Source: an uncultured Clostridia bacterium
GTDB lineage: Bacteria; Bacillota; Clostridia; Christensenellales; UBA1242
Direction of reading: 5' to 3'
DNA length: 54,784 bases
Assembly (NCBI GenBank): GCA_947630075.1
Contig: CANRGF010000001.1
Coordinates: forward strand, 1-54,784
Shown here: positions 1 to 54,784 of the stretch, piece after piece
How the letters are laid out: each line of letters starts with the position of its first letter
Numbering within the stretch: position 1 is the stretch's first letter
Position numbers and translations under genes: made by a program
Notes under the pieces: generated by a model
Databases searched by the model: none
What the model was told of the DNA's origin: nothing
Seen by the model: the letters and a program-made list of their open reading frames with translations, nothing else

Positions 1-1352
1 CTTACGGCCTTTTCTGCACCTTTTGCTTTATAGTGCATAGTGAATGCACCAATGGCTTGTTTGCCCACAAATTTTGCGCCTTGCTTCATCTTGCCGGTAA
101 CTCTATTCATAATGCCACCGCCAGCAGAGTAGGCATCGTCCCCATGCAGATATTGAGATAGCATAGACACGAAATCGCTCACCATAAACAGTCCTGCAAT
201 AGTGATTATCAATGGCACAATGCCAATGGCATCACTGCCAACTTTTATATGCGTGATTAGTGGCAAGATTTGGAAATATATATTTAACCCAACCACTGCG
301 CCATACGCCATGAAGAAGTTTTTGGTGAAATCTCCTTTCCATTTATTCACACCCGAGCCATCATCAAGCGGATAGAGCGCACACACAACAGGGCTAATGA
401 CGAAGAGAAGCAACAGTGTGAACAATCGCTTAATCATGCCAAAAGATAGTTTCATGAGCGCAAATATCATAAACACACCACCCGCACCCAGCAATAGGTA
501 GTTTATATCCCAAATTTTATAATCCAACATTACGGATGTAACTGTGGAAATGTTGGCAAACGGGGTTTTATAATAAGCGTCTAGCAAATTGGCATAATCT
601 TCATCTCGGCTAGAATCGTAAGAGCCACTAACCAAAGAAGTGTCTAGCCCCTCCATATCTTCAAATATTTGCCCAATCGAAGAGTATCCATTCCCTCCAA
701 AGAAGTGTGCCCACCAAGTGCCCGTGCCGAGTTGTGCCCAACCCGTTTTGTTAGTGTCATTATAATATCGTTGCAGTCTGCCAAAAGACACTTCTTTTTC
801 CCAGCCTCCACCACAGCGAAATACATTGCCTGTGTATGCCGACGAGACAAACAGTTGATGCGAGAGCGAACTATTGGTGAGAGAAGAACTTGATGTGGCT
901 TCGTTTAACACAACAAGCAACATATTGCCCGCAAGCACGCCCAGCAAGCAAGCAACAGGAATGAAAACGAAATGAATTAAACCCTTGAGTGCGCTAGATA
1001 TAATTTCTTGCCATTTTTTTTGCTTTGCTGCATACACATTTTTTATAAATGCCAATATGGTGAATATCACAAGCAAAAATAATGCTAAAATTGAAAACGA
1101 TATTAGCAAATTGCGAATTGTGGGTGTGTTTAGCAAATAATATAAAATGCCATTTGAATATTCATCTGTGGATGTGAAATTCATCGTAACTTCTGTGCCA
1201 CCCCAACCGACTGAACCAAATCCACCAAATGTAACGGTGCCAATGCCGGCAAAAGCAAAGAATATATCCTGCACTGCATCTATCACTGAAAAGATAACAG
1301 CAAAAAGCGGATATAAAAGCATGCCAACAATTTCTAATACCAAATCTAGCAT
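1..1352 (-). CDS. Polytopic membrane protein, VirB6/TrbL/TcpH-like candidate (C-terminus beyond window edge)
   Basis: Absent from the ORF track because it runs off the edge. Manual translation shows the minus frame open from 1352 down to 1, with an upstream in-frame TAA at 1380-1382. ATG at 1352 is preceded by AAAGGAGAA. N-terminus is MLDLVLEIVGMLLYPLFAVIFSVIDAVQDIFFAFAGIG, and there are several long hydrophobic spans (e.g. LLISFSILALFLLVIFTILAFI, LLLGAGGVFMIFALM, GIVPLIITIAGLFMV). Confidence 0.7.
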   Translation of the reverse strand, partial: MLDLVLEIVGMLLYPLFAVIFSVIDAVQDIFFAFAGIGTVTFGGFGSVGWGGTEVTMNFTSTDEYSNGILYYLLNTPTIRNLLISFSILALFLLVIFTILAFIKNVYAAKQKKWQEIISSALKGLIHFVFIPVACLLGVLAGNMLLVVLNEATSSSSLTNSSLSHQLFVSSAYTGNVFRCGGGWEKEVSFGRLQRYYNDTNKTGWAQLGTGTWWAHFFGGNGYSSIGQIFEDMEGLDTSLVSGSYDSSRDEDYANLLDAYYKTPFANISTVTSVMLDYKIWDINYLLLGAGGVFMIFALMKLSFGMIKRLFTLLLLFVISPVVCALYPLDDGSGVNKWKGDFTKNFFMAYGAVVGLNIYFQILPLITHIKVGSDAIGIVPLIITIAGLFMVSDFVSMLSQYLHGDDAYSAGGGIMNRVTGKMKQGAKFVGKQAIGAFTMHYKAKGAEKAV

Positions 1353-1432
1353 AAATGTTTTCTCCTTTGAATAGTGGTTTTAACTTGACCATAAGAAAAC
1401 AAAGATATTGAAAAACCCCTATATTTATTTTT

Positions 1433-1461
1433 ATTATATACTAATTTAACAAATTAATCAA
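1433..1461 (-). promoter_or_regulatory. Sigma-A type promoter for the polytopic membrane protein gene
   Basis: On the minus strand, TTGATT (1456-1461), a 17-nt spacer, then TATAAT (1433-1438). Confidence 0.5.
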
Positions 1462-1545
1462 ACAAATATTGCATTTTTCGGCAAATAAATTTAAGATTTT
1501 TAAAGCATAAATTAAGCATTTTGCACCCATAAAAGCATGAAAAAC

Positions 1546-1626
1546 GGGGGCTTTGGCGCGCGGCACGCGCGCCTGGCGGCAACGCCGCCCGCGGCTGCCA
1601 AAAGGCAGCCGCAAAGCCCCCCCCCC
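1546..1626. other. Very GC-rich branched inverted-repeat element (four-way junction / cloverleaf-like); possible complex intrinsic terminator or insulator
   Basis: Outer stem GGGGGCTTTG (1546-1555) pairs with CAAAGCCCCC (1612-1621) and encloses three perfect hairpins. These are GCGCGCG 1556-1562 / 1566-1572 (loop GCA), GGCGGC 1575-1580 / 1584-1589 (loop AAC), and CGGCTGCC 1592-1599 / 1604-1611 (loop AAAA). A C-run extends to 1626. The flanks are AT-rich. On the minus strand the structure is followed by GTTTTTC. Confidence 0.8.
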
Positions 1627-1630
1627 TGTT

Positions 1631-3115
1631 TTAATTCTGCGAATATGAAGGCTGGAAATCTGCAAAAGAGAACGGCTCTTCATTCCCTGAAAATGTGATA
1701 AACAATCCAGAAAGTTTGAGCGTGTAAATTCCGTCTTCACCTAGTTGCATATAAAATTGAGCATTTAGATTGGCGTCTTTCAACACACCCCACAAAGATT
1801 TTGCAACTTTTAGCGGATTGTTTTCTGCCGATGAAGTGCTGTCTATATCCGCGAAAGGCTCGAGCGTTAAATTTTCTTCTAATTCAAAATTGTAGATATC
1901 TCCCGCTCCTTCCGTGTATTTGCCCTCAAGGAAAAGTTTTTTATCAAACTCTGTCTCTCCCATAAGATACATGTTAAACTTTTCTATATCGATCTTTTTA
2001 GCATTAAATGATAATAAATTTGCCTTAACTTGCTCTTTTGGCATGATAATTGCAGCGATATAGTTTTCAAATTCCACATTGTTTATGCTATATTCTTCAC
2101 TTTCACTATCCGCACTCAAAAGATAATCTTTCACATAAATCATCTGCGTGCGAGATGGCAGTTTTTCCCCATTCTCATCTTGCAATACATACACCTCGGC
2201 GAAACTCTCCAAAAAAGATTGAAGAATTTTGCCCTCCGCATCTGTAACCTCTTCGTCTGCGGTGAAAAGTGGAGCAGTTTCGTCTGTGATATAGTCGGTG
2301 AGAGATTGAGAAATTTCGTCTAAAATTTCTTCATCAATGCCAAAATATTTAATGCCCAAAACAATCTCTTTCAACTCGTCAGGAATTTCCTCTCGCGAAA
2401 TGTCCGGATTATCTTGCACATACACTTCGATTGCAATTCGTTTTACTGCTTCATAAATTTCAGGATAGTTTTGCTCAAGCGTTTCCAAATCAAACTCTGC
2501 AGGAACGTTAATATTAATGGTTATGTCGCTATAATCCTTTTTAAACTCTTCAAGAGCGTAAGAAAACGAATCGGCATAATCTCGCTGCAAATCTTGGCTT
2601 GCTTGCTCAGCATCTTCATAGAAAACGCGCATGCCATAAAACATGTCGCCCTTCATGCCCAAAGCTGAAGAAAGCCCACCGGAAGAGCCCCCGCCGATGT
2701 CTCCAAGCGTGTTGACAATGCCAATTACTACGCCAATAACCATAATCACGGCAAGAATAATCAACATCACAATTGCGATGCATGGCAAAAGGGGCACGAT
2801 TGTGGCAAGAATGCTATTAATTTTTGCCGCAAATTCTCCATGCTTTTGTGCCACAACTCTTAAGAAAGATATTGCCTCACCCGGATCTATTTTGCGCATT
2901 GCATTAAGCAATTTTAATTCATTAAAGCCAAGGATAGGCCAAAATTTAGATTTTGTCATATAAATGCGCTTCATTGCATTGAAACGAGAGCGAATGTTAT
3001 TTTCATAGCGTTGTTTGTTTAAAAGTTGCTCTTCCTCAAACGCTTCTTGCTCGGCTTGATCGGCTTCTTCAATCTCTTCTTGTGTGAGATTTTCGTCCTC
3101 TTGATTGTCCGCCAT
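1631..3115 (-). CDS. Hypothetical single-pass membrane protein (acidic cytoplasmic N-terminus, large C-terminal exo-domain); possible VirB8/TcpC-type scaffold analogue
   Basis: 494-aa ORF with start context AAAAGGAGGGTCAAATG. N-terminus is rich in D/E/Q. One long TM segment (ILATIVPLLPCIAIVMLIILAVIMVIGVVIGIV) is followed by a GGGSSGG linker. I recognise no family motif. Confidence 0.7.
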   Translation of the reverse strand: MADNQEDENLTQEEIEEADQAEQEAFEEEQLLNKQRYENNIRSRFNAMKRIYMTKSKFWPILGFNELKLLNAMRKIDPGEAISFLRVVAQKHGEFAAKINSILATIVPLLPCIAIVMLIILAVIMVIGVVIGIVNTLGDIGGGSSGGLSSALGMKGDMFYGMRVFYEDAEQASQDLQRDYADSFSYALEEFKKDYSDITININVPAEFDLETLEQNYPEIYEAVKRIAIEVYVQDNPDISREEIPDELKEIVLGIKYFGIDEEILDEISQSLTDYITDETAPLFTADEEVTDAEGKILQSFLESFAEVYVLQDENGEKLPSRTQMIYVKDYLLSADSESEEYSINNVEFENYIAAIIMPKEQVKANLLSFNAKKIDIEKFNMYLMGETEFDKKLFLEGKYTEGAGDIYNFELEENLTLEPFADIDSTSSAENNPLKVAKSLWGVLKDANLNAQFYMQLGEDGIYTLKLSGLFITFSGNEEPFSFADFQPSYSQN

Positions 3116-3224
3116 TTGACCCTCCTTTTATTAAAAATTTTCTAATTATATTTTGCTTCAAAACGCGAAATTTAGCCAAAATTTGATTTGTGATGTGCGT
3201 TGAAAAGCGATTCCAATTAACTAT

Positions 3225-3252
3225 ATTATAACAAATTTTTAGTTTTAAACAA
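3225..3252 (-). promoter_or_regulatory. Extended -10 promoter for the 494-aa gene
   Basis: On the minus strand, TTGTTT (3247-3252), a 16-nt spacer, then TGTTATAAT (TATAAT = 3225-3230). Confidence 0.45.
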
Positions 3253-3293
3253 ATGTTTTCGCTAAGAATTGCAAATTTTCATTCTTTTTTGCA

Positions 3294-3318
3294 AGAAAAA
3301 AGGGCAACACGCCCTTTT
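3294..3318 (-). terminator. Intrinsic terminator after the lipoprotein gene
   Basis: Stem AAGGGC/GCCCTT (3300-3305 / 3311-3316) with loop AACAC. On the minus strand it is followed by TTTTTCT. Confidence 0.6.
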
Positions 3319-3331
3319 AATTTTAGCCTTA

Positions 3332-3703
3332 TTAAGCAACCTTATAATAGATTACGCAACTTTGCCCACCATAAGACACTCTCATGCTATGCGTACCTTT
3401 TGTGGTTGGCGAGAAACCGCTAAGCACACCATTTTTGGCAAGCATATCTGCCAAAGACATGCCCGTTTCATCTCCTAATGTAAACTCAGCGCCTGCAGAA
3501 CCAAGAACGATAAAGTCCTCTCTCTCCTTGTCTGTCATGTTATCCCACTCTTCAGATGTTTTTTGCTGATAATTCCAAGCAGTGTCCTCCGTCATGCCTG
3601 TGTTACAAGTCAACTTAGGGGCTTCGCCGCACGCAGCTAAAACGAAAATTGCAGAACAACATAAAATTGCTGTTAAAACAAGAGAGAATAATCTTTTTTT
3701 CAT
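3332..3703 (-). CDS. Lipoprotein, unknown function
   Basis: Signal peptide with lipobox: MKKRLFSLVLTAILCCSAIFVLAAC-GE. A GGAGG RBS precedes it. It starts 8 nt after the upstream pilin-like gene. Confidence 0.8.
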   Translation of the reverse strand: MKKRLFSLVLTAILCCSAIFVLAACGEAPKLTCNTGMTEDTAWNYQQKTSEEWDNMTDKEREDFIVLGSAGAEFTLGDETGMSLADMLAKNGVLSGFSPTTKGTHSMRVSYGGQSCVIYYKVA

Positions 3704-3711
3704 GATTCCTC

Positions 3712-4089
3712 CTATCTTAGAAATCTAACAAAATTCTTCACAAGATTTATGCCACCAATAACGCCTTCATCTTCACTACTATTCGTGTCGCCAACGATTT
3801 GTGATTGACGAATAATGTCTTCGATGTTGTATGCCAAGAAGTAGAACAAAGCAACGAGCAAGACAACGACAACGATACCAACGATGACCATAATCAACTT
3901 GGACTTTGCCTCTTCTCTTTCTTGCTTTTCGTCAGCCTTAACGAATTTGATGCCGACCCAAATTGCATAAATAATGCCTGCAACACTCACAACGATTAAA
4001 ATTGGGTTGATAAGGTTAATAACTGCACTAAGCAATGTGTCTAACCAACCATAACCGGTGTTGAATTGTGATGCTAATAAACTGCTCAT
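3712..4089 (-). CDS. Small two-TM pilin-like protein (VirB2/TrbC-like topology; resembles pilin-like conjugal-transfer proteins of Gram-positive/Mollicutes ICEs)
   Basis: 125 aa. Two hydrophobic helices (ILIVVSVAGIIYAIWVGI and LIMVIVGIVVVVLLVALFYFLA) are separated by a charged loop, KFVKADEKQEREEAKSK. RBS is AAAGGGGGGA. Confidence 0.6.
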   Translation of the reverse strand: MSSLLASQFNTGYGWLDTLLSAVINLINPILIVVSVAGIIYAIWVGIKFVKADEKQEREEAKSKLIMVIVGIVVVVLLVALFYFLAYNIEDIIRQSQIVGDTNSSEDEGVIGGINLVKNFVRFLR

Positions 4090-4143
4090 AATTTCCCCCC
4101 TTTAAAGCGGCGCACACTTATTTTTGCGCCTATTTATAAATTA

Positions 4144-4172
4144 ATGATAACAAGTTAAAATTTTAAAATCAA
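4144..4172 (-). promoter_or_regulatory. Extended -10 promoter for the pilin-like/lipoprotein operon
   Basis: On the minus strand, TTGATT (4167-4172), a 17-nt spacer, then TGTTATCAT (TATCAT = 4144-4149). Confidence 0.45.
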
Positions 4173-4180
4173 CTGTTTTC

Positions 4181-4343
4181 GCACAAATTTTACAAAATTT
4201 TTAAAATTTTTTATTTGCTGCTTTTTTTGCGGAAACTGCATTGCATTAGCTTTGCCTTTTCTCACAAATTTTACAAATATTTTTAATTTTTTTATTTAGC
4301 TCTTTTTTATGAGAAAACCGCATTGCTTTGGCTTCGCCTTTTT
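4181..4343. repeat. Two tandem imperfect ~80-bp direct repeats in the divergent T4SS intergenic region
   Basis: Copy 1 (4181-4260) reads GCACAAATTTTACAAAATTTTTAAAATTTTTTATTTGCTGC..GCGGAAACTGCATTGCATTAGCTTTGCCTTTT. Copy 2 (4261-4343) reads CTCACAAATTTTACAAATATTTTTAATTTTTTTATTTAGCTC..GAGAAAACCGCATTGCTTTGGCTTCGCCTTTTT. Confidence 0.8.
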
Positions 4344-4524
4344 GCATAACAACTGACAGTTTTTCGCTAAAAAACTGCACACATCTCACTCTCATATTTT
4401 CTGATTAATTTGTGATAAATTTGCTCGTTGTCAACTTTATTTTCGCAAATATTATGATTTTTATGCAAGTTGTTTGGCAATTTTGTGCGCTTTATCTCGA
4501 CATGCAAAAAAATTTGAAAAGCAT

Positions 4525-4553
4525 TTGACAAATTTGATTAATGTTTCTATAAT
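4525..4553 (+). promoter_or_regulatory. Consensus sigma-A promoter for the coupling-protein gene
   Basis: TTGACA (4525-4530), a 17-nt spacer, then TATAAT (4548-4553). Both hexamers match consensus perfectly. Confidence 0.7.
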
Positions 4554-4654
4554 GTATTTATACTTTAATATAAATGTTATTTTTTAACTGCCCCCGCGAG
4601 TTTTTGGCTTAAATTATTAATTTAGTTTTTGTTTACTTTTAAAAAGGAGTGATT

Positions 4655-6673
4655 ATGAAACATTTTCTCAAAGTTGGCCTTAAATATGTGATTAGTGCCA
4701 TATTAATCTTCGTGATTACTGTGTTTGCTATCACATATAAAGAGGATGGATATTTTGGCTTTAACATTGAGCATATCAAGCAAGGCATCCCATTTATGTT
4801 TGTGTTTGTGGCGGAAGGATTGTTGCTAGTGTTCGACCTTATGAAGCTTATTGACGGAAAAAATGCTAAAAAAACAAAAAAAGCAGTGGATAAGGTTAAA
4901 GATGAAAAGGGAAAGGACACAAAGCAATATTTCAGCCGCGACTTCTTGACAGATGAAGATATTAAGAAAAATAAGGACTTCAACCCAAACACTCTTGCCA
5001 CACTGCGTTCTTGCAAAAAAGACGGCATTTTGGTTAGAGCAGAGATGAAAGGGAACACCACAGAAATCAACTTCGTGCAGCCAATTCACACGCTCGTGGT
5101 GGGAACAACCTCATCTGGTAAAACACAGCGATTTGTTGTGCCTTCACTGCAACTTATGAGCATGACCGCTGCCAAACCTTCGTTTGTTGTTACCGACCCA
5201 AAAGGCGAACTTTATAGCCTATGCTCAAACAAGTTTAAGTCGGAAGGGTACGAAGTGAAAGTGCTTGATCTACGCACACCATTTGCGTCTGTGCAGTGGA
5301 ACCCACTGACCTACCCTTATGATATGTACACCCGCAGTTTTAATTTGGAAAAGGAAGTGAAAGTCCACCCAGCGGGAGATAATCCGCGCAATTACAATGT
5401 GATGTTGCAACGCCAATTTGATTTTAATAGTCAAGTTTGGTTTGAATTTGACGGAAAAGCGTATGCAGACAAGGAAGTGATGGAAAACGACATCACCATC
5501 CTCAAAAAAGAACTTGAAGATAAGGCATTTGACTCTATCAACGACACTTGCACCACCCTTGCCCCAATCGAATCAGGTAAAGACCCAACTTGGGAAAAGA
5601 CGGCGCAAAACCTAATCAAAGCGGTGATTATCGCCATGCTTGAAGATAGCCGCATTCCAGAATTGGGCATGACCCGTGATAGATACAATTTCTATAATGT
5701 GGCAAAAATTTGTAATATAACCGACTCTGGGCGAGACACTTATGCCACTCTTAAAAACTATTTGTTTAATTATAGAGATAAGTTTTCCAAAGTGGCAGAC
5801 CTTGCCACCACCGCTTTGCAGAACGCAGACACAACCACTAAAAACTATATGGGCTTTGTGTCTAACAAAATGGTTTTGTTTAGCGACACGGGCATAAGTT
5901 TCCTAACAGAAAAAACGGAAATAGACTTCGTTAATCTAGACGAAAAGCCAACCGCAATTTTCCTCATCATTCCAGATGAAGTGAGAACGCGTTATCCACT
6001 TGCAATTCTGTTTGTAACTCAGCTATATAAGAGATTGGTTGAGAAAGCGCAAAGCCTTGGCGGGCATTTAAAACGAAATGTTTACTTTATGCTAGACGAG
6101 TTTGGTAACATGCCAAAATTTCCAGAATGGGGTTCAATTATGACGGTCGGCAGAAGCCGTGGCATATTCTTCGAACTTTGCGTGCAATCTTACAGCCAAC
6201 TTTATCAGGTGTATGGTCAAGACGAAGGCAAGATTATTAAAGATAACTGCCCTATTCAAGTGTATATCGCATCTGAGGACACAACCACAAACAAAGAATT
6301 TAGCGAACTACTAGGCAAGAAAACAGTTGTGCAAGAAAACGAGCAGCGAAGCGTTGGCCCAGACGGCAAAGAAAGCAAAACCTATAACACTCAAACGCTA
6401 TCAATTCCTATTGCCTACCCTGAGCAGTTGCCAACCTTCCGTGATGAAGGAAAGGTTGCAATCAAATCATTCACACCAAACGCAGCATTGAAAACCACAA
6501 TGACTTACGCTTACAAAAACAAATGCTATGACCTAACATCTGTTAGCAGAACATACTCTCAAAAGAGATTGCTTGACGAAGCCAAAGTTTATTACGACAT
6601 CAAGCAAAGAAATTCACTTTTGGGCAAAAATGACAATACTGACGATGATGATGACGATGATGATTTGTTTTAA
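4655..6673 (+). CDS. Type IV secretion coupling protein (VirD4/TraG/TraD-family ATPase)
   Basis: Two N-terminal TM helices. Walker A is VVGTTSSGKTQ and the Walker B-like motif is VYFMLDEFGNMPKF. The C-terminal tail is poly-Asp (NTDDDDDDDDLF). The track start at 4649 is GTG, so I prefer ATG at 4655, which sits 5 nt after AAGGAG. Confidence 0.85.
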   Translation: MKHFLKVGLKYVISAILIFVITVFAITYKEDGYFGFNIEHIKQGIPFMFVFVAEGLLLVFDLMKLIDGKNAKKTKKAVDKVKDEKGKDTKQYFSRDFLTDEDIKKNKDFNPNTLATLRSCKKDGILVRAEMKGNTTEINFVQPIHTLVVGTTSSGKTQRFVVPSLQLMSMTAAKPSFVVTDPKGELYSLCSNKFKSEGYEVKVLDLRTPFASVQWNPLTYPYDMYTRSFNLEKEVKVHPAGDNPRNYNVMLQRQFDFNSQVWFEFDGKAYADKEVMENDITILKKELEDKAFDSINDTCTTLAPIESGKDPTWEKTAQNLIKAVIIAMLEDSRIPELGMTRDRYNFYNVAKICNITDSGRDTYATLKNYLFNYRDKFSKVADLATTALQNADTTTKNYMGFVSNKMVLFSDTGISFLTEKTEIDFVNLDEKPTAIFLIIPDEVRTRYPLAILFVTQLYKRLVEKAQSLGGHLKRNVYFMLDEFGNMPKFPEWGSIMTVGRSRGIFFELCVQSYSQLYQVYGQDEGKIIKDNCPIQVYIASEDTTTNKEFSELLGKKTVVQENEQRSVGPDGKESKTYNTQTLSIPIAYPEQLPTFRDEGKVAIKSFTPNAALKTTMTYAYKNKCYDLTSVSRTYSQKRLLDEAKVYYDIKQRNSLLGKNDNTDDDDDDDDLF

Positions 6674-6679
6674 AATTAA

Positions 6680-6705
6680 AGGCTAGCAAATGCTGGCCTT
6701 TTTTA
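6680..6705 (+). terminator. Intrinsic terminator after the coupling-protein gene
   Basis: AGGCTAGC (6680-6687) pairs with GCTGGCCT (6692-6699), including one G-U pair. Loop is AAAT, followed by TTTTTT. Confidence 0.7.
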
Positions 6706-6820
6706 TGCGGGTTATCAAAAAAATTAAAAAAATTTAAAAATTAACATAAAAAATCAATAAAAAACTCAATTTTTTTGCATTTTTAAAAATTTTTCTAAAA
6801 TTACGCTCACACTGTGCAAA

Positions 6821-7090
6821 TTAAAATTCCAAACCGCTCACTCTAAAATGTTCGTATTTCCACTTTTCAACCAAATCTAAAACGCTCTCGTTTGGGCGAA
6901 CAAAAAAATCAACACCATTTAAGTCTTTTAAAAATGCACCTCGCCTGCACTCGCGATTGATAAATTCAACAGCATCTGGGATGATCTCGCTAATAATATC
7001 TTTCCCTTTAAGTCCATAAATTGTTTTGAGCCCGCTTGCGTCATCTTCAATTTTTAAAGATTTATATGTATAAACTAAATTGCCTTTCAT
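6821..7090 (-). CDS. Hypothetical small protein
   Basis: The ORF track gives 6821..7105. I prefer the internal ATG at 7090, which is preceded by GGAGG (MKGNLVYTYK...). I recognise no family. Confidence 0.55.
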   Translation of the reverse strand: MKGNLVYTYKSLKIEDDASGLKTIYGLKGKDIISEIIPDAVEFINRECRRGAFLKDLNGVDFFVRPNESVLDLVEKWKYEHFRVSGLEF

Positions 7091-7266
7091 ATTAACCTCC
7101 AACATTCGTTAAATGTTATAATTTACAAAACAAAAATTCATTATATAACTCCAATAGAAGAAATCAATGAAAAATTTTATTGCAAATTTGTGATATAAAC
7201 TCATTTTATGACGAATTTTGAATTCTGTGAAAATTTTATAAATTCGCAATTTTTAACACAAATCTA

Positions 7267-7295
7267 TTGACAAAACGCATATAATATGTTATTAT
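7267..7295 (+). promoter_or_regulatory. Promoter for the tRNA gene
   Basis: TTGACA (7267-7272), a 17-nt spacer, then TATTAT (7290-7295). The tRNA 5' end lies about 22 nt downstream. Confidence 0.5.
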
Positions 7296-7316
7296 AAAAA
7301 AGCAAGCTAAAAACAT

Positions 7317-7393
7317 CGCGGGGTGGAGCAGCACGGCAGCTCGCTGGGCTCATAACCCAGAGGTCATTGGTTCAAATCCAATCCCCGCAACCA
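7317..7393 (+). tRNA. tRNA-Met, initiator type (anticodon CAU), CCA encoded
   Basis: The sequence reads CGCGGGGTGGAGCAGC...CTGGGCTCATAACCCAG...GGTTCAAATCC...CCCCGCAACCA. It has the C1-A72 acceptor mismatch and three consecutive G-C pairs in the anticodon stem, both initiator hallmarks. Confidence 0.9.
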
Positions 7394-7397
7394 CTCT

Positions 7398-7431
7398 AAA
7401 CCTAAATTGAACCACAATTTAGGTTTTTTAT
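7398..7431 (+). terminator. Intrinsic terminator after the tRNA
   Basis: AAACCTAAATT (7398-7408) pairs with AATTTAGGTTT (7416-7426). Loop is GAACCAC, followed by a T-run. Confidence 0.7.
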
Positions 7432-7452
7432 TATTTATTAACAAAAATAATA

Positions 7453-7743
7453 TTAATAATTTAAAATTCTGACTTTTGAAGGGAATGCTCCAAATCCTGT
7501 ACCTATTCCAGAATTATCCTCTAAAATCTCCAGCAATCCCAATTCTTCTAATCGTTTTAATGTTTTAATTGTGCAATTACCTCCAGGAGAAAAAACTATG
7601 CCATTTTGAGCATCTATAATAGTTTGAATCGCTTTCAAATCTTTTTTCTTTGCATTTTTTATATTGACTACCTGTTTTCTTGCTTCATCAATTTGTTTTT
7701 TACAAAATAATAAAGTTTCGTTTTGCAATTTTGTAAGTTTCAT
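7453..7743 (-). CDS. Hypothetical small protein
   Basis: 96-aa ORF preceded by AGAGGTGA. I recognise no family. Confidence 0.55.
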   Translation of the reverse strand: MKLTKLQNETLLFCKKQIDEARKQVVNIKNAKKKDLKAIQTIIDAQNGIVFSPGGNCTIKTLKRLEELGLLEILEDNSGIGTGFGAFPSKVRILNY

Positions 7744-7818
7744 ATATCACCTCTTAATAATTAATTTTATATAAAATGTAAAATAAAATCAAATGTTTTA
7801 AGCTTATATACCATCTTT

Positions 7819-7985
7819 ATAGTGGCGGTTTATGCCGTGAAAGGTGCTTGACAAGAGATGGAATGAAAAATAATATCACAAAAGGCAAAGGAGACAGCAT
7901 AATACTTCTTCTTTGCCTTATTTATAGGGATAAAACCATTCCAGAGTTCTCTTGTCAAGTTCACCATGGAATAAATAGCCACTAT
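7819..7985. other. 167-nt extended imperfect hairpin (6S-RNA-like or MITE-like architecture; strand undetermined)
   Basis: S1 is ATAGTGGC 7819-7826 / GCCACTAT 7978-7985. S2 is GGTG+CTTGACAAGAGA 7843-7858 / TCTCTTGTCAAG 7948-7959 + CACC 7962-7965 (16 bp with a 2-nt bulge). S3 is TGGAATG 7859-7865 / CATTCCA 7937-7943. The apical stem is AAGGCAAAG 7882-7890 / CTTTGCCTT 7911-7919. There are two large internal loops, 16x12 nt and 16x17 nt. Confidence 0.7.
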
Positions 7986-9376
7986 GCAAAGAATTTTACA
8001 AGTATGTTATTTTTTTTAAGATTTTTGCTATGTAAATTTTTTGTAAAACTGAAAAGAAAAAAGCCCTGATGATTATCAGGACTTTTCAATGGACTGTTGA
8101 ATGTGATTTCAATTTCGTCATCAAATGCTTTAATTTCTTTAATTGCGTAATCTATAAGCATTTTGGGTTCAAGCTTTATTGCTTGTATGTAATATTCTTT
8201 AATTTCTTGTTTAGTTAACTTTACATTTGTTTTATTCTTTTCAATCAATATCAATTTTTCCAATTCTTCTATTTGCGTTTCTAACTCTTTCATTCGTTGA
8301 TTTGTTGTTTTGTTTATGATTCCGCTTTCTATCGCTTTCATAATGTTGTTTAAAATCGTTTTCGCTTCTTTTTGCTCATTCAACAGCGTTTTCAATGTTA
8401 AATTTATTTCTGTTGAATGTTCTTGTAATTTCATTAGATTGTTTATTAAAGTGTCAATGTATTTTGGCGAATTTAAAACATTTGTTATGCTTTCAATTAC
8501 AAAATTTTCTAATGTTTCTTTGCTTAATTTTAAAATTTCTTTTTCCGATAAAATTTGAGATTTATATAGATGTTTTTCATTATTGGGAAAGTATAATTGG
8601 TTTTCTAACAAGATGATTCCATTTGCATTAAAAAATTTTCTATATTCGGCCACAATTTCATCTATTGTTTTACACTTTTCATTTAAAGATTCATCCCACA
8701 ATTCATGATTTCCTAATACAAAAAAAGTTTTTGCAAAGAAATATTCTTCGTTATATAGTTTGAAAAACATTTTTAAAATTTCAAAGTTGAATGAAACATC
8801 CCCCACAAACAATATATTTTTATCACTACTCCAATGAAGTATGCTAGATTTAAGCGATTTTACAATATCTCTTAGATATTCAATTATCTCATTCTTATTA
8901 ACAGATTCTTTAAACTCTAAAAATAATTTATGATTTAAATGCAAATCGCTTATGTAAAATATTAAAAAATCATTATCATTCTCTAGGTCATCTTGAGACA
9001 ATCTTCTTGGAGCAATAAGTTCTAAAGAATTTGATGGTGTAAATTTTGCCAAAGGCAAGTCTTTACAAAATGCTTCATAAAATGCCGCATCATAAGTGCC
9101 TATTTTTATCATTGTCCTAGACGATAAAAGTGCATTTTTTAGGTTGTAATCTTTGGGATTGCAATCTCTAAAATCATATTCAATCAAATTCGCACCGTTC
9201 AAATTTTTCTTAACAGCTAAGTAAAATTCATCAAATGTTTTGTATGTTGATTCAATCTTATCTGCAAAACAGCCTAAATCTGCATTGTTCTTTATCACAT
9301 GAAACAAATTATCATCTTTTGAATAATATTTCTTGGTTATAATGTATCCCAAAAGGACCCCCTTATTTTTAATCAT
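7982..9376 (-). CDS. Chimeric ORF: truncated metallophosphoesterase fused in frame to the C-terminal remnant of a large serine recombinase
   Basis: Residues ~135-290 carry phosphoesterase motifs I-III (YISDLHLNH, VGDVSFN, VLGNHELWD). Residues ~295-440 form a coiled coil ending in ...DDEIEITFNSPL, typical of the C-terminal region of large serine recombinases. No resolvase catalytic domain is present. A minus-strand terminator-like hairpin (CCTGAT/ATCAGG plus T-run, 8051-8081) lies inside the last ~35 codons. Confidence 0.6.
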   Translation of the reverse strand: MIKNKGVLLGYIITKKYYSKDDNLFHVIKNNADLGCFADKIESTYKTFDEFYLAVKKNLNGANLIEYDFRDCNPKDYNLKNALLSSRTMIKIGTYDAAFYEAFCKDLPLAKFTPSNSLELIAPRRLSQDDLENDNDFLIFYISDLHLNHKLFLEFKESVNKNEIIEYLRDIVKSLKSSILHWSSDKNILFVGDVSFNFEILKMFFKLYNEEYFFAKTFFVLGNHELWDESLNEKCKTIDEIVAEYRKFFNANGIILLENQLYFPNNEKHLYKSQILSEKEILKLSKETLENFVIESITNVLNSPKYIDTLINNLMKLQEHSTEINLTLKTLLNEQKEAKTILNNIMKAIESGIINKTTNQRMKELETQIEELEKLILIEKNKTNVKLTKQEIKEYYIQAIKLEPKMLIDYAIKEIKAFDDEIEITFNSPLKSPDNHQGFFLFSFTKNLHSKNLKKNNILVKFFA

Positions 9377-9496
9377 TATAACACAGATTTATTTTTTTTG
9401 ATAAGCAAAAATGTTCAATTTAAGTCTTTTAATGTCGGGTTTTGATAATTTAGTGATCATTATATAAATATTTCTAAAATATTTTTAAAAAAATCG

Positions 9497-9523
9497 TTGA
9501 AATGTGAAAAAATGTGATATAAT
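9497..9523 (+). promoter_or_regulatory. Possible extended -10 promoter for the COG0523 gene
   Basis: TTGAAA (9497-9502), a 15-nt spacer, then TGATATAAT (TATAAT = 9518-9523). The spacer is shorter than optimal. Confidence 0.35.
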
Positions 9524-9547
9524 TATACGAGATTTAAAGGAGATATT

Positions 9548-10762
9548 ATGAAAGAGTTTAAAACTATTCCTATCACACTTGTAACGGGTTATCTTGGCAG
9601 TGGCAAAACCACGCTTTTAAACCACATCTTGGCAAACACTAAGGGTTATAAGGTGGCTGTTATAGTGAACGATATTGGCGAAGTGAATATTGATGCCGAC
9701 CTAATTGAAAAAGGCGGAATTGTAAACAAAAAAGAAGAAAGCCTGGTTGCCCTTCAAAACGGATGCATTTGCTGCACGCTAAGAAAAGATTTAATTGAGC
9801 AGTTGCACGAAATCATCAAGCAAAAGAGATTTGACCACATCATTATTGAAGCGAGTGGCATTTGCGAGCCCATTCCTATTGCGCAAACAATCAATTTTTT
9901 AACTGACAGCTTTAAAAAGCAAGGAATGCCAATTTTCTGCAAACTTGATGCCATTGTTAGCGTTGTGGACACACTGCGCATGGTGCAAGAATTTGGCTGT
10001 GGCGATGAACTTTTGAAAAAGGATATTGAAGAAGACGACATCGAAAATCTTGTTATCCAACAGATTGAATTTTGCGACATATTAATCATGAACAAAGTGA
10101 GCGATGTTAGTGCAGATGAATTAAAGCGTGTGAAACGCATAATCAAGAGCCTTCAACCAAAAGCCAAGTTGATTGAAGCGGACTATTCTAATGTGGACCT
10201 AAGCGAGATTTTAGACACCAACTTATTTGACATGGAAAATGTGCTCACTTCTGCTGGCTGGTTCCAGGAAATTGACAAAGACATTGACGATGATGACCAT
10301 GATGAAGATGAGGACGAAGATGAAGATGATGACGAGAGCGAGCATCACGAACACAATCACCACCATCATCACCACCACGACCACGAAGGCGGTGAAACGG
10401 AAGAATATGGCATTGGCACATTTGTTTACTATCGCAGGCGTCCGTTTGACAGACTAAAATTTGAAAATTGGGCAAATAATGACTACGGCAAGCAGATAAT
10501 CCGCACAAAGGGTTTGGTTTATTTCACCAACGATAAAAACATGAGTTATATTTACGAGCAAGCGGGAAGGCAAAGAATGCTTAGCGAGAATGGTCCGTGG
10601 TATGCCACTCTGCCAAAATATCAAATTGAGCAACTGCTTTTAAACGATGAAAAATTCCGCCACGATTGGGACGAAACCTATGGCGATAGAATGATAAAAC
10701 TTGTGTTTATCGGCCAACATATCAACAAGGCAAAGATAACTGAAGAGCTAGATAAAATTTAG
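9548..10762 (+). CDS. COG0523/CobW-family GTPase metallochaperone (zinc-homeostasis type)
   Basis: P-loop is GYLGSGKTTLLN. The metal-binding motif GCICCT is present. An acidic and His-rich insert reads DDDDHDEDEDEDEDDDESEHHEHNHHHHHHHDHE. The CobW C-terminal domain is present. Confidence 0.9.
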   Translation: MKEFKTIPITLVTGYLGSGKTTLLNHILANTKGYKVAVIVNDIGEVNIDADLIEKGGIVNKKEESLVALQNGCICCTLRKDLIEQLHEIIKQKRFDHIIIEASGICEPIPIAQTINFLTDSFKKQGMPIFCKLDAIVSVVDTLRMVQEFGCGDELLKKDIEEDDIENLVIQQIEFCDILIMNKVSDVSADELKRVKRIIKSLQPKAKLIEADYSNVDLSEILDTNLFDMENVLTSAGWFQEIDKDIDDDDHDEDEDEDEDDDESEHHEHNHHHHHHHDHEGGETEEYGIGTFVYYRRRPFDRLKFENWANNDYGKQIIRTKGLVYFTNDKNMSYIYEQAGRQRMLSENGPWYATLPKYQIEQLLLNDEKFRHDWDETYGDRMIKLVFIGQHINKAKITEELDKI

Positions 10763-10776
10763 TGTTGTAAGAAAAA

Positions 10777-10799
10777 AAGCGGATTGCCCCGCTTTTTTT
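10777..10799 (+). terminator. Intrinsic terminator
   Basis: AAGCGG / CCGCTT stem with loop ATTGCC, followed by TTTTTTT. Confidence 0.7.
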
Positions 10800-10810
10800 A
10801 ATTATGCAAT

Positions 10811-10832
10811 AAAAAAACGAGCCTAAGCTCGT
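10811..10832 (-). terminator. Intrinsic terminator for the 10832..11311 gene
   Basis: ACGAGC (10817-10822) pairs with GCTCGT (10827-10832), loop CTAA. On the minus strand it is followed by TTTTTTT. Confidence 0.6.
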
Positions 10833-11311
10833 TAAATTCCTGCAGTAACTTTATTTGCTTTTGATTTTTTAGTTTTAGCAGCAGGCTTTTTAGCCGATTT
10901 CTTGGTGCCATAATCAATGTCGCCTATAATTTGACCAGATGGGCTTGCTGCCAATTTGGCATGGTCTAGGTCTGCAATCATTTGATTTAACAACTCTTCA
11001 AAGCCGCACATCTCTGCCACATAAGAAGCGTCCGCTTTGCCAAAAGCCTTATAAACAGCTTCCAAAAATTGATAGTTGAACGCTCTATCTGATTTAAGAT
11101 ATTTGTGAATATACTGATAAAAATAATTTTTGCAAAGGCGTGGTTTTTGAGTTTTGCCTGCAGCTTCAATCAAAAATCCCCTATCATTTAGCAAAATGCC
11201 AAACTTTTCAATGGATTTGTGGTCATAACCAGCCAAAATGCCTGCTGCTTCGCGCTTTTCCTCGCTGAAAATTTCAGTTTTCTTCTTGATTAATTTTTTT
11301 GAACTTTCCAT
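10832..11311 (-). CDS. Hypothetical protein with a Lys-rich C-terminal tail
   Basis: 159-aa ORF with RBS AAAGGAGAA. The tail reads KKSAKKPAAKTKKSKANK. Confidence 0.65.
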   Translation of the reverse strand: MESSKKLIKKKTEIFSEEKREAAGILAGYDHKSIEKFGILLNDRGFLIEAAGKTQKPRLCKNYFYQYIHKYLKSDRAFNYQFLEAVYKAFGKADASYVAEMCGFEELLNQMIADLDHAKLAASPSGQIIGDIDYGTKKSAKKPAAKTKKSKANKVTAGI

Positions 11312-11461
11312 GGTTTCTCCTTTGTTAATTGATTTATTTATTATATCTTAAAATTTTTAGTTGTCAAGCGTAAATTAAAATTTTATTGAAATTTTCTCTT
11401 AATTTATTATATGCACTTTAAACATTTTGACCTAATTAGCCACAAAAACCCAATTAATGTG

Positions 11462-11489
11462 TTGAAAATTTGAATTTATATGTTATAAT
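11462..11489 (+). promoter_or_regulatory. Promoter of pth (leaderless configuration)
   Basis: TTGAAA (11462-11467), a 16-nt spacer, then TGTTATAAT (TATAAT = 11484-11489). ATG at 11496 lies only 6 nt downstream and there is no SD. Confidence 0.6.
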
Positions 11490-11495
11490 ATAACT

Positions 11496-12026
11496 ATGAA
11501 AATAATAGTTGGACTGGGCAATCCAGATGGAAAATATAAAAACACATATCATAATGTTGGTTTCAGCGTTGTGGATTTTTTTGCACAACAAAAACACTTA
11601 AAATTTAGCACAAAAAAGTGCAAGGCTGAAATTGCCGTTGCAGATGATTTTGTGCTTGCCAAACCGCAAACATACATGAATTTAAGCGGTGATAGTGTGG
11701 CAGAATTAAAAAAATATTATAAAGCAAAGTTGGAAGACATTTTGATTGTTCTTGACGATATAGACCAGCCAAAAGGTAGGGTGCGTTTTCGTCTGTCCGG
11801 CTCAGCAGGCACGCACAATGGCTTGAGAGATATTGTGGCAAAGGTGGGCAGCACTCCTCGTTTGCGCGTGGGCATTGGGCGAGATGCTTCAATGGATTTA
11901 AGAGATTATGTGCTCAGCGTGATAGACCAGCCAAGCCAAGAAATCCTTGCTCTATCAAGAGAGCACGCGTGCGATTTGATTGAAAAGTTTATAAGCGGTG
12001 AATTATGCCAAGATATAACGATTTAG
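11496..12026 (+). CDS. pth: Peptidyl-tRNA hydrolase
   Basis: N-terminus MKIIVGLGNPDGKYKNTYHNVGF, plus GTHNGLRD, and the conserved pth-mfd gene order. Confidence 0.93.
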   Translation: MKIIVGLGNPDGKYKNTYHNVGFSVVDFFAQQKHLKFSTKKCKAEIAVADDFVLAKPQTYMNLSGDSVAELKKYYKAKLEDILIVLDDIDQPKGRVRFRLSGSAGTHNGLRDIVAKVGSTPRLRVGIGRDASMDLRDYVLSVIDQPSQEILALSREHACDLIEKFISGELCQDITI

Positions 12027-15000
12027 CAAAGGCAGGTTCTGCCCCAATTTTCTGCCACAATATAGGTTTTGGAGAGAGTGGTGCTGTTTTATCAAAAATA
12101 AAATCTGCCGTTGCAATTTTCCCAAACATTGTTGAAGCAAGAAACATGAAATCTCAACTTGACGCTCTCAATAAAGATTGCGTGATTATTGACGATTTCG
12201 ACAAACCCTTCACACTTTCAAAATTTCAAAGTGAAGACAATAAATATGATTTAATAAATGCTCTTTTTCATCTATGTTATTTCAACACAATCGTTTTAAC
12301 CACTCCCGAATTTTTCTTTATGTCCTTATTAGATTTTGATGTTTTTAAGTCCAAGGTTTTCGAAATAAAAAAAGGTGGAGATTATAAAATTGAAGACCTT
12401 GAAAAATCACTTGCCCAAATTGGTTATAAAAAAGTGGACAGCGTAACATCTCGTGGCGAGTTTGCAAGAAGGGGCGATATTTTAGACATCTTCAACACAA
12501 TTAGTCCGCACCCCACCCGCTTTGATTTCTTTGACACCTTGGTTGAAAAAATAAACAATTTCGATGCGCTAACATTTGAAAAATTAGATGAGTTGGAAAG
12601 CGTTAAAATTGCGCCAAACAGTCTAACAATGTTTTTAGATAAACCCGCCATCATCAAAAAATTATCCTCTCTTCAAAATGAAAATAATTTGTTTTTTGAT
12701 TTGATTGGCTTAGTTGAGCGGGACGAAAATGTGCCGCTAGAATTTTTACTTTTTTCAAACAGTGTTATAAATGCTTTCAACTTAAATGTGCCAATCGCAA
12801 TTTCAAATTGTTTGGAAGTGGAAAGCAAAACAAACAAACTTTTAACTTCGATTAATGAACGAATTGAAAATGTGTTTAAATCAAAAAAGGTGGAAAATTT
12901 TTATAAATTTAGTGAAAAATATATAAATTTTGATGAAATTTTAAAAAATTATGGCAATAATTTAATCTTTTTTGAAAATTTTGATATAAACACAATTGAA
13001 TTAAAACACAAATTATCATCTACTCCAATTCAAATAGATTTTCAAACAAAACACTTTTCAAATTATCTAAATAACCTTGACGCTTTAAAAAATGAATTGG
13101 TGGAAGATAAAAAAATTTATTTGTGCCTATCCAACCAAAACACCATTGCCACAATAAAAGATATTTTTTCAAAACTCAACATCAATTATTCAACCAATAA
13201 AAACTCAAAAGGAATTATCTTAACAGATTTAAACATTCCATATAATATTTGTTTTAAAGACGAAGATAAATACTACATCGGCGCATCAAACTTTGCTCAC
13301 AAAAAAGAAACAAAGACACAAAAAAAATCTCAAGTGAAATATCTGCCAAAGGCGGGCGAATATGTGGTGCACAATGTGCACGGCATTGGCAAGTGTGAAG
13401 GTGTGGTTAGTTTAAATGTGCAAGGCGTGGAAAAAGAGTTTTTCAAACTAACCTATCTAAAAGGCGACACTCTTTATGTGCCATGCGAAAATGCCGATGT
13501 GCTCACTCTTTACATGGCAGATGACGCAAATGTGAAATTAAACAAACTTGGTGGCAAAGAATTTGAAATGCAAAAAATTAAGGCTGCCAAAGCGATTGAA
13601 GAGATGAGCAAAGAGTTGATAGAACTCTATGCCAAGCGCAAAGCGAGCAAGGGCTTCAAATTTAGCGAAGACGACTATCTTTATCTTGAATTTGAAAATG
13701 CGTTTGAATATAGCGAAACGGCAGACCAACTTCAAGCCATTAGCGATGTTAAAAAAGATATGATTTCTGGCAAAGTGATGGATAGGCTGATTTGTGGAGA
13801 TGTTGGGTTTGGCAAAACAGAAGTGGCAATGCGCGCAATGTTTAAGGCGGTGGAAGATGGCAAACAAGTGGCAATCCTTGCCCCAACCACAATCCTTTCA
13901 ATGCAACACTATGAAACGGCAAAAAAGCGCACTGAAAATTTTGGCGTTGCTGTTGAAATGCTGAATAGGTTTAGGTCAGCTAAAGAGCAAAAAAAGATTG
14001 TGGAAGATCTAAAAAGTGGGAAAATCAATGTTATATGTGGCACGCACCGTCTTTTGAGTGAAGATGTGAAATTTAAAGACTTGGGACTGCTAATTTTGGA
14101 TGAAGAGCAGCGTTTTGGAGTTAAGGCAAAAGAGCAGATTAAACAGATGAAAAACAATGTTGATGTGCTCACTCTATCCGCCACCCCTATCCCGCGCACC
14201 TTGAGTATGTCGCTTATGAATATTCGTGATATAAGCATAATAAACACTCCGCCAACAAACCGCCTTCCAATTAAAACTTATGTGTTGGCATACGACGAAG
14301 ATGTGGTGGCAAACGCAATTAATGAAGAAATAAATCGTGGCGGGCAAGTGTTGGTTGTGTTTAACAACATCGAAAAGATTTATGCCTTTGCAGCACGCTT
14401 GCAAGACAAGGTGAACAATGAAAATGCCAAATTCGATGTGGCGCACGGGAGAATGACGGGTTTGGCTCTTGAAAATGCCATCAAACGGCTGTATGACCAC
14501 GAAACAAATGTGTTTGTGTCCACCACCCTAATCGAGAACGGAGTGGACTTGCCAAAAGCCAACACTTTGATTGTTATTGACAGCGACCACATGGGGCTTG
14601 GGCAGATGTATCAGTTGAGAGGAAGAGTTGGGCGCAACGGCGAGCAAGCGTATGCTTATTTTACCTACAAAAAAGATAAAGCACTCAGCGAAGAAGCGTC
14701 ATCAAGGCTGCAAGCGATTGCTGAAAACACAGAACTTGGCAGCGGCTTTAAGATTGCCATGCGAGATTTGCAAATTAGGGGTGCGGGCGAAATTTTAGGC
14801 AAAGTGCAGCACGGACACTTGATTAAGATTGGCTATGATATGTATCAAAAATTATTAAATGACACTCTGCGCCGTCTTTCAGGTGAAAAGGTGCTCACCG
14901 AGCGCGAAATTAAGATAGACATTGCCGTGCCAACAAAAATTCCTTATTCTTTCGTTGAGGACGAGGGTGAAAGGCTAAAAATTGTGGCAAAAATGGCAAA

Positions 15001-15325
15001 TATAACGGACAAAACTTCTGCAAAAGATGCTATTGCCGACCTAATTAAAGTGTATGGAAAACTGCCAAGAGAGATTTATAACCTTGCAAACATCGCCCTA
15101 ATAAAAGCGTTGGGCATAAGCAAGAGCGTTAAGCAGATAAGCATAAATAAATATAGCGGATCTATTGTTTTCTATGCAGATGTGGACACTCAGGCTCTGA
15201 TTAAAAAACTAAGCAATTTCAAGCATTTTAGGCTGGTGAACGCCGGCTTGCCAACAATTAGCCTAGATATGCATGAGTTTAGCGCACTAACAGCCATGAA
15301 CTATTTAATTGAGTTTTTGGGCTAA
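12005..15325 (+). CDS. mfd: Transcription-repair coupling factor
   Basis: 1106 aa. It has a CarD-like segment (YVVHNVHGIGK), superfamily-2 helicase motifs (GDVGFGKTEVA, DEEQRFG, LSATPIPRT, QLRGRVGR) and a TRCF C-terminal domain. Confidence 0.93.
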   Translation: MPRYNDLAKAGSAPIFCHNIGFGESGAVLSKIKSAVAIFPNIVEARNMKSQLDALNKDCVIIDDFDKPFTLSKFQSEDNKYDLINALFHLCYFNTIVLTTPEFFFMSLLDFDVFKSKVFEIKKGGDYKIEDLEKSLAQIGYKKVDSVTSRGEFARRGDILDIFNTISPHPTRFDFFDTLVEKINNFDALTFEKLDELESVKIAPNSLTMFLDKPAIIKKLSSLQNENNLFFDLIGLVERDENVPLEFLLFSNSVINAFNLNVPIAISNCLEVESKTNKLLTSINERIENVFKSKKVENFYKFSEKYINFDEILKNYGNNLIFFENFDINTIELKHKLSSTPIQIDFQTKHFSNYLNNLDALKNELVEDKKIYLCLSNQNTIATIKDIFSKLNINYSTNKNSKGIILTDLNIPYNICFKDEDKYYIGASNFAHKKETKTQKKSQVKYLPKAGEYVVHNVHGIGKCEGVVSLNVQGVEKEFFKLTYLKGDTLYVPCENADVLTLYMADDANVKLNKLGGKEFEMQKIKAAKAIEEMSKELIELYAKRKASKGFKFSEDDYLYLEFENAFEYSETADQLQAISDVKKDMISGKVMDRLICGDVGFGKTEVAMRAMFKAVEDGKQVAILAPTTILSMQHYETAKKRTENFGVAVEMLNRFRSAKEQKKIVEDLKSGKINVICGTHRLLSEDVKFKDLGLLILDEEQRFGVKAKEQIKQMKNNVDVLTLSATPIPRTLSMSLMNIRDISIINTPPTNRLPIKTYVLAYDEDVVANAINEEINRGGQVLVVFNNIEKIYAFAARLQDKVNNENAKFDVAHGRMTGLALENAIKRLYDHETNVFVSTTLIENGVDLPKANTLIVIDSDHMGLGQMYQLRGRVGRNGEQAYAYFTYKKDKALSEEASSRLQAIAENTELGSGFKIAMRDLQIRGAGEILGKVQHGHLIKIGYDMYQKLLNDTLRRLSGEKVLTEREIKIDIAVPTKIPYSFVEDEGERLKIVAKMANITDKTSAKDAIADLIKVYGKLPREIYNLANIALIKALGISKSVKQISINKYSGSIVFYADVDTQALIKKLSNFKHFRLVNAGLPTISLDMHEFSALTAMNYLIEFLG

Positions 15326-15339
15326 AGCGCTCAAATCTC

Positions 15340-15368
15340 TTGCAATTTCTTATAAAATACGCTATAAT
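15340..15368 (+). promoter_or_regulatory. Sigma-A promoter for the PrsA/SurA-like lipoprotein gene
   Basis: TTGCAA (15340-15345), a 17-nt spacer, then TATAAT (15363-15368). Confidence 0.7.
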
Positions 15369-15395
15369 AGTCAAATATTATATTGGAGTGATATC

Positions 15396-17321
15396 GTGAA
15401 AAAATTATCAGCATTAATTATTTGTTTTTTATTGATTTTAACTTGCGCCCTATCCGGCTGCGCGGGTTTTTCGGTTAATAGAGTTAAATACTACAACGAA
15501 GTTTTGGCAACTGTTGGTGATGAAGAAATCACTAGATATGAGCTTTTAAATGCTTATTCCAACCCTTCATACAATCAAAATTACTATAGTTCCACCGAAG
15601 ATGAGGCAGACGCTTTAAATAACACGCTAGACATGTTAATTAACAGGGAAGCCATCTACCAATATGCGGTTAATTTCAAGCCTAATGGTGGCGGAGCAAA
15701 CCCATACAAGCCAACCCCTTATCAGGTAAACAGCATGGTGGAGGACATTTTCTCTTCGCTTGATAGCCAACTAAGCACATACATCAGCGAAGCTAGAAAA
15801 GTTTATAAACTTAGCGATAAAACAGAGAGTGATGAGGAAAGCTCCACTAATGAGAGCAGCACAATTTATAAACTTGCAGACTACACTTACACCCCTCGTG
15901 CAACCTTAAGAAAAGTTACCACCACGGCTGGAGAAAAGCAAACTGTTAGTTATAAAATTTATTATGAAAAGACGCCAGAAAAGGCAAATTTTGAAAAACT
16001 TATTGATGATAAATTCTTAGAAAATCCTGCTTCGAGCGACATTGTGAAAGAAATCCAGAAAAAATACTTTGAAATTGGCAACGAAAAGGGCCATTTAATC
16101 ACAAATCTTGAAGAGTCGGATGGCGACAATGCAAACCTAATTTATGCTTACACAATCAAGAGACTATGTGCCCAACTGATAGACAATGAATATTATTTGA
16201 GAGATAAAAACGGCAAGCCTTATAGCAAAACCACTAACGATCTAATTTATAGGCTCATTGAAAGAATGTATGAGGACGAGCTTAAAAATGGTTATCTCAC
16301 AAATGTGGAAAATGTTTATTTGAGCGACCCAGACAATCTATCAGTGGACGCACTTATTGACGCATTTAAAGATGTTTATTCATACAATGTTCAAAAGTAT
16401 GCAGACGGGCATTTGAATAGTTATAATACAGACATTATCAGCACAAACACTGACGTTGAGCAAGTGTTCTATCACCCAAATGGCAAAGATGTGGCTAATT
16501 ATGGATATTTCCTTCACGCTTTGTTCCAATTCAGTGATGAAGATAAAGCTGCTCTTGGCGGATATAACGAAAGCACATATAAATTTAATAACGCTGATGA
16601 TGACGACTTCGTGAGCAAATTGCTAGACATTAAAGTTACTAAGCGCAATGAATATGGCATTGAAACAAGCAAAAACGAGCAAGGTAAAGATTTAACTCTT
16701 AGAGATGTGTTGAATAGCCAGCAATATAAAGACCTTATGGCAAAGCCTAACCTTGAAGAATTTGTGAAGTTTATGTTTAACTACACGCAAGACACTGCAA
16801 CTCTCACTTCTGGTGCTCCTTATGTGGTGGGAGATTACGATGAGAGCAACGGCGAAACCTTCTCTTCTCACAGCAGCATGCAAAAAGCATTCACAGATGA
16901 AGCAATCAAATTAATGAATTCCAATGCTGGTCCTATGAGCGTGCTAACCGAGGGTTCAGCAGTGGCAGACTTCTGCATCACTAGTTATGGCATCCACATT
17001 GTTTACTATGTAGGTCCTGTCTATTCAAACGATGTGCCTTATGCTTCACTTAATGGTGTGTATATGCAAACCGACAATAAATCAACAGACGCTCAGGGTT
17101 TATTAAACTTGAACAAATTATACCCTAACCCTGTTGCCGAACTTAGAGGCAAAACTTTATTTGATGTGTTGTTTGATATGGTTTATCCATCTTCTTCTAA
17201 TGGCTACACTTCTAATTCTCAATATTCAAGTTATCAAGAAGATTTGGCAAATAAGGCAAAAGAAATTTATAAGGTTACAAAATACACAGATAGGATTAAA
17301 GCCACTTCCACTTCGATTTAA
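15396..17321 (+). CDS. Lipoprotein, PrsA/SurA-like foldase candidate (degenerate parvulin region)
   Basis: I prefer the GTG start at 15396 after GGAG, since the track start at 15309 lies upstream of the promoter. The signal peptide with lipobox reads KKLSALIICFLLILTCALSGC. There is a SurA-N-like segment (EVLATVGDEEITRYELLNAY) and a rotamase-like ITSYGIHIVYY. The position after mfd matches many Bacillota. Confidence 0.65.
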   Translation: MKKLSALIICFLLILTCALSGCAGFSVNRVKYYNEVLATVGDEEITRYELLNAYSNPSYNQNYYSSTEDEADALNNTLDMLINREAIYQYAVNFKPNGGGANPYKPTPYQVNSMVEDIFSSLDSQLSTYISEARKVYKLSDKTESDEESSTNESSTIYKLADYTYTPRATLRKVTTTAGEKQTVSYKIYYEKTPEKANFEKLIDDKFLENPASSDIVKEIQKKYFEIGNEKGHLITNLEESDGDNANLIYAYTIKRLCAQLIDNEYYLRDKNGKPYSKTTNDLIYRLIERMYEDELKNGYLTNVENVYLSDPDNLSVDALIDAFKDVYSYNVQKYADGHLNSYNTDIISTNTDVEQVFYHPNGKDVANYGYFLHALFQFSDEDKAALGGYNESTYKFNNADDDDFVSKLLDIKVTKRNEYGIETSKNEQGKDLTLRDVLNSQQYKDLMAKPNLEEFVKFMFNYTQDTATLTSGAPYVVGDYDESNGETFSSHSSMQKAFTDEAIKLMNSNAGPMSVLTEGSAVADFCITSYGIHIVYYVGPVYSNDVPYASLNGVYMQTDNKSTDAQGLLNLNKLYPNPVAELRGKTLFDVLFDMVYPSSSNGYTSNSQYSSYQEDLANKAKEIYKVTKYTDRIKATSTSI

Positions 17322-17350
17322 AAAAAACTCACTAAAAGTGAGTTTTTTTA
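17322..17350. terminator. Bidirectional intrinsic terminator
   Basis: AACTCAC (17326-17332) pairs with GTGAGTT (17338-17344), flanked by A-runs and T-runs. Confidence 0.7.
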
Positions 17351-17944
17351 TTTGTTGCCTAGCGATAAATAATTGTTTGGGTCAACCGGGTCTCCGTTTA
17401 AGTGAATTTCAAGATGAAGGTGCGCTCCCATTGCTTGTTCTTCTGCCATGCTATCCGATGCCGTGCCAATCAGCTGCCCCGCTGAAACCACATCTCCAAC
17501 TTTAACTTTCACATTTTCGCTGAGTGATTTATATATTGATTCTAGTCCGTTAGAGTGCGATATCACGATAACTGTGCCTTCAAGGTGATTTTTATACACT
17601 TTGCTAACAGTGCCGTTGTGAATTGCTGCCACATTTGCATCTTCCCCAACTAAGAAATCTACTGCCTTGTGAATTTCCCATTGTTTTAGCGAATTATTGA
17701 ATTGAAGTTTTGTGGAAGAATAGTCCTTGCAAACGGTTGCCCCAAACATTGGCACAACATAACTTGACCCGGACACTTCAACCAAATCTTCGCTCCCGCC
17801 AATCTCTTGATTGGTTTTCCCCCTTTGTGTGGAGATTGCGGCAATGATTATCGCACAAGCAAGGATAACTAGGCCGATGATTAACGCATAAATGCAAGTG
17901 TACAGCGTTCTTTTCTTTTGTGGTTGAGAGTTTGTTTTGTTCAT
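17348..17944 (-). CDS. M23-family (LytM-type) metallopeptidase, membrane-anchored
   Basis: An N-terminal TM segment is followed by the LytM motifs HKAVDF and GAHLHLEIHLNGDPVDP. Confidence 0.88.
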   Translation of the reverse strand: MNKTNSQPQKKRTLYTCIYALIIGLVILACAIIIAAISTQRGKTNQEIGGSEDLVEVSGSSYVVPMFGATVCKDYSSTKLQFNNSLKQWEIHKAVDFLVGEDANVAAIHNGTVSKVYKNHLEGTVIVISHSNGLESIYKSLSENVKVKVGDVVSAGQLIGTASDSMAEEQAMGAHLHLEIHLNGDPVDPNNYLSLGNK

Positions 17945-17996
17945 TTATTGCCTCCTAGTGCAATAATTGACAATTTTGCTCTCTTTATTCAAAAAT

Positions 17997-18407
17997 TTAA
18001 AAACTTATTAAAATATTTGGCCAGCCAACTATTGCATACTCATCTAAATCAACAAATTCAAGATTGTGCCCGTCCGCTCTCGCCTGACATTTAATGAGTG
18101 GAGAATAGGCGTAGATAATTGTTGCGTTTGCATCATATTCGGTTTTTATCACTCTTGCTTTCAGTGAATTTAACGCATTTCCTATTTCCAGATTTTTCAC
18201 CACCATACACTCTCCCGCAAGGTCGTTTTTTATTTGGCAGTTATTGATAAAGAGTGTGCCAGAAAACTCACTATTTTGGTTTATGCGCGAAGTGGAATAT
18301 GAATAATATTCCCCGCTAAAATAATTAAGCAAACTAAACCGCTTTTCTATTTTTGCTCCTGCTGCAATTATGCTAAGCAACAATATAACTATAAAAAATT
18401 TTTTCAT
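17997..18407 (-). CDS. Hypothetical secreted protein
   Basis: 136-aa ORF with an N-terminal signal-like segment, MKKFFIVILLLSIIAAGA. Confidence 0.6.
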   Translation of the reverse strand: MKKFFIVILLLSIIAAGAKIEKRFSLLNYFSGEYYSYSTSRINQNSEFSGTLFINNCQIKNDLAGECMVVKNLEIGNALNSLKARVIKTEYDANATIIYAYSPLIKCQARADGHNLEFVDLDEYAIVGWPNILISF

Positions 18408-18445
18408 ATCTTAATTATATGACCAAATTTTAACAAATAAACATT

Positions 18446-19375
18446 TCATCTGCCGAAAATGTTAAATAAATATAAATAGCCGAAAATTCCCGCTTCTTCT
18501 TTGCAAAACTCCCTTAACTTATCTTGCACTTCGCAAATATCATCGCCACTAATTTCCAACATATTAATAATAGGGCTTAACTTTTCAATGGTTAAATCAA
18601 GCAAGTTTTTTAAAGATATAAAATTATATTTTATCGTTTCAAAAAACACATCGTTAAACATGAGCATATAAAATCTATCTATGCTTGAATAATCTTCTTT
18701 AAAAGCCTTATAAATATCCACCATAGTGGCACTTTTTTCTTTAATTGCACAAATTAAAAGTTTAAACGCCGTCAATAATAAATAGTCCACAATAGGCAAA
18801 AGCTCTATACTGATATTCATTTTTTTCAAGATGCGAAAATCTGCAAAAAATAAATTATCATTAAGCAAATTAAGAAGACTATGTTGGTTAATATTTTTTA
18901 AATCAAAATCAAAAGAAATTGCACTTTCTCGATTTAGGCAAACATCGTTTAGATAATTAAAAAATTTATTGAAATAGACGCTAAATAATATGCCCACATC
19001 TATAGCATTATTTTTCAAAAAAACATAGCCATCTTCAACTAATTGATTTTTTTCACTCACAAAAAATGGCAGAATTTGATTGCTCGTGGGAATAAAAATT
19101 TTCACATAGTCTTCACACGAAAAATTCTTTTTTAAAAATGATGCGGCCGAACAAAAAAATATTATTAGCCTATATCCATTATTTAGTTCGTTTGCGTCAA
19201 AGTCTAGCAAGTTTGCTTGGTTGAACACGCAGTCGCCTTTAATTTCATAATAGAGTTTTGAAATTTCAAAACTTGGCACGCTATCATCATAAAGCAAAAA
19301 CACCTTTTGAAATCTTGCTCTTTCTTGAATGATTGATTTTAAATTTTGAAAAAAGTTTTCCTTTATAATCTGCAT
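18446..19375 (-). CDS. Hypothetical protein
   Basis: 309-aa ORF. I recognise no motif. Confidence 0.6.
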   Translation of the reverse strand: MQIIKENFFQNLKSIIQERARFQKVFLLYDDSVPSFEISKLYYEIKGDCVFNQANLLDFDANELNNGYRLIIFFCSAASFLKKNFSCEDYVKIFIPTSNQILPFFVSEKNQLVEDGYVFLKNNAIDVGILFSVYFNKFFNYLNDVCLNRESAISFDFDLKNINQHSLLNLLNDNLFFADFRILKKMNISIELLPIVDYLLLTAFKLLICAIKEKSATMVDIYKAFKEDYSSIDRFYMLMFNDVFFETIKYNFISLKNLLDLTIEKLSPIINMLEISGDDICEVQDKLREFCKEEAGIFGYLYLFNIFGR

Positions 19376-19538
19376 AAATCAATATTAGCATCTTTCAAAT
19401 ATTTTGAATTTTAAAAAATTTGCACATTTTTTGCTTATTTTAATGTTTTAAAAGGATTTTTAAAGAAAATTAATATGAAAAACCCAAATTTTACTTTACA
19501 AAATCATGCAAATTTACTAGAATATAATTGGAGGGAAT

Positions 19539-19772
19539 ATGGAAGAAAAAATTATCTCCTTGATAGCAGAAAAATTAGGGAAGAAAAAAGAGCAAATAAC
19601 TTTAAAAACCAACCTTGTGGAAGATTTGGGTGCAGATAGCCTTGATGTGGTTGAGCTCATTATGGCTTTTGAAGACGAGTTTGGCATTTCCCTGCCAGAT
19701 GAGGATGCTGCAAAAATGAAATGTGTTGGCGATATTGTTAGTTACATAAAAAATTTAAAAGGCAAAAAATAA
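19539..19772 (+). CDS. acpP: Acyl carrier protein
   Basis: 77 aa with the phosphopantetheine attachment motif LGADSLDVVELIMAFEDEFG. RBS is GGAGGGA. Confidence 0.93.
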   Translation: MEEKIISLIAEKLGKKKEQITLKTNLVEDLGADSLDVVELIMAFEDEFGISLPDEDAAKMKCVGDIVSYIKNLKGKK

Positions 19773-19775
19773 AAA

Positions 19776-19799
19776 ACCACCAAATTGGTGGCTTTTTTT
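19776..19799. terminator. Intrinsic terminator (between convergent genes)
   Basis: CCACC (19777-19781) pairs with GGTGG (19787-19791), followed by TTTTTTT. Confidence 0.65.
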
Positions 19800-20382
19800 A
19801 TAGCGTTTTAAGATAATCATAAAGGGCAGTTAAATCGGCTGAAACTTTATAAACTTTAGTGTAGTTATCACTCTTTGGATTTTTATTAACGCCGTCTGTG
19901 TCAAACCATGGCACGATATAAACTGTAACTTCCTCTTCGTTTGATGCAGAAACTTCAAACCATAATCTCTTATAATAATATAATGAACCATTTGCGTCTT
20001 TATAATCTTCCTTGCCATATTTCAAAACTTGAGCCTCGTTATAAACATATTGCACATAATAGCAATTAGATTTTTTAACAATAGTAGTTCGGCTGGCATT
20101 AGAGCTATTCACATCTTCAATCCTTGCTTTATCGAATAGTGCTCCGTCAAACAAGGCAGATAGGCTGCTTCTCTTGCTTGCATTTGAAATCAACTTAACA
20201 ATTTCTTGCTCTTGCTCAGTTGAAGGGTCTGGCATTGAGCCAGAAGGCGTTACAACAATGATATCATCTGGTGCGTTGCACCTAACACTATAATCAACTT
20301 TGACATTTGCCATAACGATTGTTGCCACAATTAATAAGCCAATTAAAACCAAACTGATTGTGGCTATTATTTTTTTTGCCAT
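19798..20382 (-). CDS. Hypothetical membrane-anchored protein
   Basis: 194-aa ORF with RBS AGGAGGAAA and an N-terminal TM segment, IIATISLVLIGLLIVATIVMA. Confidence 0.7.
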   Translation of the reverse strand: MAKKIIATISLVLIGLLIVATIVMANVKVDYSVRCNAPDDIIVVTPSGSMPDPSTEQEQEIVKLISNASKRSSLSALFDGALFDKARIEDVNSSNASRTTIVKKSNCYYVQYVYNEAQVLKYGKEDYKDANGSLYYYKRLWFEVSASNEEEVTVYIVPWFDTDGVNKNPKSDNYTKVYKVSADLTALYDYLKTL

Positions 20383-20443
20383 TATTTCCTCCTAGATTGC
20401 AATTTTGTTTTATTATTTTAACATATTGCGAAAATTAAATCAA

Positions 20444-22717
20444 CTATTTTTTGTCGCTCTCTTTTTTCGTTTTAGGCTTTTCGGCCTTGACCTTATCTTT
20501 TTCTTCTGGCTTTCCTTCGTCCTTTTCTTCCTGCTTCTCACTAGGCTCAGCATTCTCTGCCTGTGCGGTTTGGGATTGCTGCCTAAACTTCTCCATTTCT
20601 TTTTCCGCTTCTAGTTTGATGTTTTCATACACCTGCTTAGAAATCACTCCCGCTCTGGCGTATGCTTCGGCTGTTTCAATTCTTAATTTTATGTCTCTCA
20701 GTTTGCGTTCTTCAATCGCCTCATTTTTTGCCTTTTCTTGATATTCTCTCTTTTCTTGCTCTTTTTTATCGATTGCTTTCTCCACTTCTTCAACGGTTGA
20801 GCCATTATAGAGCATTTCAAATTCTTCTTTATAGATTGTTTCTTTGTCAATCAAAATCTGTTGCACGCGCTCAATCACATCTTTTTTGCTTTCAATAATT
20901 TTTCTTGCGCGAGCGTGAGCACTATCCACAATAGTTCTCACTTCTGCATCAATTTCTTTTGCAAGTTCTTGACTATATGGCACTTGGCGTTGATAATCTC
21001 TGCCAACGAAAATTTCGCCACCTTCACCAAAACTAATAAGTCCAAACTTCTCGCTCATGCCCCATTCTGCCACCATTTTGCGAGCAACTGATGTGGCACG
21101 CTCAATGTCGTTAGACGCACCTGTGGTGATGTCCTCAAGCATAACTTCTTCTGCCGACCTTCCGCCCAACATCATGGTGATTGTGTCCAACAATTTTTGC
21201 TTGGTCATGTGAGTGCGGTCCTTCTCATCGAAGGTGAGTGTGTAACCCCCAGCGTTGCCACGAGGGATAATTGATATTTCTTGCACATTGTCGCAATTTG
21301 GCAGGGTTTGTGCCACAATTGCGTGCCCAGCCTCATGGATTGCCGTGATTTTCCTATCTTGCTCAGTGATAATACGGGAAACCTTCTTAGGGCCCATAAG
21401 CACTTTATTTAGACCCTCTTGGATATCCACCATCGTGATTTTATATCTGCCATCACGTGCGGCTAGCAAAGCGGCTTCGTTTAAGATATTTTCAATGTCC
21501 GCACCTGCAAGTCCGCTTGTGAGCCTTGCAATACGCTTAAAGTCCACATCCTCGCTCATTGGCTTATTTTTAGCGTGAACTTTGATGATTTCTTCTCTGC
21601 CCTTAACATCTGGCAAATGAACATAAACCTGCCTATCAAATCTGCCCGGACGGGTGAGTGCTGGGTCTAGAATGTCTGCCCTGTTGGTTGCTGCCAACAC
21701 AATTATTCCGCTATTGGTTTCAAAGCCATCCATCTCAACAAGCAACTGATTAAGAGTTTGCTCTCGCTCATCATTTCCGCCACCAAGACCGGCTCCGCGT
21801 TGCCTACCAACAGCGTCTATTTCATCAATAAACACTATGCAAGGGGCACTTGCCTTTGCGCTTTCAAACAAATCTCTCACGCGGCTTGCACCAACGCCCA
21901 CATATAATTCAACGAAATCGCTGCCCGAAATACTGAAGAATGGCACTTTGCTTTCGCCTGCAACGGCTTTTGCAAGCAGTGTTTTACCCGTGCCCGGAGG
22001 CCCGACCAACAAAACACCCTTAGGAATTCTTGCTCCCAACTCGGTGAACCTTGCTGGATTTTTTAAGAATTCAACAATTTCTTTCAACTCTTGCTTTTCT
22101 TCGTCTGCACCTGCCACATCGCTAAACTTAACATTAGATGAAACAACCAACCTTGCCTTAGATTTGCCAAAGCCAAAGCCGTTTTTGTTGCCTGCCATTG
22201 CTTTGAATAGGAAGATTCCAATAATAATGATAAGTCCAACACTCAAATAAGGCATTATGCTAGAAAGCCAACTCTCTTGCTCATACTGATAGTTTGCATT
22301 CACATATCCAATGCCCGATTTAACGTGTGTGTAATTCCCTTCGCTATCTTTATCCCAATATTTCTCTTTAATTTCTTCTAGAGTTTCAGGGTCTGACGCC
22401 TGCACAAATTTTGCATTGTGTGTGGTGATAAACTCCTCTAAACTTGTGGTGCTCATAAATGTGCAATAAGCATCCATCTTGTTTGGAAAATCTTCACCCT
22501 TCACATCGCTGCCGGCTAGCCTTATGCGGATTGTGTAGCCATACACATCAATTTCTTCCACCTTATCTTCATTCACCAACTGTTGAAATTCAGTGTAGGA
22601 AATGCGAGTTGCCGACCTGCTATTTGAAGTTGCCCAAAATATTATTAAACCTATTAATAGGAAAATTAATAGGTAGAATACTATCGACTTCCAGATGTTA
22701 TTTTTTTGTTTTTCCAT
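20444..22717 (-). CDS. ftsH: ATP-dependent zinc metalloprotease FtsH with a long Lys/Glu-rich C-terminal extension
   Basis: AAA+ Walker A is GPPGTGKT and Walker B is IVFIDEID. The SRH region and the zinc motif HEAGHAI are present. I prefer the ATG at 22717 after GAGGTG over the track start at 22765. Confidence 0.95.
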
Positions 22718-22867
22718 ATTCACCTCATATTTGTTTATTATAACACATATTAAAATTATTAACAAATAATTTCAACTATTTTAAGGATATTTTACGAATA
22801 TTTAGCTTTTATTAAAATAAGTCAAAATTCGCAAATTTTTAGTTTTTCATAAAGCGTTGAAAATGAG

Positions 22868-22896
22868 TTTACAAAAATTTTTGCTTATGTTAAAAT
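22868..22896 (+). promoter_or_regulatory. Promoter for cvpA-tyrS
   Basis: TTTACA (22868-22873), a 17-nt spacer, then TAAAAT (22891-22896). Confidence 0.5.
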
Positions 22897-22912
22897 TGAG
22901 AAAGGAGTTTTT

Positions 22913-23689
22913 ATGTTGACAACCATTGGATTGATTTTGGATATAGTGGTTCTATGCGTCATCGTCATTGCAGGCATTCTAGGCTTTAGAAAAGGGTTTT
23001 TAAAAACAATCCTTGGGTTCTTTAGTTGGTTTGTTTGCATTTTGATTGCGATTTTCTTGGCAAAATATGTGGCAAAACTCTTAAACGGCATTCACGATTT
23101 TGCCGGGCTCATTGGCAGAAACTTAGCAAAGAATTTTGCAAAGCAGGGCAACTATTTCACAAAGCCAATAAACGAGTTTGGTTTTGCCGATAAGGCTGAG
23201 TTTATTTTAGCAATTCCAGAGGGCACAAACAAAATCTTATCGCAATTAATTAAAGTGGTGGTTGGCAGCTCGAAATTCGATTTAAACAGCACAGACACTA
23301 TGGCTAATGTGGTGGGAAACGGCATTGGAAGCATTGTTATGGTGATTATCGCTGGCGTGCTGGTGTTTATCGTGCTGAGAATTGTTGTGGCTCTATTATC
23401 TAAGATTTTTGATAAAATTTCAAAGACTGTGGTCCTTGGCGGGCTGGACAAAATTTTGGGAGCAGTGTTTGCCGTGCTTAGAGTGGCAGCGGTGATATTC
23501 ATGCTAAGTTTGGTGGTTGTGGTTTTGTCGTTACTTCCATTTGTGAACAGAACGATCACTCCGCTCATTCAAGAAAACACATTCTTTGTGAAATTGATTT
23601 ATAATTTAACAAACAAATTTGTGAGCAAATTTATTATTGAAGGCAAAATGATTCAAGGTTGGATAACAACACTTTGGATTAATAGGTAG
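22913..23689 (+). CDS. CvpA-family membrane protein
   Basis: The N-terminal pattern LDIVVLCVIVIAGILGFRKGFLKTILGFFSWFV is typical of CvpA. The protein has multiple TM helices. Confidence 0.8.
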   Translation: MLTTIGLILDIVVLCVIVIAGILGFRKGFLKTILGFFSWFVCILIAIFLAKYVAKLLNGIHDFAGLIGRNLAKNFAKQGNYFTKPINEFGFADKAEFILAIPEGTNKILSQLIKVVVGSSKFDLNSTDTMANVVGNGIGSIVMVIIAGVLVFIVLRIVVALLSKIFDKISKTVVLGGLDKILGAVFAVLRVAAVIFMLSLVVVVLSLLPFVNRTITPLIQENTFFVKLIYNLTNKFVSKFIIEGKMIQGWITTLWINR

Positions 23690-23693
23690 GAAT

Positions 23694-24923
23694 ATGGGAT
23701 TATTTGAAACGCTTAAAGAGAGAAATTTAATTTATCAGTCCACGGACGAAGAAGCGCTTAAAAAACTATTAAATGGTGGCAAAATAACCGTTTATAGCGG
23801 CACAGATCCAACAGCAGATAGTTTGCACATTGGGCATTGCGTGCCATGCACAATTTTAAGAAGATTTCAGCAGGCTGGGCATAAAGTTATTGTGCTAGTT
23901 GGTGGAGCAACCGCTCAGATTGGCGACCCTAGCGGGAAAACGGATATGCGCCCAATGCTTTCTAAGCAACAACTAGAAAAAAACATTGAAGGAATAAAAA
24001 AGGGATATTCCAAGTTTTTGCGTTTTGATGGCGACAATCCTGCCATAATAGTCAATAACGCAGATTGGTATAATGGATACGACTATGTGAATTTCATGCG
24101 CGATGTGGGCGTGCATTTTAATGTGAACAAGATGATAACAAACGAAATTTACGCAAATCGCATGGCAGAAGGCGGGTTAACATTCTTTGAAATGGGCTAT
24201 ATGCTAATGCAAGCTTATGATTTCTTATATCTAAACAAAAAATATGGCTGCAATGTGCAATATGGTGGCGCTGACCAGTGGGGCAACATTGTGGCAGGTG
24301 CAGAACTAGGCAGGAAAATGAATTTCTTGGATGGGAAAAATCGCACAATGATAGGCGTAACTCACCCACTCTTGCTCACTCCAGAAGGCAAGAAAATGGG
24401 CAAAACGGAAAAGGGTGCAATTTGGATTGACGAGAGCAAAATTTCCGCTTACGATTTCTATCAGGGGATTTATCAAACGCCAGACGCTTGCGTTGAGATG
24501 ATGTTTGCCCTATTCACCGACCTTCCTATGAAAGAGGTGAAAGATATGATTGCAAAAGACATTGTGGCAAGCAAAAAAAGGCTGGCTTTTGAAATTACAA
24601 AATTCATTCGAGGCGAAAAAGATGCAGTTGAGGCAGAAAACATGAGCAAAAATCTTTTTTCATCCAATCAAATTGACAAAACCAATGCTCCAACCGTTGA
24701 ATTGACTGTGAACGAAAGTGAAATTGGGCTTTTAGACTTGCTTGTGGCAGCAAAATTTGTGGCATCAAAGGGTGAGGCAAGGCGTTTGATTGAGCAAAAT
24801 GGCATTTCGTGCGAAGGCGAAGTGGTGGCAGATGCTACTATGAAATTCAAAAAGGCAGAGCTCAAAGATGGCAAACTATTTAAAAAGGGCAAGAAAAATT
24901 ATCTATTGATAAAAACAAAATAA
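23694..24923 (+). CDS. tyrS: Tyrosine--tRNA ligase
   Basis: Class I motifs HIGH (LHIGHCVP) and KMSKS (KMGKT) are present, along with a C-terminal S4-like domain. Confidence 0.95.
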   Translation: MGLFETLKERNLIYQSTDEEALKKLLNGGKITVYSGTDPTADSLHIGHCVPCTILRRFQQAGHKVIVLVGGATAQIGDPSGKTDMRPMLSKQQLEKNIEGIKKGYSKFLRFDGDNPAIIVNNADWYNGYDYVNFMRDVGVHFNVNKMITNEIYANRMAEGGLTFFEMGYMLMQAYDFLYLNKKYGCNVQYGGADQWGNIVAGAELGRKMNFLDGKNRTMIGVTHPLLLTPEGKKMGKTEKGAIWIDESKISAYDFYQGIYQTPDACVEMMFALFTDLPMKEVKDMIAKDIVASKKRLAFEITKFIRGEKDAVEAENMSKNLFSSNQIDKTNAPTVELTVNESEIGLLDLLVAAKFVASKGEARRLIEQNGISCEGEVVADATMKFKKAELKDGKLFKKGKKNYLLIKTK

Positions 24924-24947
24924 AAAGGCTTTTTGCCTTTTTATTTT
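24922..24947. terminator. Bidirectional intrinsic terminator
   Basis: AAAGGC (24924-24929) pairs with GCCTTT (24935-24940), flanked by A-runs and T-runs. Confidence 0.65.
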
Positions 24948-25450
24948 GTTTCTGTTGCCCTGCTGAGTTCCATTAATTCCAACATCAATTTTTGCGGGTT
25001 TTCTTTTAGGAAATATAGTGAAATTTTGTTGTTCAATTCATCATTTAAAAATATTGTGAGAGTGCAAGTGCCGTGCCTGAAAATTCTATCTGGAAAACTG
25101 GTGCGGATTTTTATTTTTTTTATTTGATTATATTGCACCACCATATTGTCCAACCAAAGAGAATTTAGTGCCACACAATTTGAATATAAAGAAAATTTAT
25201 AAGTTTTGCTAGTGTGGAAAAATGTGTGAATGCTTTTACAAAGACAAAATGCCACAATCAAACAGTCGAGCACCCAAACGAACCAGAAATTAATCCAAAT
25301 TGCAAGCATAATTGCAGAGTAAGTTAAAAAGCAGTTCAACAAAATGAGTGAAACACCCATTATGCCCATATTCAAACTTTTATCTATCTTCAAATCTCTA
25401 ATTTTTTCGCCCTTATCAAACTCTGGCTGTTTTGCTTTTTTCACACTCAC
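24941..25450 (-). CDS. Hypothetical membrane protein (two TM helices plus a small C-terminal domain)
   Basis: 169-aa ORF starting 2 nt after the ychF stop, so translational coupling is likely. Confidence 0.65.
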   Translation of the reverse strand: MSVKKAKQPEFDKGEKIRDLKIDKSLNMGIMGVSLILLNCFLTYSAIMLAIWINFWFVWVLDCLIVAFCLCKSIHTFFHTSKTYKFSLYSNCVALNSLWLDNMVVQYNQIKKIKIRTSFPDRIFRHGTCTLTIFLNDELNNKISLYFLKENPQKLMLELMELSRATETK

Positions 25451-25452
25451 CT

Positions 25453-26547
25453 CTACACATTAAATTTAAACACGATTATATCACCATCTTGCACCACATA
25501 ATCTTTGCCTGCCGAGATAATTTTGCCCTTCTCTTTGCAAGCATTATAGTCACCAAGAGTGATTAAATCTGCATATTTCACCACATCTGCGCGGATAAAG
25601 CCACGCTCAAAGTCGGTGTGAATTTTGCCCGCTGCCTGTGGAGCAAGTGTGCCACGGCGGATTGTCCAAGCGTGGACCTCTTTTTCGCCTGCCGTGATAA
25701 AACTGATTAACCCCAATAAGTGATAACTTGCCACAATCAATTTGTCTAGCCCAGAGTGGTCTATGCCCAGCTCTTGCATAAACATTTCTCTATCTTCTGC
25801 CGGCATATTGATTAACTCTTCCTCAGTCTTTGCACAGAGCGAAATCACTTCAGCGTTTTCACTCGCTGCAATCTCTTTAATTTTTTTGATGCCTTCAAGT
25901 TGAAATTCGTCTAATTCATCGCTCGTGTTTGCCACATATATTATTGGCTTGGAGGTGATTAGAAAAAATCCGTCAACAATCTTCTTCTCTTCCGCATCGC
26001 ACTTTAATAAGCGCGCTGGCTTTTCATTCTTTAAAAGGTCGAGAATTTTATTTAATAGGTCATATTCTTTTTGCGTCTGCAAATCTGCCGCACCGCCATG
26101 CACCTGCTTTTTAATTTTGTCTAGCCTTTTTGTGGCGCTATCAATATCTGCCAAAATCAGCTCTAAATTGATTGTTTGAATATCTCTAATTGGGTCCACA
26201 CTGCCATCAACATGAATAATTTTGTCATTTTTAAAAACGCGCACAACATGCACAATCGCATCAACTTCTTTGATATGGCTTAAAAACTTGTTGCCAAGCC
26301 CTGCGCCTTCGCTTGCGCCCTTCACTAGCCCGGCAATGTCCACAAACTCAATCTGCGCTGGAATAATTTTATTTGTGTGATAAAGTGCTGCCAATTTATC
26401 TAGCCTTTCATCTGCCACATCAACCACACCCACATTTGGCTCTATCGTGCAAAAAGGATAGTTGGCGCTCTCTGCCCCAGCCTTTGTGATTGCATTAAAT
26501 AAGGTGCTTTTGCCCACATTGGGTAGCCCCACCACGCCTAGTTTCAT
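25453..26547 (-). CDS. ychF: Redox-regulated ATPase YchF
   Basis: N-terminus is MKLGVVGLPNVGKSTLFNAIT, with a C-terminal TGS-like domain. 364 aa. Confidence 0.95.
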   Translation of the reverse strand: MKLGVVGLPNVGKSTLFNAITKAGAESANYPFCTIEPNVGVVDVADERLDKLAALYHTNKIIPAQIEFVDIAGLVKGASEGAGLGNKFLSHIKEVDAIVHVVRVFKNDKIIHVDGSVDPIRDIQTINLELILADIDSATKRLDKIKKQVHGGAADLQTQKEYDLLNKILDLLKNEKPARLLKCDAEEKKIVDGFFLITSKPIIYVANTSDELDEFQLEGIKKIKEIAASENAEVISLCAKTEEELINMPAEDREMFMQELGIDHSGLDKLIVASYHLLGLISFITAGEKEVHAWTIRRGTLAPQAAGKIHTDFERGFIRADVVKYADLITLGDYNACKEKGKIISAGKDYVVQDGDIIVFKFNV

Positions 26548-26750
26548 TTTAATCTCCGTTCTGTTAGATATTCATCATAATATTGTTTTGTTTGGTTTCT
26601 TTAATATTGCAAACTTTTTTATATTTTCTTTCAATTCTTGCTTTTAAATTCATGCAACAGCCTTATTTTACACCAAAACAAAAAAATTTTCAAGTGTTTT
26701 TAATTAAATGGATTGGTGTTAAATTTCAACTATTAAAAATATAATATAGC

Positions 26751-27548
26751 GTGAACATTTTTAAATATATTTTTATTGGCTTCATTCAAGGAATAACTGA
26801 ATTTTTGCCAATTTCGTCTAGCGGGCACATTGTACTGTTTGGCTCGCTTTTTGAACTAGACAATCTGCTATTAATAAGTGTGGTGGCACATATTGGCACA
26901 TTATTTGCCGTTATTTTTTGCTATCGCAAGCGAATAGGCGAGCTTTTCTCTCAGTTTGGGCGAAATGTGGGCAGCATTATAAAGCGCAGAAAATTAAGCC
27001 CGAATGCCGACCGCAACACATATCTAAATTTAATTTTTGCCACCATTCCAACCATTATTATGGTGCTGCTTTTCCACTCATTTTTTGAAGAGAGTTTTGC
27101 CACGAGCTCGCTCATTTGGGGGTTTTTAGTTTCCGCCGTGTTGCTGCTCGTTGCAGATTTTAAGTGCGGTGGAAACAAACCGATAAGCAAAAAAACTGCA
27201 CTCTATATGGGAGTGGCACAGGGACTTGCACTTTTGCCTGGCATTTCGCGCAGTGGCTCAACGCTAGTGTGCGGACTGCTTGTTGGTGGCGAGAAAAAAG
27301 AGGTGCTAGATTTCAGTTTTTTGATGAGCATTCCAATTATTATTGCGAGTGCGGTGTGGGAAACAATCGGTTTATTTGGTGCACAAATCACAATAAATTG
27401 GCTTGGTATTTTCATAGTGATGATAACTTCTTTTATATTCGGCATATTGTCTATCAAAATCATGCTTAAAATTGTGAATAAAAATAGGCTATTTGTTTTC
27501 TCAATTTATCTAATTGCGCTCAGCCTAATTATTTTGCTGTTTTTGTAA
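26751..27548 (+). CDS. uppP: Undecaprenyl-diphosphate phosphatase
   Basis: Contains the ITEFLPISSSGH motif and LPGISRSGST, in a polytopic protein. The start codon is GTG. Confidence 0.92.
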   Translation: MNIFKYIFIGFIQGITEFLPISSSGHIVLFGSLFELDNLLLISVVAHIGTLFAVIFCYRKRIGELFSQFGRNVGSIIKRRKLSPNADRNTYLNLIFATIPTIIMVLLFHSFFEESFATSSLIWGFLVSAVLLLVADFKCGGNKPISKKTALYMGVAQGLALLPGISRSGSTLVCGLLVGGEKKEVLDFSFLMSIPIIIASAVWETIGLFGAQITINWLGIFIVMITSFIFGILSIKIMLKIVNKNRLFVFSIYLIALSLIILLFL

Positions 27549-27556
27549 ATTAATTA

Positions 27557-28081
27557 TCATAATGAAAAATTCAAATTATCAAAAACAACTCCGTCTTTTT
27601 GCCTAGCGTCTTTTTCAACCGACACCAATTTAAAGCCAAGTTTGGACGCCAAATTTATGCTGGCATCATTTCCTCTCCAAATGTTGATATTAATATTTTC
27701 AACACCGCAACTCTTTAAATAATCCACGACCGCTTGGCATGCCTCAAAAGCCAAGCCTTTTCCGCGATAATATTTATGGATTGCCCAACTTAATCTGCAA
27801 GATTTTTCGTCAACAATGCTAACAGTTATTTTGCCAATAACTTTATGATTTTCTTTAAATTCCACCGCAAACGGCAAGGCTTTTAATGGCTCGGCCAAAG
27901 ATAGGCTAATAAATCTATTTAACGATTCAATATATTCCTCTTTTGAGTTTTTAATGCCCGATGGCTGAAAATTATACATTGTGGGGTCGGATTGAAATTC
28001 AATAAAATCCTCCAAATCTTCTAATGCAAACTTTCGCAAAACTAATCTATCCGTTTCAATATTTTTAAATTTCATTTTCAT
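27557..28081 (-). CDS. GNAT-family N-acetyltransferase (RimJ/RimL-like)
   Basis: The ETDRLVLRKFALEDLEDF N-terminal signature and RGKGLAFEA acetyl-CoA motif are present. I prefer the ATG at 28081, since the track start at 28144 is TTG. Confidence 0.85.
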   Translation of the reverse strand: MKMKFKNIETDRLVLRKFALEDLEDFIEFQSDPTMYNFQPSGIKNSKEEYIESLNRFISLSLAEPLKALPFAVEFKENHKVIGKITVSIVDEKSCRLSWAIHKYYRGKGLAFEACQAVVDYLKSCGVENININIWRGNDASINLASKLGFKLVSVEKDARQKDGVVFDNLNFSL

Positions 28082-28088
28082 ATTCTTT

Positions 28089-28117
28089 AGTATAACATAA
28101 AATTTTAAAAATTGCAA
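28089..28117 (-). promoter_or_regulatory. Promoter of the GNAT gene (leaderless configuration)
   Basis: On the minus strand, TTGCAA (28112-28117), a 17-nt spacer, then TGTTATACT (TATACT = 28089-28094). ATG follows 7 nt downstream. Confidence 0.55.
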
Positions 28118-28165
28118 TAAAAAAAATTGGGCTTGCACCCGCAAAAGCCCAATTAAACAACTCTC

Positions 28166-28369
28166 CTAAATTTCTTTCAAACCTAGCAAATAATCAGTGG
28201 ACACATTAAAAAATTTTGCAAGTTTAACTAAGTTTATCACATCTGGATAACTTTTGCCCAACTCCCAAAGTGAAATCGTATCCTGCGTGGAAGAAATGAT
28301 TTTTGCCAACTGCCCTTGCGTAAGCCCCTTATCTTTCCTCAATTCTCTTATAATTTTTCCAACTTCCAT
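28166..28369 (-). CDS. XRE-family helix-turn-helix transcriptional regulator
   Basis: 67 aa with the Cro/C1-type HTH sequence IIRELRKDKGLTQGQLAKIISSTQDTISLWELGKSYP. Confidence 0.85.
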   Translation of the reverse strand: MEVGKIIRELRKDKGLTQGQLAKIISSTQDTISLWELGKSYPDVINLVKLAKFFNVSTDYLLGLKEI

Positions 28370-28748
28370 AATTATATTTTACGAATAAACATCGGGTATA
28401 TTTTGATTTACGCAAAATTCTCGTTGACAATATTTTACATATTTCGACAAAATGCTTTTTTAACATAAAAAACTCGCAAAAGCGAGCTTCTATTTTATTT
28501 TGTAGAATACTCCTTTCCGCCAATATAGGTTACACCCTTTTCTATGATTACCTCTTGCTCTTCTTTATCTGCACCTACACTCTAAGATTGGTGATTTCGC
28601 CATTATTATAGTGCAAATAAGCGCTATTCTCTGCGTCATATTCAACAAACACATTTTAGCGAGGATATAAGAAAGTTTTTTATGATTGATTTTTTTAATA
28701 GGCAAAAAATATGAAAATACGCATTTTATTCCGTTGATTATTCATTGC

Positions 28749-28777
28749 TTGACAATTTCGAAAAAATGTGATAATAT
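28749..28777 (+). promoter_or_regulatory. Consensus extended -10 promoter driving the large structured RNA
   Basis: TTGACA (28749-28754), a 17-nt spacer, then TGATAATAT (TAATAT = 28772-28777). Confidence 0.7.
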
Positions 28778-28784
28778 ATAGTTA

Positions 28785-29392
28785 TAGATATTCCTCGTTG
28801 GAATAATCTAGCGGAGGTGCAGTATCCTAGTCAACTAGGCTATGCGAGGATGCCGAAATAAGCATCGCTGGCAAAACTATGAAGTTCGTGGTGCTGGCTT
28901 TGGTTGCCCAAACCGGGGCTGGTGCTGGGAGTTAAGATAGGTGGGTCGCTCATAACGGCATATGGGCCCAAGCCCACCCATCGTGGAGACCTAAGTGGGT
29001 AATTATTAAACATTATTAGATGTTTGCCAAATTATCGCTTGGGATAGGAACCTGCATATGGCGAAAGTTATGTGCAGTGTAGCCTGCTTTGAGTGGTCAA
29101 ATGGGGATAGAGCCAAACGGCAAGGTGAGTTTAAGTACACGACAACCCTTGCAATGCTCTTGAAACTTTGAACGCAAAATTAAGATAAGCATAGTTGATG
29201 TTGTTAAGGAAATCTTCTAGGCTGTGTTCGCAGACGGCGCTTTGGGGATTATAGTGTGGTCTTAGTGGCGATTCGGTGCAAGTTTTGCGTAAAGGGAAAC
29301 CGCTTGACTGGTAACGGGCAAGTGCAAAATTGGGAAATCCAACCGAACCTTATGCCGCAAGGTTTACTCAAAGCGTTGCCTTCGTTTTTTTT
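28785..29392 (+). ncRNA. Large (~610 nt) structured non-coding RNA; candidate OLE (ornate, large, extremophilic)-class RNA; 3' end uncertain
   Basis: No ORF of at least 60 aa on either strand. The region is locally more GC-rich than its flanks and has a consensus promoter. Hairpins are dense. One is a 17-bp helix, 28889-28905 / 28911-28927, with 9 G-U pairs that would be A-C mismatches on the minus strand. Another, 29052-29060 / 29069-29077, is capped by GCGAAAGT. Others are AAACAT/ATGTTT at 29008-29025 and AACCTT/AAGGTT at 29346-29364. CCCACC (28973-28978) can pair either with GGTGGG (28940-28945) or, as ACCCA, with TGGGT (28996-29000). A T8 run lies at 29385-29392. A 4-TM DxxxD protein gene lies directly downstream. 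Confidence 0.55.
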
Positions 29393-29510
29393 AAAATAAC
29401 GCTTAGGCGAAAATATAAAAAATTTAAAAAAGCAAAAAAAAATTGCAAAATCTCATGAAATTTTAATGAAAAATTGCAAAAATGAAAAATTTTTTGCCAA
29501 AAAAGGGAAA

Positions 29511-30065
29511 ATGAAAAACGAAAATAAACCAAAATCAAACAAACCAAAATCTTGGGTGTGGCCAGTGAAAGTGCTAGTCCTCGCCATTTTTTTGTCATTT
29601 AGCTTTGGACTAATTAGCGAATTAGTTTTAAGCAATGCATTTGTTGCAGTGTCGATAATTGTGATTGTGATATTTATTGCTGTAAGTATATTTTTTGATA
29701 TGCTCGGTTTAGCCGTGGCATCGGCAAGCATTGAAAATTTCAACGCTATGGCAGCAAGAAAAGTGAAAGGTGCCAAGCAGGCAATATCTTTGGTGAAAAA
29801 TGCGGATAAAGTAAGTTCAATCTGTGCGGATGTGATAGGCGATGTGTGTGGCATTCTCTCTGGTGCGGCAGGCGCAAGCATTTTGGCAAAAATTAGTTTT
29901 GGCGGGAATTTTCAAGAAATCTTAATTGCTTCTATCATCTCTGCCATAATTGCCGGGCTTACAATATTTGGCAAGGCGAGCACAAAACGCTTTGCAATAA
30001 ATCATGCAGATAGCATCACCCTAAAATTCGCAAAATTTATAAATTTATTCACTCATAAAGATTAA
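29511..30065 (+). CDS. Four-TM membrane protein with DxxxD motif; OapA-like (OLE-associated protein A) candidate
   Basis: I prefer the ATG at 29511 after AAGGGAAA over the track start at 29466. The protein is 184 aa with four hydrophobic helices. The motif ADVIGDVCG (D107/D111) lies in the third helix. Confidence 0.7.
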   Translation: MKNENKPKSNKPKSWVWPVKVLVLAIFLSFSFGLISELVLSNAFVAVSIIVIVIFIAVSIFFDMLGLAVASASIENFNAMAARKVKGAKQAISLVKNADKVSSICADVIGDVCGILSGAAGASILAKISFGGNFQEILIASIISAIIAGLTIFGKASTKRFAINHADSITLKFAKFINLFTHKD

Positions 30066-30105
30066 AAAAACGCAACAAATGCGTTTTTTGTTGCGTTTTT
30101 GTTTT
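30064..30105. terminator. Bidirectional terminator region (two overlapping hairpins)
   Basis: AACGCA (30069-30074) pairs with TGCGTT (30080-30085), followed by a T-run. Alternatively, AACGCAACAAA (30069-30079) pairs with TTTGTTGCGTT (30087-30097). Confidence 0.7.
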
Positions 30106-30834
30106 TTATAATGTGAGACCGCCGTCCACTGTTATAATTTGACCGGTTATAAAACTAGCACTTTCGCTAGCTAAAAACTCCACAACATTTGCCACATCGC
30201 TCGGTTTGCCAATTCGGCTTATTGGTGTGGCCGAAATAATCTCTGCCAAATCTGCCTTTGAATATCCTTTGTTCATCTTTGTGTCTATTAGTCCGGGGCT
30301 AACAGCATTCACTCTAATGTGTGAAGGAGCAAGTTCTTTTGCAAGGCTCTTGGTTAGGCTATCTATTGCGCCCTTGCTTGCTGAATACACACTCTCCATG
30401 CTCGCGCCAACTTCTCCCCACATTGAAGATATATTGATGATATTGCCCATCTTTTCACTCACCATGTGTGGCACAACATGTTTTATTAAAAACACGCTCC
30501 CCTTCACATTAACGCCAAAAACGAAATCAAAATCGCTTTCGGTTACATCTTGAATTAGCCTGCTCTGAGCCACGCCTGCGGCATTCACCAAGCAATCAAT
30601 GCGCCTATATTTTTTTATCACATCAGCAACGACCTGCTTAACTTGTGTTTCAAGGCGGATGTCGCACTGATAAGCCGCCACATCCGTGATTTGAGCCAAC
30701 TCGGTGCACAACTTTTCAATTCCTTTTTTATTTTTATTGTAAATCAACAATAGCCTATATCCTAGGCTTGCAAATTTTCGGGCAATTTCACTGCCAATTC
30801 CACCACTTGCCCCGCTAATTAACACATTTTTCAT
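30106..30834 (-). CDS. SDR-family oxidoreductase (3-oxoacyl-ACP reductase-like)
   Basis: Contains SGASGGIGSEIA (TGxxxGxG), NAAG and the catalytic YSASK. 242 aa. Confidence 0.9.
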   Translation of the reverse strand: MKNVLISGASGGIGSEIARKFASLGYRLLLIYNKNKKGIEKLCTELAQITDVAAYQCDIRLETQVKQVVADVIKKYRRIDCLVNAAGVAQSRLIQDVTESDFDFVFGVNVKGSVFLIKHVVPHMVSEKMGNIINISSMWGEVGASMESVYSASKGAIDSLTKSLAKELAPSHIRVNAVSPGLIDTKMNKGYSKADLAEIISATPISRIGKPSDVANVVEFLASESASFITGQIITVDGGLTL

Positions 30835-30914
30835 AAAATTATTATACCAACATTTTCAAAAAAAACAAACAAAAAGTCCGTCCAAATTTATTTTAATTAA
30901 ATATAAATTATTTA

Positions 30915-30943
30915 TTGACTTTAAAATTTCAAATTATTATAAT
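30915..30943 (+). promoter_or_regulatory. Promoter of the 30950 gene (leaderless configuration)
   Basis: TTGACT (30915-30920), a 17-nt spacer, then TATAAT (30938-30943). ATG at 30950 lies 6 nt downstream. Confidence 0.65.
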
Positions 30944-30949
30944 GATTGT

Positions 30950-31810
30950 ATGAAAAAGTTTTTAAAGGTGCTTTTAATAGTTATTGTGTTGGTTGCATCT
31001 ATTGGGGGGACGGTGTATTTCTTTTATTCTCGCCTAAACCCACCAATCAATTATTTTGATAATTTATATGCCTTTTCGCATGACGAAAGTTTTAATGGCA
31101 AATTAACCGACGTGCAAGCCGCCATAGAGCAAAACACCTTGATTGATGACAATCGTTTTGAACTTATTGACGCCACAAACGCAAACTTGGATGCGGCACT
31201 TGATAGTTTAAACAACTATTTAATTCTTTCCAAAGAGAAGAAATTTAACGAAAAAGAGATTCGTCCACTTTATGGCATTTTAATGGACAGCAAGCAAAAC
31301 GTGCTAGACGCTATGGATGAATATCTAAACAAAACCACTGCCGCCCTTCCTGAGATGGCTTTCTCCACTGAAGCGGATTCGGTTTATCAATATTTTGCAA
31401 ATTATTTCATTGACTATGCAAACTTTTTGCTTGCATTTAGTTCCTCGCTAGATGTGTTTGAATTGAACACTGCCGTTGATTTGAAATTCACCATGATAGA
31501 CCTTTATTCTCGCACTTGCAAATCAATGTTTTCATCAGTTATTTCGGTTGGAAATTTGAAGAGAATAAGCAGCACAAATGAAGACAATATGAACTATCTA
31601 AACGAACGTTTTAAAATCAATAATTCTTTCATTGACGCTGGTGAAAATAGTTTTTCTCACAATATAAACATTTTCATTGAAAAATATAATCTTTGCAATA
31701 AAGATGAATTTGCAAAAAATTTGAAATCTAATGCAGAAAAAGGAAGTGCTTCATCTTCCGTGCTTGAGCAAGTGGTTGGTTTCTATTTCAAGCAAATATA
31801 TGGGGTTTAA
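30950..31810 (+). CDS. Hypothetical membrane-anchored/exported protein
   Basis: 286-aa ORF with an N-terminal TM segment, VLLIVIVLVASIGGTVYFFY. Confidence 0.7.
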   Translation: MKKFLKVLLIVIVLVASIGGTVYFFYSRLNPPINYFDNLYAFSHDESFNGKLTDVQAAIEQNTLIDDNRFELIDATNANLDAALDSLNNYLILSKEKKFNEKEIRPLYGILMDSKQNVLDAMDEYLNKTTAALPEMAFSTEADSVYQYFANYFIDYANFLLAFSSSLDVFELNTAVDLKFTMIDLYSRTCKSMFSSVISVGNLKRISSTNEDNMNYLNERFKINNSFIDAGENSFSHNINIFIEKYNLCNKDEFAKNLKSNAEKGSASSSVLEQVVGFYFKQIYGV

Positions 31811-31812
31811 AT

Positions 31813-32925
31813 ATGAAAAAGAAAATTTTGTGTTTAATCTTAGGCATTTTCTTGTGCGTGGGTAGCGTTGGACTATTTGCCTGCAAAAAAAACACCGGCT
31901 ATGCAATTGAGCAGTTTAAAACAGACTATGCAAACATTGCCAAAGAATGTTCGGCAATCTATTTCAACACAAACGAAAATAGATTGGAGTTTGATTATGA
32001 TGTTTATGAGGCAGACGGGAAGCACTATCTCACTGAAGCGCTTCAAGTTGAGCCTTTCAACAACGTAGAAAATTTTAATGATATATTTTATAACTCCACC
32101 AAATTTATTTCAAGCAGCATGAATGCAATTTCGTCAAAAGGCTATAATGTGGAACGAGCCTTGCGAGATGAACTTCAGCAAAAATTGGAAGATTTCAAAG
32201 TGGCAATATTAAAGGTGGATTTGCAAACGGATGAATTGGCTTCACAAGTTCATTTTAATGTAACGGGCGATATTCAGCAGGGCGTTTATCTGCAAACGTT
32301 AAAATATCTGTTGGATAGTTATAATGACCTTTATTTTGCAAGTTACGAGCTAACCAACACCGTGTCTAAAATTTTCTTCACCTATATGCGCCCAAACTAC
32401 AATCTTGATTATTCAAAAACTTCTCTTGCCGATTTCAACGCAGAAGAAGTGCTTGCAAATCTGCAAAGTAAAATAGATTATGAGTTGTCCCTTTTAAGTT
32501 ACACTTACTATCAAAGAAATCTCGCTTCGAGCGATATCACAGAAAAAATCGTAACTCCAAGTGAAGAGAAAAATCCAACCTTTGGCAGCATGGGAGAGGC
32601 GTTTGACGCCTATCACATTAAGGCAGATTCTATTGGTGGCGAGCACAAATTTGACCAATCTTTAGCCGAAACAATTAACAGCGACACAGTTATGAAAGAG
32701 CAGTTTTTGTGGGCTTCTATTGAAATTTATAATGTTACCACCTGCCTAAACAACAACTTTGAAATGTATTATAAGGCTTCTCACGAAATTGACTATATAA
32801 CAGTGTTGGATGCACCTAACCCAACCGAATATGAACTTTCGTGCTTGGAAATTATAGACAATTACTATTATCTCTCAGACCAATTCTTCGCAGCACTTTC
32901 AAAAGCTGTTGACATCATCTATTAG
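31813..32925 (+). CDS. Lipoprotein, unknown function
   Basis: The signal peptide with lipobox reads MKKKILCLILGIFLCVGSVGLFAC. It starts 2 nt after the preceding gene. Confidence 0.75.
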   Translation: MKKKILCLILGIFLCVGSVGLFACKKNTGYAIEQFKTDYANIAKECSAIYFNTNENRLEFDYDVYEADGKHYLTEALQVEPFNNVENFNDIFYNSTKFISSSMNAISSKGYNVERALRDELQQKLEDFKVAILKVDLQTDELASQVHFNVTGDIQQGVYLQTLKYLLDSYNDLYFASYELTNTVSKIFFTYMRPNYNLDYSKTSLADFNAEEVLANLQSKIDYELSLLSYTYYQRNLASSDITEKIVTPSEEKNPTFGSMGEAFDAYHIKADSIGGEHKFDQSLAETINSDTVMKEQFLWASIEIYNVTTCLNNNFEMYYKASHEIDYITVLDAPNPTEYELSCLEIIDNYYYLSDQFFAALSKAVDIIY

Positions 32926-32933
32926 GAGATTTT

Positions 32934-34592
32934 ATGACTAGCAAACAAAACGAAATTTTAGCAGATATGTTGTATCCAAACGCTTTGGATACTTCTTTTT
33001 ATTTAAAGAAATATAAATCAAGAAAAACTTCGGGCGAAGTAACGCGAATTGCCCCTAGCCCAACAGGATTTTTGCATATCGGGCAACTCTATCAAGCGGT
33101 TATTCATCGCCTTTTGGCAAACAAAACAGATGGAATTTTCTATTGCAGGCTTGAAGACACAGACAATAAGCGAGAGGTTGCCAAAGCGGGCGAAATTGCC
33201 TATGATATGCTAGTGCGCTTTGGCTTAAAGCCGGACGAAGGCTATTGCGGAGCAAAAAAAGAAACGGGTGAATATGGCCCTTATGTTCAATCTAAAAGGC
33301 TGGAAATTTATCAATCCTTTGCCCACGAACTCGTTAAACGCGGGCACGCTTTCCCTTGCTTCTGCGCTAGCAGTGAAAACAAAGAAGAAATTTTACAAAA
33401 GCGCGAAGAGGAGCTTGAAGAAAGCGGAGATTTGGAGGTTAAAGACCCATGCAGAAATCTCTCACTAAAAGAGATTGAAGCAAACCTTAAAGCGGGCAAA
33501 AAGTTTGCTTTGCGCTTAAAATCTAGCGGAGATGCAAACAAAACTCATGAATTCGTTGACCAAATCAAAGGCAAAAAAGATTTGCGCGAAAACGCAAAAG
33601 ACGATGTGCTCATAAAATCTAACGGCATTCCGGTTTATTCTTTTGCCCATATTGTGGATGACACGCTTATGGGCACAACCACTGTCATTCGCGGGCAAGA
33701 GTGGTTTCAATCACTGCCTGTACACATTGAATTGGCTCAAGCATTTGGCTTTAAGCCTTTCAAATATGCGCATACGCCAAACATTTGCGTGCTAGATGAG
33801 CAAACGGGCAACAAGCGAAAAATCAGCAAGAGAAAAGACGCTTTTGCCGATGTGCGCTTCTTCTTGCGTTCGGGCTACCCTATCAACGCAGTTATTGAAT
33901 ATCTATTAAACTTATTAAATAGTGATTTTGAAATTTGGCGCAAACAAAACCCAACTCTGCCATACACCGATTTCCCTTTTGACATCAAAAAAATTGGTGT
34001 AACCAACCCTATGTTTGATTTCTTGAAATTAAACGACATTTCAAAAACAATTATCTCAAAGTACACAGCCAATGAAGTTTACTCCACCGCTCTTGAATGG
34101 GCAAAAGAGTGGAACGAAAAGGACTATAAAACTATTGCCGAAAATAAAGATGTGCTCACTCAAATTTTTGCAATAGACCGCGGTGGCGATAGACCAAGAA
34201 AGGACATAACAAAATTTGACGAAATCACCTCTCTTTATGACTATGTGCTGCCAAACTTCAAGCCAAAATTCAATTTTGAATTGGGCAATGTGCAAAAGCA
34301 AAATTTAGTGGAATTTTTGCTAGATTATGCAAAAAATTACACATATCAGCCAGATAACTCTGCTTGGTTTGAAAACCTTAAGCAAGTTGCTTCTCTTCAC
34401 AATTTTGCTGATAACAAGACCTATAAGCAAAACCCTTCTTCCTACGCTGGTAATGTTAGCGATGCTTCAAAATTTGTGCGTTTGGCAATCACAGGCAAGG
34501 AAAATAGCCCAGAACTATATTCAATTATGAAAATCTTAGGCGAAACTGAATGCAAAAAGCGTTTAAACAACTTAATTAAGCATATTAAATAA
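32934..34592 (+). CDS. gltX: Glutamate--tRNA ligase
   Basis: Contains RIAPSPTGFLHIGQ (HIGH region) and KISKRK (KMSKS). At 552 aa it is longer than typical bacterial GluRS. Confidence 0.88.
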   Translation: MTSKQNEILADMLYPNALDTSFYLKKYKSRKTSGEVTRIAPSPTGFLHIGQLYQAVIHRLLANKTDGIFYCRLEDTDNKREVAKAGEIAYDMLVRFGLKPDEGYCGAKKETGEYGPYVQSKRLEIYQSFAHELVKRGHAFPCFCASSENKEEILQKREEELEESGDLEVKDPCRNLSLKEIEANLKAGKKFALRLKSSGDANKTHEFVDQIKGKKDLRENAKDDVLIKSNGIPVYSFAHIVDDTLMGTTTVIRGQEWFQSLPVHIELAQAFGFKPFKYAHTPNICVLDEQTGNKRKISKRKDAFADVRFFLRSGYPINAVIEYLLNLLNSDFEIWRKQNPTLPYTDFPFDIKKIGVTNPMFDFLKLNDISKTIISKYTANEVYSTALEWAKEWNEKDYKTIAENKDVLTQIFAIDRGGDRPRKDITKFDEITSLYDYVLPNFKPKFNFELGNVQKQNLVEFLLDYAKNYTYQPDNSAWFENLKQVASLHNFADNKTYKQNPSSYAGNVSDASKFVRLAITGKENSPELYSIMKILGETECKKRLNNLIKHIK

Positions 34593-34593
34593 T

Positions 34594-34618
34594 CCACGCA
34601 ATTAAGCGTGGGTTTTTA
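34594..34618 (+). terminator. Intrinsic terminator after gltX
   Basis: CCACGC (34594-34599) pairs with GCGTGG (34606-34611), followed by GTTTTT. Confidence 0.7.
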
Positions 34619-34680
34619 TTATTCACTTTTTTTGTTTTGATTTAATATTAAAAAGTGATAAAATTGAATTGGAGGTGTTT

Positions 34681-35211
34681 ATGCCAGCAAGAAAGACGGC
34701 GTCAAAGCAAAGCAAAAAAGTTGAGTTGGATTTTGACATAGACGAAAAGGCGGGCAAAAAGGTTAATAAAGAATTAAAGCGCACTCCTATAAAGACCTTA
34801 ATTTTACTATTTTTAACCCTATTAATTGGGCTTGGAGTAGGTGCTTGGCCTACATATTTTCTAACACGCAACGATTGTTTTGAACTTATTGGCGAAGAAG
34901 AAATCACACTAACCTTGAATGACAAATATTTAGATAGCGGAGTTAGAGTTATTGCATTTAATAAAGACGATAGCAAAAAGGTTAAGATTTCCACGAATTT
35001 AGATGTTGATGAAAATGGCAACTACTATTCAAATGAGGTTGGCACATTCTATATTGCTTACACTGTGGACAATTTTAAATATGGCACAATTTTTAAAATT
35101 CAAAAGATTAGGCTTATCACTTTTGTTGAGCCAAGTGAAGATGACAATCTAGAAGAAACCGAGCAGCAAGCATCTTCAATTTCCAACATAAAGGAGGCAG
35201 ACAATGGCTAG
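34681..35211 (+). CDS. Hypothetical single-pass membrane protein
   Basis: I prefer the ATG at 34681 after GGAGGTG, since the track start at 34669 is TTG. The TM segment is LILLFLTLLIGLGVGAW. Its end overlaps the next gene. Confidence 0.7.
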   Translation: MPARKTASKQSKKVELDFDIDEKAGKKVNKELKRTPIKTLILLFLTLLIGLGVGAWPTYFLTRNDCFELIGEEEITLTLNDKYLDSGVRVIAFNKDDSKKVKISTNLDVDENGNYYSNEVGTFYIAYTVDNFKYGTIFKIQKIRLITFVEPSEDDNLEETEQQASSISNIKEADNG

Positions 35212-36391
35212 AAAAACTAAATCTCGCGGAATAAATTTCTTTGCCCTATTATTGGCCTTAATTTTGGGAGCGTGTGTTGGCTTTGGCATAATTAGTTATC
35301 TCACTCTGCCTGAAACGGACGAATTAACTATTGGCGAGGAAGTGTTTTATTCTTATGAAAACTCAAGCGTTTCCAACCAAAAATTAGACTTAAAAGATGA
35401 TGAATTGTCCGTCCACTTCCTTGAACTTGGCAATAAATACACGGGCGATTGCACATACATAAAATATGGCGATGTGGACATTTTAATTGACTGTGGCTCA
35501 AAGACCAACAGCATCAGCACTGTTGCAAATTATCTCAATCAATATGTTACGGACAACACGCTCGAATTTGTGATAATCACCCACGCTCACACCGACCATT
35601 ATGCCGGCTTTGCCACGAGCGAAAAAATGGATAGCATTTTTGATTTATATAGTTGCCAAACCATTATAACTTTTGCAAACACCAATCAAAAAGAGAGCTC
35701 GGCAACCTATAAAAACTTTAATCGAGAACTTAATGCGGAAATCGAAGAAGGTGCAAAACATTTCACCGCACTAGAATGCTGGAATGGAAGCGAAAACGCA
35801 CAAGGCGAAAAGGCGCAAAAGCAATTTGATTTGGCAGAAAACTTATCTTTAAAGATTTTATATCAAAAATATTATGAGCAAACTGCTAAAAAAGAAAACA
35901 ATTACTCTGTTTGTTGCTTGCTGACGCACGGCACAGGTGAGAGTGCACACAACTTTTTATTCACCGGAGATTTGGAGGCGGACGGCGAGCAAAGCTTGGT
36001 GGAAAATAACCCTGATTTGCCAAAGGTGGACGTGTTTAAAGCAGGGCATCACGGCAGCAACACGAGTTCTAACGATGTGTTGCTAGAAGTTATTCGTCCT
36101 GAAATTGTGTGCATTTGCTGCTGTGCCGGCAGCCCAGAATACACAACCACAGAAGCCAATCAATTCCCTGCACAAGAATTTATCGATAGAATGAGCAAAT
36201 TTGAGGTGAGTGAAATTTATGTAACCACACTATGTGTTGACTATGAAAATGACGAATTCACTTCATTTAATGGCAACATCACAATCATTTCAAAAGCAAA
36301 TGAAGAATTGCGAAAAAACTTTAGCAATTCACCAACCACACTGCAACAAACAGATTGGTTTAAAGCGAATCGAGAATGGAAAGCGAATTAA
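35204..36391 (+). CDS. Membrane-anchored MBL-fold metallohydrolase (ComEC C-terminal-domain-like)
   Basis: An N-terminal TM segment is followed by HAHTDHYAG (HxHxDH), GDLEADGE and KAGHHGS. Confidence 0.85.
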   Translation: MARKTKSRGINFFALLLALILGACVGFGIISYLTLPETDELTIGEEVFYSYENSSVSNQKLDLKDDELSVHFLELGNKYTGDCTYIKYGDVDILIDCGSKTNSISTVANYLNQYVTDNTLEFVIITHAHTDHYAGFATSEKMDSIFDLYSCQTIITFANTNQKESSATYKNFNRELNAEIEEGAKHFTALECWNGSENAQGEKAQKQFDLAENLSLKILYQKYYEQTAKKENNYSVCCLLTHGTGESAHNFLFTGDLEADGEQSLVENNPDLPKVDVFKAGHHGSNTSSNDVLLEVIRPEIVCICCCAGSPEYTTTEANQFPAQEFIDRMSKFEVSEIYVTTLCVDYENDEFTSFNGNITIISKANEELRKNFSNSPTTLQQTDWFKANREWKAN

Positions 36392-36419
36392 AAAAGAGCA
36401 ATTTAATTGCCCTTTTTTA

Positions 36420-36878
36420 TTATTTGTTTTCTGCTTGTTTGCGCTTTGCTTGCATTTCGTTTTGTGCCGTTGCGTGCTCAACAATGCTTTCACCCACACA
36501 CCAACTAGCAATCATATAGCCTGTGGTCATGAGCGAAATTAGCGAAACAGAAATGAATAAATTGAAGAAGTCTACGGCAAGCCCTGTTCTGCCAGCATTA
36601 ATCACATATAATATGCATGCCATCACAACAGCCAACACACTAAGCACATAAACAATAAAGCCAGAAATTGTTTTGCCTTCGTGAGTGTTGGTGCAGATTA
36701 TGTCAAAAATCAAATTGCCAACAACAAAACCCGTCCAAACATAATAGATGATTTTTGCCCACAATGCCACATCTTTAACCACTAAGCAATAGACGAAAAA
36801 GCCTGCGCTAACCATTGCCAAAGCAATAAGTGTGTAATAAACAATTATGGCCAATACTTTTTTGTTGAAAATGCTCAT
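36420..36878 (-). CDS. Hypothetical polytopic membrane protein
   Basis: 152-aa ORF with RBS AGGAGGACA and about 4 hydrophobic helices. Confidence 0.7.
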   Translation of the reverse strand: MSIFNKKVLAIIVYYTLIALAMVSAGFFVYCLVVKDVALWAKIIYYVWTGFVVGNLIFDIICTNTHEGKTISGFIVYVLSVLAVVMACILYVINAGRTGLAVDFFNLFISVSLISLMTTGYMIASWCVGESIVEHATAQNEMQAKRKQAENK

Positions 36879-37002
36879 TTTGTCCTCCTATGAGTATTCT
36901 TAACAAAAATTAAAATTTTATGCAAAATTGAAAATTAACAAGAAAATTATTAAAAAACATTAAAAATAGTGCGTTTTATCAATTTTTTTATATTTTAAGT
37001 GC

Positions 37003-39639
37003 TTATTTTGCTCTCACCTTCTCTTTTTTTATTTTATGCCTTTTTATATAGATTGAAGGATTTTTATTTAAAATTGCTTTGAAGAGTTCGCAGGTCGGCA
37101 CGATTAAAACAGATGCAATTATCACCACCAGCCATTGTGAGAAATTTAAAAATTCCAAACCAAACAAGGCATACATCGGCGGAACAACTGCCACTGCCAA
37201 ATTTATTGCAAGCGTGAGAATGAAGCAAAAGTTGAATGTTTTATTATCAAACAAATTTTTTTCAAAAATTGAATTGTTGGTTTTGCAATTCACACTGTGC
37301 AATAGTTGCATGAAAATGATTGTGAAAAACACCATAGTGCTCGCCTCTGCAGGAGAATAACATTTCACTCCCACAATAAACACAACCATAACAATCAGCG
37401 TTTGCAAAATTGACTGATAAATTATTGCCACACCCGTTATGCCACCAAACAGTCCCGCCCGACTATTGCGCGGTGGCGATTGCATCACTTCCTTTTCCAC
37501 CTTTTCCATGCCAAGAGCAAAGGCAGGCAAGCTATCTGTAACCAGATTTATAAATAACATTTGTGCAGGCAATAAAAATGTTAAATTCGGGAAGAACAAA
37601 AGCGCAAGCAACATTCCAAACACTTCCACGCAATTTGTTGAAATTAAAAATTGCAGTGCCTTTTGAATGTTTGAATATACCTTTCTCCCTTCCTCAACAG
37701 CCACAATGATTGAAGAAAAGTTGTCATCCGTGATAATTAAGTCTGCCACATTTTTAACCACATCACTGCCCGATTTGCCCATGCCCACGCCTATGTCTGC
37801 AATTTTTAGGCTTGGAGCATCGTTCACTCCATCGCCCGTCATTGCCACAACCTTTTGTAAATTTTTGAAGGCTTTAACAATTCTCACCTTATGCTCTGGG
37901 CTTACTCGAGCATACACTGTGAATTTGGTGCAAATTCTTTTAAGTTCTGCATCGGTTAGCCTATCAATTTCTTCCCCAGAAATCACTTCGTCTATCGATT
38001 TTGCAATTCCTAGTTCGCTAGCAATGGCAAAAGCGGTTTTTTTGTGGTCGCCCGTTATCATCACAGGTTTTAACCCTGCCTTAAAACATTTTTCAATGCT
38101 GGATTTCACCTCTGGGCGCGGATTGTCTATCATGCCAGCCAAACCTAAAAACACCATGTCGCTTTCAGGCTCGTCGTTAGGGCTAAACACATCAAATTTT
38201 TTTGAGCAAAAGCCCATAACTCGAAGTGCCTTAGAAGTCATTTCATCGTTCACTTTTTTTATTTTTTCAATGATTTCATCCGTTATTTGCTCAATTTTGC
38301 CATTAATTTTTATAAATTTGCATTTTTTTATTAAAATTTCTGGTGCACCTTTTGCCAAACATTTCACTCCGTCATCATTAACGATAACCGACATCATCTT
38401 CCTAATTGAATTAAAAGGAATTTCATGCAGCACCTTCATTTCTTGCCCAGAATAATATTGATTTGCAAATTCAAAGAGCGCACTTTCGGTTGGCTCTCCA
38501 ACCACCTTGCCATTCTCTAATTTTGAATTGTTGCAAAATTTCATGCACTTTAAAATTTCGTTAAATGTGTCGCCCTGAGTTAAATCATATTGCCAATCGA
38601 AAAAAGTTTTCACCACCTGCATTTTGTTGCGAGTGAGAGTGCCTGTTTTATCCGTGCAAATAATTTCGCAACTGCCAAGAGTTTCCACCGCGTGCAAATG
38701 CTTAATAATACATTTCCTTTTTGCCAACTGCTGCACGCCCAACGCCAAAATTATTGTTATCACCGCTGGCAAACTTTCTGGAATGGCAGCAACAGCCAAC
38801 GCAACTGCCGTCATTAGCGGATTTAAAAATCCATTGCCTGCCACCATCTCAATCATGAAAATCACTAAGCAAATTGCAACCACTGACCAAGTGATTATCT
38901 TGCCAATTTTTTCAATCGATTTTTGAAGTGGTGTGGTCTGCTTTTGAGCATTGAAAAGCAGATTGGCAATTTTGCCAAGCTCTGAGTCTGCACCCGTTGC
39001 CACCACCACACCGCGTGCTTTTCCGCTCGTTATCATGCTGCCAGAATATGCCATGTTTTTGCGCTCTGCGAGTGGTGTGTTTTTGCTTAAAACCAAATCA
39101 GCATTTTTTTCAACGGGCACACTTTCACCCGTTAGGCTACTTTCATCGCATGAAAAATTGTTGGCATCAATCAGGCGAACATCTGCCGCCACCACATTGC
39201 CCGCTTCCATTTCAACAATGTCGCCGGGGGCGATGTCTTTGCTATCAACAGTAATAAGATTGCCTGCCCGCACAACTTTAACAGTCATTTTTTCGCTTTT
39301 TGCAAGGTCATCAATGCAAGCCTGCGCCTTGTTTTCTTGAAAGACGCCAATAAGAGCATTCACCACCACAATAAACAAAATCACAAAGCCTTCAAATAAG
39401 TCGGCATATTCCTTGTTCACTATGGCGATTGTAAGAGATACCACAGCCGACACAAGCAAAATTGCCACCATAATGTTTAAAAATTGCTTAAAAAAACACT
39501 TAATAAACGATTGTTTCTTCGTTTTTTTTAATTCATTTTTGCCAAACTTTGCAAGCCTTTCGCTCGCTTCTTTGGGCATTAACCCTTTTGAAGATGAATT
39601 AAGTTGTTTTATGGCATCAAAACTATTCAAATAATGCAT
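37003..39639 (-). CDS. Cation-transporting P-type ATPase (Ca2+-ATPase-like, P2 type)
   Basis: Contains TGES, the phosphorylation site CTDKTGTLT, TGDGVNDAP and IPESLP in TM4. I prefer the ATG at 39639, since the track start at 39690 is TTG. Confidence 0.92.
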   Translation of the reverse strand: MHYLNSFDAIKQLNSSSKGLMPKEASERLAKFGKNELKKTKKQSFIKCFFKQFLNIMVAILLVSAVVSLTIAIVNKEYADLFEGFVILFIVVVNALIGVFQENKAQACIDDLAKSEKMTVKVVRAGNLITVDSKDIAPGDIVEMEAGNVVAADVRLIDANNFSCDESSLTGESVPVEKNADLVLSKNTPLAERKNMAYSGSMITSGKARGVVVATGADSELGKIANLLFNAQKQTTPLQKSIEKIGKIITWSVVAICLVIFMIEMVAGNGFLNPLMTAVALAVAAIPESLPAVITIILALGVQQLAKRKCIIKHLHAVETLGSCEIICTDKTGTLTRNKMQVVKTFFDWQYDLTQGDTFNEILKCMKFCNNSKLENGKVVGEPTESALFEFANQYYSGQEMKVLHEIPFNSIRKMMSVIVNDDGVKCLAKGAPEILIKKCKFIKINGKIEQITDEIIEKIKKVNDEMTSKALRVMGFCSKKFDVFSPNDEPESDMVFLGLAGMIDNPRPEVKSSIEKCFKAGLKPVMITGDHKKTAFAIASELGIAKSIDEVISGEEIDRLTDAELKRICTKFTVYARVSPEHKVRIVKAFKNLQKVVAMTGDGVNDAPSLKIADIGVGMGKSGSDVVKNVADLIITDDNFSSIIVAVEEGRKVYSNIQKALQFLISTNCVEVFGMLLALLFFPNLTFLLPAQMLFINLVTDSLPAFALGMEKVEKEVMQSPPRNSRAGLFGGITGVAIIYQSILQTLIVMVVFIVGVKCYSPAEASTMVFFTIIFMQLLHSVNCKTNNSIFEKNLFDNKTFNFCFILTLAINLAVAVVPPMYALFGLEFLNFSQWLVVIIASVLIVPTCELFKAILNKNPSIYIKRHKIKKEKVRAK

Positions 39640-39761
39640 AAAATAATCTATTATCCGTGAGCAGTAAATAGAACTTTTTGCTTTTGCCAATTTCTCATTT
39701 TAACCTTAATAATCGATTTGAAAATTTAAAATTTTATGCTAAAATATATTCGAGGAGTTTT

Positions 39762-41609
39762 ATGACTGAAAAAATTAATGCAATAATAAACAACTTCAAC
39801 GGAAAAGAGAAAAAGAAAATGGACGATTTTTTGTCCATCATGGCAGACATAGGCTTAAAAGATGACTTCGTGCTTTCTGGGCTCATATATTTCTCTTTGC
39901 GTGCAAAAAATGTCAGCTTAGATGATCTGCAATCTAAATGCTCTCCTGAAACTTTGAAAATGGTTGAGACACTAATTAAGTTAGACAATATAAATTTTGA
40001 GCAGCAAAATAGCGAGGCTGAGAACTTGAGAAAAATGTTTTTTGCAATCACAAAAGACATTCGCACTATAATGCTGAAAATTGCCATTGTTGTGGCAGAC
40101 GCAAGAAATTTAGAAAATCTCACAAACGAGCAAAAGCAGGACTTTGCCCGAGTGATTTTTTCGCTTTATGCTCCGCTTGCCGCCCGCCTAGGTTTGAGCG
40201 CATATAAAACAGAGCTTGAAGAAGCAGCTTTTAAAATTGAAAATCCAAAATTGCAGGAAGAAATTCAAGCGGAAGTGGACAACCGCTATCATCACCGCGA
40301 GCCAATCGTGGAACGATTAAAAACACTTGTGAATAATTGTATGCACGAATTAGGCATTAATGGGCGAGTGTATGGCAGGAAAAAACACATTTATAGCATT
40401 TATAAAAAGTTGCAAGACCACTCATTTGATAATATTTATGACCTTATTGCTGTGCGTGCTATAGTTAGCACAGTGGCAGAGTGTTACGCTCTGCTTGGCA
40501 GGCTTCACTGCGAAGTTGAGCCACTTCAAAATAGATTTAAAGACTATATTGCCACGCCAAAGCCAAACGGCTATCAATCATTGCACACCACCGTTTTATT
40601 TGAAGGGTTTCCTGTGGAAATTCAAATCAGGACAGAGGACATGAACAAATATGCCGAATATGGTGTGGCAGCGCATTGGCTTTATAAAGAAAAAGGGCGC
40701 AAGCGCGACACACTTGATGCCAGCCTAGGCTACCTGCGCTTAATGATGGAAAGCGAAAATGTGAGCATCGATGAACTTGCCGATTCGCTTAATCAGGACA
40801 TTTACAATAACGAAATTTTCGTGCAAACGCCAAAGGGAAAGGTGATTTATCTTCCTTCTCAATCCACCCCGATTGACTTCGCTTATTGCATACATAGTGA
40901 AGTGGGCAACCGATGTGTTGGCGCAAAGGTGAATGGCAAAATGGTGCCAACCACCACCCTTCTAAACAATGGTGATGTGGTGGAGATTATCACCAACCCA
41001 AATTCAAAAGGCCCATCACGCGATTGGCTTAAAACCTGCAAAACCGCAGGGGCAAAAAAAGAAATAAATCTTTTCTTTAAGCGAAACATGAAGGAAGAAA
41101 ATATTCGTCTTGGCAAATCAATGCTAGAAAACGCAATTAAGGAGAAAGGTTATTCTGTGGCAAAACTCACCGAAAAGAAAAATTTGGATGAAGTGCTGCC
41201 ACAATATAATCTGACCAATTCGGACGAACATTACGCAAGCCTAAGCACAAACGCCTATCCTATCAAAGCGGTTGTGAACAAATTAGTTAGTTTATATCAA
41301 AAGCAAATCAAAACTGAAACTCTAAGCGCCACCACCCCAGAAAACAATGTTCGCCTAGCCGCTCCAAGCGAGAAATTAATTGCCGTGAAAGGGCTAAACA
41401 ACATATTGATGCGCTTTGCAAACTGCTGCCACCCTATGTATGGCGACAAAATTGTTGGCTTCATTTCAGCTGGGCGAGGCATAGTTATCCACCGCGCCGT
41501 TTGCCCAAATGTTAGTTATTTCGATAATTCACGCCTAATTGAAGCCAGTTGGAAGCCAAATGTGGATCTAAATGGCCACAAAAAGAAATCAAAAGAAGAG
41601 AGAAAATAA
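39762..41609 (+). CDS. RelA/SpoT-homologue (p)ppGpp synthetase with a degenerate hydrolase domain
   Basis: The synthetase motifs are intact (GRKKHIYSIYKKL, YDLIAVRAIV, DYIATPKPNGYQSLHTTV, EIQIRTEDMNKYAEYGVAAHWLYKE). TGS and ACT-like C-terminal domains are present. I prefer the ATG at 39762 after GAGGAG. Confidence 0.9.
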   Translation: MTEKINAIINNFNGKEKKKMDDFLSIMADIGLKDDFVLSGLIYFSLRAKNVSLDDLQSKCSPETLKMVETLIKLDNINFEQQNSEAENLRKMFFAITKDIRTIMLKIAIVVADARNLENLTNEQKQDFARVIFSLYAPLAARLGLSAYKTELEEAAFKIENPKLQEEIQAEVDNRYHHREPIVERLKTLVNNCMHELGINGRVYGRKKHIYSIYKKLQDHSFDNIYDLIAVRAIVSTVAECYALLGRLHCEVEPLQNRFKDYIATPKPNGYQSLHTTVLFEGFPVEIQIRTEDMNKYAEYGVAAHWLYKEKGRKRDTLDASLGYLRLMMESENVSIDELADSLNQDIYNNEIFVQTPKGKVIYLPSQSTPIDFAYCIHSEVGNRCVGAKVNGKMVPTTTLLNNGDVVEIITNPNSKGPSRDWLKTCKTAGAKKEINLFFKRNMKEENIRLGKSMLENAIKEKGYSVAKLTEKKNLDEVLPQYNLTNSDEHYASLSTNAYPIKAVVNKLVSLYQKQIKTETLSATTPENNVRLAAPSEKLIAVKGLNNILMRFANCCHPMYGDKIVGFISAGRGIVIHRAVCPNVSYFDNSRLIEASWKPNVDLNGHKKKSKEERK

Positions 41610-41636
41610 AAAAAACCGCTAAATGCGGTTTTTTTG
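41609..41636. terminator. Bidirectional intrinsic terminator
   Basis: ACCGC (41615-41619) pairs with GCGGT (41625-41629), flanked by an A-run and a T-run. Confidence 0.7.
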
Positions 41637-41870
41637 TTAAGCCAATTTAGGCTCTTTGCATATAAGTATGCAAATAAGGTCTACTAACCATGTGATGAAG
41701 AAGAATGGGATAATCCACAAAATGCCAACGATGATTAGCCAAACCTTACCGGTTGTGGCACCTTTAACGATACGATAAATGGCCCAAGTGAAAATGTCCA
41801 CAATAGGCAAAGCAAGGACGCATTTAAGCCACCAAGGTGCATCATCAAACCATTTTATAAAATTTTTCAT
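41637..41870 (-). CDS. Small membrane protein (two TM helices)
   Basis: 77-aa ORF with RBS AAAGGAGAG. Confidence 0.65.
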   Translation of the reverse strand: MKNFIKWFDDAPWWLKCVLALPIVDIFTWAIYRIVKGATTGKVWLIIVGILWIIPFFFITWLVDLICILICKEPKLA

Positions 41871-42156
41871 AAGCTCTCCTTTTAAAAAGATATTAATATT
41901 ATATATTATTTATTCCTTTATGGCAAACATTTTTGACAAATTTTTGCAAAATTTTTGAAGCTATTTCATTTTTATAAATTTTGCTTACCCCCTCCCCCAA
42001 GCACAAAACTCTAATTTCAGTGGAGTTTTATTCAATTCTCTATTTTTAGTGGAGTTAGGTCTAATTTTACTTCCCTAAGATTTAGAGAAAAAATTGTCGG
42101 TTCAAACTTGTTTTTCACTTTATTTCATAATATAATACCTTTAAGTTGAGGCGGAA

Positions 42157-42936
42157 ATGAGAAGCGATAAACAAAAAGTTTACTATTATCATGACGAGCT
42201 TAATGACGAATTCACTGAATTTTCGGGCAAAACAAAGGTGATTGACGAAAATTTCAAATATGTGAATAATAGTAAACCCTATCGTCTGCTCCACCATCTG
42301 CTATACAACACGCTTGAAAAACCCGTGGCTCACATTTATTGGAAATGCAAATTTCACAATAAGATTGTGAACAAAAAGTTAATTTCTAAGTTTAAGGATA
42401 GCGGCGTGTTTGTGTATGGCAACCACACTCAACAGTTTGGTGATGTGCTTATGCCCTGCTTGGTTACAGGCAAAAAATATGCTTATATAATCGTGCACCC
42501 AAACAACATTTCAATTAAAGGCATTGGCGGTTTAATCCACATATTTGGTGCAATTCCCCTTCCTTCAAACCTAAAAGCGATGAGGCACTTCCTCTCTGCT
42601 ATTGAGCAAAGGATAAAGGAAAAGCAAGCCGTGGTTATCTACCCAGAAGCCCACATTTGGCCATACTTCACAAAGATAAGGCCTTTCACTTCGGTTTCGT
42701 TTAGATATCCCGTTATGCTCAACGCTCCAAGTTTCTGCTTCACAAACACTTATCAAAAGAGGAAAAACGGCAAATTGCAAATCGTAACATACATTGATGG
42801 TCCGTTTTATCCAAACAAAAGCCTTAATCAAAAGGAGCAGCAAGAGGATTTACGCAATCAAATTTATCAAAAAATGGTTGAACGCAGCCAAAGCAGCAAT
42901 CTTGAAATAATTAAATATGTCAAGGAGAACGAATGA
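42157..42936 (+). CDS. Acyltransferase (PlsC/lysophospholipid acyltransferase-like)
   Basis: The NHTQQFGD (HxxxxD-like) and VVIYPEAHIW blocks resemble the glycerolipid acyltransferase fold. RBS is GAGGCGGA. Confidence 0.7.
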   Translation: MRSDKQKVYYYHDELNDEFTEFSGKTKVIDENFKYVNNSKPYRLLHHLLYNTLEKPVAHIYWKCKFHNKIVNKKLISKFKDSGVFVYGNHTQQFGDVLMPCLVTGKKYAYIIVHPNNISIKGIGGLIHIFGAIPLPSNLKAMRHFLSAIEQRIKEKQAVVIYPEAHIWPYFTKIRPFTSVSFRYPVMLNAPSFCFTNTYQKRKNGKLQIVTYIDGPFYPNKSLNQKEQQEDLRNQIYQKMVERSQSSNLEIIKYVKENE

Positions 42937-43790
42937 TAAATATCTTATTTTCGGGAAATGTAAAAGTGTTTGATGGTGCTCTCACCACAATGCTTTCCGT
43001 TCTAAAACGAACGGAAACAAAAGAGCCATTTACCTTCTATATTTTCACAATGGACATTTCGCGCGTTAAGCCGGAATACACGCCAATCACCAGCGAGCAA
43101 ACAGCCTTTTTGGATAGAGTTAGCAAAGGTTACAACGCTGAAAACCGCGTGGTGAGAGTGGATGTGGGCAAATATTACGAAAAAGAATTTGCTCACTGCC
43201 CTAACGAGCAAGCCTACTGCTCACCATACACATTGCTTAGACTATTTGCTGATATGGTGCCAGACATGCCAGACAAACTGCTTTATCTGGACATTGACCT
43301 GCTCTTTAATCGCGACATTATGCTGCTTTACGGCACAGATGTAACGAATTATGAATATGCAGCAGCGAGGGACCATTATGGAAAATTCTTGCTTAATCCA
43401 AACTATATAAATGCAGGTGTGCTGCTCTTCAACATGAAGAAATGCAAGGAAACGGGTTTGTTCACAAAGGCTAGAAACCTTATAAAGACAAAGAAAATGA
43501 CTTTTGCCGACCAAGACGCAATTTATCGCTCAACCACAAAAAAGTTGATGTTGCCACAGCGTTTTAACGACCAAAAGTTTTGCCATAAGCACACTGTGGT
43601 TAGGCACTTCAGCAAAAGATTATTTTGGTTGCCATACCCTCACACTGCAAACATAAAGCAATGGAATGTGAGCAAGGTGCACAAAGTGTTTAAATACTAT
43701 CAGTTTGATGACATTTTGTATGAATATATCTATTTAAAAAATTTATTTGAGAAAAAAGGAGAATTAAGGGGGAGTTATGAAAAAAATTAA
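42933..43790 (+). CDS. Glycosyltransferase family 8
   Basis: Contains LYLDIDLLF (DxD) and NAGVLLFN. The start overlaps the upstream stop (ATGA). Confidence 0.85.
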   Translation: MINILFSGNVKVFDGALTTMLSVLKRTETKEPFTFYIFTMDISRVKPEYTPITSEQTAFLDRVSKGYNAENRVVRVDVGKYYEKEFAHCPNEQAYCSPYTLLRLFADMVPDMPDKLLYLDIDLLFNRDIMLLYGTDVTNYEYAAARDHYGKFLLNPNYINAGVLLFNMKKCKETGLFTKARNLIKTKKMTFADQDAIYRSTTKKLMLPQRFNDQKFCHKHTVVRHFSKRLFWLPYPHTANIKQWNVSKVHKVFKYYQFDDILYEYIYLKNLFEKKGELRGSYEKN

Positions 43791-44586
43791 TTTAATTAAG
43801 GGAGAAATTCCAATATTCTTTTCGTGTGATGACAATTACATTCCATTTTTGGCTGTAACTTTGGAATCGTTAGAAAAGAATGCAAACAAAAATTATCACT
43901 ACGCAATTAAGGTGCTTCATTCAAACACAATTAGCACTGTCAATCAGCAACGCATTTCGCTAGAATATAGCGTGGGCAATTTCAACATTGAATTTGTGGA
44001 CATTTCAAGTTATGTTGAAAAGATTTCCGCACGCCTGCACACTAGGGACTATTATTCTAAGAGCACATATTATAGGCTATTCATTCCAAATCTATATCCA
44101 CAATATTCAAAGGCTCTATATTTGGATAGCGACATTGTTGTGCTTGGCGACATTTCCAAGCTTTACAACACCGAACTTAACGACAACTATGTGGGAGCAA
44201 TCACAGATGAATTTGTTTCTTCTGTGAAAGAACTTCATGGTTATGTGCTCAATAGGGTTGGCGTGCCAAAGGTTAGCAACTATTTCAACGCCGGCATTTT
44301 GGTGATGAATTTGAGCAAACTTAGGGAAATCAACTTCGAAGAGATGTTTATAAAACTTATCTCTTGCGTTACTTTCACCGTTGCGCAAGACCAAGATTAT
44401 TTGAATGTTATTTGCAACGGCCATGTAACCAACATCCCATTAAGTTGGGATAAAATGCCTGTGAATGACAACATGAATGTGAAGGATATCAACATTGTTC
44501 ACTACAACTTAAACTTAAAGCCTTGGCAAGAGGACAATGTGCCTTATGAAGAAGTTTTCTGGGAATATGCAAAAAAATCCGGCTAA
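43777..44586 (+). CDS. Glycosyltransferase family 8
   Basis: Contains FFSCDDNY, LYLDSDIVVLGD (DxD), NAGILVMN and IVHYN. Confidence 0.88.
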   Translation: MKKINLIKGEIPIFFSCDDNYIPFLAVTLESLEKNANKNYHYAIKVLHSNTISTVNQQRISLEYSVGNFNIEFVDISSYVEKISARLHTRDYYSKSTYYRLFIPNLYPQYSKALYLDSDIVVLGDISKLYNTELNDNYVGAITDEFVSSVKELHGYVLNRVGVPKVSNYFNAGILVMNLSKLREINFEEMFIKLISCVTFTVAQDQDYLNVICNGHVTNIPLSWDKMPVNDNMNVKDINIVHYNLNLKPWQEDNVPYEEVFWEYAKKSG

Positions 44587-44598
44587 TCTGACGCAATT

Positions 44599-44805
44599 AT
44601 GGAAATAAAATCTAAAACAGACGCTGCAATGAAAGCAGTTAAAGCAGAACAAACTGTCAACCTTATTGCCCTTGCAAACAAAGAGGCTAACGACAAGGAA
44701 GAAAATGCTCGCATTCAAAGACTAATCAAGTTGATTTGCTCGCAAAACGCAAGTGGTAATCCACTTTTTGGCTTTGGCGCAGCAACCGACCCTGCTTATG
44801 CTTAA
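44599..44805 (+). CDS. Small hypothetical ORF (doubtful)
   Basis: 68 aa with no obvious SD. It lies within the cluster between the GT8 and acyltransferase genes. Confidence 0.3.
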   Translation: MEIKSKTDAAMKAVKAEQTVNLIALANKEANDKEENARIQRLIKLICSQNASGNPLFGFGAATDPAYA

Positions 44806-44862
44806 ATCAAAAACCATTTGCAAAATTTTTAGTTTTGTGCTATATTGTTTTTAGGAGACAAT

Positions 44863-45771
44863 ATGCCAAAATTAGACTATAATGTTTTAAAAGAAATTCC
44901 AGACGAATTTGAAAAATATTCAAATATGTTGCCCGGCTTTGAAAAGGAAGGCAAATTCACCACCGACCAAGACACAGTTGTGCCCGGAAGTTTCATCCCA
45001 ATTGATGACAACTTCCCTTATATCCGCAAAGGATTTAAGTGGTGGATAAAAAGCAAATTTTTCAACCGAGTTTTAAATTATTATTCAAAACTTATCAATA
45101 AAAATCTCACAAACTTAAAAGTTGAAGGCAGAGAAAACCTTGCGGGCGTGAAGGCCGCCATTGTAACCTGTAACCATATTAGCAAGGTGGATAGTTTTGC
45201 TGTGCGAGAGGCATTGAAAGACAATATTATGTTTGTTGGTGCTGAGCACAATAATTGGAAAGGTTTGATGGGTGAAATTGCACGAAACACGGGTTTTATT
45301 CCTTTGCCTAAATCGTTCAGCCTAAAACTTATGCGCAAATTCAATGAAGCCATTGAATACTATTTAATGAAAAACAAAAAGATATTAATCTATCCCGAGC
45401 AGGCCATGTGGAGAGAGTTCACTCGCCCTCGCCCACTTCAAAATGGTGCTTTCCACTATGCGGTGATAAACAATGTGCCCGTTGTGCCTATGTTCATCAC
45501 GATTGAGCAAAAGCCTGAGCCTATAGATGAAAAGGGAAGGCAAAATTTTGGCAATTACACAATCCACATTCTGCCACCTATCTATCCAAAATTTGATTTG
45601 CCTCCAAAAGAAAATGAAAATTATATGAAATTGGAAAATTTTAGGCTGTGGAAAGAGTGTTATGAAAAAACTTATGGTAAGCCTTTGCAGTATTCTACAG
45701 ACAAAACCATTTGGGATGAAAATTTTAGTGAATATAACGAAATCCTAAACCCCAATTCTTCAAAAAAATAG
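44863..45771 (+). CDS. 1-acyl-sn-glycerol-3-phosphate acyltransferase-like (PlsC family)
   Basis: Contains CNHISKVD (HxxxxD) and ILIYPEQAMW. I prefer the ATG at 44863 after AGGAGA. Confidence 0.85.
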   Translation: MPKLDYNVLKEIPDEFEKYSNMLPGFEKEGKFTTDQDTVVPGSFIPIDDNFPYIRKGFKWWIKSKFFNRVLNYYSKLINKNLTNLKVEGRENLAGVKAAIVTCNHISKVDSFAVREALKDNIMFVGAEHNNWKGLMGEIARNTGFIPLPKSFSLKLMRKFNEAIEYYLMKNKKILIYPEQAMWREFTRPRPLQNGAFHYAVINNVPVVPMFITIEQKPEPIDEKGRQNFGNYTIHILPPIYPKFDLPPKENENYMKLENFRLWKECYEKTYGKPLQYSTDKTIWDENFSEYNEILNPNSSKK

Positions 45772-45781
45772 AGCAACTGCT

Positions 45782-46564
45782 CTATTTTTCTTCTGGTTTT
45801 TGCAAAAATCCAATATTTTGCATCATTTTTTCGATGTTTCTGTTGTTTGGAAACTTATTTTTGACTTTAGAGTATAAATTATATAAAAGCCCGGAAGTGC
45901 CGAACGAAAAGTGTTTAAACTCGTTGAAAATCAAATGGTCGCACAAATTGATGTTGAACATACAACATAATTGCAAAATTTCTTCGGTTGTTTTTATATC
46001 CTGCATGCTAGGCTCAACACTGCCCGCCGGATGAGTGTGATAGAGCACAATGTTTCTCACCCTCTTATCCATAATTTGATTTGCAAATTCTTTTAGGTCA
46101 AACAATATTTCCACATCACTATAGCCGGCAATGACAAAACTTTTCACAAATCTATTCATGTTGTTTGAGCAAACCACAATCAGCTTCTCTTTGTCGCTCA
46201 CACTAAAATGTGAGATAAAATAATTCACGCAATCTTTAGTGTTTCTAAGAAAATCTATGTTTTTATTATTGGCAATAAACCTTTCAAAAAGTTGTGGAAG
46301 CATTGAGATAAAAAGGGCGGTTTCATCTCCAACCCCTTCACATTTCTTTAAGTCTTCATAACTAGCACGCAGCACGCCTGACAGCCCGCCATAAGCCATG
46401 ATTAGGCGATGTGCGAGCGGATTTGTGTCCTTCCTCGGGATTGTGTAGGTCAAAAGCAACTCCAACACTTCGTGTTCGTCAAGAACATTCAACCCACCTT
46501 TCTTCACCTTGGTTTTCAATCGTTGCCTATGCCCTTCGTGCAAATTCTCAACCTTTTCTTCCAT
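45782..46564 (-). CDS. radC: RadC-family JAB/MPN domain protein
   Basis: Contains the JAMM motif LYHTHPAGSVEPSMQD, with an N-terminal HhH-like region. I prefer the ATG at 46564 after GAGGA. Confidence 0.85.
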   Translation of the reverse strand: MEEKVENLHEGHRQRLKTKVKKGGLNVLDEHEVLELLLTYTIPRKDTNPLAHRLIMAYGGLSGVLRASYEDLKKCEGVGDETALFISMLPQLFERFIANNKNIDFLRNTKDCVNYFISHFSVSDKEKLIVVCSNNMNRFVKSFVIAGYSDVEILFDLKEFANQIMDKRVRNIVLYHTHPAGSVEPSMQDIKTTEEILQLCCMFNINLCDHLIFNEFKHFSFGTSGLLYNLYSKVKNKFPNNRNIEKMMQNIGFLQKPEEK

Positions 46565-46700
46565 TGCGTCCTCACAACTTAGAATAGCACAAATTTGCAA
46601 TAATTTCAAATTATTTTTCGATTTAACAAAATATTATTGATAAATTATTTAAAAAATGATAAAATTATAAATAGAGTTTAATTCTCTAAATGGGGTGAAT

Positions 46701-48026
46701 ATGAAAAAATTTAGATTTCTTTTGCTATTATTAGTGCTTCCTCTTTGCTTTATTTTCACTGGCTGCCAAGAAAAAGTGTATGTAACCGGCATCGAAAAAA
46801 CAGGCTCAAATGGAGATGTGGAGTATTACACCGTTTATTATTCAGACGGCAAAACTTCAAATTTTTCAGTTGAGAACGGCAAAGATGGGCAAGACGGCAA
46901 AGATTTAGACCTTTTAAATATATATAACTATTGCATAAACAATAATCTTTACACGGGCGATTTCAGTTCGTTTTTAAGGGATTATCTAAACAAAGAGCAG
47001 AATGACAACTCCGGCATTTATTCTGCCACAAATTCTATCGTCAGTGTGGCTGCGATGTTGGATTCCACACACGCACAAGTTGGAGCGGGGGTGATTTATA
47101 AAATAGATGAAGAGAGCAACATCTGCTATGTGATCACAAATTTCCACGTTGTGGCAAACAGCCAAGTGCGTTCGTTGCCAATTCTTTCAAACATAAAAAT
47201 TTGGACTTATGGCGACAAAAATATGCTAACGTTAACTGATGGCATAAGCGCAACTTGTGTGGGCGCAACTGCGGATTATGACCTTGCTGTGCTTAAAGTG
47301 GACACTTCAAAAGTTAAAGCGAAAAACAAAAATGCAAGCGCCGTTAAACTAGCGGGCAAATATTTTATGGCTGAAAAGTTGTTTGCAATCGGCAACCCAG
47401 ATGGTGCGGGCATAAGCATCACTTCGGGAATTGTGTCTGTGGTGAGTGAAAATATCTCTGTGACTCTATATGAGAGTTCAATGTCTGGTGGAGATGTTGT
47501 TTATACCTACCGCGTTTTGAGAATGGACACCCCTATCTACGAAGGCAATTCTGGCGGCGGGCTATTTAATGTGTATGGTGAGTTAGTTGGAATTGTAAAT
47601 GCTGGAGCAAAGGATGCGGACAACTATAATTTTGCTCTTCCAATAGACAATGTTCGTCAGGTTGTGAGCAACTTAATCTATTATGCAGAAAAAGGAACAA
47701 ACACCTACACCCTCAAACATTTCACAATGAGCGATTTGGGCGTGGTGCTCGAAGACAGTTTCGTTGAATCAAACAGCCAGGGCGACCGCATCTATGATGT
47801 GATAATTGACACACTCGACATAAGGCTTCAAAACGATTTCCGCGTGGGAGATAAAATTTTAAGCATAACGATTGACGGCAATGAGCACGAAATTCGCGAA
47901 GCTTATCAATTAGATGACTATTTAATTTCAGTAAGACCAAATTCCACAGTCAGTTTTAAAGTTTTAAGAAATTCTCTAACAAACAATATTGAACTAACAT
48001 CTTCCCAAATTTCATCACTATTATAA
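46701..48026 (+). CDS. Lipoprotein trypsin-like serine protease (S1C/HtrA-like) with a PDZ-like C-terminus
   Basis: The lipobox reads LPLCFIFTGC. The His region is ITNFHVV and the Ser region is GNSGGGLFN. I prefer the ATG at 46701 after GGGGTG. Confidence 0.85.
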   Translation: MKKFRFLLLLLVLPLCFIFTGCQEKVYVTGIEKTGSNGDVEYYTVYYSDGKTSNFSVENGKDGQDGKDLDLLNIYNYCINNNLYTGDFSSFLRDYLNKEQNDNSGIYSATNSIVSVAAMLDSTHAQVGAGVIYKIDEESNICYVITNFHVVANSQVRSLPILSNIKIWTYGDKNMLTLTDGISATCVGATADYDLAVLKVDTSKVKAKNKNASAVKLAGKYFMAEKLFAIGNPDGAGISITSGIVSVVSENISVTLYESSMSGGDVVYTYRVLRMDTPIYEGNSGGGLFNVYGELVGIVNAGAKDADNYNFALPIDNVRQVVSNLIYYAEKGTNTYTLKHFTMSDLGVVLEDSFVESNSQGDRIYDVIIDTLDIRLQNDFRVGDKILSITIDGNEHEIREAYQLDDYLISVRPNSTVSFKVLRNSLTNNIELTSSQISSLL

Positions 48027-48049
48027 AAAGCGGGTCAACCCCGCTTTTT
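48026..48049. terminator. Bidirectional intrinsic terminator
   Basis: GCGGG (48030-48034) pairs with CCCGC (48040-48044), flanked by an A-run and a T-run. Confidence 0.7.
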
Positions 48050-49751
48050 ACATCTCTTTTAATGGGTCAATGCACAAAATTTTAAAGCCAACTTTCAGTG
48101 TTTCTTTGAGCGCCTTCACGAGCTCTATTTTGGCAAGTGTTGTGTGTGAGTTTCCGTCTAGAATTTTGTTTGTTACATAAAAATGATTAAACGATTTGCA
48201 CATATCCATCACGCGCTTTGCAATGATGCTAATATCGCGCTTGCTTAGTGCTAAACTCATTGTGGAAACGAAATCGTTTATATATTTCACAATTTCAAAT
48301 GCGTCTGTATCAAAGCAAGAATAATCGGCAGTTTTTGCGATTAATTTTGCCTTAGATTTGGAAATTTTGCTTGTTTCAAACTTTCTTAACACACTCTCTA
48401 AGCGAGTGTATGTGTATTGCATATAAGGGGCAGTTTCGCCGTCAAAGGAGAAGGATTTTTCCGTGTCGAACACGCAATCTTTAATGCGCTCCACGCGTAA
48501 CACAGAATAATTCATCACGGCGCGAGCCACTTTTTTGGCAACCGTATCTGGCTTTTCAATTTCAAAATGCCTATCTTTAATGATGTCCTTTGCCTTTGCC
48601 AAGCAATATTCTAGCAAATCGGAAAGCACGGCTTGTTTGCCACGGCGCGAACTAATTTTGCCGTCTGGGAGCGAAAATCTGCCATAAGCCAAATGCTCCA
48701 TATCCTTATAAAAATCTAAGCCTAATAGTTCGCAAATTTTAAATAATTGCTTGAAATTTAGCGTTTGCGCCACATCTGTTACATAAATAAGTTTATCAAA
48801 ATCATATTCTTTTTTGCGCTCTATTGCCGCACCTATATCACGCGTGGTGTAAAGCGATGTGCCATCACTTTTAAGCATTAGAGAAGGAGTTAAATCAAAT
48901 GCGGATAAATCCACGATTTTTGCGCCTTCGCTATCAACTAGCAAATGCTTTTTTTCGAGCATTTTAATGGTACGTGGCACAAATTGATTATAATACATCT
49001 CACCACGATAGTCGTCAAACTTAACGCCCAAAATGTCAAACATTTTTTTGGCTTCTTTTAAGCCAATTTCAATAATTTTTTCATAAACCGGATAAATTTC
49101 TTTATCTTTCAATTCAATTTTCTTAAAAATATCGCGTGCATATTGGCTTAGTTCGGGATTAATCTCTTCCTCTTTATTAAAGCGGACATAATATTCTTGC
49201 AATGCGTCATTACCCCGCTTTTTAACATCTGCCAAACTCCCCCATTTAAACATTCCACCAATCATTTTACCAAATGGTGTGCCATAATCTCCGATATAGT
49301 TTAGTCTCTTCACAGTGTATCCAAATTGGGCGAAAAGGCGTGCCATACTCTCGCCAATAATGATAGTTTTAAGATGACCAATATGCAAATATTTTGCCAA
49401 ATTTGGGCTGCCATAATCTATGCATATCACTTTGCCTTTGCCCTCGTCTAACTTTAAGTTTTTAGGCTTAAACTCTGCCAAAATTTCAGCACTCAACTCG
49501 GCTTTGTTTAAAAAGAAATTTAAGTATCCGCCCACGATTTCGCACTTCTCTATTAGCGAGTTTGGCTTTATGCTTGATTTAATCTTCTCGGCAATTTGTT
49601 GGGGTGATTGGTGTAATGCTTTTGCAAAAGAAAAACATGGCAAGCAATAATCTCCCTTATCTTGCGAAATGCTCTCAATAATTAGGTTTTCAAAGTCCTC
49701 TCCCTCAATTTTTTCTGTTATTAGGGACGCCAAAGAGTGTTTTATATTCAT
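48048..49751 (-). CDS. argS: Arginine--tRNA ligase
   Basis: Contains the class I HIGH motif (LHIGHLKT), with an ArgRS N-terminal domain and a DALR anticodon-binding-like C-terminus. The first ATG is at 49751, and the track start at 49769 is TTG. Confidence 0.93.
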   Translation of the reverse strand: MNIKHSLASLITEKIEGEDFENLIIESISQDKGDYCLPCFSFAKALHQSPQQIAEKIKSSIKPNSLIEKCEIVGGYLNFFLNKAELSAEILAEFKPKNLKLDEGKGKVICIDYGSPNLAKYLHIGHLKTIIIGESMARLFAQFGYTVKRLNYIGDYGTPFGKMIGGMFKWGSLADVKKRGNDALQEYYVRFNKEEEINPELSQYARDIFKKIELKDKEIYPVYEKIIEIGLKEAKKMFDILGVKFDDYRGEMYYNQFVPRTIKMLEKKHLLVDSEGAKIVDLSAFDLTPSLMLKSDGTSLYTTRDIGAAIERKKEYDFDKLIYVTDVAQTLNFKQLFKICELLGLDFYKDMEHLAYGRFSLPDGKISSRRGKQAVLSDLLEYCLAKAKDIIKDRHFEIEKPDTVAKKVARAVMNYSVLRVERIKDCVFDTEKSFSFDGETAPYMQYTYTRLESVLRKFETSKISKSKAKLIAKTADYSCFDTDAFEIVKYINDFVSTMSLALSKRDISIIAKRVMDMCKSFNHFYVTNKILDGNSHTTLAKIELVKALKETLKVGFKILCIDPLKEM

Positions 49752-49757
49752 GATTTC

Positions 49758-49786
49758 ATTATAACCCAAATTTTATCATTTTGCAA
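49758..49786 (-). promoter_or_regulatory. Promoter of argS (leaderless configuration)
   Basis: On the minus strand, TTGCAA (49781-49786), a 17-nt spacer, then TATAAT (49758-49763). ATG follows 6 nt downstream. Confidence 0.65.
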
Positions 49787-49822
49787 CAATTTAACTTTTT
49801 TAAATAAATTTTTAATAAATTA

Positions 49823-49850
49823 TTGACTTTGTCGAATTTCGTATTATAAT
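49823..49850 (+). promoter_or_regulatory. Promoter of the 49857 gene (leaderless configuration)
   Basis: TTGACT (49823-49828), a 16-nt spacer, then TATAAT (49845-49850). ATG follows 6 nt downstream. Confidence 0.65.
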
Positions 49851-49856
49851 GAGAGC

Positions 49857-50771
49857 ATGAACAAAATATATGGAATTAGCAAGTTAAATGACGAAGAAAT
49901 TTTGAATAAATGCTATAAATATTTTGAAATTATGGCAAAGAATAATGAAATTTCTCCAGATGAAACAAGAGAGTTATTAATGCTGTTTTTGGAGTTTATT
50001 CTAAGGAAAAATGGCATAGATAGCAACGATTATTCAATCAATATTTTCTTCCCAAACAAGCTTAAAACGGACAAGTTTGAAGCTTATTTGCATTATAGCG
50101 AAAGGCAAAACAAATTTGATGTTTACTTTTTGCGTGATGACATGAAGTTTGGCCGCCACAACAACCGCCTTTATTGCAATATAGGCGGCAGACCATCTGC
50201 ACATATAGGGGACTATGGAGTTTTGCACCACTATATCTATAAAGTTACAATTTCTGGGCATGAATTTCAGCATATTGTTCAAGTGATCACTAACAGAGCC
50301 TTATATGAAGATTATCTCCGCCAAAGGCAAGAAGTTTACGAAAACTTCAAACTTGCCGCCACGCGCGACACATTCAAAATTCTTGCAAAATCTGCCAATC
50401 AAAATTTAGATGACATTTATCTGCTTCACCCGATTGAGATTGAGGCAAATATGCTCTCATATAAATATATGTTGATGTTATTAAACACCCTTTTAAAGCG
50501 CACTGACGACCCAAAAGTGAAAGATCTGCTGCACACCTTCATTATGGACGTGCGTGAAGATAGAGAAGATAAATATGCGGAATATAAGGAGCATGACTAT
50601 TCTCGCGAGCGCATAAACGCCTATGCAAATGAAATTAGTTTTGAAGACGATGACGACTTTGAAGAAGAGGAATGCAGCGAATTTGAAGACGGATATATCT
50701 TAGACGCTGATGATGAAGAATTTGAAGACGAAGAGTTTGAAAGTGCTTACAATCCAGATTATGACAATTAA
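49857..50771 (+). CDS. Hypothetical protein with an HExxH motif and a strongly acidic C-terminal tail
   Basis: 304 aa. It contains GHEFQH, and the tail reads FEDDDDFEEEECSEFEDGYILDADDEEFEDEEFE. Confidence 0.7.
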   Translation: MNKIYGISKLNDEEILNKCYKYFEIMAKNNEISPDETRELLMLFLEFILRKNGIDSNDYSINIFFPNKLKTDKFEAYLHYSERQNKFDVYFLRDDMKFGRHNNRLYCNIGGRPSAHIGDYGVLHHYIYKVTISGHEFQHIVQVITNRALYEDYLRQRQEVYENFKLAATRDTFKILAKSANQNLDDIYLLHPIEIEANMLSYKYMLMLLNTLLKRTDDPKVKDLLHTFIMDVREDREDKYAEYKEHDYSRERINAYANEISFEDDDDFEEEECSEFEDGYILDADDEEFEDEEFESAYNPDYDN

Positions 50772-50796
50772 AAATCCCGCTGAAGCGGGTTTTTTA
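50771..50796. terminator. Bidirectional intrinsic terminator
   Basis: CCCGC (50776-50780) pairs with GCGGG (50785-50789), loop TGAA, followed by a T-run. Confidence 0.7.
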
Positions 50797-51141
50797 ATTT
50801 AACACTTCACTAGCGGCTTTTGTGTAGGCACGAGTGAGCCCGCCAGCCCCTAACTTTATTCCTCCAAAATAGCGCACAACCGCCACCAAAATGTTGGATA
50901 GATTTTTCTTTTTTATAACATTTAAAATAGGATAACCTGCCGTGCCGCTCGGCTCGCCGTCATCACTGCATTTTTCGCTAACGCCATTAATATTGCAAAC
51001 ATACGCATAGCACACATGACTGGCTTTTTTGTGCTGTTTTCTTAAAAATTCTAAATTAGCTTTCACTTCATCCACATTTTTTAGCTCAAAAGCATAGGCA
51101 ACAAAGCGAGATTTTTTAACTTCTATTTCACAACTCTTCAT
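50794..51141 (-). CDS. YigZ/IMPACT-family protein (N-terminal domain only)
   Basis: Contains KKSRFVAYAF, DDGEPSGTAGYPILNVI and VVRYFGGIKLGAGGLTRAY. At 115 aa it lacks the usual C-terminal domain. Confidence 0.85.
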   Translation of the reverse strand: MKSCEIEVKKSRFVAYAFELKNVDEVKANLEFLRKQHKKASHVCYAYVCNINGVSEKCSDDGEPSGTAGYPILNVIKKKNLSNILVAVVRYFGGIKLGAGGLTRAYTKAASEVLN

Positions 51142-51190
51142 ATAAAGATTTTAGCAAAAAACGAAAAAAAAGGAAAGCAAAACGCTTTTC

Positions 51191-52108
51191 TTATTTTTTA
51201 AACAATTCGTTCATAATTCCAAGCCTGTCCACACAATAGCCCATCGCCAATGCGCCCGGACCAGTGTGGCAATCTATAAACAAAGGAAGTGGGTCGCAAG
51301 TGAAGAATGGGAAATCTGCAAAAGCGGCTTTCACTTCGGCAATAAAGTCCTGAAGTTCGGGGGCGTTTAGGTCGGCTTCGCTATGCGCCATGCCGATATA
51401 CACTATTCCCTTCTTTGCTTCTTCTGGAAATCTCTCTTCTATTTCTCGCTTTGTGGCAGCAATCATTTTTGCACGCGCCTGCTTCATGCTCATCACCTTG
51501 GCAAAAGCATCTAATTTGCCACCATGAATTTGCAAAATTGGCTTAATGTTTAAAAGTGTGCCTATTGCTGCAGCGGCAGGAGTAACTCGCCCGCCCTTCT
51601 TCAAATATTTAAGAGTGTTCACGGCAATATACACTCCGCATTCACTCTTGGTCTTTTCAAGATATTCTTTAATTTCCCTGCCCGATTTACCAGCGTTGAT
51701 AAGATGGCGAGCCTCATAAAAAGACATTTTATTCATATACGCAACGCGTTGATTATTTGGCACGAACACGCGCCCTTCAAATTCAGGGTCGTGGCTGGCA
51801 TTGATTGCTGTGTTGCACGATTCACTTAGCCCGCTTGAAAGAATGATATACACAATTTCATCATAAGTTTTCAATAATTCTCTCCATTCGGCTTTAATCA
51901 TTTCAATGCTAGGCTGAGATGTGCTTATTTCCGTTTTCTTATCTTCCAAAAACTTGAAGAAATCTTCATAAGTCATGTTCTCGCCTTCATAATATTCCTC
52001 GCCATTGATGATAAATGAAATTGGAATCATCTTAGTGATGCCAATCTTTTTATATTCCTCTTTCGTTAGGCTGCCAGAATTATCCACAACAAGGGCAATC
52101 TTGCTCAT
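51191..52108 (-). CDS. DegV-family fatty-acid-binding protein
   Basis: Contains IALVVDNSGSL, STSQPS and LKYLKKGGR. 305 aa. Confidence 0.9.
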   Translation of the reverse strand: MSKIALVVDNSGSLTKEEYKKIGITKMIPISFIINGEEYYEGENMTYEDFFKFLEDKKTEISTSQPSIEMIKAEWRELLKTYDEIVYIILSSGLSESCNTAINASHDPEFEGRVFVPNNQRVAYMNKMSFYEARHLINAGKSGREIKEYLEKTKSECGVYIAVNTLKYLKKGGRVTPAAAAIGTLLNIKPILQIHGGKLDAFAKVMSMKQARAKMIAATKREIEERFPEEAKKGIVYIGMAHSEADLNAPELQDFIAEVKAAFADFPFFTCDPLPLFIDCHTGPGALAMGYCVDRLGIMNELFKK

Positions 52109-52225
52109 ACATTCTCCTTTTTCTATTCCATTATATTATTAGTATATCAAATAAAACAATTTTGGCAAATTAATTTGACGAATATTTAAAATTTTTGGGG
52201 ATTTCGACCAAAATATCAACAGTGC

Positions 52226-52254
52226 TTGACAAATGTGTTTATCTTTTATAAAAT
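52226..52254 (+). promoter_or_regulatory. Promoter of the TetR gene (leaderless configuration)
   Basis: TTGACA (52226-52231), a 17-nt spacer, then TAAAAT (52249-52254). ATG at 52262 lies 7 nt downstream. The track start at 52226 is the -35 hexamer itself. Confidence 0.6.
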
Positions 52255-52261
52255 ACTTGTT

Positions 52262-52837
52262 ATGGAAAAGCGTGAATATAAAAACGGATTGGCTAGCAAA
52301 AAAAGAATTTCTGTGGCATATTTAAGCCTTTGCAAGCAAAAAAGAAAATTTAGCGTATGCGACGTGGTGAACGAGGCAAAAGTAAATCGTGGCACTTTTT
52401 ATTTGCACTTCAAAAATTTGGATGAAGTGAAAAATTATTTAGCGGAATATCTATCTCAAAATCTCAAAGCATTGGAGGGAGATTTTAGAATGACAGATTT
52501 AAGCAAAACGCCCGAAGCCATGCTAAGCAAATTAAACAAAATCATTATGGCGGATTTAGACTTTTTCAAACAAATTGTTTGCTTGGAAAACAACCCGTTC
52601 ATGAAGCAGATTGAGCGGGCGATTTCCGTGTCGATTTCAAACAACTTTGAAGTGATGAAATACATCACAAATCTTGAAAACTTTAAGATAGTTGTAAAAC
52701 TGATAGTGAGCGGCTCGCTTAGCGTTTACACCGATTGGCTGAAAGGTTTGATTTCGTGCACGATTGATGAACTTGCTTCGTTTGTTGCGCAACTAATTAG
52801 GGGCGGATTAAAAGAGGTGATTAGATATGCGAACTGA
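52262..52837 (+). CDS. TetR-family transcriptional regulator
   Basis: Contains the HTH sequence FSVCDVVNEAKVNRGTFYLHFKNLDEV. Confidence 0.8.
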   Translation: MEKREYKNGLASKKRISVAYLSLCKQKRKFSVCDVVNEAKVNRGTFYLHFKNLDEVKNYLAEYLSQNLKALEGDFRMTDLSKTPEAMLSKLNKIIMADLDFFKQIVCLENNPFMKQIERAISVSISNNFEVMKYITNLENFKIVVKLIVSGSLSVYTDWLKGLISCTIDELASFVAQLIRGGLKEVIRYAN

Positions 52838-54083
52838 AATTTTTGATTATGGCTCAAACGGCGAGGGCGTGGCAAAGATTGATGGAAAAATTGCCCTAGT
52901 GCCAAATTCTCTCGTTGGCGAGGTTGTGGACATATCAATAGAGAAAGACCACCCTAACTACTGCCTTGCACGAGCAGAGCACATCATTAAGGCAAGCCCT
53001 AATCGCTCCGCTCCTATCTGCCCTTATTTTGGTGAATGTGGTGGGTGCGACATCCAACACTTCAACTTTCAAGAGCAATTAAAGTTCAAAGCACTTTTGG
53101 TGCAAAAGACGCTTAAAAAAATTGCAGATATATCCGTTCAACCTGAGCCAACAGTGGCAAGCGAAAAATTTTTTAATTATAGAAACAAAATCAGCCTTGC
53201 CGTGAGGGGCTCTTTAATCGGGTTTTTCAAAAAAAGTTCGAACAACATAGTGAATGTGGACGAGTGCAAGATTGCGAGCGAAAACATAAATAAACTGATT
53301 AAAATTTCCAACGAGTATTTCAAAACAAATCCAAATAGTGAAATCAAAAATATTGTTTTTAGAGATATTTGCAATCAGGTGCTGGTGGGAGTTGTTTCGC
53401 GAAAAAAAATTGAAATTTCTAATTTTTACACCATTTTAAGCAAAAATTTCAAAAAAATTGGGCTATTTTTGATTATAAACAAAAGAAATGATTCTGTGGT
53501 GCTAACCGAAAACATTTTTCACATTGGTGGCATAAGCGAAATAAACATTGAAAATTTTGGCGTGAAATATTGCCTTGACTTATTAGGCTTTCATCAAACA
53601 AATTTAGATGTGCAAAACAAAATTTACTTTAAAGTGTTAGAATTAATTGGAGAAAACAAAAATATAATAAATGGGTTTAGTGGCTCAGGGTTGCTTTCCG
53701 CCATTCTTGCAAAAAAAGCAAAAATGGTTTATGGCATTGAAATCAACCGCTCATCGCACGAAACAAGCGAACGGCTAAAAAAGGAAAATGCCATTTCAAA
53801 TTTAAAAAACATTCACGGAGATTTCAACAAAGAATTTCCAATCTTAAAATCAAAGGCAGATGTGTTGGTGATAGACCCACCAAAAAAAGGTCTTGGCGAA
53901 TTTTGCAAAAGTGTGGTGGGAATTGACGAAATAATTTATGTTTCTTGCAGCCCTATTGCCCTAGCAAAAGACTTGCGTTATCTAAAAAAATATTATATAA
54001 TAGACACAGTTATTCCATTTGATATGTTTCCAAACACAGTGAATGTGGAAACATTGGTTAAATTGAAAAGGAGAGATTTATGA
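52827..54083 (+). CDS. 23S rRNA (uracil-5-)-methyltransferase, RumA/RlmD family
   Basis: It has a TRAM-like N-terminus, a Cys cluster (CPYFGECGGCDIQH), a SAM-dependent methyltransferase core (GFSGSG, VIDPPKKG) and the catalytic YVSCSP. Confidence 0.9.
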   Translation: MRTEIFDYGSNGEGVAKIDGKIALVPNSLVGEVVDISIEKDHPNYCLARAEHIIKASPNRSAPICPYFGECGGCDIQHFNFQEQLKFKALLVQKTLKKIADISVQPEPTVASEKFFNYRNKISLAVRGSLIGFFKKSSNNIVNVDECKIASENINKLIKISNEYFKTNPNSEIKNIVFRDICNQVLVGVVSRKKIEISNFYTILSKNFKKIGLFLIINKRNDSVVLTENIFHIGGISEINIENFGVKYCLDLLGFHQTNLDVQNKIYFKVLELIGENKNIINGFSGSGLLSAILAKKAKMVYGIEINRSSHETSERLKKENAISNLKNIHGDFNKEFPILKSKADVLVIDPPKKGLGEFCKSVVGIDEIIYVSCSPIALAKDLRYLKKYYIIDTVIPFDMFPNTVNVETLVKLKRRDL

Positions 54084-54784
54084 TTTTAAGCACAGATTCC
54101 ACTGCCAACTTGCCAAAAGAATATTACGACGAGCTTGGCATCAGCATGATTCCAATGCAAATTAACTTGAAAGATGTAACGTATGATGATTTGAGCCCCG
54201 ACCTTCCACCTGAGAAATTTTATCAAATGATGCGCGAAGGTGCTCAACCAACCACAAATCAAATTAATGACTATCGCGCCAAAGAGTATTTTGAAAACCT
54301 TCTAAAACGAGGGGAAGACATTTTGCACATTGGCTTTTCCACCGGATTAAGCGAAAGCTCAAACACATTAAAGAGAGTGGCAGAAGAATTAAACAAAACC
54401 CATAAAAACAAAATCACCATCTTCGATTCGTTAAATGCCGCTTCTGGCGAAGGCTTAGTTGTGCTCTATGCCAATGATTTAATCAAAGAGGGGAAAACCA
54501 CAGAAGAAATTCTCTCTGCACTAGAAGGCGTTAGGGACAAAGCCTGTGCATTCTTCACCGTTGAAGCATTAAAATATTTAGTGCGTGGTGGTAGGCTTAG
54601 TAAGGTGTCTGGCGTGCTGGGCACTCTGCTAAAAATAAAGCCTGTGCTGAGAGTGGACGAGAATGGCAAACTTGTTGCGTTTAAAAAAGTGATTTCAAGA
54701 AGAAAATCTATCAACGAATTGGTGAACATCTGCAAGGAGAATATTGGGGACAAAAAGTATGTGTTTATCAACCACGCCGTTTGC
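54080..54784 (+). CDS. DegV-family protein (partial; continues past the right edge)
   Basis: Absent from the ORF track because it is truncated by the edge. ATG at 54080 overlaps the upstream TGA (ATGA). Manual translation gives MILSTDSTANLPKEYYDELGISMIPMQI...TTNQIN...LKYLVRGGRLS, with the frame open to 54784. Confidence 0.88.
   Translation, partial: MILSTDSTANLPKEYYDELGISMIPMQINLKDVTYDDLSPDLPPEKFYQMMREGAQPTTNQINDYRAKEYFENLLKRGEDILHIGFSTGLSESSNTLKRVAEELNKTHKNKITIFDSLNAASGEGLVVLYANDLIKEGKTTEEILSALEGVRDKACAFFTVEALKYLVRGGRLSKVSGVLGTLLKIKPVLRVDENGKLVAFKKVISRRKSINELVNICKENIGDKKYVFINHAVC

Follow-up and report, generated by a model that had tools for sequence, protein, structure and literature searches.

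The window, that is, the whole stretch of 54,784 nucleotides that was analysed, belongs to a contig of an uncultured Clostridia bacterium and carries T4SS genes at its left end. On the minus strand the order is pilin gene, 123-aa gene, 494-aa gene, a GC-rich element, a promoter site, an RBS and a multi-pass membrane gene, the pilin and lipoprotein-like genes (3332..4089) being the first genes of the transcription unit to which the 494-aa gene belongs. The pilin leader is about 55 nt long, as estimated from a promoter-like site at 4172-4144. The features of the locus, with the parts of the element given as they are read in the minus-strand RNA, are as follows.

4649-6673, divergent from the minus-strand genes: VirD4-type coupling-protein gene.
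3712-4089, minus strand: T4SS pilin gene (PF18895).
3332-3703, minus strand: 123-aa lipoprotein-like gene.
1631..3115, minus strand: 494-aa membrane-anchored gene, upstream of the element; stop codon TAA at 1633-1631.
1546..1626, minus strand: whole four-way-junction element, 80% G+C, read as RNA on this strand.
1622..1626, minus strand: five extra G that complete G10 (GGAGGGGG in the second lineage).
1612..1621, minus strand: 5' arm of the outer stem, GGGGGCUUUG, beginning 10 nt past the stop codon.
1591..1612, minus strand: inner hairpin transcribed first, 9 bp with a 4-nt loop, GCGGCUGCC UUUU GGCAGCCGC.
1575..1589, minus strand: second inner hairpin, 6 bp with a 3-nt loop, GGCGGC GUU GCCGCC.
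1555..1573, minus strand: third inner hairpin, 7-8 bp with a 3-nt loop, GGCGCGCG UGC CGCGCGCC.
1546..1555, minus strand: 3' arm of the outer stem, CAAAGCCCCC, with its G/C base abutting the U-tract.
1539..1545, minus strand: GUUUUUC tail, the presumed U-tract, directly after the outer stem and followed by AUGCUUUUAU.
1433..1461, minus strand: promoter TTGATT-17-TATAAT for the downstream gene; such a site is present in all 11 T4SS loci compared.
1367-1362, minus strand: RBS AAGGAG of the multi-pass membrane gene.
1..1352, minus strand: multi-pass membrane gene, VirB6-like by position only; ATG at 1352-1350, running off the left window end.

Open reading frames overlapping the element (1441-1740 on the minus strand, 1537-1698 on the plus strand) were dismissed as spurious. 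A tRNA-Met gene (7317-7393) adjoins the coupling-protein gene, and in two related loci a G/C-rich stretch beside that gene is tRNA-Met-like by eye (L003, around 1048-1087; L004, around 980-1019), so that a tRNA-Met in this place may be a common landmark or possibly an integration site. Further along the window, a full-length OLE RNA (RF01071; 28798-29398, plus strand, 345 bits) points to an anaerobic Firmicute host, and a 404-aa protein encoded at 9548-10762 (plus strand) combines a P-loop (GYLGSGKT) at the N-terminus with a long run of acidic residues and a tract rich in His, HHEHNHHHHHHHDHE; we take it to resemble the CobW/metallochaperone GTPases.

It is clear that the element (window 1546-1626) stands apart in composition, with 65 of its 81 nucleotides (80%) being G or C versus 37% G+C for the contig. 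The initial annotation had described these 81 nt as almost entirely G and C; the strong enrichment stands, while the words 'almost entirely' go too far. The AT-rich T4SS setting that it described is borne out by the G+C content of the contig and by the pilin and coupling-protein genes nearby, and the element does lie where it was placed, between the stop codon of the 494-aa gene (1633-1631) and the TTGATT-17-TATAAT site (1461-1433), with GTTTTTC following it on the minus strand at 1545-1539. On the window strand the element reads GGGGGCTTTG GCGCGCG-GCA-CGCGCGC C T GGCGGC-AAC-GCCGCC C GCGGCTGCC-AAAA-GGCAGCCGC AAAGCCCCC CCCCC, and the order in the minus-strand RNA is UAA-AACA-G5-GGGGGCUUUG ... 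CAAAGCCCCC-GUUUUUCAUGCUUUUAU. Its A/T bases are confined to the loops and to CTTTG/CAAAG, and 44 of the 46 bases of the hairpin stems are G or C. Within the 54.8 kb, only the element reaches a G+C content of at least 75% over 40 nt, and the run of 10 C already reported at 1617-1626 (G10 on the coding strand) is the sole run of G or C of at least 7 in the window. The run may be prone to slippage, or it may result from a sequencing error in a homopolymer.

Folding of both strands with ViennaRNA, which had been proposed in the initial annotation, gives the same four-way junction on each. Its outer stem has 9-10 bp, and the three hairpins that this stem closes are perfect, measuring 7-8 bp (3-nt loop), 6 bp (3-nt loop) and 8-9 bp (4-nt loop). 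The minimum-energy register is 9+8+6+9 bp with two unpaired junction bases. The register at the junction is ambiguous, given that one G and one C can pair either way (G1555 pairs either in the third inner hairpin or in the outer stem), and the fold of 10+7+6+8 bp drawn originally is also valid. All 32 pairs are Watson-Crick, with no G-U, and for this reason the fold is equally open to either DNA strand. The minimum free energies are -68.7 kcal/mol for the minus-strand RNA (z -4.9 against dinucleotide shuffles), -63.3 kcal/mol for the plus-strand RNA (z -4.8) and -43.9 kcal/mol for the DNA (z -6.5), with 0-1 of 200 shuffles folding as stably as the element. When all 105-nt windows were folded on both strands, the element came out on top at -69.2 kcal/mol; the second best, inside the OLE RNA, reached -46.9 kcal/mol, and the mean was -17.5 kcal/mol (sd 6.3).

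The 494-aa protein has a single relative among 5.8 billion proteins, at 92% identity, and the contig of that relative (ENA ERZ27249467 NODE_3255, here L001) carries the element in the same place. The same holds for contig CANQDP010000008.1 of an uncultured Clostridia MAG (GTDB; L002). These two contigs are 99.9% identical to each other, and each shares 92% DNA identity with the window. A protein identical to the 494-aa product was also present in the protein collection (P0045), and two short members of its 90% cluster (P0047, P0048) were set aside as unrelated repeat peptides from tiny contigs. An assembly or sequencing artefact, or a chimeric insertion, might be suspected from a single-copy element with a composition wholly unlike that of its surroundings. 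Given that a lineage 92% identical carries the same structure in two separate assemblies, with point differences of its own, the element is not an artefact, and this early suspicion can be set aside as having next to no probability. The point differences are GGAGGGGG in place of G10 and a change of G to T at 1609, which breaks one pair of the 9-bp hairpin and is uncompensated.

Between the two lineages, positions 1556-1616 are identical at 60 of 61 sites, while the flanking genes agree at 83-86% of their third codon positions; at 16% divergence, the binomial probability of such a match is about 3e-4. On this comparison the G/C module does not appear to be decaying as neutral sequence would in an AT-rich genome. 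The remainder of the spacer is as conserved as the element (188/193 identical), which means that the conservation is not specific to the fold, and with two lineages only the comparison gives no covariation support for it. Intermediate forms of the element could not be recovered, given that the protein database contains no relatives between 46% and 97% identity. Three clustered substitutions versus L001 occur at 1524-1527 (GGGTGC versus GAGCAC, minus strand) in a spacer that is otherwise nearly invariant, and they fall in the loop of a weak second hairpin just 3' of the element.

The search for further copies was negative in the window and in the collections scanned. In the window there is no second copy even with 3 mismatches, as had been reported. 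Scans with a double-hairpin pattern gave no match in IMG/VR or in the JGI metagenomes and one match in 185,579 GTDB species genomes, which is the orthologous locus L002. Megablast of window 1-4600 against plasmids and phages gave no match, and sensitive blastn of the element against the same collections returned only short chance matches to genomes of high G+C such as Ralstonia and mycobacteriophages (E 0.02-1). The Rfam search that had been proposed produced no family match: with Rfam 15 there was nothing at the gathering threshold, and a search relaxed to E 10 gave chance sub-threshold matches alone, such as tfoR and RsmW, the best of them at 16.4 bits versus a threshold of 70. ARAGORN found no tRNA-like cloverleaf in the element. 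A target-site duplication is absent, the flanks AAAAC and GTTTT being inverted and not direct repeats. The lack of another copy or of a family match in the collections searched argues against a mobile repeat or a known RNA family, and the small mobile repeat considered in the initial annotation is thus not supported. A dispersed palindromic repeat or MITE of the REP or BIME kind is made unlikely by the single copy in the window, the one orthologous GTDB match and the missing target-site duplication, and a DNA-uptake sequence was ruled out because the element is single-copy. A riboswitch or attenuator for the downstream gene was likewise rejected, given that the element lies upstream of the promoter of that gene and has almost no unpaired conserved bases.

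The REP/BIME sequences of enterobacteria and the 'positive retroregulator' of the Bacillus thuringiensis cry gene are 3'-end stabilisers of mRNA, being G/C-rich stem-loops in 3' untranslated or intercistronic positions that shield the mRNA from 3' exonucleases and set differential expression within operons. The element resembles REP/BIME in having stable G/C-rich stem-loops in a 3' or intercistronic position. It differs from them in that theirs are dispersed, multi-copy and made of one repeated palindrome, whereas the element is single-copy and has three different palindromes within a fourth stem. The GC clusters of yeast mitochondria and palindromic G/C-rich insertions akin to them in AT-rich genomes, which are multi-copy, mobile and eukaryotic-organellar, are similar in forming short G/C-rich hairpin islands within AT-rich intergenic DNA; the element differs from them in lacking a second copy in the collections searched.

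The surroundings of the element can be compared across a wider group of loci. The downstream VirB6-like protein has about 43 homologues at roughly 40% identity, and a minimal T4SS cluster is found at about this level of identity in many uncultured low-GC Clostridia; a scan of metagenomes with the VirB6-like alignment yielded 3 loci only. Ten independent related loci were read (among them L003, L004, L006, L008 and L010-L014). In all of them the gene order is kept, with the coupling-protein gene on the opposite strand, the pilin gene, sometimes a small gene, a gene of about 500 aa, a gap, and the VirB6-like and VirB4-like genes. The gap measures 154-445 nt, the VirB6-like protein about 770-860 aa and the VirB4-like ATPase about 915 aa. 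The genes of about 500 aa are orthologues of the 494-aa gene, with alignments that extend to the C-terminus at 28% identity (E 1e-30 and 2e-22).

At the stop codon of the gene of about 500 aa, or just past it, 8 of the 10 loci have a simple hairpin that runs into TTTTT(T), as exemplified by GTGAGA-TTGTT-TCTCAC-GTTTTTAATTTG in L004. These hairpins have energies of about -10 to -22 kcal/mol, with some flanking sequence folded along, and a G/C island was found in the terminator slot of none of the 10 relatives. Exactly one TTGNNN-17-TATAAT site is located 43-165 nt upstream of the VirB6-like start in all 11 loci, the window included, and these promoter sites often have TTGATTAATT...TAGTATATAAT in common despite a protein identity of about 40%. 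The hairpin with a T-run in 8 of 10 loci, together with the promoter in 11 of 11, indicates that the slot is a conserved boundary in which a terminator is followed by a promoter, and by comparison with the relatives the element is taken to occupy the terminator position of this slot. The structure, position and authenticity of the element, its positional homology with simple terminators and its conservation in two lineages are all directly established.

Some relatives depart from this pattern in detail. The terminator slot of L012 (2678-2790) contains an imperfect hairpin of about 100 nt (-37 kcal/mol) with three GTTGCAA motifs and no T-run. In L006 (around 5560-5600), L008 (around 2535-2580) and L010 (around 2655-2690) the terminator hairpin spans the stop codon of the gene of about 500 aa, which lies in or next to the loop, and translation could therefore interfere with termination there.

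The neighbours of the cluster bear on the idea, raised from the outset, that the element is an oriT-like cruciform. More broadly, it could act at the DNA level as a folded single strand or cruciform used by the T4SS or by the host. It might then be an oriT or a site recognised by a relaxase, a site of single-strand priming, or one to which a junction-binding protein attaches. Both DNA strands do fold (-43.9 kcal/mol, z -6.5) with Watson-Crick pairs throughout, and the element lies inside a T4SS cluster that adjoins a coupling-protein gene. Nonetheless, neither the flanks within the window nor, in any of the relatives, the 3-6 kb around the cluster contained a relaxase or nickase gene, and relatives that have these T4SS genes do without such an element. 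The cluster lies in differing chromosomal contexts, with tRNA-Met next to the coupling-protein gene here, spoVT next to VirB4 in L006, L011 and L014, and transporters elsewhere, and no mobility genes were seen among the neighbours. The missing relaxase and the varying neighbours argue against an oriT. Stems of 6-9 bp are also too short for extrusion from duplex DNA, and the orientation and the U-tract suit a function in RNA. A DNA-level site is for these reasons considered very unlikely, and the cluster may be a vertically inherited chromosomal secretion or uptake system and not a conjugative element.

At the RNA level, several properties of an intrinsic terminator are present. GUUUUUC comes immediately after CAAAGCCCCC on the minus strand, with 5 U in the first 8 nt, and the element marks a transcription-unit boundary on the same strand, 10 nt past the TAA and with the conserved promoter downstream. 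The AAAAC upstream of the outer stem is complementary to the GUUUU tail. An A-stretch complementary to the U-tail is a feature of many strong terminators. The stem starts 10 nt beyond the stop codon (AACA and five G), which is presumably about the edge of the footprint of the terminating ribosome. The property that is not found is a single unbranched hairpin with a short loop (about 3-8 nt), given that the loop measures 57 nt and holds three hairpins. By energy evaluation the three inner hairpins on their own reach -50.0 kcal/mol, and inclusion of the outer stem brings this to -65.1 kcal/mol, which makes the closure of the outer stem worth -15.1 kcal/mol; the outer stem with a plain tetraloop reaches -19.5 kcal/mol. 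The nascent RNA was also folded stepwise, at equilibrium and with the last 9 nt withheld as an RNA-DNA hybrid. In this model the hairpins form in the order of their synthesis and the outer stem forms last, closing when the 3' end is at 1540-1536, that is, 7-9 nt past the base of the stem and inside the U-rich tail. As modelled, this late closure is the geometry of intrinsic termination.

The following sequence of events is proposed on this basis. RNA polymerase would clear the TAA stop codon of the 494-aa gene, and the three G/C hairpins would fold successively as they emerge. The emerging CAAAGCCCCC would then pair with GGGGGCUUUG, forming a 9-10-bp stem and a compact four-way junction whose G/C base is set against GUUUUUC. 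This last helix, at about -15 kcal/mol, equals an ordinary terminator hairpin and should therefore release the transcript, presumably 7-9 nt downstream. Expression of the VirB6-like and VirB4-like genes would then start at a conserved promoter of their own, which lies 85 nt beyond. The inner module would thus replace the loop of the terminator and give an extremely stable 3' end (-65 kcal/mol), and it may protect the upstream mRNA or make termination more robust.

The likeness to canonical intrinsic terminators, including those in the slot of L003, L004, L006, L008, L010, L011 and L013, extends to the G/C-based stem, the U-run, the position just past a stop codon, the A-rich stretch complementary to the tail, the closing helix of about -15 kcal/mol and the promoter of the next gene that follows. 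The difference lies in the loop, which here consists of three perfect G/C hairpins (57 nt) that create a four-way junction and bring the total to -65 kcal/mol. The other terminator-like sites of the window are simpler, as had been pointed out; they consist of one stem each, 5-13 bp long, in which no more than 4 pairs are G-C.

The closest described case of an unusually strong terminator is TerR on pLS20, a plasmid from Bacillus subtilis; TerR is one unbranched hairpin of 15 bp with a long U-tract, in which the extra length of the helix, and not its sequence, gives resistance to conAn processive antitermination of a Gram-positive conjugation operon (PMC10325885). The element is similar to TerR in being an unusually strong predicted terminator in or at the end of a Gram-positive conjugation or T4SS operon. 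It differs in being branched. Its outer stem has 9-10 bp, and the 5' strand reaches 18 pairs only by coaxial stacking, where the TerR type would call for a contiguous stem of at least 14 bp. It differs also in the pilin leader, which is only about 55 nt long here, and in that relatives with the same cluster use short hairpins.

The best reading of these data is that the element is an intrinsic terminator or 3'-end clamp in which the loop has been replaced by a GC-rich three-hairpin module. More specifically, with a probability of roughly 0.6, it would be the Rho-independent terminator and stable 3'-end structure of the unit that encodes the pilin, the lipoprotein and the 494-aa protein in a minimal Gram-positive-type T4SS. 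In this reading we infer termination from the stem and its GUUUUUC tail, from the simple hairpins with T-runs in 8 of 10 relatives and from the promoter in 11 of 11, and the stabilising role is a putative one. As a precedent, internal terminators have been found to fix subunit stoichiometry in Clostridia (PMC9045158). The leading idea of the initial annotation, an unusually elaborate intrinsic terminator or insulator, has therefore proved the best supported. Against it stand the short U-tract (5 U, then C-A-U-G-C-UUUU) and the structured 57-nt loop, which is outside the range of terminator predictors; the consensus scan did not list the site. A precedent for a branched or four-way-junction terminator was not found in the literature. 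Given that the relatives manage with simple hairpins, the role as a terminator also leaves the existence of the G/C module unaccounted for.

The short U-tract is also among the arguments for a different RNA function, in which the element would act in processing or stability. Its perfect, coaxially stacked helices would serve as an RNase III site or as a block to 3' exonucleases in a read-through transcript, and the amount of the pilin segment would no longer be tied to that of the VirB6/VirB4 segment. This is consistent with the extreme stability (-65 to -69 kcal/mol), with the 18 contiguous pairs formed by the 5' strand across outer stem and 9-bp hairpin, and with a position between genes that probably need different levels of expression. 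What speaks against a stability element is that a U-run comes after the stem, exactly as the relatives' simple terminators have it, and that the separate conserved promoter downstream makes a read-through transcript unnecessary. This function is considered unlikely.

The origin of the inner module is a separate question from the function of the outer stem. The outer stem and its flanks alone (AAAAC-GGGGGCTTTG ... CAAAGCCCCC-GTTTTT) make a textbook terminator, and the inner 57 nt could be a neutral or selfish insertion in its loop that adds nothing to a working terminator. Such an insertion might consist of DNA from a foreign high-GC source, of a very small mobile palindrome or of hairpins made de novo by template switching during replication. 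The simple hairpins of the relatives agree with this, as does a G+C content foreign to a 37% G+C genome, and stems that are perfect and free of G-U are expected of recently created inverted repeats. Template switching has been documented to make perfect hairpins (PMC8794818), and template switching during replication would be a plausible origin of the three perfect stems. The insertion finds no parallel in another copy, whether in the window, the 185,579 species genomes, the JGI metagenomes, IMG/VR, plasmids or phages, and it left no target-site duplication. Furthermore, the preservation of 60 of 61 positions across lineages about 15% apart at silent sites, despite the AT-biased composition, argues against neutrality. 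Such a neutral or selfish insertion is on balance unlikely.

The opposite possibility is that the inner module is a selected add-on that defines a natural class of branched 'clamped' terminators. Such terminators could be immune to antitermination or to interference by the ribosome. Alternatively, they could provide a nuclease-proof 3' end or a dock for a protein that binds junctions, and in this way adjust the pilin-to-channel subunit ratio in the chromosomal minimal T4SS of uncultured gut Clostridia. This remains speculative and is likewise thought to be unlikely.

Most likely, then, the element is a genuine oddity of a single locus rather than something new in kind, and a mundane function is compatible with the data. 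Its reach is limited to a single locus in two closely related uncultured lineages, with no family, and relatives with the same secretion genes do without it. If the element terminates transcription, this would mean that intrinsic terminators tolerate a pre-folded multi-helix junction instead of a loop. The element would also be a clean case for the de novo birth of perfect hairpins in an AT-rich genome, and in low-GC Gram-positive hosts it could be of use as a compact natural part wherever a very stable 3' end or a hard stop is wanted.

Follow-up and report, generated by a model that had tools for sequence, protein, structure and literature searches.

Positions 28749–30100 of the 54,784-nucleotide stretch of DNA analyzed here (the window) almost certainly correspond to a two-gene ole–oapA operon of an uncultured anaerobic gut Clostridia bacterium. 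The first gene, ole (28798–29398, plus strand), encodes a 601-nt OLE RNA and the second, oapA (29511–30065, plus strand), encodes a protein of 184 amino acids. The initial annotation had proposed an OLE RNA/OapA locus at this place, and both halves of that proposal hold: the OLE covariance model matches the RNA over its full length, and the downstream protein is identified as OapA by its motif, its fold, its place in the locus and its direct similarity to an OapA already published.

The whole window was scanned against all 4,227 Rfam families, and two matches only were obtained, namely OLE and a tRNA at 7317–7390. The OLE model (RF01071) aligned with the ole region over model positions 1–616 of 616, without truncation, with a score of 345 bits for a gathering score of 50 and an E-value of 8.7e-98; once projected on the window, the Rfam structure comprises 147 pairs, of which 126 are standard. 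The score lies below that of some relatives (up to 465 bits), owing to the absent P13 hairpin and to the poor alignment of the apical regions of P7 and P9 with the model. Two simpler features pointed out from the start are also borne out. The RNA contains no open reading frame of at least 60 codons on either strand, the longest being 57 codons long, and a minus-strand frame of 76 codons (29368–29598) overlaps just the last 30 nt of ole, plus the spacer that follows. The region is GC-enriched as well (45.9% GC compared to 37.2% for the window) and ranks among the richest 1.5% of 600-nt segments.

Conservation of the structure was assessed with an alignment of 30 related OLE RNAs that are 50–86% identical to the window RNA. 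In these relatives, 82.6% of the pairs of the Rfam structure are standard, versus 40–45% when the 3′ partners are slid by one to three columns, and 106 of the 147 pairs display changes on both sides. The covariation score is 0.484 versus 0.10–0.15 for the slid controls, and none of 500 shuffles reached the observed values. The Rfam structure is therefore strongly covarying across these 30 relatives, and the window RNA is a genuine, structurally constrained OLE RNA. Sequence conservation is also marked: about 140 columns are invariant in the 30 relatives, and the AUGAAGU, GUAGC, GGAAAC and UUUAC blocks are all found in the window, in line with the highly conserved blocks that characterize OLE RNA and make up about 25% of its positions.

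The elements of the RNA, all on the plus strand, are described below from 5′ to 3′ under helix names that we infer from their succession along the RNA and from accounts in the literature. The first hairpin assigned on the basis of the Rfam structure and element order, putatively P4 (28849–28866), carries an A-rich loop; the A-rich L4 loop is a dimer contact in OLE RNA (PMC12265935). Next comes P5/P5.1, a long G-U-rich hairpin with a conserved GCCCA loop (28885–28931), supported by both the Rfam structure and covariation. The 17-bp helix that had been singled out in the sequence (28889–28905/28911–28927) turns out to be part of this hairpin (28885–28905/28911–28931), whose helix comprises 20 pairs, 19 of them standard and nine of them G-U; across the 30 relatives, it is paired at 93.5%, with changes on both sides in 15 of the 20 pairs. 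P5 is flanked by AUGAAGUU and GGGAGUUAAG, most positions of which are invariant in the same alignment. The OapC-binding k-turn forms at P5 (PMC9723947), and AUGAAGUU and GGGAGUUAAG are predicted to contain the k-turn-forming nucleotides.

The P6/P6.1 hairpin (28936–28982) has CCCACCCA as its 3′ strand and carries CGGCAU in its loop. Mutually exclusive pairings had been suspected around CCCACCCA, and this is the one structural suggestion that fails: the competing helix 28976–28981/28995–29000, formed with GUGGGU, is not conserved among the 30 relatives. It is complete only in the window and in L006, the closest relative with the CCCACCCA region present in the alignment, and it decays elsewhere with no compensation. 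Note that the documented alternative structure near CCCACCCA is the P6/k-turn switch (PMC9723947).

P7 (28990–29043) varies in length among relatives; taken alone, it is predicted to fold with a minimum free energy of -17 kcal/mol (z -4.1). The GAAA-containing hairpin recognized early at 29052–29077 is P8, a stem of the OLE model that displays 11 standard pairs out of 13 in the window and is supported by the Rfam structure and covariation. One relative (L044) lacks exactly the P7–P8 span and corresponds to the published 'variant 2'. The long P9 arm (29086–29185) ends in a predicted apical loop, UAAGUACAC, which contains the self-complementary tetranucleotide GUAC at 29135–29138. At the equivalent place, 42 relatives carry GGCC, the window and four relatives of its clade carry GUAC, and GCGC and AGCU occur in one relative each; all of these variants are self-complementary. 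A P9 kissing loop has been described as a homodimer contact seen by cryo-EM (PMC12286853, PMC12265935), and the replacement of GGCC by GUAC fits this contact. Finally, the 3′ domain (domain 2, 29236–29377) is closed by an 11-bp long-range helix (29236–29246/29367–29377) and encloses (i) a P12.2-like helix (29272–29277/29342–29347), (ii) P14 (29281–29288/29324–29331) and (iii) P14.1 (29302–29323), whose GUAA loop (29311–29314) is a secondary GNRA loop that has been retained.

The reading frame downstream of ole was also examined. An in-frame upstream ATG at 29466 would give a protein of 199 residues; we favor the ATG at 29511 because homologues mostly comprise 182–185 residues. The description of a 184-residue protein with four transmembrane helices and an ADVIGD motif proved accurate: hydrophobic segments lie at about residues 17–41, 44–71, 105–127 and 134–157, and ADVIGD occupies residues 106–111. 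All 81 homologues compared have the DxxxD motif that it contains (D107-V-I-G-D111) without any substitution. In the AlphaFold2 model (mean pLDDT of 77), long helices span residues 16–41, 45–71, 98–128 and 134–164. The protein matches the Pfam CNNM family (PF01595; CNNM/DUF21) with 34.9 bits for a cut-off of 28.4, and the top Foldseek hits of the model are MtCorB, an archaeal CNNM protein (7M1T/7M1U), and the transmembrane domain of CorC (7CFG), with a probability of 1.00 and TM-scores of 0.5–0.6; these three entries are the only confident PDB matches. The link to CorB/CorC required the predicted structure because sequence searches of the PDB were weak or empty: the single protein gave only weak matches (CorB, E-value of 0.02), and the OapA profile gave none. 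Likewise, no NCBIfam model matched the window OapA. For comparison, 7M1U is a top structural match reported for H. halodurans OapA (Fernando & Breaker, PMC11332333), and the DxxxD motif has been named as the feature that distinguishes OapA from CNNM domains (PMC11332333).

The comparison with OapA that the initial annotation called for was carried out with a reference sequence machine-read from the PDF supplement of Kretsch et al. 2025 (PMC12286853), in a passage that leaves the species unstated. The two proteins are only 31% identical over 175 residues, with an E-value of 8e-26, and DVIGD of the window protein aligns with NDVIGD of this reference. Like published OapA (PMC11332333), the window protein combines a DxxxD motif, four helices and lysine-rich cytoplasmic segments with the absence of CBS and CorC domains. 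It shares its CNNM-like fold with the CNNM/DUF21 transmembrane domain of the MpfA/CorB/CorC Mg2+ transporters but, unlike true CNNM transporters, it is devoid of cytosolic CBS/CorC domains. Reference sequences of OapC and bS21 had no match within the window, which is uninformative because the corresponding genes are unlinked to ole in the model organism.

Related loci were collected through OapA. An exact look-up of the window OapA in the assembly collection came back empty, and the 96%-identical protein P0001 was used instead. The resulting set comprises 84 loci, 80 of them from species-representative genomes retrieved via OapA homologues and four from assemblies with a 96%-identical OapA. 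The closest loci by OapA similarity all come from gut MAGs assigned to uncultured Clostridia, Christensenellaceae or Clostridium, and CANQDP010000008.1 holds the nearest OapA (96% identity). These affiliations would place the host of the window among the anaerobic or extremophilic Bacillota in which OLE RNA is expected. In iterated nhmmer searches, 80 of the 84 loci had an OLE-like sequence immediately upstream of their oapA homologue and on its strand, and Rfam confirmed OLE in eight of those loci with 183–465 bits. The adjacency of ole and oapA is thus a conserved feature.

The signals that frame the two genes were located by motif scanning. A sigma-70-type promoter precedes ole on the plus strand (28749–28777): TTGACA at 28749–28754, a 17-nt spacer and TAATAT at 28772–28777, with an extended -10 TG at 28769–28770, amounting to 10 of 12 consensus positions. 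The promoter had been described as perfect; this is true of the -35 box, but the -10 box agrees with TATAAT at just four positions out of six, and 'strong-looking' is a fairer term. Transcription would start at around 28784–28786. That ole has a promoter of its own had further been taken as a departure from canonical OLE loci, which it is not. A proximal promoter exists in B. halodurans, where it lifts OLE expression more than 100-fold (PMC3413148), and the same architecture recurs in relatives: 57 of 71 related loci have a promoter with at least 10 of 12 matches no more than 60 nt upstream of the conserved 5′ motif, versus 2.2% of random positions. What does differ is the distance: 11 nt separate the end of the -10 box from the conserved 5′ motif in 48 of the 57 promoter-bearing loci, whereas in the window and its nearest relative the gap to this GUGCA motif is about 39 nt, in contrast with the gap of about 11 nt of full-length OLE genes. 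The leader is consequently some 25–28 nt longer than usual, and the extra segment can form a small hairpin.

An A-rich spacer with 21% GC (29399–29510, plus strand) separates ole from oapA, and the promoter and terminator scans detected neither a plus-strand promoter nor a canonical terminator in it. A U8 tract occurs 7 nt past the last OLE helix and could terminate transcription partially before oapA; we did not retain it as a terminator in view of its distance from the helix, the fact that the scan did not call it and its lack of conservation in close relatives. A bidirectional intrinsic terminator, with a 14-pair stem and T runs on both strands, lies at 30066–30100 and serves oapA and the convergent SDR gene. 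Since this is the sole canonical terminator, placed after oapA, and since the spacer holds neither a terminator nor a promoter, ole and oapA are most likely co-transcribed.

As ole and oapA seem to be served by a single promoter and a single terminator, and as the stretch between them is free of canonical terminators, the structured region might be only a long cis-acting, riboswitch-like 5′ leader of oapA and not a stable RNA acting in trans. We consider this very improbable. The window RNA belongs, over its full length, to the OLE class, and OLE RNA of B. halodurans is abundant, unusually stable and binds OapA (PMC3413148, PMC12265935). Moreover, the length of the ole–oapA spacer varies widely among relatives (about 20 to about 390 nt), which is unsuited to a leader acting on the ribosome-binding site.

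The main structural peculiarity of the window RNA is the loss of P13. Between 29277 and 29281, model positions 479–499, which form a bulged hairpin with a GUGA-type tetraloop (intact in L017), are replaced by 2 nt; according to the alignment, the deletion is also present in five relatives (L006, L007, L008, L010 and L013). P13 is the primary binding site of OapB (PMC7936274). Its absence does not exclude the RNA from the OLE class, because loss of the OapB site has been reported in gut-clade variants (PMC11332333). The deleted hairpin, the lower score and several non-standard pairs in the apical regions of P7 and P9 under the Rfam alignment are what one might expect from a decaying, non-functional OLE remnant, an explanation to which we attach just as little probability as to the cis-acting leader: the invariant OLE nucleotides are intact, the form without P13 has been kept in six to seven relatives that are 76–86% identical and display compensatory changes elsewhere, the promoter and an intact oapA gene with its invariant motifs are retained, and P7 folds well alone. 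The idea that the region is another kind of large ornate RNA, or an overlooked protein-coding gene, can practically be discarded, since OLE and one tRNA are alone in exceeding the Rfam thresholds in the whole window, with nothing above threshold for ROOL, GOLLD, raiA, RNase P or tmRNA, and since the RNA contains no open reading frame of at least 60 codons.

With the region read as a functional OLE RNA gene, how does it compare with the types already described? With the full-length OLE RNAs of Halalkalibacterium halodurans and Clostridium acetobutylicum, it shares (i) a length of about 600 nt, a match to the full model and the conserved sequence blocks; (ii) P4 to P9 in the expected order, with a long P9 and a self-complementary apical loop; and (iii) a 3′ domain made of P12.2, P14 and P14.1, a proximal promoter and an oapA gene immediately downstream. 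Besides its longer leader, it differs from them by the lack of P13, with its GNRA loop and bulge that form the primary OapB site, and by a P9 palindrome that reads GUAC and not GGCC. The OLE 'variant 1' of TANB77-type gut Clostridia (Fernando & Breaker 2024, PMC11332333) likewise comes from uncultured gut Clostridia and has likewise lost the OapB-binding element of P13. However, this variant is defined by shortened P7, P8 and P9 (PMC11332333), whereas these elements are about full length in the window, whose RNA reaches 601 nt compared to about 545 nt in short relatives (L018–L021 and others); in addition, the window lacks the entire P13 stem and not the loop nucleotides alone. Judging from these sequence features, the window RNA is best seen as intermediate between the 'full-length' type and the 'variant 1' type of the literature (PMC11332333).

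Upstream of the operon lie genes for FtsH, CvpA, TyrS, YchF, UppP, a GNAT acetyltransferase and an XRE-type regulator. Downstream, the convergent SDR gene product reaches the NCBIfam threshold set for the EF-P 5-aminopentanone reductase YmfI, and past it are found two unknown genes, GltX, a metallo-beta-lactamase-fold protein and a P-type ATPase. In the 2006 description of OLE, ole reportedly sits in a nusB/folD/xseAB/ispA/dxs-type cluster, and the window locus, unlike full-length OLE loci of that kind, is outside it; the usual gene cluster is described in general terms in PMC12265935. The non-isoprenoid context put forward in the initial annotation is only partly right: the locus does fall outside the described cluster, but uppP, which codes for an undecaprenyl-diphosphate phosphatase, lies two genes upstream. 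The CvpA–TyrS–YchF–UppP block is found in only about seven close relatives, and even there the downstream side is rearranged; none of the window's neighbors occurs in the other loci, about 70 in number. In a 96%-identical relative, a gene of 740 codons is located between the GNAT and XRE genes and the ole promoter. Because its neighbors are shared by few close relatives, ole–oapA stands as a self-contained module in a shuffled neighborhood. This neighborhood looks like clade-level gene shuffling and not like a new, functionally meaningful arrangement. A functional meaning of the XRE, GNAT and SDR neighbors was considered and set aside, given that synteny is limited to about seven close relatives.

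A working model of the unit can be proposed along these lines. The strong sigma-70-type promoter would drive synthesis of the OLE RNA of about 600 nt, and the transcript would most likely read through the A-rich spacer into oapA and stop at 30066–30100. By homology with the RNAs of H. halodurans and C. acetobutylicum, the RNA is expected to fold into two domains and to dimerize by loop–loop contacts. OapA dimers, with their four-helix CNNM-like fold and DxxxD motif, would bind the RNA and hold it at (or through) the membrane, so that OLE RNA and OapA would form the core of the OLE ribonucleoprotein. The particle may help the cell to tolerate alcohols, cold, excess Mg2+ and poor carbon sources (PMC12265935, PMC10898510). 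With the deletion of P13, the OapB site in H. halodurans, the particle of this clade would probably not use OapB at the usual site and would probably have fewer protein partners.

OLE, whose biochemical function is not known, ranks among the most intriguing RNAs of bacteria, and the current view is that it crosses the membrane as a dimer along with OapA. The locus described here is a routine, already known member of a well-catalogued family. OLE RNAs have been catalogued in 2,822 Bacillota genomes, gut clades included (PMC11332333); nothing about the locus is categorically new, because standard Rfam annotation detects it and because the OLE RNAs of gut Clostridia MAGs have already been surveyed. 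Its comparative value is modest. In the clades examined, nearly all ole genes have a proximal promoter; the P9 palindrome can shift from GGCC to GUAC, GCGC or AGCU and still be self-complementary; and P13 can vanish while P7 to P9 remain full length, a P13-less but otherwise full-length form that amounts to a minor comparative note. A bolder reading, to which we would give slightly less than an even chance, is that a small gut clade carries a full-length but P13-less OLE RNA in a free-standing ole–oapA operon outside the usual cluster, and that this RNA is OapB-independent if OapB is absent. If this is true and if the genomes lack OapB, the clade would provide a natural, full-size OLE particle that works independently of OapB; as an intermediate between the full-length type and the reduced variants, it could help to define the minimal protein set of the OLE particle.

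The long G-U-rich hairpin P5/P5.1 of the OLE RNA (window 28885–28931; columns 95–142 of alignment A2, which comprises OLE relatives) keeps its richness in G-U pairs among these relatives. At several positions of the hairpin, the alignment displays swaps between G-U and U-G rather than a change to Watson-Crick pairs, as exemplified by columns 106/131 (GU in 15 sequences, UG in 14) and columns 109/128 (UG in 12, GU in 11). Downstream of the RNA, the A-rich spacer that separates ole from oapA contains two exact copies of AAAATTGCAAAA, located 31 nt apart (29439–29450 and 29470–29481); across the whole window, three copies of this sequence are observed versus 0.63 expected.

The SDR gene that is convergent with oapA (30106–30834, minus strand) encodes a protein scoring 272.9 bits against the NCBIfam equivalog for the EF-P 5-aminopentanone reductase YmfI, above the cut-off of 238, and the two genes have a bidirectional terminator in common (30066–30100). 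Among the relatives, this SDR gene directly adjoins oapA in just the two closest, L005 and L006, and a homologue lies about 5 kb away in locus L008. On the other side, the window comprises only a 380-nt intergenic region (28370–28748) where the 96%-identical relatives L001 and L002 carry an inserted gene of 740 aa (L001:6824–9046 and L002:6775–8997), which has a weak match to Pectate_lyase_5 and separates the ole promoter from the GNAT/XRE genes.

Two genes whose products are both tied to stress responses or metal homeostasis are present within about 10 kb downstream of ole–oapA, namely those for a P-type cation ATPase (37003–39690, minus strand) and a RelA/SpoT-family (p)ppGpp synthetase/hydrolase (39678–41609, plus strand). 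Towards the window's left end, a tRNA gene (7317–7390) has as its neighbours a gene for a VirD4/TraG-type coupling protein (4649–6673, plus strand) and, on the minus strand, one for a type IV secretion pilin (3712–4089), an arrangement that looks like the boundary of an integrated conjugative element.

Among the related loci, L080, from a chicken-gut MAG, contains an OLE RNA of only 375 nt (L080:5202–5576; 183 bits, with both ends of the model reached), in which the central part of domain 1 is largely missing; it is far more reduced than the published OLE variants, as judged by their descriptions. In three other loci, L028, L061 and L070, an oapA-like gene is present (36–44% identical), and neither nhmmer nor Rfam searches of the roughly 6 kb flanking it on each side found an OLE RNA. 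These genes could encode stand-alone OapA-like proteins, or ole could be located elsewhere in the genome.
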